Virus record (IMG/VR): IMGVR_UViG_3300020045_005843
Span: 1 to 35,919 of that record
Length of the DNA: 35,919 bases
Direction: 5' to 3' (one strand)
Source of the DNA: a virus
Lineage: Duplodnaviria > Caudoviricetes
Positions 1-35,919 of the stretch are shown here, piece after piece. The notes beneath the pieces were generated by a model. It did not search any database and was not told the origin of the DNA. It was given only the letters and a program-made list of their open reading frames with translations. Position 1 is the first letter of the stretch. Each line of letters starts with the position of its first letter. Position numbers and translations under genes: made by a program.

Positions 1-943
1 ATGTTGCAGGGTATGGTGTACCTCCAGCTCCTTGTGTCAAGCTGTCTCCCCAGCACCAAATCCATTTATGAGCAGGGTCTAGTCTTGTGCTTTCAGGATT
101 CAAAACATCGTTCAAGACATCTACAGTTGGGTACTTCTGTCCAGTACCATCAACTACTAAACTATTTTGTTTATTTGACTTAATCTCGTATTCTCCAGCC
201 AAAACATTAAAAGGCACTGGTAACACTGTTCTTACTGGCTCATTGCCACCAAACTGAAATTGATAAACAGGGTCTGAACCGCCAGCAATACGGTTAGCAT
301 AAGTTTTTGTAACAATTCTATCAGTCAAGGAAAATGCGCCATTATCCCAAACACCCGAAGCAGAAAATTCTGCATAAGTACCGTTAACAACTTCTCCGCT
401 TACACTTGAGGTACAGATTAGAGTTTCAGTTCCTGCGGTATCTCTATGATACACCTCGAAGTAAAATTGAGCCGTACCCGATCCGCTTACTTTTCGAATA
501 TTTCCATAAGTCGTAACATTAAAAACGCCTGGATTACCTGTTAAAACTCCAGCATCTGAAATTCTTTGTGAAATTAGCTGTGCAGTACCTGTGATTGCTG
601 GCGTGCTAACATCTACTGCTGTAGAATTGTATCGTGGGTCGTGGATATCTTTTACAAGTACTACATATCCGCTCACGTCACTCGCTGTGGTTGTAGGGTA
701 TAGCGTTAAGTTCGCTGGGAGGTCTGAAATGTTTAGTTTTTTGTTAAGCGAATCTTGAACGGCTGTCGAAATAGGCAAAGCCGTGGCATTGATATAATTC
801 AATTCACCCGTAGTTGGCTGTTGCGAAATTATTTTTGAGCTTTCCGCCGTTGCGTGGTTACCCCCAAGATTTATGCCCTCGGGAAAGTCTGCTTGTCCGT
901 AACTGGCGATTGATAGTAAAAGTAAGACGATTATTTTTTTCAT
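1..943 (-). CDS. Tail-fibre/spike-like protein with signal-peptide-like N-terminus and the start of an SGNH/GDSL hydrolase domain (partial, runs off the window; absent from the ORF track)
   Basis: Translated by hand from ATG at 943: MKKIIVLLLLSIASYGQADF...; ~220 aa nearly identical to the N-terminal module of 32243..35503; then WIWCWGDSLTQGAGGTPYP (GDSL block I). No stop before base 1. Confidence 0.85.
   Translation of the reverse strand, partial: MKKIIVLLLLSIASYGQADFPEGINLGGNHATAESSKIISQQPTTGELNYINATALPISTAVQDSLNKKLNISDLPANLTLYPTTTASDVSGYVVLVKDIHDPRYNSTAVDVSTPAITGTAQLISQRISDAGVLTGNPGVFNVTTYGNIRKVSGSGTAQFYFEVYHRDTAGTETLICTSSVSGEVVNGTYAEFSASGVWDNGAFSLTDRIVTKTYANRIAGGSDPVYQFQFGGNEPVRTVLPVPFNVLAGEYEIKSNKQNSLVVDGTGQKYPTVDVLNDVLNPESTRLDPAHKWIWCWGDSLTQGAGGTPYPAT
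119..784. repeat. Direct repeat copy 1 of a ~666-bp coding module (copy 2 at 34658..35323)
   Basis: Constant offset of 34539; exact identity at 258..361 = 34797..34900 and 720..760 = 35259..35299. Confidence 0.95.
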
Positions 944-948
944 TATGT

Positions 949-1476
949 TTAAGGTTTTAAATAAATTGTGTTGCCTGTGTTCACGTTGACAATTATTGTC
1001 ACGTCTGCGCCGTCGTACGTCCACTCCGTTGTTTTGAATAGTTCGCCTTTTGACTTCAAAACGCTACCCGGCTCGAATGCACAGGCGAATGTTTGATTAG
1101 TACCGGTGGCCACGGCTGTATAAAGTACAGGCTCTGGCTTCGGTAAGTCTAAGAGTGTATAACTGGCTTGGTCTTGCGGGTCTCCGCCGTTGTACATAGC
1201 GTTTTCCCAAATCCCGTCAACTGTTGAGTATCGTTTGGCTATGTCCCCCACTTCGATACTCGCCATATCGGTATTCCCTGAGCCTTTGAACTTCAAGGCG
1301 AACACCTCATACAAAGGCACGCCCGTAGCGTTAACCGCGTCTACAAGCTCGTTGAGTTTAGTCCGTATGTTGTTGGTCTCGTCGGCTGAAAGCTTGTTGT
1401 AGAGCTGAATGGTTGCTCCTAGAAGTCTTTCCTTTAGCCCTGCGCTGTTGTGATCGATAAATTCAAAATGCTCCAT
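949..1476 (-). CDS. Putative virion/tail-fibre-associated protein; shares a domain with 35537..35914
   Basis: Lies between the adaptor and fibre genes; motif KG..N..IEVGDI...Y.GGD...SY.LL is shared with the last ORF. Confidence 0.55.
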   Translation of the reverse strand: MEHFEFIDHNSAGLKERLLGATIQLYNKLSADETNNIRTKLNELVDAVNATGVPLYEVFALKFKGSGNTDMASIEVGDIAKRYSTVDGIWENAMYNGGDPQDQASYTLLDLPKPEPVLYTAVATGTNQTFACAFEPGSVLKSKGELFKTTEWTYDGADVTIIVNVNTGNTIYLKP

Positions 1477-1931
1477 TATATTTTATCGATTTGAAATGAG
1501 GAGTAAGGTTCGTAAGTGTTTGTGGGCTTTTCGCTCGCCGTCTGCAAAATCTTTTTAGCCTCGATAAATTGCACCTCGATAGCGTTGTTCAATTTTATCA
1601 AAGTTGTGTTTTTGGCTTGAGCCGTCGGGCTTGACCAATTTGGCTGGTTTATAGCTTTCAGTCCTGCGTTAGTGTGGACATAGGTCTCCTCGCATAGTTG
1701 CCCTGCGATACACATTGAGACTAAAGCCCTAAAGCCTATGAAGTTAACGCTCTCACCGTCGGCGATTGTACCAGCAAAAATGCGTGTCGAAATGTCCGCA
1801 CCAAACATTTGCATAAATATGATGTTTTGGACGAACGTCATAAACGTATCAATTTTATCCTGAGTCAAACTATTGGTTACCGGATAAAATTTCTTAATTT
1901 CTGCGACTGTAATATTTTCGATTGCTGCCAT
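1476..1931 (-). CDS. Putative head-tail adaptor (head completion) protein
   Basis: 151 aa, directly after the portal; N-terminal ITVAEIK..Y pattern of gp6/gp15-like connectors. Mainly positional inference. Confidence 0.55.
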   Translation of the reverse strand: MAAIENITVAEIKKFYPVTNSLTQDKIDTFMTFVQNIIFMQMFGADISTRIFAGTIADGESVNFIGFRALVSMCIAGQLCEETYVHTNAGLKAINQPNWSSPTAQAKNTTLIKLNNAIEVQFIEAKKILQTASEKPTNTYEPYSSFQIDKI

Positions 1932-1935
1932 AGTC

Positions 1936-2967
1936 TTAAGTTGTTATAGGTTCTGCGACTGCGTCTTGGATCGCCACGCCAATTTCGGTAAAAGCCGCTT
2001 CGATTTTCGCCGCTTCAAACTCACATGTTGCTTTCCAGAAATTAATGGCGGCCTGATAGGCTTCTCCGCTATTGCCGAAGAGCCCCTCGCTCGGATTGGC
2101 TAATATTTGAGGGAAACAATAAGCCGCCGTACATATCTTTTTACCCGCCTTATCATCAACGGCGTTGAACTTGTCGAGGTCGATGTCATTCCCAATTGAT
2201 ACCTTTGTAAAAATTTTTGTGACGTCCTCCTCGGTATCAACCGTAAGCACGTGGTTGGTCCCGCTGTTCTTAACCGTCTTGGCTTGGCGTAACGCCGCCA
2301 CAACTCTGTCGGTGTTTGATGTTATTTTCGGTTGGTCTTCGCCGCCCTCGCCCGCCGAAGTCTCTGCTCCTTTTTTCATAACAAAAATGTTATTGCCAAA
2401 AAGGGCATTGTCCGCACTGGCGGTTATAAATGTCGGGGTGTCTGCCTCGACGAGCATCCAAGGCACAACGGGGAAAAACACCGAGTACTCATAGTTTGCC
2501 GTGGTAGTGTTGTATTGGTAAATTTGCCCGGTAAACTTTTCAAAACCTCCGGCTTTGGCAACTTGTGCCGCAACCACTTTTTTATCAGGGTTAAACGCCG
2601 GGAAAACCGCATCGGTGTTTGCGTTTCGGTACTGAGAGGCTTTGCCCAGATCGTCTTTACATTTTACTCGATAGTTTTTGGATAATCTGAAATGTGCCGC
2701 TTTTACGTTCAAGTCGATGTCGTACTCGATCCATAACGTGAAAAAGCCATACTTTATCTTTTCATCCTTTATCTTTTCGAAATAAGGCGCAAAGGCTGGT
2801 TTTAGGTTCGGTAAAACGCAATATTTCTTAAACATCAAAACAGCCATTGAGGCGGTTGGGCTGTTGCGTATAGCGTTGTCCATTTCGGTAAAATAGTCCC
2901 CCTTCTCGATGAGCTTCACGAAATCTTTTTGCTCCCCGATAGGCTTTTTAATCTCAACTATTTCCAT
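1936..2967 (-). CDS. Portal protein (short Bacteroidota-phage type)
   Basis: NSPTA motif near the N-terminus, KYGFFTLWIEY strand, C-terminal ICTAAYCFPQIL..GLFGNSGE portal-like segment. Confidence 0.7.
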   Translation of the reverse strand: MEIVEIKKPIGEQKDFVKLIEKGDYFTEMDNAIRNSPTASMAVLMFKKYCVLPNLKPAFAPYFEKIKDEKIKYGFFTLWIEYDIDLNVKAAHFRLSKNYRVKCKDDLGKASQYRNANTDAVFPAFNPDKKVVAAQVAKAGGFEKFTGQIYQYNTTTANYEYSVFFPVVPWMLVEADTPTFITASADNALFGNNIFVMKKGAETSAGEGGEDQPKITSNTDRVVAALRQAKTVKNSGTNHVLTVDTEEDVTKIFTKVSIGNDIDLDKFNAVDDKAGKKICTAAYCFPQILANPSEGLFGNSGEAYQAAINFWKATCEFEAAKIEAAFTEIGVAIQDAVAEPITT

Positions 2968-2982
2968 AAAAAAGTTTTGTTT

Positions 2983-3012
2983 AAAAAAAGCCCACTTTTA
3001 CACGGGCTTTTT
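2983..3012 (-). terminator. Intrinsic terminator (possibly bidirectional) after the capsid/tail-tube genes
   Basis: AAAAAGCCC-loop-GGGCTTTTT with T-runs on both strands. Confidence 0.75.
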
Positions 3013-3031
3013 GAATTTAGATTAGATAATT

Positions 3032-3514
3032 TTAGTCCAAATTATCTTTTGCGGCTTTAGCGTCAGCCTCTGCTTTAGCGTCAGCCTCTGCTTTAGCGTC
3101 AGCCTCTGCTTTCGCAGTTTTTGCGTCGGCGGCTTTTTTAGCCGCACCAAACAACTGTTTTGGCTCGTCGGATTTTTGCTTTTTTGGGGCTAAAATCTTT
3201 TCGATTTTTTCCTCTTGGATGTCTGAAAATTTGTGAGGCGCAACGGCGTAAACCTTTAAGGCTTCGGCCAATTTCCCTTTCACAACCTCCTCACTATCGT
3301 TCGGGTGGATAGGGTAAAGAACTTTACCAACTCCGTCCGCTACGTAGCTTACTGCCCCTGTTCTTAGGGTAAATAGTGCTTTTACGCTCATAATTATGTA
3401 CTTTTTATATAGGGTGTCGATGTCCTGCGATTTACCGCAAGACACACAACCCTGTTGTTTTTCAATCCACTGCCTCGCCTGTAGTGGCAAGGCATTAAAC
3501 TCGTCAGTCGTCAT
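3032..3514 (-). CDS. Hypothetical protein with CxxC and an Ala/Lys-rich repeat tail
   Basis: GCVSCG motif; C-terminal (AEADAK)x3. Confidence 0.7.
   Translation of the reverse strand: MTTDEFNALPLQARQWIEKQQGCVSCGKSQDIDTLYKKYIIMSVKALFTLRTGAVSYVADGVGKVLYPIHPNDSEEVVKGKLAEALKVYAVAPHKFSDIQEEKIEKILAPKKQKSDEPKQLFGAAKKAADAKTAKAEADAKAEADAKAEADAKAAKDNLD
3054..3112. repeat. 18-bp tandem repeat, about 3.3 copies (gctttagcgtcagcctct)
   Basis: Exact repeats read directly; in frame, encoding AEADAK. Confidence 0.95.
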
Positions 3515-3516
3515 AA

Positions 3517-4131
3517 TTAAGGAATTACAACAACTTCAAGCCTGTTGTTAAACTGAGCTAACGTAGTAGCGTAGTCAGTATCAAGCCAGTTTACGCCGTT
3601 TGGCGTTGCTTCCTCTCCGCCAGCTATGCTGGTAAAGTTACCCGCTACACGGTTTCCAAACTCTATGGCTGTTGGGATAGGCAAGAATTTCAAGCCATTC
3701 ACAACCCCGTAAATATGGAATGCCGAGGCGTTTGCTACTGTCCCTTTTATCGGACCAACTAAAGCCCAAAGCCCAGAGTTTAACGCTTTCACGTTTGCCT
3801 TACCTACCGCAGTTTCTGAGTCAGAAATCACAACAGGCCCCACGGTCTGTTTGTACGAGTCCGAAACACTTGTACCCTCAACCACTTCATAATTTTGAAG
3901 CACTGAGTTATACAACCACTCCATATTTACCGGATAGTACGCCGAAGCGGCTAAAGGGTAAACCCCTGTATCAGGGTCAACCACTTGCACGTCAGTAATT
4001 AGGTACGGGTTTGCAACGTCGGGCGTTACAGCCAAAGCCTCGAGCCTCACCGCAATTAGCGAGGCTTTAAGGTTTAGGGCTACCGAGTCGCAAGCTTTCT
4101 CGATGTCTTTTTGTTTTCCACAAAATGCCAT
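3517..4131 (-). CDS. Putative major tail (tube) protein
   Basis: 204 aa, beta-rich, MAFC...AC start, directly after the capsid gene. Positional inference. Confidence 0.55.
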   Translation of the reverse strand: MAFCGKQKDIEKACDSVALNLKASLIAVRLEALAVTPDVANPYLITDVQVVDPDTGVYPLAASAYYPVNMEWLYNSVLQNYEVVEGTSVSDSYKQTVGPVVISDSETAVGKANVKALNSGLWALVGPIKGTVANASAFHIYGVVNGLKFLPIPTAIEFGNRVAGNFTSIAGGEEATPNGVNWLDTDYATTLAQFNNRLEVVVIP

Positions 4132-4152
4132 ATCTTTTCTTTTTGAGATTAA

Positions 4153-5178
4153 TTAATAAGCCACTACGTAGTAGTCGCCTGCTACGGCCTCTGGGTGCAT
4201 GATGGTCAACATCGTACCAGCCTCCCAACGTTTTGAAACGTCATAGAACTGAGTCCTAAATGAGCTTTCAACTGGTTTAGGGAAAGACAATTGAGGTAAA
4301 CCTACTGTCAAAATGATACGGTGTGGCAACTCTAAAGTACCAGGGGTCGTTGGGGTCAAATCTGCAATAGCAGCAGAAAAATGCTCGTACTTGATCCACT
4401 GGATATCACGATACACGAAAGAGTCGAAATTCCCGAACTCATTTTCAATCGCAACAAAGCGGATGCCTGCAAGTTCGTTTTTTTGTCTTTGGGCTTGGAT
4501 GATGTCGAACAAGGCTACGGTCATCCACGCTGTTTTTGCAGAGTTGGAAACCATTTGCATTGACAAACTTTGAGCAGCAATAACCGCATCCAAATAAGCC
4601 AAAGCCTCGTCATACGTTACAGCGGCTTGGGCGGCTGGCGTAATCCCTGCGTTTTCCGTGATGGTCACGTGTGCTGGGCTTGACGCTAAAATCTTTTTCC
4701 ATTGCCCATCGTCTTTCGTGTAAGCAGCCAATTTGGCGGCCACGTTCAAGTCAGCAGCAATGTAAGTTGTGTCGCCTAACCAATAGGTTTTCAAAGCCGA
4801 AAAGGTAAGCTGTACGGCTTGCTCTCTCGATTTTTGAGCCTCTAGTTCCGCAGTTGGTTCTGGGAAAACAGGGTCGATCCCGTAAACTTCGAATTCCCCC
4901 ACCGATAGGTCGGTTAAACAAATCTTGCACGCCTCATTCATTTGAATGCGGGTGTTTTTCAACACACTAGGCACAGAGCAGGCAAGTGTAACGTCGCAAC
5001 CAGCAACAAGCGTTGCGTCGGAAATTACAATCGGTGCAAGTGAATATGTGTTAGGCTCCAAAGTTACGGAAGTGTTATACTTCGACGTAGCTCTTGCCAG
5101 TGCCTCCATTAAGGCAATTTCAAAATCGGACTCTCCGAATTGAAATGATACAGGGACCATGTTGTTTGCTGTAATCAT
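4153..5178 (-). CDS. Major capsid protein
   Basis: 341 aa after the protease and scaffold genes; size and C-terminal YVVAY ending fit an HK97-fold capsid protein. Confidence 0.7.
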   Translation of the reverse strand: MITANNMVPVSFQFGESDFEIALMEALARATSKYNTSVTLEPNTYSLAPIVISDATLVAGCDVTLACSVPSVLKNTRIQMNEACKICLTDLSVGEFEVYGIDPVFPEPTAELEAQKSREQAVQLTFSALKTYWLGDTTYIAADLNVAAKLAAYTKDDGQWKKILASSPAHVTITENAGITPAAQAAVTYDEALAYLDAVIAAQSLSMQMVSNSAKTAWMTVALFDIIQAQRQKNELAGIRFVAIENEFGNFDSFVYRDIQWIKYEHFSAAIADLTPTTPGTLELPHRIILTVGLPQLSFPKPVESSFRTQFYDVSKRWEAGTMLTIMHPEAVAGDYYVVAY

Positions 5179-5759
5179 TATTTCAAGTTGATTTTAGTTA
5201 GGTCGATGGTTTTACCAGCGACTTTGAATGATTTTGGTTTGTCGTCGTCACCCTCTCCCTCTTTCGGGGCTTTGTGTGACATTGTGGCTTTCAGGGTTGC
5301 AATTGTGGCGTTAGCCGTTGCAAGTCCTGTTGTCAAAGCATCGATAGACGCTTGGGCTGTTGTTCTGAAAGCCTCGTTTGTTTCGAGTTCGAACGCTACG
5401 GCTTCCACAAATTCCGCGGTCTCCGCGCTCATTGCGTCTGCTGGTGGTGCGTCCTCAACTGGCGTTTCAACAACGGCAGTGATTAATCCGCCTGCAACTG
5501 TCACCGTGTAGGTAATAGCATCAGCAACGAAAATATGCTCTCCGTCTGTAGCCGTTACAGCTACACCCTCGGCAATTTCTGAAACGTCGCCAATCTCTGG
5601 GAAAATTAACGTTTCGCCGTTAGCGTCGTCAATTTCCAGCTTGGCTGTTGGTTTGGGTTTGGGTTTTCCTGCTCCGCGAAGTTTCGCGAGGCGGTCTCTC
5701 CAACTTGGCGCGCCGTCTGCTTTCGCAAAAAAGCCGCCTGTTTTAAATGGTCTTTTCAT
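5178..5759 (-). CDS. Putative scaffold / head maturation-associated protein
   Basis: Between protease and capsid; acidic domain plus C-terminal coiled coil. Confidence 0.55.
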   Translation of the reverse strand: MKRPFKTGGFFAKADGAPSWRDRLAKLRGAGKPKPKPTAKLEIDDANGETLIFPEIGDVSEIAEGVAVTATDGEHIFVADAITYTVTVAGGLITAVVETPVEDAPPADAMSAETAEFVEAVAFELETNEAFRTTAQASIDALTTGLATANATIATLKATMSHKAPKEGEGDDDKPKSFKVAGKTIDLTKINLK

Positions 5760-5767
5760 AATTGATT

Positions 5768-6277
5768 TTAAATTTGTTCGTACTCCGCTTCCATGAAACC
5801 TAAGAAAATCAAGTCTTCACGGTTTAAAAAATTGTTGTTTTTGTTTAAAACGTCTTGCATCCCGGGTGCAACTGTTGTGTTCTCAGCTAATATCCGAGCT
5901 GTAAAAGCGTCGGCCTCTTCGAGAACTTCGAGCATTTCGCGCAAGTTCCCTGAGGTTAAGCGGTCAAACACTTCAAAACCCGAAGCGTGGAAAAGGAAAT
6001 TAGCCGACTCGCTGGCAAGCCTTATGTCCCCTAATAGAAACAAAAACATTCCACAAGAAAAGGCGAAATTATCGACGTTCGTTATGAACACAAAGCCCTC
6101 TTGTTTTTTTTGTGCAATCAATGCCTCCATCTCTTGCAATACTTCTGTATAACCGCCGTGGCTTTCGATGTCTAAACGAATAGCGCAGGGTTCGGTTAAG
6201 CTATTTATGAACGTAGCGAAACGGTCAGCCAAAGGCTGTTCGAAATCGCAAAACACTTTAAATTCTACTGTCTCCAT
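5768..6277 (-). CDS. ClpP-like prohead protease
   Basis: IESHGG, AFSCG (catalytic Ser), FLFH (catalytic His), LIFLGFME end motif typical of ClpP/S14. Confidence 0.85.
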   Translation of the reverse strand: METVEFKVFCDFEQPLADRFATFINSLTEPCAIRLDIESHGGYTEVLQEMEALIAQKKQEGFVFITNVDNFAFSCGMFLFLLGDIRLASESANFLFHASGFEVFDRLTSGNLREMLEVLEEADAFTARILAENTTVAPGMQDVLNKNNNFLNREDLIFLGFMEAEYEQI

Positions 6278-6504
6278 TTAGGGCATATATTATTTTCTTC
6301 TTTGGCAAAAATCTTTGTCGCCAAAGGGCAACCGCATTCTAAACATACAAAGCCGTTAATCTCTTCCATTTTTGAGTTGAAGATTTGAGCGTAAAGCCTA
6401 ATTTCTTTCTCCGGGCATTCTGCGCAAACGGCGGCGCGGTCTTTTCCCTCTTTGCCTATCTCTCCCGTAACGTGTTGTTTCAAAGCCTGTACAAAGTCTA
6501 ACAT
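6265..6504 (-). CDS. Small Cys-rich (putative Zn-binding) protein
   Basis: R..VCAECP...CLECGCPLATK...CPKW. Confidence 0.75.
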   Translation of the reverse strand: MLDFVQALKQHVTGEIGKEGKDRAAVCAECPEKEIRLYAQIFNSKMEEINGFVCLECGCPLATKIFAKEENNICPKWRQ

Positions 6505-6525
6505 AGTCTAATTTTTGTAAAGCAG

Positions 6526-6559
6526 AAAAGCCCTAACCGCGTGAGCAGTTAAGGCTTTT
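6526..6559 (-). terminator. Intrinsic terminator/attenuator in the head-operon leader
   Basis: Minus strand AAAAGCCTTAACTGC-TCAC-GCGGTTAGGGCTTTT. Confidence 0.7.
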
Positions 6560-6621
6560 AGGCTGGTGTTTTAGGAGTCATGGCGGTACTATGTAACATC
6601 ACATAGGGTATTAGGTTGTTA

Positions 6622-6651
6622 CAAATGTAAATATAATTTTCATACGTGCAA
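6622..6651 (-). promoter_or_regulatory. Bacteroidota housekeeping-sigma promoter (-33/-7)
   Basis: TTGCA-N17-TACATTTG, with the same spacing as the promoters at 18806 and 30176. Confidence 0.8.
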
Positions 6652-6662
6652 CATTTTGGCCT

Positions 6663-6697
6663 AAAAAAAAAGCCGAACAAATCAATGTCGGCTTTTT
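6663..6697 (-). terminator. Intrinsic terminator downstream of the tape measure gene (bidirectional)
   Basis: AAAAAGCCGA-loop-TCGGCTTTTTTTTT. Confidence 0.8.
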
Positions 6698-6762
6698 CCT
6701 CCTTTCGCTAAAAAAATTAAAACTACTTCATAACTAAAAAATTTAAAAGAATGAGCTATCAA
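6663..6762 (-). ncRNA. Candidate ~100-nt small RNA (or tape-measure 3'UTR) complementary to the polA start region
   Basis: TACATTTG -7 box at 6766..6773 (no clear -33), no ORF longer than MK*, ends in a terminator; two segments match the plus strand of 26939..26971. Confidence 0.4.
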
Positions 6763-6797
6763 ATACAAATGTAATTAAATTAATATTATGCGGTTAA

Positions 6798-9428
6798 TTA
6801 TTTTGAGTTTATTTTTACCAATTGGTTTTTTTGTGCTTCGCTCAAAGTCTCCAAGATTAAAACGGGCTGGCTTATAGGATCGTTCGGTTGTGCTGGTGCG
6901 GCGTTTACGCTGGCTACCGTCTGCGTTCTTGCTGGGTTCTCAAACACCGCCGCGGGCGTGGAGGTTGAGCCGCCTGAGCTTCCCGGGCCCCCACCGCTTG
7001 CACCGCTGCCTTTATCCGTTTTAAGGATATTTTTAACCGCCGCGAAACCGTTTGCCGCAACGATGGCGACGTTTGCCACCTTCAAGCCGATTTCATAAGG
7101 TGTTATGGCTTTCGTTGAAAGTTCCGCCGTGATACCTTGGTAGGTGTTTATCAAAGCCGAAGCAACGGCAAGGGCTTTACTCTCGCCAAAAATGCTTTGC
7201 GCTGCCGCGATTGCATCCTGTGCAACTCCAAACGCCGCCGCTCTTTTCGTTTTAGCGAGTTCTTTATCGAGGGCAGCCGTAGCTTGTGCGTATTTCTTGT
7301 CGTTAATTAGTTTTTTAGCTATCGCCTCTTTTTGCGTAATGTCTCCAGCAGCCAAAGCTTCGTCGCGAAGTCTCGCCTCTTCGTCGTACTGTTCTTTCAG
7401 TATGGCGAGTTTTAACTGACTTTCAGAATAGCCTTGCTCTTGCAAGGTCAAAAGTCTTAATTCCGCATCGAGTGCCGCCAAGGTCTTGGCCTCTTCGGCT
7501 CTTGCCTTTTCGCCGTCTGCGAACTCTTGGTTAATGGTTTTTACACTTTCAAGATAACCTTTTTGGATTTCGGCAAGTGCTGCGGCTTTATCGACTTCAC
7601 TTAAGATTGTCTCCTCAACTCTTTTAGTCTGTTCAGCTCTCAAAAACTCGGCGTTAGCCAATAGGTCTGCCCGCTGTTGAGCGTCGAGCGTTTTGTTTGC
7701 TTCTATTTTTTTGGTTTGCAACTCGATTTCACCATCGATAGTACCTTTTGCAATTTCAAGAATTTTGCTAGACAAGTCCTGCGCATTCTTAACCTTGTTC
7801 GCCCCACCCTCTAAGACGTTAAGTTTGGCGTAGTAGGTTTCGTAAAATTTCAGCTTCTCCTCTGTTGTGCTGACTTCTGCCTCGAAAACTAAGCGCGTAG
7901 TTTCGAGTTGCTTTTTTTGCTGCTCAATGGCCCGCGCCCGTCTTTCCTTTTCTTTGTCCGCCGCCTCTTTACGTAAAGAGTTGAGGTTTGCCAACTGCTC
8001 GGACTCTTGCCCTGAGATTCTTTCCTGTATGTCCGATACGGTTGTTAACGCTTCGGCTCTTGCGTCGAGGTTGTCCTTGGACTTGCCCTCTAGTTTTATT
8101 CTTAAATTCGCAATTGCTAGGGCTTGGTTAGCGATAGACAGCTCTGCGCCTTGTTGCTTTTTAAGTGTCGCGCCTAATTGCTCGTTTGCTTTTATTCTCG
8201 CCGCTGTACCTTTGCTTTCGTCGTCTCTTATTTGTCTTAGCTTCTCGGCTTGCTTTTGAAAATCGAGTTGGATTTTAGTAGATAGTCTTTTTTGGTCATT
8301 ATACTTCGCCTCAGCATCGGCAAGGCGTTGCGTGTTCTGGATTGACCCTTTTACTGAGTTGGTGAAATTGTCCACGGACTTGGCTGCTTTATCAAACCCA
8401 ATCAAGGCAAGTCCTTTCGACACCAAACGCATGCCCTTTTCGGCTGCTGCGCCTACGAACTCAAACGCCGCACCAATCTTATCTATAAGGAAAGAGCCTA
8501 GCGGCACGAGCACACTCATTACTGCGTTCACTATACCCTTTATGCCTGCCAGAGATTTGGCAAATTTGTTTGAGGCGGACTCATTGTTTTTCAGAGCAGT
8601 GAAAAGGGCAACACCTAGAATTATCAACGCCCCTATACCAGTAGCTATGATGGCTAATTTTAAAACTTTCATCGCGCCGCTGGTTGCCGTCGTGGCAACC
8701 GTCACGCCCTCCTGTGAAACCGTCAAGGCCTCGTTTGCCACGGTCTGGATTTCGGTCGTTGCCGTCTGCACGGCTTGAGACTGTGCCGCTAATTGGGACG
8801 AAGTTTTAAAACCTAAAGTCGCTTTCGTGCTTTGTATAACCGAGTTGGTCATATTGGTGACATCGTTACTCGCCTGCGATACGGTGGAGGTGAAGCCCGT
8901 AACGATATTACGCGCTTTGTCGAACGAATCGCCTAACCCAAACATATACTGTCTATAATTCCCCGTAATGTTTGCCGCTTTTTCTTGGGCGTTACCATTC
9001 TCAACTATGAACTTTTTATTCTCGTCCATTTTAGCATTAAGCAGAGCGATGGCTTGCGCCCCCTCTTTACTAGACGCGTCTATTTGGTTTCTGGTTTTAA
9101 GTAGCTCTTTGTTTTGTGCGTTGGCTTGGTCAATAGTTTTTACGCTATCTGTCAAAGCCTTGCTGTTCTTAATCTCTGCCAGCGTCACGTCATTAATGGC
9201 CGCTTGTTGGGTACGGTATTGCGCCGTAAGGGTTTTTAGTTGTGCCTCATTCTCGACAAACTTTTTGGTTTGTTCTCCCGTCACGTCGCCGTTTTTCTGG
9301 ATATCTTTGCGCAGTTCCGAGTTAGCCTTTTGCAGTTCAAAAATAGCCGTTTTGGTTTCGACAATAGACTTGTTTGCCTCGGTTTTGTCAATGGTAAGAG
9401 TTGCGATATTTATAATTTCTTCGGACAT
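6798..9428 (-). CDS. Tail tape measure protein
   Basis: 876 aa, Ala/Lys/Glu-rich coiled coils, central hydrophobic segment LAIIATGIGALIILGVALF. Confidence 0.85.
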   Translation of the reverse strand: MSEEIINIATLTIDKTEANKSIVETKTAIFELQKANSELRKDIQKNGDVTGEQTKKFVENEAQLKTLTAQYRTQQAAINDVTLAEIKNSKALTDSVKTIDQANAQNKELLKTRNQIDASSKEGAQAIALLNAKMDENKKFIVENGNAQEKAANITGNYRQYMFGLGDSFDKARNIVTGFTSTVSQASNDVTNMTNSVIQSTKATLGFKTSSQLAAQSQAVQTATTEIQTVANEALTVSQEGVTVATTATSGAMKVLKLAIIATGIGALIILGVALFTALKNNESASNKFAKSLAGIKGIVNAVMSVLVPLGSFLIDKIGAAFEFVGAAAEKGMRLVSKGLALIGFDKAAKSVDNFTNSVKGSIQNTQRLADAEAKYNDQKRLSTKIQLDFQKQAEKLRQIRDDESKGTAARIKANEQLGATLKKQQGAELSIANQALAIANLRIKLEGKSKDNLDARAEALTTVSDIQERISGQESEQLANLNSLRKEAADKEKERRARAIEQQKKQLETTRLVFEAEVSTTEEKLKFYETYYAKLNVLEGGANKVKNAQDLSSKILEIAKGTIDGEIELQTKKIEANKTLDAQQRADLLANAEFLRAEQTKRVEETILSEVDKAAALAEIQKGYLESVKTINQEFADGEKARAEEAKTLAALDAELRLLTLQEQGYSESQLKLAILKEQYDEEARLRDEALAAGDITQKEAIAKKLINDKKYAQATAALDKELAKTKRAAAFGVAQDAIAAAQSIFGESKALAVASALINTYQGITAELSTKAITPYEIGLKVANVAIVAANGFAAVKNILKTDKGSGASGGGPGSSGGSTSTPAAVFENPARTQTVASVNAAPAQPNDPISQPVLILETLSEAQKNQLVKINSK

Positions 9429-9431
9429 GGC

Positions 9432-11690
9432 TTAAAGTTGTTCGGTTACGGAGAAACTCCAATTTACGTTTTTTAAAGATACAGACCCGTCCATCGTACC
9501 CGATACGAGTCGGTCCTCTTCGGACAAATCGATTAGAGCCTCGATTAAAATAACGTCGCCAGCTAACACGGTAAAGGTCTTTGATGCTGCTATGTCATAA
9601 TAGTCAACACTCGCAGCCGAAGACCTATATCTGTCAATTATCCCCGCAGAGTAAACCGTCATAAGGGTCACCCCATTTTTCCATATATTGAAAAATAATT
9701 TTGTTCGAGCCTCTGCGCCCCCGCCCCTGTTTGAGCACTGCATATGCAGATGGTCAATGTTGAGGTTTACCGTTACGTTTGAATCTCGGTCAAACTCTAG
9801 TACCTTAAATGCGGTCGGTACGATACCGTTGTCTATGTCCCCAATTGCGGGGGCGAAGGTATCGGCTATGTTTATCGGGGTTGTTATCTTTGCCGAATAG
9901 TTTAAACGGCGTTTATGCCCGTTGGTGTCATTTTGCCCGTAACTGTACACGGTGTCGAGTTCGCTTCTAAATTCTGAAAGGAAATTAGCCCGGCCGTTAT
10001 GCGCTACGTTGATGGTTGCCTCTCGGGAAACCCCGCCCTCTTGGGATATGAATATAAATTTTATATCAGAGTTGCTTTTCACGTTTTCGGTTTCTGCCCC
10101 CACGATCCGGATTTCGAATATTAGACTCACGTCTATTGAGGTTGGAAAAGCTAATACCTGTATGCCGTTAACGAAGATGTTATTTTTGGTCAAGTCTGCT
10201 GCGGCTATGAGCATCGTAGCCGCCGGGCTTACGTTGTACGCCGCATAGAGCAAAGCGATATCCAAGATAAACACCTCGCCGTAAAAGCCAACGGATAAAT
10301 TTTGATCAAACACCACGGGCGAATCGACCACGGTCTTTTCTATCATTAAGGCTTTCACTTTTACGCCGTCTTTCTTTGTCGTGAAATTCAGCTCCAACGG
10401 GAGCCAATAGGTTGAGAGCTGTTTAATAAAAAACACTTCGCTCATTTTGAACCCCGCCAAAAACAAAGCATCATATCTGAAACTCAATTGTGCAATGGTC
10501 GGCAGTGAAATGTTAGCGCAATAAGGTTGGTGGAACAATTGCCAAATTTCAAGGATGTTAGGCGAAAAGGCCTTGTACATATCGTGATATGACAAAACGC
10601 CATTAGAGTAAACAGGCGTTGCGGTTGCCGCGTCTTCAAACCTAAACAAGTTCATTGTCTGCGGTTCTGTAACTTCGCCATTTACCCTCGGTAACAAAGT
10701 GCCATCCTCTTCAAGGTCTTGGTCGGCGAATAGCCTCAAGTTTCCTGCGCCAAAGTCGCTGGTTAGGTATTCAGTTTTATCGACAATCGATTTATTGTTA
10801 TTGAAAAACCCGTTGTAAAAGTCCGGACTGCCCGAATAAGCCACGGTGTTAACCTTGGCAAGTCCGCCCTCAAAGGCGTATTCCTCAAACTTGGTGAACT
10901 TTGTAGAATAATCAACGAATTGGCTTTTAATGTTCTCAAGGTTTTTCCAGAAATACAACCCTAGGCTTTTTGACGAATCCGAAACCTCAATATATCCGTT
11001 AAAAGTTTCGAGGAAATCGAGTATAAAATCATAACACGTCATAGTTGCCTCAAACTTCGGCGTACCATCAGATCCATAAACACCCACGTTTGAGTTGGTG
11101 TAGTACTTATCGATGTTGATGTCGGTCAGGATGTCGCCCGAGTATGAGTAGCCCAACTGCGTAAACACTTTCAAGATTAAATCTTTGATGTTTATCAAGG
11201 CTGGTATCTCCTCAACGACAATTAAGCCGCTTTTATCCTGCGCCGATATTGGGGCCGTTCTGAAATCAGTATGAAATGGGGTGTTGTAGGCCAGAAAATC
11301 GCCGAGGGTTTTAGTATAAACCACGGGCGTAACGACCTGGTTCATTAAAACCTCTTTGGTTTTTGCCACTAAAAAGCTATCCGTGAAAATTACATAAACG
11401 GGGATCCCTGCGTCTGTTTCTTTTTGGGCTTTGAGCTTTTGGCGTTTCAAGAAAATACAGCCGTTGAGTATGATGTCGCAATCGTAACCAGCCGTCATAC
11501 TTTTAGCCTTTGAGTTTGGCAAGTAGCTAATGCCTAAGAGGCGGCGGTTTTTTGAGCTGTTCTTTAGATTGAAATTATTTGAAAATGAGTACTGGTTTTG
11601 AATGCCGTTAAGTGCCTGTGCTTTTTTGAAAGTCACAACCGCCCCGGTGTCAATGTCCAACGCTTCATTGTTTATCAAAATTTGTATCAT
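9432..11690 (-). CDS. Putative tail tip/baseplate hub protein
   Basis: 752 aa; N-terminal LINNEALDI...YSFSNNFNL..N..LLG pattern of siphophage tail-tip proteins; adjacent to the tape measure gene. Confidence 0.6.
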   Translation of the reverse strand: MIQILINNEALDIDTGAVVTFKKAQALNGIQNQYSFSNNFNLKNSSKNRRLLGISYLPNSKAKSMTAGYDCDIILNGCIFLKRQKLKAQKETDAGIPVYVIFTDSFLVAKTKEVLMNQVVTPVVYTKTLGDFLAYNTPFHTDFRTAPISAQDKSGLIVVEEIPALINIKDLILKVFTQLGYSYSGDILTDINIDKYYTNSNVGVYGSDGTPKFEATMTCYDFILDFLETFNGYIEVSDSSKSLGLYFWKNLENIKSQFVDYSTKFTKFEEYAFEGGLAKVNTVAYSGSPDFYNGFFNNNKSIVDKTEYLTSDFGAGNLRLFADQDLEEDGTLLPRVNGEVTEPQTMNLFRFEDAATATPVYSNGVLSYHDMYKAFSPNILEIWQLFHQPYCANISLPTIAQLSFRYDALFLAGFKMSEVFFIKQLSTYWLPLELNFTTKKDGVKVKALMIEKTVVDSPVVFDQNLSVGFYGEVFILDIALLYAAYNVSPAATMLIAAADLTKNNIFVNGIQVLAFPTSIDVSLIFEIRIVGAETENVKSNSDIKFIFISQEGGVSREATINVAHNGRANFLSEFRSELDTVYSYGQNDTNGHKRRLNYSAKITTPINIADTFAPAIGDIDNGIVPTAFKVLEFDRDSNVTVNLNIDHLHMQCSNRGGGAEARTKLFFNIWKNGVTLMTVYSAGIIDRYRSSAASVDYYDIAASKTFTVLAGDVILIEALIDLSEEDRLVSGTMDGSVSLKNVNWSFSVTEQL

Positions 11691-12808
11691 AGCTTGAAGT
11701 TTCCGCTGTTGCTTATTTTGGCTTTGAGTGTATAGTCGAACGTTCGAGCAAGTGAAGCCTGTGAGCCTGTTACTTCACATTCGATAAACACGTCGTTACC
11801 GTTCAATTGCTTTAAGTTCATTTCGACTTTCGGCGCACGTAGCAACATATCGAAAAGCTCTTTAAGTTCGATAATCTTTGAGCCTTTGAGGCTTATTTCC
11901 TTTTTGTAATCGACATCTGCCTGTACGGCTGGTGACTTGTTCTCATTTTCATTGGAATAGCGTCGGTCGTAGAAAGTTGTTTTAGCTCGGTCTGATTGTT
12001 CAGACTCAATCTTTGAATAAAAGAAACTAAATCCTCCCCGAGTGTTGGGAAAACGGAATTGGATAACTGGATCACACGATGTTTCATTTTTGAAGTCATA
12101 AGCTTGTAGTGTTTTAGCGGGGTTTTGGTTTGTTGTCGTAACGCTCCTAAGCGAACGTATGGCGTTGAGTTGGTCTGTGGTAAACTTGTACGTTGCCACG
12201 CCGTCAACTGCGGTAATCGGCGAACTTATTCCCGCTACTGTTACCGAGTTGCCCGCCAACTCATTGTTAAATATCGAAATGTAATTGTCGAAGCCTCGGC
12301 ACACTTCAACAACGGGAGGCGTTAAGAAAGTAAGCTTATCAGCGACAAGTGGATTAGTGAAACTGTCAAACATAAGACGCTCCCCCAAGATCGAGAAGTA
12401 CTCGCCTGTGAGGTCGTCGACTGCTCCGAGTCCATCGGTGAACACAAAGTTATCAAAAATGTAGTTATCAAAAACAAAAGAGGTGTCCTCTGGCACTGAG
12501 CCGTCACGGATTTTGAGGCTGGTCTCAAACTTTTCAATTGAAAGGTTTTTCGTGCCATCAAAGTCAAACTCAAAGCCGTTGAGCTGCAACGCCTTGAAAA
12601 ACTCCGAAGCGTCCACGGAAAATACACCCGTTGCGGTGTTCGGGAACACGTTGCGAATGATAGCGGTCTTGTCAGCGTATAGGCTTTTTATCACAACGTC
12701 ACACACATAGTCGGCTGGGTTGCCGACAACCGAGTCGGTTGTAAACTCAAAAATTGCAGGGTTAGTGCAATTGAAAAACTGGGCGGGTTGTTTTAGTATT
12801 GTTATCAT
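11687..12808 (-). CDS. Putative distal tail protein
   Basis: 373 aa, beta-rich, F.NTRGGFSFFY motif, within the tail module. Confidence 0.5.
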   Translation of the reverse strand: MITILKQPAQFFNCTNPAIFEFTTDSVVGNPADYVCDVVIKSLYADKTAIIRNVFPNTATGVFSVDASEFFKALQLNGFEFDFDGTKNLSIEKFETSLKIRDGSVPEDTSFVFDNYIFDNFVFTDGLGAVDDLTGEYFSILGERLMFDSFTNPLVADKLTFLTPPVVEVCRGFDNYISIFNNELAGNSVTVAGISSPITAVDGVATYKFTTDQLNAIRSLRSVTTTNQNPAKTLQAYDFKNETSCDPVIQFRFPNTRGGFSFFYSKIESEQSDRAKTTFYDRRYSNENENKSPAVQADVDYKKEISLKGSKIIELKELFDMLLRAPKVEMNLKQLNGNDVFIECEVTGSQASLARTFDYTLKAKISNSGNFKL

Positions 12809-13236
12809 CTAACTGTCCATTGTGTTTTGCTTACCTCGTTTATAGTTTCATCTATTGCGATGTTCATAATTCGCTGTATGTTCTCTGGGCTTATAACGGC
12901 TTTGAGGCTTTGCACCCCGCCCTGTCTGTCCCAAATTGTACCATTCTCTAAAATGCTTTGCCATACAGCCTCAGGGTCTAACGTTCCGGCAAGCCCTTTG
13001 GCTTCTACCCACTCGACTATGTCGTCCATAGTTGGAGGGCTTTGGTACTGAGTACCGTCTCGCAATTCCAGAACGTAATTCATGGCGTAAACTTTAACCT
13101 CGTCTTTATTCGCCGTTATGTTGCTTTCGAGTTTAACTGAGTCCCGAAGTTGTCCCGTGGCGATGAGGTCGTCCGTGACGATTGCATCCCGTAGTGGTTG
13201 CACAAATTCGGTCTCAACTAAAGCGGCTAAATCCAT
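12805..13236 (-). CDS. Putative neck/tail completion protein
   Basis: ATGQLRDSV and PP...I.EWV..KG motifs typical of phage virion morphogenesis proteins. Confidence 0.6.
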   Translation of the reverse strand: MDLAALVETEFVQPLRDAIVTDDLIATGQLRDSVKLESNITANKDEVKVYAMNYVLELRDGTQYQSPPTMDDIVEWVEAKGLAGTLDPEAVWQSILENGTIWDRQGGVQSLKAVISPENIQRIMNIAIDETINEVSKTQWTVR

Positions 13237-13694
13237 AACGAGTAGTAGATCTCTACGCCTGTGCAGTTGGTCGCCTTGGTGTATTTCACCGAGTTGTACA
13301 ACGGGCGCAAAGAGTTAATTAATATCTCAAAGTCACACGCTACATAGCTGTTTAGTTCTCTGGCAAAAGCCAGATTAAGCAACTTTTTGACGATGTCGGC
13401 GAATTGACCGTTATCAAAAGTCGAGCCGTTCGTGTCCGTTGCGATGTCAGCGGGTGTGCCGATAAACAAAACGCCGTCGAACTTCATACGGATACGACCG
13501 TCAACGGGTGTCGCCAAGTCGAGGCGGTCAATGAAAAACCAATTAGGCAGAATCTCGTTAGGCGTTACGCCTGTGAGGTCTGTCTCGTAGTATTGGAATT
13601 CATTATACGCAGCAATATACGCCCACAAGTCCGACGGGTCGGCGATTGCAGGCAGTACGTAATTTCCGTCTTTGGGTTTTAAGATTGTGGCCAT
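13227..13694 (-). CDS. Putative tail terminator/structural protein
   Basis: 155 aa, translationally coupled; positional inference only. Confidence 0.4.
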   Translation of the reverse strand: MATILKPKDGNYVLPAIADPSDLWAYIAAYNEFQYYETDLTGVTPNEILPNWFFIDRLDLATPVDGRIRMKFDGVLFIGTPADIATDTNGSTFDNGQFADIVKKLLNLAFARELNSYVACDFEILINSLRPLYNSVKYTKATNCTGVEIYYSLWI

Positions 13695-14245
13695 TATTTT
13701 CTCTTTGGCTTATTGCGTTCAAACTCGTTGAACACGTGTAATTTGTCCGCTAAGATAGAAAGAATAATTGTATCGAGGTTAAACAGCTCTCGATTATTTT
13801 GTTTTTTCTCGTTGTAGTTCACAGGGATGTTCTTTTTGTCCGCCCAGTAGTTGATATAGTAGAACTTGTCAACCGTTGCATTCTGGAATCCTCGGCTCGA
13901 TCCCTCGACGTTGTAAGACTTGTTTACGTCCTCGATGGCCTCACGCAGATAAACGATTGCCTCTTTGAATTTATGGGTGAACGCCTTTAAGATTATTAGG
14001 CGAAAAGCCTCCGGGCTTTCAAAGTGGAAGCTGTCATAAAAGCGCATAGCCACTGCGGCCATTTCTGCTTCGTTTTGAGCCAGTTGAATGTCGAGCCAGT
14101 CGAATGCGTTAATCTTGTCCACGATTTGCTCGACGGTGATTTGAATATCAACGAACGGGGCGAGCGTGTCTTCATGGCGAAGTGCCGCCTGTTCTTTTTT
14201 GTTTGGCTTTTTTAAGGCGTTACGGATTTTAGTTTTTAGTCCCAT
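13694..14245 (-). CDS. Hypothetical protein (possible tail assembly chaperone)
   Basis: Coupled to terL; helical; function is a guess. Confidence 0.5.
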   Translation of the reverse strand: MGLKTKIRNALKKPNKKEQAALRHEDTLAPFVDIQITVEQIVDKINAFDWLDIQLAQNEAEMAAVAMRFYDSFHFESPEAFRLIILKAFTHKFKEAIVYLREAIEDVNKSYNVEGSSRGFQNATVDKFYYINYWADKKNIPVNYNEKKQNNRELFNLDTIILSILADKLHVFNEFERNKPKRK

Positions 14246-15585
14246 TTTGGTAAAGATTTTAATTCAAATATAAATCGCATGAGCAAAGCGTCGAACCAGT
14301 CCGGGCTTCTGCCTGTTCGCTTCTTAAGTTCTTTTTTGCTTTCAAGTTTGACCTTACCCTCGTCGTCGGTTGGCTCTCGGCATATCTGTTCGAGGTCTGC
14401 CATAATTTGCTTTTTGAAAGTCAAATCGGCAATAAAGATAAGGTTTTTTTCTAAATATTCTTTGAGCATAAAAGAGCATTCGGTCTTTAGGTTCCTATAC
14501 TGCTTGTCTTTGAGCGGTGCTGCGTTGTTGATGAAAGGCTTTGCGGCTTCAAGTTTGGCGAGGCTGTTCGCCGTGAACTTGCGAAGCCCGTCGGCGTCAT
14601 AGGCTATGTTTGAATAGGGGATTTTGTGCTCTTCGGCCAACTCTTTGAGCTTGGTCCCTATAGCCGTTTCGTCTATTTTGTCGATGCCATAAACCTTGAC
14701 AACCCGGAAGCCGTGCCAAATCATGATAACGAAAATGTCCGCCCCCATGTACGCGATATCGGCGGTCATATACTTTGAACCCGAAGCCTTTATGAACTCG
14801 TTCGTGAAGAGGTTGCAAATGTCGTCATAGCCGTACATTGCGTAGGGGTTGTCGTCGTACTCCCAATCGCCATAAACTAAACGCTTAATACTTTTTTCGT
14901 CGTTCTTGAGTGCCCGCATAAGGTCGCGTATGTAGTTTTTAGGCAGCATCTTGTTGTCAGTTGGCAACGCCTGGACAAACTTTCGATAGTCAGGGAGGCG
15001 GTTTTCTTTTCGGGCAAGGTAGTAGTCCTCATAGACGAAGTTCTTTGAGGGGTTGAGGGTGACGAGCAGTTTGCCCGGTAGGTTGTAAAAGTCATTTTTC
15101 CAGCGGCCTATGGTCGCCTGTAGCATAGCTTTAGCCTTTGGGCTTATCTCTCCCGCCTCTTCTATCCAACCCCTTGTCATTTGGATGGAGCCGAAGCGTT
15201 CAAACTCGGGATCGGTTGGTAGGTGCGCTGCTTCGAGCAGGAAAACCTTTGAGCCGTTGTACAACGTGTAAAAGTTATCTTGACCGTTGAACGAGTAGTA
15301 TCGCTCATCGAGCCCCCAGTCCCGTAGCACCTCCTCGATGGTTGGCTGGGTGTATTTCCGCAAGTCGTTGAGTTTCTTACGGGCGATAAAGTAGTGAGTT
15401 TCTGGGTAAATAAGTGCATCGCCGAAGATGAGTGAAGCCCCAAGGTACGATTTGCCCGAACCTTTGGACCCGCCATAGCCTATGTCCGATACTTCGGGGT
15501 CAAGCCAATGGCGTGCGACTTCGAGCTGCTTGCCGTTGCCTCGGGTGTTGAACTCAATTGAGATCGTCGTCTTCGATTGGCTCAT
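14236..15585 (-). CDS. terL: Terminase large subunit
   Basis: Walker A GGSKGSGKS, Walker B WIEEAGE, coupling motif TLNP, nuclease TADIA and SPDWFDAL. Confidence 0.95.
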   Translation of the reverse strand: MSQSKTTISIEFNTRGNGKQLEVARHWLDPEVSDIGYGGSKGSGKSYLGASLIFGDALIYPETHYFIARKKLNDLRKYTQPTIEEVLRDWGLDERYYSFNGQDNFYTLYNGSKVFLLEAAHLPTDPEFERFGSIQMTRGWIEEAGEISPKAKAMLQATIGRWKNDFYNLPGKLLVTLNPSKNFVYEDYYLARKENRLPDYRKFVQALPTDNKMLPKNYIRDLMRALKNDEKSIKRLVYGDWEYDDNPYAMYGYDDICNLFTNEFIKASGSKYMTADIAYMGADIFVIMIWHGFRVVKVYGIDKIDETAIGTKLKELAEEHKIPYSNIAYDADGLRKFTANSLAKLEAAKPFINNAAPLKDKQYRNLKTECSFMLKEYLEKNLIFIADLTFKKQIMADLEQICREPTDDEGKVKLESKKELKKRTGRSPDWFDALLMRFIFELKSLPKWD

Positions 15586-16027
15586 CAGCTGTCGGGGTTA
15601 TTTCGTTTTTGATGGTCATGCCGATTATTGCAGGAGCTGCGAGGGCTTCACCTTTGCTGGTCACGTCTAACTTGTCCCCATACTTCGTTGGGTGCATTTT
15701 AGCCAGCACCCACTTTCGGGCATCAACTCGAAGCTTTGAACGCTGGATAACATCGTGGTCGGTGCGCTCTATGCCCTCGCTGTCCACGTAGGTGTCCTTG
15801 TAGTTCTCGTCGGCGATGTTTAAAATATCCTCAAATATGGCATCCGCCCGGATAACTGTCGCGCGCGCATAACGTCCCGCCATTGCGTCGTCGTTATCCA
15901 CCCATTTGGTGAATGTCGAGGAGCATATCTTATTCCCCTTTAAGGCTGAACGCAGGGACGCCCCGCTTTCAATGTCGCTTATGATTTTTTTAAATATCAA
16001 TTCAATTTCTGAGGCTGTTCGTTTCAT
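15554..16027 (-). CDS. terS: Terminase small subunit (Sf6 gp1-like)
   Basis: N-terminal HTH, YARA, RSKLRVDARKWVLAKMHPTKYGDK; overlaps terL by 32 bp. Confidence 0.9.
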   Translation of the reverse strand: MKRTASEIELIFKKIISDIESGASLRSALKGNKICSSTFTKWVDNDDAMAGRYARATVIRADAIFEDILNIADENYKDTYVDSEGIERTDHDVIQRSKLRVDARKWVLAKMHPTKYGDKLDVTSKGEALAAPAIIGMTIKNEITPTADEPIEDDDLN

Positions 16028-16054
16028 AACTTTTTAAATTACGCCTCAAAGATA

Positions 16055-16402
16055 TTAAAATAATTCGGCATCAGCGTATAAGTCGGTTAATTTTACAAAA
16101 GATAGCTTACCAGACTTATGCAGCACAAAATCCCCACGGTTAACCCTTATGTAAAAAGTTCTACGGCTTATGTCCAGCAATGCAAGAGCTTGTTTAACGG
16201 TTGCGAACTCTCCCGCAGGAAAAGCTTTAGGTCTCTCCGGTGAGCGTATTACCTTTTTTAGCTGCCTCTTATCAAAGAGAACCCATCTGCTGCCCGATAA
16301 CTGGGGCTGAAAGCAACCTAAGTCTAAAAGGCGTATGAATTTTGCGGGGGTTATACCCATTTGGTTGATAGCCCCGGAGGCTGTAATAAAATTGCTGTCC
16401 AT
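16055..16402 (-). CDS. Tandem excisionase/AlpA-like winged-HTH DNA-binding protein
   Basis: Two repeats: FITASGAINQMGITPAKFIRL and FATVKQALALLDISRRTFYIRV. Confidence 0.75.
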   Translation of the reverse strand: MDSNFITASGAINQMGITPAKFIRLLDLGCFQPQLSGSRWVLFDKRQLKKVIRSPERPKAFPAGEFATVKQALALLDISRRTFYIRVNRGDFVLHKSGKLSFVKLTDLYADAELF

Positions 16403-16419
16403 AAGATTGATGTTTATCG

Positions 16420-16447
16420 CAAAGATAAGTATAAAATGTATATACTT
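16420..16447 (-). promoter_or_regulatory. -7 box with overlapping inverted-repeat operator, upstream of the HTH-terS-terL operon
   Basis: TATCTTTG at 16420..16427; AAGTATA-N7-TATACTT at 16427..16447; no TTG at the -33 position. Confidence 0.55.
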
Positions 16448-16474
16448 GTATGTTAAATATGAATTATTTTAAGT

Positions 16475-16750
16475 GTAAACCAGCTTTTTTTTGTAAGTAC
16501 TTGATTATCAGGATTTGTAAACCAATAAACAATAAACAATGCGTTTTCAAAGTATATAGCTCTATTATATCAATATCGCCTAACGTGTTGTATATAGAGT
16601 ATATATTATAGGTTATTACTTATATATTTATTTTATTTAAAACTTTAACTATATTATTGTTTATATTGAATATTATAGGCTTACGCCTTGCCCGTTGTGG
16701 CTTGACGCGTAAACCAGCTTTGTTTATCATAGAATATCATTGTTTACATT
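16475..16750. repeat. Iteron-rich AT element, copy A (candidate origin); homologous to 30245..30510
   Basis: Multiple TAAAC/GTTTA motifs; GTAAACCAGCTTT twice; 16650..16749 colinear with 30410..30509. Confidence 0.75.
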
Positions 16751-16807
16751 TTGGTAATTTGGGGTAAAAATTAAACACCTTATACAATATAAAATATTTA
16801 TCCGACA

Positions 16808-16840
16808 ACAAACGGTTACAAACGGGTACAAACGGTTACA
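16808..16840. repeat. 10-bp tandem repeat ACAAACGG(T/G)T, about 3.3 copies
   Basis: Read directly. Confidence 0.9.
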
Positions 16841-16841
16841 T

Positions 16842-16872
16842 AAAAAACCCGCCTTTGGGGTAAGACGGGTTT
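16842..16872 (-). terminator. Intrinsic terminator ending the early small-ORF operon
   Basis: AAACCCGTCTT-ACCCCA-AAGGCGGGTTTTTT. Confidence 0.8.
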
Positions 16873-16885
16873 AGGATTTTTGGGT

Positions 16886-17449
16886 TTAATTTGGTTTCTC
16901 TACCTGCGACGTTGGCATAAAATCCCTAAGTTCTTTGTATTTAATCGGGTCTAGTGTTGTTGTACTTTTCGCGCCTAGCGCTTTAATCTTGCTCCTTATC
17001 TCTACCCTATGCGTTCCTATACACCCGAAAGTTAGCAACCTTAATTCATTTAAACTTGGTGTTTCTTTGCCAGAGCCGTTGCAACTTTCGCAAGTAGTTA
17101 CTTTATCTGTGTAAGGTTTTCTGTACTTCCCTTTGCCTATACACTCAGGGCACTCTCCCGGAAAGTTAACGTAGGTCTTTGTTTTCTTTTTCTCTAACTC
17201 GCCGTTGAGGTCTTTAATCTGAGAATTTTGCATTTTAATGGTGGTTTCCAGATTGTCGATTATGCCCAATAGGTTTTTCGCCATTGGGTTCTTGCCGTCC
17301 CGTTCTTTGGCTTCGACGATCGAAGCTCTCGCCTTGTTATCTTGAGCTGCTCTCCAGCGTTGCAGTTGGTCAATGCGTCCGCTGTTGTCCCAAGTGCCTA
17401 GCAGCACTAAGAAGATTGCCACGGCTAAAATAATTTCGATTGTGCTCAT
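16886..17449 (-). CDS. Membrane-anchored protein with coiled coil, DnaJ-type Zn finger and a C-terminal domain paralogous to 29366..29749
   Basis: N-terminal TM helix; CPECIGKG and CESCNGSG; HRVEIRSKIKALGA..LD...Y...DF. Confidence 0.7.
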   Translation of the reverse strand: MSTIEIILAVAIFLVLLGTWDNSGRIDQLQRWRAAQDNKARASIVEAKERDGKNPMAKNLLGIIDNLETTIKMQNSQIKDLNGELEKKKTKTYVNFPGECPECIGKGKYRKPYTDKVTTCESCNGSGKETPSLNELRLLTFGCIGTHRVEIRSKIKALGAKSTTTLDPIKYKELRDFMPTSQVEKPN

Positions 17450-17454
17450 AATTT

Positions 17455-17652
17455 CTAGCTGTTATGTCTGCCGTAGGTTCGTGCTTTGAACTCGGCAAAC
17501 GGTTCTTGTTCATTCATTTTTGACTCTAAAATAATAAAAACACCCTCAACGGCTTTCACGCTGTTGTCGGTAAAGTAGGTCTGTCCCTCTCGGGTGACAA
17601 AGCTCGTGCGAACGCCGACGAACTTACACGGCTTGCATCTATTGGCTTTCAC
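17455..17652 (-). CDS. Hypothetical protein
   Basis: GTG start, tiles the operon; start site uncertain. Confidence 0.55.
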   Translation of the reverse strand: MKANRCKPCKFVGVRTSFVTREGQTYFTDNSVKAVEGVFIILESKMNEQEPFAEFKARTYGRHNS

Positions 17653-17806
17653 GGCTCTTAAATTTATAGTTGTGTCTCTTGTCTATTCGGCTGTGCAGGC
17701 GTTTAGGCTCTGCGGTTCTGTGGCAATTAACGAAGAGGTCAATGGCTGTTGGCAAATTACCGAGGCTGCTAAAATCCCATTTACCTTTTCTGATTTGAAC
17801 GGTCAT
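17639..17806 (-). CDS. Hypothetical 55-aa basic protein (absent from the ORF track)
   Basis: ATGA overlap with the upstream stop; MTVQIRKGKWDF...KSRESQ; fills the gap. Confidence 0.65.
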   Translation of the reverse strand: MTVQIRKGKWDFSSLGNLPTAIDLFVNCHRTAEPKRLHSRIDKRHNYKFKSRESQ

Positions 17807-18087
17807 AGACCTAACCTTTCTTTGACTTTCGCAATCACTTCGAGTTGGTCGTCAATTGATAACCCCGAGGCTTGCAGTTCGAGTGCGACCTCTAGCCCTT
17901 TCAGTTGTTCACGTGTCCTGCGGTTCAGTTCCTGCAATACTCGCAACTGGTTGAGCGTCTTGTCCAGTACGGCATATACGCCGATACCGGCGGCTAAACT
18001 TCTAACTGCCTCGGCGAAGTTTGGGTCTTCGGCGTAACGGCTTTCGCCGTTGTTGAACTTCTCTATCACTTCGATTAATTGGCCCAT
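17803..18087 (-). CDS. Hypothetical coiled-coil protein
   Basis: Tiles the operon. Confidence 0.7.
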   Translation of the reverse strand: MGQLIEVIEKFNNGESRYAEDPNFAEAVRSLAAGIGVYAVLDKTLNQLRVLQELNRRTREQLKGLEVALELQASGLSIDDQLEVIAKVKERLGL

Positions 18088-18089
18088 AG

Positions 18090-18287
18090 CTATTCAGGTT
18101 TAATGGTTTCGCCTATCGCAATGTACGACAAGTCTTGTGCATCGGCTTTACCGCCGTTTCGTTCGATAACCTCCTGCGCTCTTTCGATTGCACCCATTTG
18201 GTTGTAGGCGTACCCAAGGACAAAGCCTAAGAGTATGAACGTGGCAGTGATAGCCACGTCAGTTAATTGGTGTTTGATAGCTTTCAT
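18090..18287 (-). CDS. Hypothetical single-TM protein
   Basis: VAITATFILLGFVLGYAY hydrophobic helix. Confidence 0.7.
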   Translation of the reverse strand: MKAIKHQLTDVAITATFILLGFVLGYAYNQMGAIERAQEVIERNGGKADAQDLSYIAIGETIKPE

Positions 18288-18290
18288 AGC

Positions 18291-18503
18291 TTAACAGGTT
18301 ATAATTACCACTAGCCCTGCATCTGATCGCTTAACCTCAACGTCGCATAGGTATAGCGGGTCTGTGGAGATAACCCCCAAGGCTATGACGTGCGAGTCTG
18401 ACAGTTGTTTGATGTTGAACTTAACCACGTTGGCAGTCATTTTGACTTTCGGGTCCCCAAAGTGTTGGCGTATCGCCTCTAAAACTCTTTCGATTTTTTG
18501 CAT
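18291..18503 (-). CDS. Hypothetical protein
   Basis: AT-rich start region; tiles the operon. Confidence 0.7.
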   Translation of the reverse strand: MQKIERVLEAIRQHFGDPKVKMTANVVKFNIKQLSDSHVIALGVISTDPLYLCDVEVKRSDAGLVVIITC

Positions 18504-18571
18504 CTTGTTTACATTTTTAAATTATACCGCCCCGACTATCGAGGCGGCGGTTAGATTTAGGGCTCGCGCCG

Positions 18572-18754
18572 TTATTTTGTAACGAAATTTCCGATTTCTA
18601 TTTTAACCCCCGCTGTATGAAAATCTAAGCAGGCGTTCGAATAGTCCACATTCCCTTTTTCTAATTTTCTTGAAAATTGACCTCCGTTTTCATTTGTTAG
18701 TGTTTTAATGAAAGATGTTTCTGAGTCTCTTGTGATAGTGGTGGTAGTTTGCAT
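18572..18754 (-). CDS. Hypothetical early protein
   Basis: First ORF after the promoter at 18806..18835. Confidence 0.65.
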   Translation of the reverse strand: MQTTTTITRDSETSFIKTLTNENGGQFSRKLEKGNVDYSNACLDFHTAGVKIEIGNFVTK

Positions 18755-18805
18755 TTGATTTACATTTAAGAGTTTGCCGTGTAATTCACTTCCTTAACTC
18801 TGGTA

Positions 18806-18835
18806 CAAATATACAACTAAATATTAGATGTGCAA
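18806..18835 (-). promoter_or_regulatory. Bacteroidota-type early promoter
   Basis: TTGCA-N17-TATATTTG. Confidence 0.85.
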
Positions 18836-18865
18836 ACTTTTAACGTAAAAATATTAAATTATTTA

Positions 18866-20230
18866 CTATTTATTTTGCAACTTCTTGTATTTCAGTATCT
18901 TAGCTTTTACGGCTTCCATTAAAATATCCTGCGTGTTGCCTTTTCGGTCGAGTGCCTTTTTCACCGTCTCGTCCTCTGTGCCTTGTGCAATAAGATGGCC
19001 AATGACCACCGGATATTTACGCCCTTGCCTGTGCAGCCTTTTATTGAATTGCTGGTAAAGTTCAAGACTCCAATTCAAGGAGAACCACAACGCCATAGTA
19101 TGCCCCTCTTGCAAGTTAAGTCCGTGGCTGGCACTTGCAGGATGTGCCAACATAACCTGTATCTTTCCGGCGTTCCAGTCTTTAATATGCTGCTGGGTTT
19201 CGAGCTTCACCGGCTTGTACTTCTTAAGTCGAGCCAATAGCCTAGAGAGTTCGTGCTTATAGCTGTACGCGATAAACACAGGCTTACCGTTCGCCTCTTC
19301 GATAAACTCCTCACAGGCCTCGAGCTTGCAGTCGTGGATCTCGTGGACATTTCGGTCTTCGTCATACACCGCACCGCCTGCGAACTGTAGCAGCTTGTTT
19401 GATAAAGCTGCAGCGTTCATAGCGTTGATGTCTTCGGCTTCCAGCATTTCGAGAACGCTCTCCCGTTCGAAGTCGTCGTAACGCTTCTTAACCGAAGCGG
19501 GCAGCACCACATTAATAAATGTGTCTATGCGTTCGGGTAACTCGAGGTAGTCGGCGGACTTGAGAGACATACATATATCTTTGATTTTATTGTGGATCCG
19601 GTCGTCCGCACCGTCCTGCGCCTCATAGCCAAAGCCGCTATACTTTTTACTAAAAAAGTTGTTACGGTAAAAGGTTATGGTCTTGCCCAGGCGTTCGCCA
19701 CGGTCAAGTAACCAGATTTGAGGCCACAAGTCAATTAACCCATTTGGGGCGGGTGTGCCGGTCAGAAGTACCACACGTTTAAAGCAGGCTTGCACTTGCT
19801 TTAGGGCTTTGAACCGCATAGAGGCGTGGTTTTTAAACGAGCTGCTCTCGTCTATGACCAGCATATCGAACGGCATAAAGCCTCCGCCGTAATAGCCGAC
19901 CAGCCAAGCGATGTTGTCTCGGCTAATTATATGGATTGATGCCTTTGACTTCAAGGCGGCGACCCGTTGCTTTTCGTTGCCGATAACCTTTGATATTGAG
20001 AGGTTACGCAAGTGCGGCCACTTGTCAATCTCGTCCGACCATACGACCTCGGCCACCCGCTTCGGGGCTATGATTAAAACGCTCTCGACTTCGAAGTCTT
20101 CGTTCATTAAACGGTTAATAGCGGTGAGAGTAGAGATGGTCTTCCCGGTCCCCATTTCGGCGAATAGCCCGGCGTGGGTGTTCTCTTCGATAAACTCGAC
20201 GCTCCTTAGTTGGTAGTTGTGTAGCTTCAT
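18866..20230 (-). CDS. SNF2-family (SF2) helicase
   Basis: EMGTGKT, VIDESS, LTGTP, GLNLQ, QFNKRLHRQG motifs. Confidence 0.95.
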   Translation of the reverse strand: MKLHNYQLRSVEFIEENTHAGLFAEMGTGKTISTLTAINRLMNEDFEVESVLIIAPKRVAEVVWSDEIDKWPHLRNLSISKVIGNEKQRVAALKSKASIHIISRDNIAWLVGYYGGGFMPFDMLVIDESSSFKNHASMRFKALKQVQACFKRVVLLTGTPAPNGLIDLWPQIWLLDRGERLGKTITFYRNNFFSKKYSGFGYEAQDGADDRIHNKIKDICMSLKSADYLELPERIDTFINVVLPASVKKRYDDFERESVLEMLEAEDINAMNAAALSNKLLQFAGGAVYDEDRNVHEIHDCKLEACEEFIEEANGKPVFIAYSYKHELSRLLARLKKYKPVKLETQQHIKDWNAGKIQVMLAHPASASHGLNLQEGHTMALWFSLNWSLELYQQFNKRLHRQGRKYPVVIGHLIAQGTEDETVKKALDRKGNTQDILMEAVKAKILKYKKLQNK

Positions 20231-20234
20231 AATT

Positions 20235-21725
20235 TCAAAATAAGTCTATGTCTTTCGGTATATGTTTAAAGAACTCACACACGGCGTCAACCGTCCAGCC
20301 GTTGCCGAGCATCTTGTAACGCTGTGAGTTACTCACCCCTGCGGTGTAGTTGTCGGGCAGGGTCTGCAGGCGTTCGCACTCGATAGGTGTTAGCTTACGG
20401 ATATAGCCCTCGATTAATATACCGTGGCGGTCTTGCGCTGTCAGGGTGTAGAACTTAGTCCCATCGTTAAAGCGTTGGCCGTTTTGGCGTTTGTCCACTC
20501 GGTCGGGCGTTATGCAGCCGAAAAGGTGATTATCCTTTAGCACTGTTGTTAATGGTCCGGTTTTCCCATCTGTTCGGGATACGTGTTCTCTGTCTGCGAA
20601 TCTGCCCGTATCAACCCCAGTTCTTTTAAAATTCTCCCTCCTGTCTATTTTTGCCTGCTCTGTTCGCCTAGTCGTGATACACCTTACATCACCAAACAAA
20701 TACTGCCCCATCTTAGCCGCTCCGCCGCCTGCATCGCCGCAAAGCGTTACCGCTTTATCGTGTATGTAGTAAACTCGGTTAGCCTGTGAGTCTTTTCTGA
20801 AATACCCAACTTTACCGCGAGCGACTTCTTTATCTAAGATTTGCAGGGTTTTGTCGAACGGGACTATGTAGCTTTTAAGCTCTTCGAGTATTCTATAGTC
20901 GTATGTCGAGGCAGTTAAACAATTGCACCTGTCCGCCATCTTTCGCCCTCTGCGGGTCTTAGACTCTATGAAAGTTAAGTCCACACCATCACCCTCAAAG
21001 ATTTCAGCGTAACCCTTTTTAGTTGCTTCGGGTATTTTTATGTGGTTCAATTCAGTAGGCACGCTTATCTTTTGGCCCTCGCCTTTATTGGTTGTAAGGC
21101 AGTTTGATTTCAGGTTGTTGACGTTACGGACGTTGCCATTCATACCTTTACCGCTTGGGTTAACATTAAAGTTTGGCGCCCAAACATCAAGTATATCTGT
21201 ATGCTCGTGCACAATGTCTTTCAGCAAAATACCTTTGTCCTCGGGCGGCGTATAGCCGGGTATGTTTGTCCAGTACAACCGCTTACGGCTTTGCGCCGAT
21301 ACAAGCGAACTATTTAGTTGTATAGGCTCAACACCTAAGTAGCTGCTAATTACGTCCTGATATTCTTTTTTCATTGCGACATTTTCAAGGAAAAAATACT
21401 TCGGCTTTATTTCATTTTTAAGCCTCACGAACTCAAAGAACAGTTTACTCCTCGGGTCGTCGAAGTTGAGCTGTTTGCCCGCGAAACTGAAACCCTGACA
21501 AGGCGAACCTCCTATAAGTAAATCAAAACCCCTATATAAATTGCCATCAACTTTAGTAATATCGCCAACGTGTTCAATATCTAAGTGGTTATTTGCCGCT
21601 ACAATCATGGCGTACTTGTCTATCTCTGAGGCGACATACCTATCTATTTTATGCCCGACTTTCTCTAAGGCTTCATAGCCACAAGCCGAGCCATCAAAGG
21701 CGGAAAACACTTTAAGTCCGTTCAT
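20235..21725 (-). CDS. DNA cytosine-5 methyltransferase with an expanded variable region
   Basis: FSAFDG (I), GGSPCQGFS (IV), ENV (VI), QSRKR (VIII), RKLTPIECERLQ (IX), LGNGW (X). Confidence 0.95.
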   Translation of the reverse strand: MNGLKVFSAFDGSACGYEALEKVGHKIDRYVASEIDKYAMIVAANNHLDIEHVGDITKVDGNLYRGFDLLIGGSPCQGFSFAGKQLNFDDPRSKLFFEFVRLKNEIKPKYFFLENVAMKKEYQDVISSYLGVEPIQLNSSLVSAQSRKRLYWTNIPGYTPPEDKGILLKDIVHEHTDILDVWAPNFNVNPSGKGMNGNVRNVNNLKSNCLTTNKGEGQKISVPTELNHIKIPEATKKGYAEIFEGDGVDLTFIESKTRRGRKMADRCNCLTASTYDYRILEELKSYIVPFDKTLQILDKEVARGKVGYFRKDSQANRVYYIHDKAVTLCGDAGGGAAKMGQYLFGDVRCITTRRTEQAKIDRRENFKRTGVDTGRFADREHVSRTDGKTGPLTTVLKDNHLFGCITPDRVDKRQNGQRFNDGTKFYTLTAQDRHGILIEGYIRKLTPIECERLQTLPDNYTAGVSNSQRYKMLGNGWTVDAVCEFFKHIPKDIDLF

Positions 21726-22003
21726 TCTAATAAGTTGTTAAGGATTAAATTTAATTGTTTGAGGCTGTCCACTACCTCAACCCTAAAGCCCAAGCCCCTG
21801 AGCTTCTCGTGGACTACTCGCTGTATAGTCGTCGGCTTTTTGCCCGTGGTTTTGACCTCGACAAAGAAGACAACGCCACCGGGCAAAAGTACGAGCCTGT
21901 CGGGTAATCCAGTTACGTAGGTGCTTAGCAGTTTAAGCGACCAGCCGCCGAGCTTCTTAACCTCAGCGGCGAGGGTTTTCTCTATTAACTTTTCACTATC
22001 CAC
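21722..22003 (-). CDS. VRR-NUC domain nuclease (probable start is GTG 22003 or ATG 22024, not 22147)
   Basis: SEKLIE...GLPDRLVL...FVEVKT...Q motifs; the upstream part of the track ORF is occupied by another gene. Confidence 0.9.
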   Translation of the reverse strand: MDSEKLIEKTLAAEVKKLGGWSLKLLSTYVTGLPDRLVLLPGGVVFFVEVKTTGKKPTTIQRVVHEKLRGLGFRVEVVDSLKQLNLILNNLLE

Positions 22004-22010
22004 TATCCCT

Positions 22011-22181
22011 TTAGTAGCCTCCATAATCTTTGTTGCTGGTGGCACAGGACTCGCAACAATTATAATCGATTTGGCTAAATTGGTCGTAGGTACTCGAGCA
22101 ACTCTCGCAGTAAAATTCGTTACATATTTCGCACTCGAATACTTCACCCTCGGCGCTTCCGCATATATGGCACTCTTTCAT
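22011..22181 (-). CDS. 56-aa Cys-rich zinc-finger protein (absent from the ORF track)
   Basis: MKECHICGSAEGEVFECEICNEFYCESCSSTYDQFSQIDYNCCESCATSNKDYGGY: four CxxC; ATG 5 nt after the primase stop. Confidence 0.85.
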   Translation of the reverse strand: MKECHICGSAEGEVFECEICNEFYCESCSSTYDQFSQIDYNCCESCATSNKDYGGY

Positions 22182-22186
22182 AATTT

Positions 22187-24595
22187 CTACTTTTTACGTT
22201 GATAATATTTTTGTTTGCCATAGCTGCCAAAGTTGGCGGTCGTTGGCTTGTACTCCCAATTTTCGAAGCCTTTCATTATATCGTTAATATCCCGTGTAAG
22301 GTATCGGCTCATATCCTCTTTGTTCTTACCAAGGCACTCGCACCAGATCTCTGCCATACACACACGGTCTCTTACCGTACCCTTGTCGTCGTAGGCTTCG
22401 AGGTCGTTAAGGAACATCCTGCGCTCGTCGATGCCTAACGTCGGCCAGCTCTTCGGCAGTTGCCTGTCAAGGTAGAACTCTATTAAGCCTCGACGCTCGT
22501 CGGTGTCGCTGTGGCTTGTCTGTTCCAGCCTTGCGATTGCTTCGGCTTCGGGGCTTAAATATAAAGTCTCTCCCGCCTTGTAAAGTGCCACGGCTTCCGC
22601 CCATATCTGGTCAACTTCACCATCGAGGTCTTTCCACACGTCTTTCATGGTGTCCTCGACAACCACGTCGCCGGGCATAAACCTACGCCCGCCCGTGGGA
22701 TCCGTAAACAAGTTGCGGGTGTTGGACGTGGCAATAAAGATATTTTGGCGGGGGAAGTCCTCAGGCGCACGCCCGTAAGCTGGTCGGAACGTATCCACTC
22801 TTTTTGATATGTAGAGCTTAACGGCTTCGTTGTCTGCTTTCCTAAACCCTGACATCTCTGCAATCTCGATAATCCAAGCCCCCTGTAACTGCTCGAAAGA
22901 CTCTTTTCCGTGTACGGTTGTGAAGCTGTCCGAGTACCAATCTTTACCGAGTTTATCAATGAAAGTAGATTTGCTGCAGCCTTGTGGCCCTATAAGCGTC
23001 AATACTAAATCGAACTTACAACCGGGGTTAAAGATTCGAGCCACTGCACCCACCAAACATTTTCGAATTGACTCACGGGTGTATTGGTTGTCCACCATTC
23101 CGAAGTAGTCCATAAGTAGGTAGTCAAGGCGTTGTGAGCCATCCCACTTTAGCCCGCTCAGATAATCTTTGATGGGGTGAAACGAATGCTTTTCAAACTC
23201 CAAGGCGAGGGCGTCGTCAATCTTTTGTACGCCCGTAACGCCGTAAATTGTCTCAATGTAGTTTCTAATCCCTGAGTAATCTACATTCTTAATTGGCTCC
23301 GGCTTCTTGACGCCTCGCCACGGGAGAGTGCGAAAAACATAGCGCTTATTGTCAAATAGGTTTTGTTTGAAGCACTCTTTTAGGCGTGAGTCATTCTTAA
23401 ATATCAGTGATATGTTGGCAGCCGTCGAGAGATAGTCGCCTCTCCTGTCCGCCTCCAAATCGACCATCCAGTCCGTATTGTCTTGGTTGCCTTCTACGGC
23501 TTCGGGCTCGTCGTCAAATTCGCCGTCCAGTACTTCGGCAAAGTCATACCTCACGTTAGCCTGTGACTCTTCGGCTAAGAGCTTCTTAACCTCTTTGTCT
23601 TTGAGGGCGAACTCCTCCATCGCCGCAAAGCTCTTCGGCTTTTGTCCTGCAGCTTGTGTATCATTGTCGAGGTGTCCGAACTTGTGAAGCCTCACAAGGT
23701 CGAAAGCGTTTGAGGTCTTCCCGCTGCAGGGGTCAGTCCCGTGATGAGAGTATGCGAAAGTGTCTTCATATATGATAAGACCTGCAGCCGTTGAGCCTTG
23801 CGTGTAAGTGTATCTGTCTTCATGATCTGTGGCTATATACTCCTCGGTTAGAAACTTCTCGATTGCCTCGGTAATGCTGAACGTTCGGCAAAACGCCCCA
23901 ACGATACCGCTTTTCTCTCTCGGGTCTGCCTGCTTTTTGGCGTTGGCTCCAAGCTCTCTAAGCATCTGTCCAGACGTTGGCCAAAGGCTGGTATCTGTCC
24001 AATCGATATAAGAGTCGAGTATCTCGTCGGCGTTGAGCCATTCACCATCTTGCACCTCCATATAGTAGGTCACGTCTTTTGGCGTTGATGGCCAAAACAT
24101 AAGCCTGTTGGTTTCGAAAGTGGTATTGTCGAAGACGTCGATGTCCATCTGCCCAGCTACTGCACGGGCTATGGCGACGTATTCGTCGGCTGTAACTTCT
24201 CTATCCAATGGGATTAATAGGCGATACCGTGGGTCTGTCTTGCAGTGCTTGTGCGTGCCGTGTATGATAGCTGCACAGTCGAATTGCAGGGTAAAGTCCC
24301 CCCAAAAATCGAGGTGCGCAAAATCAATGTCAAGCGTCAATAATTGGCGGTGCATTACGTTCTTAGGGCTTCGCTTTCCGTTGCGAAGATACCCGCCAAC
24401 GTAGCCGCCTTGGTCTTTATATTTGAGCTGTTCGGCTTTGGTGCTTGCCAAGAACTCTTTATGGGTTTCGGGCGTTACTGTGTTTTCGCTTATACGCTGT
24501 ATGAACTGCGACCACGTGAACGATTTATTTTTCCAGCTTGTCGATTGCGCTGAGTGCCCAACCGCTATGTTTAGTTTTCCGTCGTGTTGTATCAT
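22187..24595 (-). CDS. Primase-helicase, VirE/VapE type
   Basis: N-terminal LTLDID, THKH, PRYRLLIPL (primase-polymerase-like); C-terminal P-loop GPQGCSKST, IIEIAEM, TSN, TGGRRF. Confidence 0.9.
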   Translation of the reverse strand: MIQHDGKLNIAVGHSAQSTSWKNKSFTWSQFIQRISENTVTPETHKEFLASTKAEQLKYKDQGGYVGGYLRNGKRSPKNVMHRQLLTLDIDFAHLDFWGDFTLQFDCAAIIHGTHKHCKTDPRYRLLIPLDREVTADEYVAIARAVAGQMDIDVFDNTTFETNRLMFWPSTPKDVTYYMEVQDGEWLNADEILDSYIDWTDTSLWPTSGQMLRELGANAKKQADPREKSGIVGAFCRTFSITEAIEKFLTEEYIATDHEDRYTYTQGSTAAGLIIYEDTFAYSHHGTDPCSGKTSNAFDLVRLHKFGHLDNDTQAAGQKPKSFAAMEEFALKDKEVKKLLAEESQANVRYDFAEVLDGEFDDEPEAVEGNQDNTDWMVDLEADRRGDYLSTAANISLIFKNDSRLKECFKQNLFDNKRYVFRTLPWRGVKKPEPIKNVDYSGIRNYIETIYGVTGVQKIDDALALEFEKHSFHPIKDYLSGLKWDGSQRLDYLLMDYFGMVDNQYTRESIRKCLVGAVARIFNPGCKFDLVLTLIGPQGCSKSTFIDKLGKDWYSDSFTTVHGKESFEQLQGAWIIEIAEMSGFRKADNEAVKLYISKRVDTFRPAYGRAPEDFPRQNIFIATSNTRNLFTDPTGGRRFMPGDVVVEDTMKDVWKDLDGEVDQIWAEAVALYKAGETLYLSPEAEAIARLEQTSHSDTDERRGLIEFYLDRQLPKSWPTLGIDERRMFLNDLEAYDDKGTVRDRVCMAEIWCECLGKNKEDMSRYLTRDINDIMKGFENWEYKPTTANFGSYGKQKYYQRKK

Positions 24596-24981
24596 TTTAA
24601 CTGGTGGATTAGTATTTCGAAATTTAAACCCGCTGCGGCTATATCTGAGTAATGCTTTTCTTTTTGCATCTCTCTACCGTTTGAATGGTCTGACCAATAA
24701 GGTGCGGGAAATTTTTTACCAACTACCTCTTTTCGCATTTTCGCCTTTTGCGTGAGCCACTTATCCACTTCTTTTTCGCCGTCTACAAAAACTTCATACC
24801 TATTCAAACCCTCGGTTATTTCGAGTTTATATTTTTGAACGGGCGGGGAAACTTTGGCGGCTTTCGGCTTTGGTGTCAATGCCTCTTTAAGGGCTTGCAC
24901 CCTGTCGGCGAAGCCGTCAAGGTCGCACAGGCGTAAATCCTGCTCGAGTGTGTCAAATTGGTTTGATAGCTTGGGTGTCAT
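24592..24981 (-). CDS. Hypothetical protein
   Basis: Coupled between polA and the primase. Confidence 0.7.
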   Translation of the reverse strand: MTPKLSNQFDTLEQDLRLCDLDGFADRVQALKEALTPKPKAAKVSPPVQKYKLEITEGLNRYEVFVDGEKEVDKWLTQKAKMRKEVVGKKFPAPYWSDHSNGREMQKEKHYSDIAAAGLNFEILIHQLK

Positions 24982-24985
24982 AGCC

Positions 24986-26947
24986 TTAATCTTTTTTATA
25001 ATATTTCGTAGTAAATCCCTCTGCTGGTGTGCCGAGCCCTTTAGCCCATTGTACAGGCTCGCCTAATACCCTGCACATTTCCCCGATAACAAAGTCAGTG
25101 GACTCGTTGGGTATGTCAGCCCCTACCTCATCGTGTACGTGCAGTACGATGTCGAACCCTGCGGCGTCGAGTCGTCGCATTCCATCGGCGAGTAGGTCTC
25201 TGGCTATCGCCTGTATGATGTTCTCCGAGAGCTTACCGCCGTATGTCTCTACCCACGTCCATTGTCCCGTCACTTGGTGTTTGCCTTTGTACTTGATGCT
25301 TTCGTTACCCCATCGATTTTTAGTTAAAACGGCATCCCTGTAAATCAATTTACGCCCCGAAGGTAATTGAATTGTCAAACATTTATGCTCATATCGAAAA
25401 ATAATTTCTTTCAAAGTTGAGGTTACGGGCTTGCGGGTTTTAAGTGCAGTAAGTGCGCAACGCTCGAACTCATACCACATTTCAACTATTCGACGAGAGG
25501 CTTTACGCCAACGCTCTACGATGCTTTTCATTTCTGCCTCTGATAACCCCATCGCCTCGCCGCCCATCGTTTTAAGTGCGCCAACCGATCCACCGAAGCC
25601 GAGAGCCAACTCCGCAATTTTACCCTTGTCTCGATACTCCGAGCCTTTGCCTATGCTCTCAATTGGCACGTTGAACATCATAGCCGCCGAGGCTTCATAG
25701 ATTTTACCGTCGCCTGCGAACACGTCTAAACGCCACTGTTCCCCTGCCAGCCACGCCGTAACCCTGCCCTCGATGGCCGAGTAATCGGCAACCGCCAAGA
25801 CGTTGCCCTCTTTGGGTACAATGGCGGTACGGATTAATTCAGATAGGACTTTCGGTAAATTATCGAATGTCATTGTGAGACCGTCGTAGTTGCCCGCCTT
25901 AACCAAGTCACGTGCTGCATCGAGAAGTTTCATCTTGTTACGTGGCAAGTTTTGAAGCTGTACGGCTCGACCAGCCCATCTGCCTGTGCGGCTACCACCG
26001 TAGAAGTACAAAAGCCCGTGAGCGGTCTGTGCGTCCGTGGCATAGTTGAGCATAGCCGCATATTTTTTTGTTGAGGTGCTTGACCCCATTTGGCGAAGTT
26101 TGAGAACCTCAACCGCCGCCCCGCTTTTATGCTCTGAAATCAAGGCTTTTACGTTGTCTTTTGCAAGTGTTGTTACATCTTGTTGCAGGGAAGCACTAAG
26201 CCAATCTTTGAGCTGTGCGGGGCTGTTCGGATTTACGAGTCCTGTTATTTCTTTGAGCTGGTCAACTACTTCAAGTTTAAATCTGTCGTCGATCAGCACG
26301 GCGTTTGTCGCCATTTGAACGTCGATATTAACGCCTCGGTCGTTTATCTTTTGGTCTAAAATATAGTTTAGTCTTTCGGTCTCTGGGATTTCAAAACCCG
26401 CTAACTGGTCCAGGAGCCACATTTCTGAGACAACATCCTGGGCGCAATAGGCTTTGTATTTTTCCCACTTCTCGGGGTTGTGTTTTGGTAAGTTACGCAT
26501 ACGCCCGCCGTTGGACTTGGTCGGCTTCACAGGACAAGAGAAATAGCGTATAAGGGCTTTGCCCTCGGCATCTTTAACCGCTTCGCCGTTGTTCAGTGCC
26601 TTGGTTGCAGCGTCTAGGCTCATAGGCAAACCACAATACCCCGCCTTTACGGCGGAACAATGCCACTGCTCTGCTGGCACGTCGTATCCGACAGCCTTAA
26701 AGGCGTTGCGCTCGAAGTTGGCATTGTGTGCGTGTTTCACAATGTTAGGGTTTGAGAGCAAATCTAAAAAAGAGGCGGGTATCTTTTCGCCGTTGGCGAG
26801 GTCGATGGTCTTAACGTGTGCGCCGTTAATTGAGTAGCACAAAATTAGAATTTCAAAATCTAGACTCTCGAAGTACTTGTAAGAGCCGCAGTCGGTAATG
26901 TCGACGCCCGAATAAGTTTCGATGTCGATGTGTAATTCTATAGCCAT
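24986..26947 (-). CDS. polA: Family A DNA polymerase with 3'-5' exonuclease
   Basis: DIETYS, HNANFER, YCAQDV (Exo I-III); DYSAIEGR (A), KIAELALGFGG (B), VHDE (C). Confidence 0.95.
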   Translation of the reverse strand: MAIELHIDIETYSGVDITDCGSYKYFESLDFEILILCYSINGAHVKTIDLANGEKIPASFLDLLSNPNIVKHAHNANFERNAFKAVGYDVPAEQWHCSAVKAGYCGLPMSLDAATKALNNGEAVKDAEGKALIRYFSCPVKPTKSNGGRMRNLPKHNPEKWEKYKAYCAQDVVSEMWLLDQLAGFEIPETERLNYILDQKINDRGVNIDVQMATNAVLIDDRFKLEVVDQLKEITGLVNPNSPAQLKDWLSASLQQDVTTLAKDNVKALISEHKSGAAVEVLKLRQMGSSTSTKKYAAMLNYATDAQTAHGLLYFYGGSRTGRWAGRAVQLQNLPRNKMKLLDAARDLVKAGNYDGLTMTFDNLPKVLSELIRTAIVPKEGNVLAVADYSAIEGRVTAWLAGEQWRLDVFAGDGKIYEASAAMMFNVPIESIGKGSEYRDKGKIAELALGFGGSVGALKTMGGEAMGLSEAEMKSIVERWRKASRRIVEMWYEFERCALTALKTRKPVTSTLKEIIFRYEHKCLTIQLPSGRKLIYRDAVLTKNRWGNESIKYKGKHQVTGQWTWVETYGGKLSENIIQAIARDLLADGMRRLDAAGFDIVLHVHDEVGADIPNESTDFVIGEMCRVLGEPVQWAKGLGTPAEGFTTKYYKKD

Positions 26948-26973
26948 TATTTTAGTTTTTTAGTGAAAGGATT

Positions 26974-27032
26974 GTGAGGTCGTAGGACTCGAACCTACGG
27001 GGTTTATTTCAGCCCGCAACGCTGCAACCTCG
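26974..27032 (-). ncRNA. Truncated tRNA-like element 1 (acceptor stem and T arm; D arm vestigial, anticodon arm degenerate)
   Basis: GAGGTT/GACCTC acceptor; GTAGG-TTCGAGT-CCTAC T arm; ends A-CAA. Confidence 0.6.
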
Positions 27033-27242
27033 GTGGCTCTTTACGGGAGAGCCTTAACGGGTCTAAGATTAACTTTTTTAAACCAAAAAATTTTCTACTG
27101 CCGAGCTCCTGCGTGCACGTCTCGGCATCTGTGCCACCAAACCAATAAACAGTGGGTCGCCATTACGCGGTGCGTTGTCTGCCCGTTTGGAATTCAGCCT
27201 TTAAATCTCGTCAAGCCTTGCGGCGCGTCGTCTAAAAACTTT

Positions 27243-27302
27243 GAGGGTGTGCGGGATTCGAACCCGCACCGTCGAGCTGTGCTACCATTACACTAACACC
27301 CA
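27243..27302 (-). ncRNA. Truncated tRNA-like element 2, lacking the anticodon arm
   Basis: GGGTGT/ACACCC acceptor, U8A9, D arm GTGT-AATGGTA-GCAC, 11-nt linker, T arm GCGGG-TTCGAAT-CCCGC; ends T-CAA. Confidence 0.75.
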
Positions 27303-27310
27303 TCCAATCT

Positions 27311-27844
27311 CTAATCCATATCGTCGTCCATGTCGGCGAAGTCCTCTTTAGGATTACTACCTCCACCGCCTAACGGCTCGCCGTCGGATAGTTTCATAAG
27401 GCTGTTCAATCCAGCCCCTACGCCTTTGTTTACCCCAGCATCATACCAGTAAAAGTTGATGCAGGCACGACCGTAACAGCCGCTATAAATCTCCTCTGGG
27501 TCTAAAATCTCGTTGAAATCACGGTCAACAATCGCAGGCTTTGTGCTGCTTTTAGCGTTGATTATCCAGGACTTTTCATTCTCCGGATATTTGTCCGTGT
27601 CCGTGTCGTCGCCGTCGTGGATTGGGTTGCTAAACTTCTTTGGGGCTTTTCCACCCTCCCCGCCTTTAAGCGAAGCCTGCGCAATTGCTGCGGTGATCGC
27701 CGCATAAGTGACTTTATCCTTTTTCGGGATTACGAGCTTGATGTTGTACTTTGGTGTCCCCCCCTCAATTGCTGTCTTTACAAAGACGCTTGGGAAGCAA
27801 AACAAGACTTTGCCTGTTGTAACTTTGGTTTTTAACTCTGCCAT
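27311..27844 (-). CDS. Single-stranded DNA-binding protein (DUF2815, T7 gp2.5-like)
   Basis: PIHDGD, IYSGCYGRACINFY, NKGVGAGLN, DGEPLGG, acidic tail. Confidence 0.9.
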   Translation of the reverse strand: MAELKTKVTTGKVLFCFPSVFVKTAIEGGTPKYNIKLVIPKKDKVTYAAITAAIAQASLKGGEGGKAPKKFSNPIHDGDDTDTDKYPENEKSWIINAKSSTKPAIVDRDFNEILDPEEIYSGCYGRACINFYWYDAGVNKGVGAGLNSLMKLSDGEPLGGGGSNPKEDFADMDDDMD

Positions 27845-27846
27845 TT

Positions 27847-28149
27847 TTAAGTAATTTTAAATTTTTCTGTGTTTAGGTTTGGGTCAATCGTTGCCATCTG
27901 GGTAACGAAGACCGCGTTAGCGAAATCGGTCAACTTCACGTCGTCTTGGAAGACTTCGTTTCTTTTCTCCTCTGACTCAAAGGCGAATGGTGCAACGAAT
28001 TGCACGGGTTCGTTTTGCGAATTGAAGCCGTAAAGCTTCAATTCCAAATAAGTTTCGTCTCTCACGTGCCACACGGCTTGCGCATAGTTTGCGAGATTGA
28101 TTAACTTAACTCGGTAGCCCGTTGGGGCTGCGTCCTTAACTATTTCCAT
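27847..28149 (-). CDS. Hypothetical protein
   Basis: Tiles the operon. Confidence 0.7.
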   Translation of the reverse strand: MEIVKDAAPTGYRVKLINLANYAQAVWHVRDETYLELKLYGFNSQNEPVQFVAPFAFESEEKRNEVFQDDVKLTDFANAVFVTQMATIDPNLNTEKFKIT

Positions 28150-28154
28150 TTTTT

Positions 28155-29363
28155 TTAGTCTAAATCGTCTAACTCGGCAAAGTCCTTCTTTGCCTGTGTT
28201 GCGCTGTTGATAGGCTCTCTTTTGTCGCTCTCGTCCACCAAGGTGGGTGCGCCCTGCGGCTTCACGACTAAATGCCCTATCAAACTCTCAAACCCTGCCT
28301 TTTTAAGCAGTTTCTCCAAGTCACCCAATCCTTTTAACTTGGTGTTTAAGAACTGGTCAGGCTCGTAAAGCTCTGCCTCCAGTATCTCTCGGACTTTCGC
28401 CTCGTCGGTTATTTGCCTAATCGACCTACCCTCAACAAGCTTATACCCCTCCCAGTGTTTGCCCTCGATTGCTTCTTTCAAAACTAAGGCTTTCACGTCG
28501 GATAAAAATTTAGATATGAAATCGGCATTTTTGTAAAGAGTCAAAAGCTCGTCGTCGTTTATGAGTCTTGGGTCATCGTGCTCCTCAAAATCTCGCCTTA
28601 CTTGCACCATCGCCATTTCGGCAAGAGCCTTACAACGTGGACGTGCTTTACAGAATTGACACCAATCGCCCGGAACTTGTGCGCCGCCCCCGGTGTACGC
28701 CTCTACGGCTTTAGGTTTTAAAACCTCGTCCGACCAATCTCGCAGCTCTTTGGTCGATAGCGACCAACTAGAAATATGGTCAAGTCTTGGCTGTACGATG
28801 GTCAAAGTCACTTTGTTAAAAGTCGTCGTGCGCTCTGCCACTTTCATAGCTCCACGACCGTAACATTTTAGCTGGGGGTTTTCCTCGGAATAAACCTGTT
28901 TACCTTTGCCAAATTTAAGGTCAATTACCTCAATTCCACAGTTTGAAATCACGATGCAATCCGAAGTTCCGAAGCCCCCCTCTATCCACTCCGCAAGGTC
29001 TAATTTCTCCTCAATCAAGATACGGGCGTGTTTGTCAACTCTTTTCGCTTCGGCGTATTGCGCTTTGCAATAATTGACGTAAACCATTACCTCGTCCTCC
29101 ATTTCGAAGTAGTAAAGCGGGTGTTTGCGCAACTCCTCGACTTGCTTACGGTAGTTGTCCATCGACATCAGTTTCAAGTCGCAACGCAGTTTTATCTCTG
29201 CGAGTTCGTGGGCGAGTGTACCCTCTTCGGCGTAACTGCTTGTTTCCTCAGGGAAGCCCCCCTCTAAACGAGGCGAGGCGGGACAGTTAATCCATCTTTC
29301 TGAGCCAGATGCAGAAAGAAGCGCGTGGCTTCTCTCTGCGTGGCCTGTTGCTGTCGGCTTCAA
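28155..29363 (-). CDS. DUF2800 Cas4-like PD-(D/E)xK nuclease
   Basis: HALLSAS..RWINCP, EGTLAHE, FGTSD, IDLKFGKG, NPQL..Y, WCQFCKA...C. Confidence 0.9.
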   Translation of the reverse strand: MKPTATGHAERSHALLSASGSERWINCPASPRLEGGFPEETSSYAEEGTLAHELAEIKLRCDLKLMSMDNYRKQVEELRKHPLYYFEMEDEVMVYVNYCKAQYAEAKRVDKHARILIEEKLDLAEWIEGGFGTSDCIVISNCGIEVIDLKFGKGKQVYSEENPQLKCYGRGAMKVAERTTTFNKVTLTIVQPRLDHISSWSLSTKELRDWSDEVLKPKAVEAYTGGGAQVPGDWCQFCKARPRCKALAEMAMVQVRRDFEEHDDPRLINDDELLTLYKNADFISKFLSDVKALVLKEAIEGKHWEGYKLVEGRSIRQITDEAKVREILEAELYEPDQFLNTKLKGLGDLEKLLKKAGFESLIGHLVVKPQGAPTLVDESDKREPINSATQAKKDFAELDDLD

Positions 29364-29365
29364 GA

Positions 29366-29749
29366 CTATTTAAGTTTAGCCAAGAAGTCGTAATACGCTC
29401 GATAGTACGCCTCGTCAAGGTCTTTGATGCCCGTGGCCCCTAAGTCCTTAAGTTGAGCCTTAATGGCTTCACGGTGCTTGTCAACTTTCGTAGCCTGTAA
29501 GGCTCTAATGTCGTCGGCTTCGATTTCCTCGGCTTGTTCCTCGGTTTCCTCCTCTTCCTCGACTACTGGCTCAGGTTTCGTCTTGGCTCTTGACGGTCTT
29601 GGGGTTGGTGTTTTCGTTGGTTTAACCTCTTCGGCTTCTACAACTTCCATTTTTGCAACGGACTTACCTAAAAGGCTGTTGGTTAATGCTGCAACTGCTG
29701 TTACTACTGCGTTGTCTTCGCTTTCAAATTCAATTTTAATTGTGCTCAT
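29366..29749 (-). CDS. Conserved phage replication-module protein (acidic linker, small C-terminal helical domain)
   Basis: Position upstream of DUF2800; C-terminal HREAIKAQLKDLGA..LD...Y. Confidence 0.7.
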   Translation of the reverse strand: MSTIKIEFESEDNAVVTAVAALTNSLLGKSVAKMEVVEAEEVKPTKTPTPRPSRAKTKPEPVVEEEEETEEQAEEIEADDIRALQATKVDKHREAIKAQLKDLGATGIKDLDEAYYRAYYDFLAKLK

Positions 29750-29751
29750 TC

Positions 29752-30156
29752 CTATTTATGTTTAATTATTAAATCCGTGAGTTGTGAAAGGTAGTCGGTG
29801 AGACTGATGTCTCGGGGGTGTGTCGACGTTTCGAAACAGTGCGCACCATTGCGCATTACGATAGTTGTCATTGTTTCGGTGTCCAGCTCGGCGTAGTAGT
29901 CATAAGCCGTGAATCGGACAAGGCCCTTGCGATTAGAGGAGACGTGCCATTCAGCATCGTCAAACAGCAACCCTATAGGCACGTTAAGCACCTCGGATAG
30001 TTTGGCTATCTGTTCAGAATTAAGAAGCATTTCGCCCCTCATTACACGCCTTACTGCGTGTGCTGCGTCTTTGTTGTCCGGGAAGAGGTGCGCCCCAAGA
30101 TAAGAGGCTTTTAAGTTTGCCGTTTCGGCTATGCGCCTTAAGTCTAATGTTTGCAT
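29752..30156 (-). CDS. XRE/Cro-like HTH transcriptional regulator
   Basis: HTH region ending EQIAKLSEVLNVPIGLLF; first gene after the early promoter. Confidence 0.75.
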   Translation of the reverse strand: MQTLDLRRIAETANLKASYLGAHLFPDNKDAAHAVRRVMRGEMLLNSEQIAKLSEVLNVPIGLLFDDAEWHVSSNRKGLVRFTAYDYYAELDTETMTTIVMRNGAHCFETSTHPRDISLTDYLSQLTDLIIKHK

Positions 30157-30175
30157 GTCTAACTGTTTTGTTTGA

Positions 30176-30205
30176 CAAATGTAGTGCTTTATTTTAATTG
30201 TGCAA
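30176..30205 (-). promoter_or_regulatory. Bacteroidota-type early promoter of the replication operon
   Basis: TTGCA-N17-TACATTTG. Confidence 0.85.
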
Positions 30206-30244
30206 ACTTTTAACGCAAAAAAATTAAAAAATTTAACTAATTTT

Positions 30245-30510
30245 TATTGTTTACGCTTCAAGTTGTTGGTTTTTAGGCATTTAGCCTATTTATTTTAAAA
30301 TTGTAAACGATAAACAATGCGGGTACAGACTTTCCCGTGGGTATATATACGTTTTATGTAATACTATGTAGGTGTTATATTACTTATTTTAATTATTTAA
30401 TAGTTTTGGTATATTATTGTTTATATAGTTTATAAGAGGCTTAGGCGTTGCGGTTGTGGGCTTCGCTCGTAAACCAGCTTTTTTATCTCAGTTTACTCTT
30501 TGTTTATACC
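30245..30510. repeat. Iteron-rich AT element, copy B (candidate origin)
   Basis: TTGTAAACGATAAACAATGCG, TATATTATTGTTTATAT and CGTAAACCAGCTTT are shared with copy A. Confidence 0.75.
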
Positions 30511-30514
30511 CAAT

Positions 30515-30536
30515 AAAAAACCCGCCGAAGCGGGTT
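30515..30536 (-). terminator. Intrinsic terminator with UUCG loop
   Basis: AACCCGC-TTCG-GCGGGTTTTTT. Confidence 0.9.
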
Positions 30537-30541
30537 AGGTT

Positions 30542-30619
30542 TTAATATCTAAAAATGTTTTTCTGATTTCCAAATAGGTAAAAAGAGATTGCGTCGTAGA
30601 ATTTTTCGAAATTTTTCAT
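30542..30619 (-). CDS. 25-aa peptide MKNFEKFYDAISFYLFGNQKNIFRY (absent from the ORF track)
   Basis: AT-rich start region (AAACTTAAACTTATG); lies between a sigma-54 box and a terminator. Confidence 0.6.
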   Translation of the reverse strand: MKNFEKFYDAISFYLFGNQKNIFRY

Positions 30620-30643
30620 AAGTTTAAGTTTTTCTTTTATTAA

Positions 30644-30660
30644 TGCAAAACTCGTGCCAA
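30644..30660 (-). promoter_or_regulatory. Sigma-54 (-24/-12) promoter
   Basis: TTGGCACGAGTTTTGCA is an exact match to YTGGCACGRNNNTTGCW; intergenic. Confidence 0.75.
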
Positions 30661-30666
30661 AAACTT

Positions 30667-30834
30667 CTATTTTTTTAGCTTATGTGCAAATAATTGTATA
30701 ACAAAACTTACCGGAACTATTCGGGCCACTAATCGCAGGATAAACCCGGCGTTAGTCGTTGATTTTGAATTGGCATACGCCGTGGCGGCTTCCTGCAGGC
30801 CGTTATTAATCACGTCAGGGGTTTGTTTTTTCAT
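30667..30834 (-). CDS. 55-aa protein with cationic hydrophobic C-terminus; candidate lysis accessory (absent from the ORF track)
   Basis: MKKQTPDV...GFILRLVARIVPVSFVIQLFAHKLKK; ATG 3 nt after the endolysin stop. Confidence 0.75.
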   Translation of the reverse strand: MKKQTPDVINNGLQEAATAYANSKSTTNAGFILRLVARIVPVSFVIQLFAHKLKK

Positions 30835-30837
30835 TAT

Positions 30838-31428
30838 TTAGATTTTTAGTATTAATTTCCACTTTTTCAGGCACTCTGCCCGGTGGGTGTACCCATTGGC
30901 GTCACCCTCTTTGGTTGTTTGCCTACCGATGTTGATTTGGTCGCTAACAGCGTCAAGATCGTCAAGATCGGAGTATCTGTTGAGGTTGTTGTCCTGCCAA
31001 TAGACGAGGGCATCGATGACGGCGTTAGCCTCTTCGATTATTAGGTCGGGGTTGGCAACAAAGTCCACGCCTGTAACCTCTGAAAGTCTGGTGTAGCCGT
31101 CTTTAAAAGTTCGCTGAATAAGCCCCCCGCCTCGGTACTTGTAGCCGTCCCCCGTTGAGGGGTCGCCGTTTCCGCCCCGGTTGGCGTAAACGTAGTTTGC
31201 GCAGTGCTCCGAGTTCCTGAGGTAAGTCCTAACGAACGAATCAGATTTGTTTTTAAAGGGCGTGTAGAACGCGGCACGTAGGCTGTCAATCGACTTAAAG
31301 TAAAGGCTTTCCCTTTTGGGCTTTAACCCGCTTTCCGCCTCGATTTGAGCCATAAAATGCGCCGTTCTTAACGAGGTGTCAACTCCGAAACGGGAGAATA
31401 AACTTTTATATTTTTCGTATAGCTGCAT
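30838..31428 (-). CDS. Endolysin, glycoside hydrolase family 19
   Basis: AHFMAQIEAESG, YANRGGNG, GDGYKYRGGGLIQ, IN.G...NG...R motifs. Confidence 0.9.
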   Translation of the reverse strand: MQLYEKYKSLFSRFGVDTSLRTAHFMAQIEAESGLKPKRESLYFKSIDSLRAAFYTPFKNKSDSFVRTYLRNSEHCANYVYANRGGNGDPSTGDGYKYRGGGLIQRTFKDGYTRLSEVTGVDFVANPDLIIEEANAVIDALVYWQDNNLNRYSDLDDLDAVSDQINIGRQTTKEGDANGYTHRAECLKKWKLILKI

Positions 31429-31712
31429 TATCGCCTAGTTTTTCTTTCTTCGTTCATAACTCTTTCGCCTGCCATATCAACTTTTAACTGGTTTAGACTT
31501 TCTGAAATTCTGTCCAGTTTAAAGTCGAATTTCGAAAACCCCGCCTTACTTTCGTCATTGGCTTTTTCGAGCGTAGTTATTCGCTGGTTATATTCGGTTT
31601 GGGTAGATTTTACATTAATGTACCCGCCTATCACCGTCAACAACACAGCCACTAAGGCTATGATGTTTGAGGTGGATAATTTCAATTTTTGTTCGGTGTC
31701 TGGGGTTTGCAT
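31428..31712 (-). CDS. Putative holin/antiholin (one TM plus coiled coil)
   Basis: IIALVAVLLTVIGGYI; coupled to the endolysin. Confidence 0.6.
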   Translation of the reverse strand: MQTPDTEQKLKLSTSNIIALVAVLLTVIGGYINVKSTQTEYNQRITTLEKANDESKAGFSKFDFKLDRISESLNQLKVDMAGERVMNEERKTRR

Positions 31713-31734
31713 AGGTTTTTTATTTCAAAATTAC

Positions 31735-31770
31735 AAAAAAAGCCCCACAAAATAAACAGTAGGGCTTTTT
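31735..31770 (-). terminator. Intrinsic terminator inside the lysis region
   Basis: AAAAAGCCCTAC-loop-GTGGGGCTTTTTT. Confidence 0.75.
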
Positions 31771-31774
31771 CAAT

Positions 31775-31966
31775 TTACTTTGTTGGCTTAGTAACCAGGC
31801 TTTTTGAGAAAGCCGTCCAAATTAGCCCTACTGCTAAAATGACTTTTGTCACTTTTGGAGAAACCCCAATTTCAGCTAATAAACCAGCATTTTCAGCAAC
31901 TACGGCGTAAACTTGGTTGACAACTAAACTTGCCGTTACAAACCACGTGATCCATCTTGTTTTCAT
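31775..31966 (-). CDS. Putative holin (two hydrophobic segments, basic tail)
   Basis: 63 aa, near the endolysin. Confidence 0.55.
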   Translation of the reverse strand: MKTRWITWFVTASLVVNQVYAVVAENAGLLAEIGVSPKVTKVILAVGLIWTAFSKSLVTKPTK

Positions 31967-31994
31967 ATTTATATAGTTTTAAATTAAACACTTT

Positions 31995-32246
31995 TTAAAC
32001 GATTTTAAACACTTTTTTAAACGCTTCAATCAGTTTCTGCCAAAGACTTTTCTTTTTCTCGACTATCGGCTTTGGCGGTTCGATAGGGATTTCATATTTC
32101 GGAACAGACAGCACAGGATTTTTTTTAGGTACAGGAATCTGCAACTCGACTAATTGACTACCGACCGTGTAATTATCATGACCTGAAGCAACGATATTGC
32201 TTTGAGCAAAAATAATTGTGCTGAATAATAGGATTAGGTATTTCAC
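31995..32246 (-). CDS. Small secreted protein: signal peptide, Pro-rich linker, cationic amphipathic C-terminal helix
   Basis: MKYLILLFSTIIFA|Q ... KKKSLWQKLIEAFKKVFKIV. Confidence 0.7.
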   Translation of the reverse strand: MKYLILLFSTIIFAQSNIVASGHDNYTVGSQLVELQIPVPKKNPVLSVPKYEIPIEPPKPIVEKKKSLWQKLIEAFKKVFKIV

Positions 32247-35200
32247 GGTGTAATTGTAAAATCATAAGAAACCGCACCTGTCAATCCTGTCGAAACTACA
32301 ATATCAAAAGTAGTAGTTGTTTTGTTTTGCACCGAAAATAGAACAGCAGACAATGTATTAGTTGCTACTGGAACTGCTACATAATTAGTATTAGCCATTG
32401 TTTGACCTATCGGAACTGTAAAGCTGGTCGATGCGGTAGCAGTGGTTGAATACGTGCCTTTGAAAGTTGATCCAACGAAAGTTCCGCTAAAATTGCCTAT
32501 AAAAGTACCCTCTATTTGCTTGTCTGTATTCTGAACAATATTACCCGAAGCATTAGTTGACCAAAGCGAAGTTTCATCGATATACCAAATATCCGTACCT
32601 ATTTTTGTTAATTCAAAAGAACTTCCAAATCTCACAACATAGACTAAACTGGTAATTCCTGTAAAAGTAACTCCGCTACTTGGCGACAATGTCACATATC
32701 CCGCATTTCCTAAACTACAATTGATTCTTATTTTTGTACCAATTTGAAAAGGCACGGTTGAGTTATCAGGAACGATTACCGAGAAATTTTGATTAAAAGT
32801 TCCGTTGGTTGTAATTCTTGCGTTCGAATCAGATAACAGCAAAGTATATGGGCTTTGACCAGAACTTAACGAAACTTCTGAACCATAAACTGCACTTGCA
32901 ACAGAAGCAGTAGAGGTTTGAACAAAAGCAGTGTTGGCAATCGTGCCGTTATTTGTTCCAACAGGTTGTGTCGGTACTGTGCTTGTCTGCTCCACTTCAT
33001 CAGTAGTAGCGTTATAGGTCAAAAACAAGTAACTTCCTGCGCTGATTGTTGGGGTTGTGGTTAGTTTTAAAGTTCCGTAAATGGACGGACTGTATAGGCT
33101 TGGGTTTTTTGACTGTTGAAAACCATTGTTAAATTCACTTGAAATTATTTTAGCGATTGTCATATTCGAAATTCCACTCAAATCAGAATGCGGGTGCAAA
33201 TTATCTGGACAAAAGAAATTCAATCTGCTGTCTTTGTGAATCCAAGTGCCTACAGGATATATAAGAGATTCATCGGTATTTGTTAAAACTTGGTGCGGAT
33301 TAGCATAAGTTATGTAATCCGAATACGTCCAGTTTCTTTGCGGACTATAATCATTAGTTGAAAAAGTACCACCCCCTAAATCTGTAAAAGTATATCCGCT
33401 ATTTTGCCAAATGTAACTTGAGTTCCAATAACCTTGAGTGTTAATTGAAATCGAGTTTATCGTCATTAAATCAGCCAAAGAAACTAATGGTATTTGCCAA
33501 TAATCGGCTATTTTTCTCTGTGTATCGTATAACTTATCTAAATCAGGCTCCCCTTTTCTGTAATGCGTAATCATTACTATTTTGTTACGTGGGTCGGATT
33601 CGTAAATTTTTCTAATAATATAATTCATCGCTCCCGTATAGTACATTCTTTCAGTCGCAGAACCTTGCGCAGGAATATCTTGACCATCACTCATTGCAAT
33701 TTTAAACATATCGTTAAACCCGTGGTCTAATACGAATATTTTAGCTCCATCATTAGTTAAGTAATTTGCAATCAGCTTTCTTTCAAAAGAATAATCTCGA
33801 AGTTGCTCTTTTGTTTTTGGACAAGTTGAAGTCAAGCTTCCAGCATCTTGAAATTTAGTATAAATAGTCGCCCAGTTGTCAAAGATATAATCCTTTTCAG
33901 CTATTGTTTGAGATAAAGAGGAGTAAAAGCCAAAACTACCTTGTATGTTATTTCCAATACCTAAAGGGTCTGTCCCAGCATCATAAGCAGATGGTATTCC
34001 AGTTGAAATCCTCGAACCCCCAACACCCTCGTTAGATACGGTTGCACCTGTCAATTGAGCCACCATAGACGGGTACTTGTTTTGTCCAGTATAACCGTCA
34101 ATCGTAACACTATCAGGAGTTCCAGTAGGTATCGAAGTTCCAAACCAAGCAATATTTTGTCCTTTGAACGGTTGCGCTAATTTTTGTAAATTGTAATTAT
34201 CCGAATCACTAGAAATTATCTTTTCAAAAAATATATCAATATCTCCGCCATAACTTGCGCAATAAACGAACAAGGTTTCGCTGGTCGCCACTGCTGTTAA
34301 ATCAACAATATATTCAGTACCGACTACTGTTTCTAAATTAGTCCAAATACTTTGTTGATTGTTGTCCGCTGGTAAAGCATCTCTTAACTGAACGGTAAAA
34401 AAACCCGCTGCATTCCCAACATCGTTAGTTTTCATTTTAAACCTAAATCGATAAGAGTTACCAATTACCAAAGGTTCGGTCAAGGGTATCTTTAAATTAT
34501 CGTAAAGTACAATATCAGTTGGATTAATTGACATTATATCAACATAAGAAGTAGTTGAGTTTGGTTTTAAATAATCAGGTAATTGAGTCGTGTCTATCTC
34601 TGAATCTGAATTCAATCCAGCTATCCCGTTTGACGTGTTTTTGGCATTATTTACACCGTCAACAGTAACATACTTCAATCCCGTACCATCGATAGCTAAT
34701 GAGTTTTGTTTATTCGCTTTAACTTCATATTCTCCCGCCAAAACCGTAAAAGGCACTGGCAAAACTGTGCGAACTGGCGAACTTCCTCCAATTTGCAATT
34801 GATAAACAGGGTCTGAACCGCCAGCAATACGGTTAGCATAAGTTTTTGTAACAATTCTATCAGTCAAGGAAAATGCGCCATTATCCCAAACACCCGAAGC
34901 TGAAAATTCCGCATAAGTGCCGTTAACAACCTCTCCGCTTATACTAGAGGTACAAATCAAAGTTTCAGTTCCAACACTATCTCGGTGGTAAACTTCAAAG
35001 TAAAATTGTGCTGTCCCAGATCCGCTTACTTTTCGAATATTGCCGTAAGTCGTAACGTTAAAAACCCCAGGATTACCAGTTAGAACTCCAGCATCCGAAA
35101 TCCTTTGAGAAATCAATTGTGCCGTGCCTGTGATCGCCGGTGTAGATACGTTAACCGCTGTAGAATTATATCTTGGGTCGTGAATATCCTTGACCAAAAC

Positions 35201-35503
35201 TACATATCCACTCACGTCGCTCGTTATGGTTGTTGGATATAATGTTAAGTTGGCGGGTAGGTCTGAAATGTTTAGTTTTTTGTTAAGCGAATCTTGAACC
35301 GCAATCGAAACGGGTAAAGCCGTAGATGGAACCATTTTTACAAACGAATCAGAACCGTCATAAACCATTACGCTGTCCTCAACAGAACCTGTTGGAGGCA
35401 CTTTTAATAGTTTTATGTAGTTCAGGTTATTTGATGGCGAATACTGGGCATTTACTCCAATGCCTACAAACAACAATGTCAGAAATAAAATCAGTTTTTT
35501 CAT
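32243..35503 (-). CDS. Tail-fibre/spike-like protein with signal peptide and SGNH hydrolase domain
   Basis: MKKLILFLTLLFVGIGVNA|Q; SGNH blocks FGTSI, GVGGS, DHGFND, DNLHP; fibre repeat PTQPVGTNNGTIANTAFVQ; fibre-type domain YTLLLSD...VP.N..VPFQIGT.I...LTKIGTDIW. Confidence 0.85.
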   Translation of the reverse strand: MKKLILFLTLLFVGIGVNAQYSPSNNLNYIKLLKVPPTGSVEDSVMVYDGSDSFVKMVPSTALPVSIAVQDSLNKKLNISDLPANLTLYPTTITSDVSGYVVLVKDIHDPRYNSTAVNVSTPAITGTAQLISQRISDAGVLTGNPGVFNVTTYGNIRKVSGSGTAQFYFEVYHRDSVGTETLICTSSISGEVVNGTYAEFSASGVWDNGAFSLTDRIVTKTYANRIAGGSDPVYQLQIGGSSPVRTVLPVPFTVLAGEYEVKANKQNSLAIDGTGLKYVTVDGVNNAKNTSNGIAGLNSDSEIDTTQLPDYLKPNSTTSYVDIMSINPTDIVLYDNLKIPLTEPLVIGNSYRFRFKMKTNDVGNAAGFFTVQLRDALPADNNQQSIWTNLETVVGTEYIVDLTAVATSETLFVYCASYGGDIDIFFEKIISSDSDNYNLQKLAQPFKGQNIAWFGTSIPTGTPDSVTIDGYTGQNKYPSMVAQLTGATVSNEGVGGSRISTGIPSAYDAGTDPLGIGNNIQGSFGFYSSLSQTIAEKDYIFDNWATIYTKFQDAGSLTSTCPKTKEQLRDYSFERKLIANYLTNDGAKIFVLDHGFNDMFKIAMSDGQDIPAQGSATERMYYTGAMNYIIRKIYESDPRNKIVMITHYRKGEPDLDKLYDTQRKIADYWQIPLVSLADLMTINSISINTQGYWNSSYIWQNSGYTFTDLGGGTFSTNDYSPQRNWTYSDYITYANPHQVLTNTDESLIYPVGTWIHKDSRLNFFCPDNLHPHSDLSGISNMTIAKIISSEFNNGFQQSKNPSLYSPSIYGTLKLTTTPTISAGSYLFLTYNATTDEVEQTSTVPTQPVGTNNGTIANTAFVQTSTASVASAVYGSEVSLSSGQSPYTLLLSDSNARITTNGTFNQNFSVIVPDNSTVPFQIGTKIRINCSLGNAGYVTLSPSSGVTFTGITSLVYVVRFGSSFELTKIGTDIWYIDETSLWSTNASGNIVQNTDKQIEGTFIGNFSGTFVGSTFKGTYSTTATASTSFTVPIGQTMANTNYVAVPVATNTLSAVLFSVQNKTTTTFDIVVSTGLTGAVSYDFTITP
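34658..35323. repeat. Direct repeat copy 2 of the ~666-bp coding module
   Basis: See 119..784. Confidence 0.95.
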
Positions 35504-35536
35504 AATATTAATTCAAGTTTTTAAATTTTTGTAAAA

Positions 35537-35914
35537 TTACGGAATTAAAGCCACCCCGTAAGAACTCAACACCTCATAATTTGAAAAATTTTGGTCGCCT
35601 CCTAACAAAATGTATCTTCCTGCTTCCATAAATTCGGTATGGTCTGCGTTCCATCCTTGGCAAATATCGCCTAATTCAATATTCTCACTTGTGTTTTTCG
35701 TTCCGTTAAACCAACCTTTATGTTTTATAATAATTTTATCGGCTTGGTTTTTTGACGTTGCCGTGTTGAATTTAATAAAATCTTCTTTGGTCAAATACCC
35801 GTCCTGAATTGCCGTGGCTGGAGATATTGAAAATTGATTTGTAAAATTATTGTATTGCAGTGGCAAAACTGCCGAGACTCCCGAAGGTTCGGTTACAACA
35901 ATAGCTAAATTCAA
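35537..35914 (-). CDS. Hypothetical fibre-associated protein sharing a domain with 949..1476 (5' end uncertain at the window edge)
   Basis: DGYLTKEDFIKFN; HKG...N..NIELGDI...Y..GGD..SNY.VL. Confidence 0.6.
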   Translation of the reverse strand: MNLAIVVTEPSGVSAVLPLQYNNFTNQFSISPATAIQDGYLTKEDFIKFNTATSKNQADKIIIKHKGWFNGTKNTSENIELGDICQGWNADHTEFMEAGRYILLGGDQNFSNYEVLSSYGVALIP

Positions 35915-35919
35915 CTAAG

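Follow-up and report, generated by a model that had tools for sequence, protein, structure and literature searches.

What does a predicted sigma-54 promoter do at the end of a phage lysis cassette, in front of a gene for 25 amino acids? We addressed this question in a stretch of 35,919 nucleotides (here called the window), which is an entire viral record from a contig that may still be incomplete. An earlier note on this DNA had described an exact -24/-12 box 6 nt after the last lysis gene, a leader of about 14 nt, a 25-aa open reading frame (ORF), and a UUCG terminator 5 nt past its stop codon, and all four elements were confirmed in our analysis. Promoters of this class are hardly known from phages. 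In freely accessible text, that is, outside subscription papers such as the original genome paper of phage 11b, our literature searches returned no description of the peptide family that this gene belongs to and no natural phage gene under sigma-54 control.

The main genes of the window all lie on the minus strand and follow one another as structural genes, tail genes, holin, endolysin, a 55-aa gene, the microprotein cassette, an AT-rich intergenic block, and replication genes. For the polymerase and the endolysin, the closest named relatives are phages that infect Flavobacteriaceae, namely Croceibacter phage P2559Y (53%) and Olleya and Cellulophaga phages (46%). Gene starts in the window lack Shine-Dalgarno sequences, and several have the box TAnnTTTG, given as the Bacteroidota sigma-A consensus in the accessible portion of PMC9723704. 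Because of these relatives, these starts, and these Bacteroidota-type sigma-A boxes, we infer that the host is probably a flavobacterium. A PHROGs scan of 43 ORFs from this possibly incomplete contig matched no integrase, and expression of the microprotein from a prophage is therefore not indicated. The window also carries a DNA methyltransferase gene (20235-21725, minus strand) and a 1,086-aa probable tail protein gene with a phrog_11541 domain in its middle (32243-35503, minus strand).

The lysis cassette, likewise on the minus strand, contains a probable holin (31428-31712; phrog_1296, E = 2e-5) and a GH19 endolysin (30838-31428; phrog_181), both recognized by PHROGs matches, and ends with a 55-aa basic gene that has no family name and is the upstream neighbor of the box (30667-30834). 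The product of this last gene, with a net charge of +6 and relatives in 11 further viral loci, is a candidate outer-membrane-disrupting lysis accessory. In three other loci (L002, L296, and L303), a different basic gene of 51 to 53 aa occupies its place.

The sigma-54 box itself (TTGGCACGAGTTTTGCA) occupies positions 30644 to 30660 of the minus strand and is an exact consensus match of the form TTGGCACG-N4-TTGCA, with GG at 30658/30657 and GC at 30646/30645 in exact spacing. It begins 6 nt past the stop of the 55-aa gene (30834-30667), and the predicted +1 is position 30633. The window has a single exact match to the -24/-12 consensus, and none of 100 dinucleotide shuffles has any; when one mismatch is tolerated, matches turn up in 33 of the 100 shuffles and the window gains no second site. 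Together with the pairing counts and the uniqueness of the site in boxed records described below, these shuffles rule out a chance origin of the box. The predicted 14-nt leader (30620-30633, minus strand) is A-rich and, as is typical of Bacteroidota, has no Shine-Dalgarno sequence; it carries A at -6, -12, and -13 and C at -3, a position at which A is a positive determinant according to the available text of PMC6847099. In our judgment, this box quite probably functions as a sigma-54 promoter.

The gene behind this predicted promoter (MKNFEKFYDAISFYLFGNQKNIFRY; 30542-30619, minus strand) encodes a 25-aa microprotein with the motif [LI][YF]xxIS[FW]xL[FY]G. A box-blind pattern built from two peptides matched 84 stretches in a scan of viral contigs, 33 of which proved to be in-frame members of 22 to 30 aa. 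Members scored 44 to 63 bits against the family profile, compared to less than 18 bits for the other in-frame pattern matches (L240, L249, L251, and L286), which were excluded. The family thus defined comprises 35 loci encoding 22 to 30 aa, with exactly 25 aa in 22 of the 35 (window and L004 included). Searching 1.8 billion proteins with a profile yielded 29 matches, made up of 25 short motif proteins, two scaffold fragments, and two repeat artifacts (P0015 and P0025) that were removed, and one of 22 matches in a metagenome scan was a family member. Gene 8 of Flavobacterium phage 11b (PHG11b_8; YP_112484.1) is one of the 35 loci and is also among the profile matches. Its product is 58% identical to the window peptide over 24 residues, with the same 25-aa frame starting from an internal ATG, but it is annotated as 38 aa without function and lies in an early-type region with a sigma-A box and without a sigma-54 box.

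Substitution patterns show that the family evolves under protein-level selection. Among 32 distinct cores, pS was 0.70 versus a pN of 0.27, a difference partly forced by the search pattern; at the six positions left free by the pattern, the values were 0.67 and 0.36, and for the peptide genes of the window and L246 they were 0.71 and 0.16. A serine is conserved in all 32 cores, by TCN codons in 21 and AGY codons in 11, at a position where the pattern also permitted Thr, Cys, Trp, or Arg. Of 15 close pairs, pN was below pS in 10 and above it in 4, and one pair was identical; the four exceptions all fall in the L273 group, in which the microprotein ORF overlaps the next gene. The 25-aa gene is almost certainly real, as the earlier note had supposed in naming a small amphipathic peptide as the product of the locus.

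The members share a conserved N-terminal helix and L[FY]GG, followed by a variable tail whose last residue is aromatic in 24 of 35. They are cationic (net charge +2 to +5) and moderately amphipathic, with hydrophobic moments of 0.27 to 0.59 (median, 0.44); the moment of the window peptide, 0.40, is borderline (shuffle P = 0.07). None of the 35 has a transmembrane segment above the threshold of 1.6, the best 17-residue hydropathy being 1.02, and the family thus lacks the membrane-spanning helix of a holin or type I toxin. No signal peptide was found in the family. The second glycine is replaced by N or S in 4 of 32 cores, including that of the window (GN), and by D, T, or N in further matches, unlike the invariant GG, GA, or GS of double-glycine leader precursors. 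Searches of Pfam with 32 members gave nothing below E = 0.09, the two members scanned against PHROGs had no match, and the best ESM Atlas score was 0.87, to clusters without names. A likeness in the PDB to the helix after Walker A of Rad50 (E = 0.1) was weak and was set aside as a generic helix-cap pattern. The earlier note had also proposed looking for the peptide in Flavobacteriia chromosomes, where it did not turn up: 401 Flavobacteriaceae genomes gave three weak matches and no member ORF, a loose-threshold search of five genomes found no chromosomal copy, and there was no member among 76 box-plus-motif matches in bacterial genome contigs (best, 18.9 bits).

Comparison with close relatives points to box and ORF being a mobile accessory insertion. 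In L001 and L003, the 55-aa gene is followed directly by the terminator, with neither box nor ORF between them; relative to these two, the window carries an insertion of about 110 nt with imprecise ends (30550-30662, minus strand). At the same site, L002 has another small basic gene without a box. The occupant in L004 is a diverged box with a 22-aa ORF, a homologue of the window's. No box was found within 230 nt after the 55-aa neighbor in 13 loci. GC content is 0.37 in the segment from 30001 to 31000, compared to about 0.45.

The intrinsic terminator (30515-30536, minus strand) consists of a stem-loop with a UUCG loop (30536-30519), placed 5 nt past the microprotein stop codon, and a U run. 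Its stem matches that of the boxed copies L296 and L303, and a DNA search against named phages gave matches limited to the terminator region (32 nt, in Klebsiella phages). Relatives without box and ORF have a terminator at the equivalent position, where it ends the late/lysis operon. By this comparison, the position of the terminator seems to belong to the end of the lysis operon instead of being dedicated to the microprotein gene. The description of the locus as a self-contained unit is therefore only partly right: box and ORF appear to have been inserted together, but a terminator is also present at this position in relatives that lack the cassette. Phage morons, of the HK97 gp15 type, are accessory genes with their own promoter inserted between genes that are adjacent in relatives. 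The window gene resembles them in its place between such genes, its own predicted promoter, and its lower GC content, and differs from them in that its promoter is of the sigma-54 type instead of sigma-70 and in that the terminator position apparently predates the insertion.

Beyond the cassette lie an intergenic block and the first early gene, which encodes 134 aa (together 29752-30511, minus strand, as delimited by comparison with relatives). The early gene is common to four relatives at 65 to 70% and has a Bacteroidota-type sigma-A -7 box (TACATTTG) 19 nt before its ATG. The AT-rich block (30157-30511), likely an operator or origin, is kept in the four relatives with 72% column identity. 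Since it is conserved with or without the cassette, we find no tie between the cassette and the adjacent origin or early promoter, a connection that had been suggested earlier. Repeated TGTTTA(C/T) and ATAAACA half-sites are visible within the block.

Across the family, box and ORF travel together in unrelated phages. A box of the form TTTGGCACG-N4-TTG stands 21 to 33 nt before the start in 7 of the 35 copies and in one metagenome copy; before the seven family copies other than the window's, the -24 element is identical and the spacer varied. The box-blind member set is boxed in 5 of 33 cases, whereas only 2 of 540 other ORF starts in the member loci are boxed, both by those same boxes. When the two elements were set 7 bases apart as a spacing control, 51 chance matches included no members, compared to 6 boxed member contigs among 52 at the correct spacing. 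When only the consensus and an ATG were required, the 121 loci obtained from 6 of 64 parts of the collection included no member. TTGGCAY-N5-TTG is a single site in each of three boxed records and is absent from both cassette-less records. On a peptide tree of 26 columns, on which gains and losses of the box are indistinguishable, boxed peptides are spread over three or more lineages, and every one of these also has unboxed sisters. A single clade of boxed copies was rejected (AU P = 1.4e-4; at least three changes), and the box label was not significantly clustered (72 of 500 shuffles). A box-like site also lies 36 nt upstream of the peptide in L264 and L284, inside a small ORF and with its first T changed; it was not counted and is possibly a decayed or incipient box.

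The copies differ in where they lie. Fourteen are in or beside lysis cassettes, with an endolysin within two genes upstream in 12 and two further cases probable, and 21 of the 35 are elsewhere, in early or replication regions. Boxes are found in 7 of the 14 lysis-cassette loci versus 0 of the 21 others, although these loci are not independent. Several unboxed copies overlap the endolysin stop. A sigma-A box stands right before 3 of the 35 copies, and none was found within 70 nt of the lysis-cassette copies. The neighboring holins and endolysins are unrelated (phrog_181, phrog_7, and phrog_17001), and lysis-cassette copies often adjoin spanin-like lipoprotein genes. Two different copies share one contig (L282 and L297), one at lysis and the other elsewhere, and one copy directly precedes an anti-restriction gene. 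No transporter or peptidase was noted among the 128 neighbors listed, of which 26 were scanned. At L273:3069-3503 and L315:3069-3503 (minus strand), the box straddles the endolysin stop and would also drive an overlapping lipoprotein gene downstream.

A working box needs a host with sigma-54 and an activator, and we used Flavobacteriaceae genomes as stand-ins for the host. All 61 genomes have rpoN, and all five searched for GAFTGA-type activators have them, with 3 to 6 full-length activator domains each. The 43 window ORFs scanned against PHROGs include no sigma-54 activator, as had been observed earlier, and we predict that the activator of the box would be the host's; with 3 to 6 activators in each host-family genome, the missing phage activator is no objection. 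One activator without an N-terminal sensor domain is present in all 41 Flavobacteriaceae genomes compared (L634-L663); it is PspF-like and has an extra conserved helical segment between the AAA+ and HTH domains.

Host promoters offer two comparisons with the phage boxes. TGGCAY-N5-TTG precedes dnaK in 29 of 30 genomes, mostly with TTGA or TTGT, and the -12 variants TTGC, TTGA, and TTGT are common to phage boxes and host dnaK boxes; since the host dnaK boxes use them, phage boxes with a -12 element other than GC are valid forms in Flavobacteriaceae. On a matrix built from the 29 dnaK boxes, the phage boxes score -1.5 to 7.6 (window, -1.5) versus 14.7 to 29.4, because their spacer differs. That spacer is closer to the box of an exported-protein gene than to the dnaK class: a box of the phage form stands before an exported-protein gene in all five host-family genomes, and these genes look like homologues (L624-L628 and L630; kinship judged by eye). 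The strongest -24 element is present in all eight boxed copies; the 20.6 Mb of five host-family genomes contain it only seven times. In the accessible portion of PMC9723704, sigma-54 promoters of F. psychrophilum drive genes for chaperones, Lon, ClpB, Skp, a rhomboid protease, and gliding and are induced by osmotic and other stress, in agreement with the available text of PMC12316311. The phage box has the same -24/-12 elements and spacing as the flavobacterial (SM4) promoters described there (PMC9723704), from which it differs in preceding a microprotein gene on a phage and in a spacer unlike that of the dnaK class. The earlier note had named envelope stress and nitrogen status as host signals that the phage might couple to; envelope or protein-quality stress fits both this literature and the dnaK boxes, and nothing points to nitrogen.

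The reading that we prefer, with a probability of roughly 0.4, is that a mobile gene with a sigma-54 box encodes a host-directed amphipathic peptide that blunts a stress response or a linked defense. In this reading, the inserted accessory gene lies between the final lysis gene and the terminator of the lysis operon with an exact sigma-54 box in front of it, and the host's sigma-54 polymerase and activator would switch it on under envelope or protein-folding stress. Late-operon read-through would also express it, since no terminator lies between the lysis genes and the microprotein gene. Activation would need no phage enhancer, because the box stands behind unrelated upstream genes; the DNA upstream of it is lysis coding sequence and differs among the boxed lineages. 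The product would bind a host component as an amphipathic helix. A host target is suggested because the family adjoins unrelated holins and endolysins, occurs in early operons, and recurs inside head scaffolds (see below), and these early, lysis, and scaffold settings suggest that the target would matter throughout infection. A promoter of the chaperone/envelope class would raise the peptide just as the host mounts its stress response. The effect, a damping of host stress or defense, is the weakest step of the proposal. Pairing of the box more than once with one microprotein family in unrelated phages suggests that the phage senses the stress state of its host.

A functional analogy is provided by the E. 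coli PspF-PspA loop, in which a sigma-54 envelope-stress promoter drives an amphipathic helical product. Shared with it are the sigma-54 box, the amphipathic helix, and, in the host family, a PspF-like sensor-less activator. PspA, by comparison, is about 10 times longer and chromosomal, and we found no sequence likeness.

Several observations stand against the preferred reading. With 28 of 35 copies unboxed, sigma-54 control is dispensable; phage boxes score low on the dnaK-trained matrix; the amphipathic moment of the window peptide is borderline; and four close pairs have a pN above pS. The confinement of boxed copies to lysis cassettes and the overlap of unboxed copies with the endolysin stop favor a role in lysis, such as the earlier note had considered. 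The peptide would then be a membrane-binding helix that tunes lysis, as an antiholin-like brake or a disruptin-like outer-membrane helper, and the box would add dose under envelope stress. Such a role accounts for the 14 copies in or beside lysis cassettes, all seven boxed ones included, for the translational coupling of some copies to the endolysin, and for a net charge of +2 to +5 with a median hydrophobic moment of 0.44. Disruptin gp28 of phage phiKT is reportedly a small lysis-cassette protein that is cationic and amphipathic, and a helix of that kind is what the family has. However, the microprotein is half the length of gp28, and a disruptin-like peptide would be expected only in spanin-less lysis cassettes, whereas 21 of the 35 microprotein copies are found elsewhere, three of them right behind sigma-A boxes, and several others have spanin-like neighbors. 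The adjoining holins and endolysins are unrelated, no copy has a transmembrane segment, and accessory genes commonly land at the ends of lysis cassettes, which also counts against a lysis role. With these 21 copies elsewhere, a role specific to lysis is unsupported, and we regard the lysis accessory as possible but doubtful. Doubtful, too, and leaning to unlikely, is a generic early peptide for host takeover or counterdefense, for which the box would be an interchangeable promoter of a gene stranded in a late operon, without stress coupling. Sigma-A boxes do serve family copies elsewhere, the sigma-54 box is present only where the gene sits in a late operon, and the sensor-less activator is found in all 41 host-family genomes compared. 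Many small, ordinary early-type genes of Bacteroidota-type phages, some in tandem, also stand behind such a box (122 loci in 29 of 64 parts of the collection), which may be just a handy host promoter. Yet a sigma-A box would be equally easy to gain and none lies within 70 nt of the lysis-cassette copies, seven of these copies do without any box, and sigma-54 promoters of flavobacteria are condition-induced (PMC9723704).

Two further accounts fare worse. If helix and Gly-Gly formed a site for a protease or conjugating enzyme, the peptide would be a processed precursor or decoy whose output is the variable tail or the cut itself. We consider this very unlikely: the conserved helix, the L[FY]GG, and the variable tail with an aromatic end in 24 of 35 copies would suit it, as would the occurrence of the motif in protease-processed scaffolds, but the second glycine is not invariant (four of the 32 cores, that of the window among them, have N or S), and there is neither a signal peptide nor a transporter or peptidase noted among the 128 listed neighbors. 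Least credible, and to our minds highly improbable, is that the activity resides in the DNA or RNA, as a sigma-54 sink, a roadblock, or the 120-nt RNA raised in the earlier note, and that the ORF is incidental. The strongest -24 element in all eight boxed copies, rare as it is in host-family genomes, would fit a sink, and Rfam gives a weak rsmX match over 30633-30515 (22.2 bits versus a cutoff of 56; E = 0.078). Selection, however, acts on the protein; the predicted transcript does not fold stably outside the terminator (z = -0.57) and has one GGA, where Rsm/Csr small RNAs have several GGA loops and a passing family score. A roadblock would have nothing essential to block, as only the peptide gene and the terminator lie downstream.

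The helix-Gly-Gly motif of the preferred host-directed peptide also recurs inside phage head scaffolds. Extended by GGKKxTPAEF, it occurs once or twice in the acidic, Glu-bounded linker of 22 related proteins, which were chosen by their likeness to the motif region and are not independent. A homologue in Flavobacterium phage immuto_2-6A is encoded between the prohead protease and major capsid genes and bears another insert, also duplicated, at the corresponding position. Scaffolds of T4-like, Flavobacterium-type phages (proteins P0009, P0012, and P0030-P0049; L563:5001-6242) contain swappable, often duplicated inserts of 45 to 60 aa, bounded by Glu sites, in an acidic linker. Single scaffold copies scored E = 0.2 to 0.8 with the whole-family profile and E = 1e-4 to 8e-3 with a subfamily profile that was chosen after the match was seen. 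Because the insert is similar to a degenerate HTH_3 domain as well (E = 0.002, below the cutoff), some of this likeness may reflect a generic helix cap. According to the available text of PMC9026906, the T4 gp22 scaffold is cut by the prohead protease after Glu, at L/I-X-E, with most fragments leaving the head, and IPI illustrates that small head-borne peptides can serve in counterdefense. By this T4 pattern of processing, the scaffold insert would be freed late in the cytoplasm or partly packaged.

A bolder version of the host-directed reading, which we think unlikely, would make the motif a single effector whose target is the sigma-54 envelope/heat-shock circuit and which is deployed in four ways: as a first early gene, as an endolysin-coupled gene, as a sigma-54 feedback brake, and as a protease-released scaffold insert in T4-like phages. 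If it were true, the peptide would be a phage-encoded feedback inhibitor of the sigma-54 regulon, and scaffold linkers would be cargo bays for effector peptides. The family is below the length of standard annotation and nevertheless bears the marks of selection, is present in the cultured phage 11b, and is recurrent in scaffolds. Discovery of its target would expose a conserved flavobacterial weak point or defense and provide a reporter for a little-studied sensor-less activator.

Two minor observations remain. Sigma-54-like boxes stand before a dnaK gene and before tandem small early-type genes in several contigs of Bacteroidota-type phages (L436, L491, L505, L507-L510, and L540). The scaffold gene is annotated as a "DNA polymerase phi-like protein," although it lies between the prohead protease and capsid genes.
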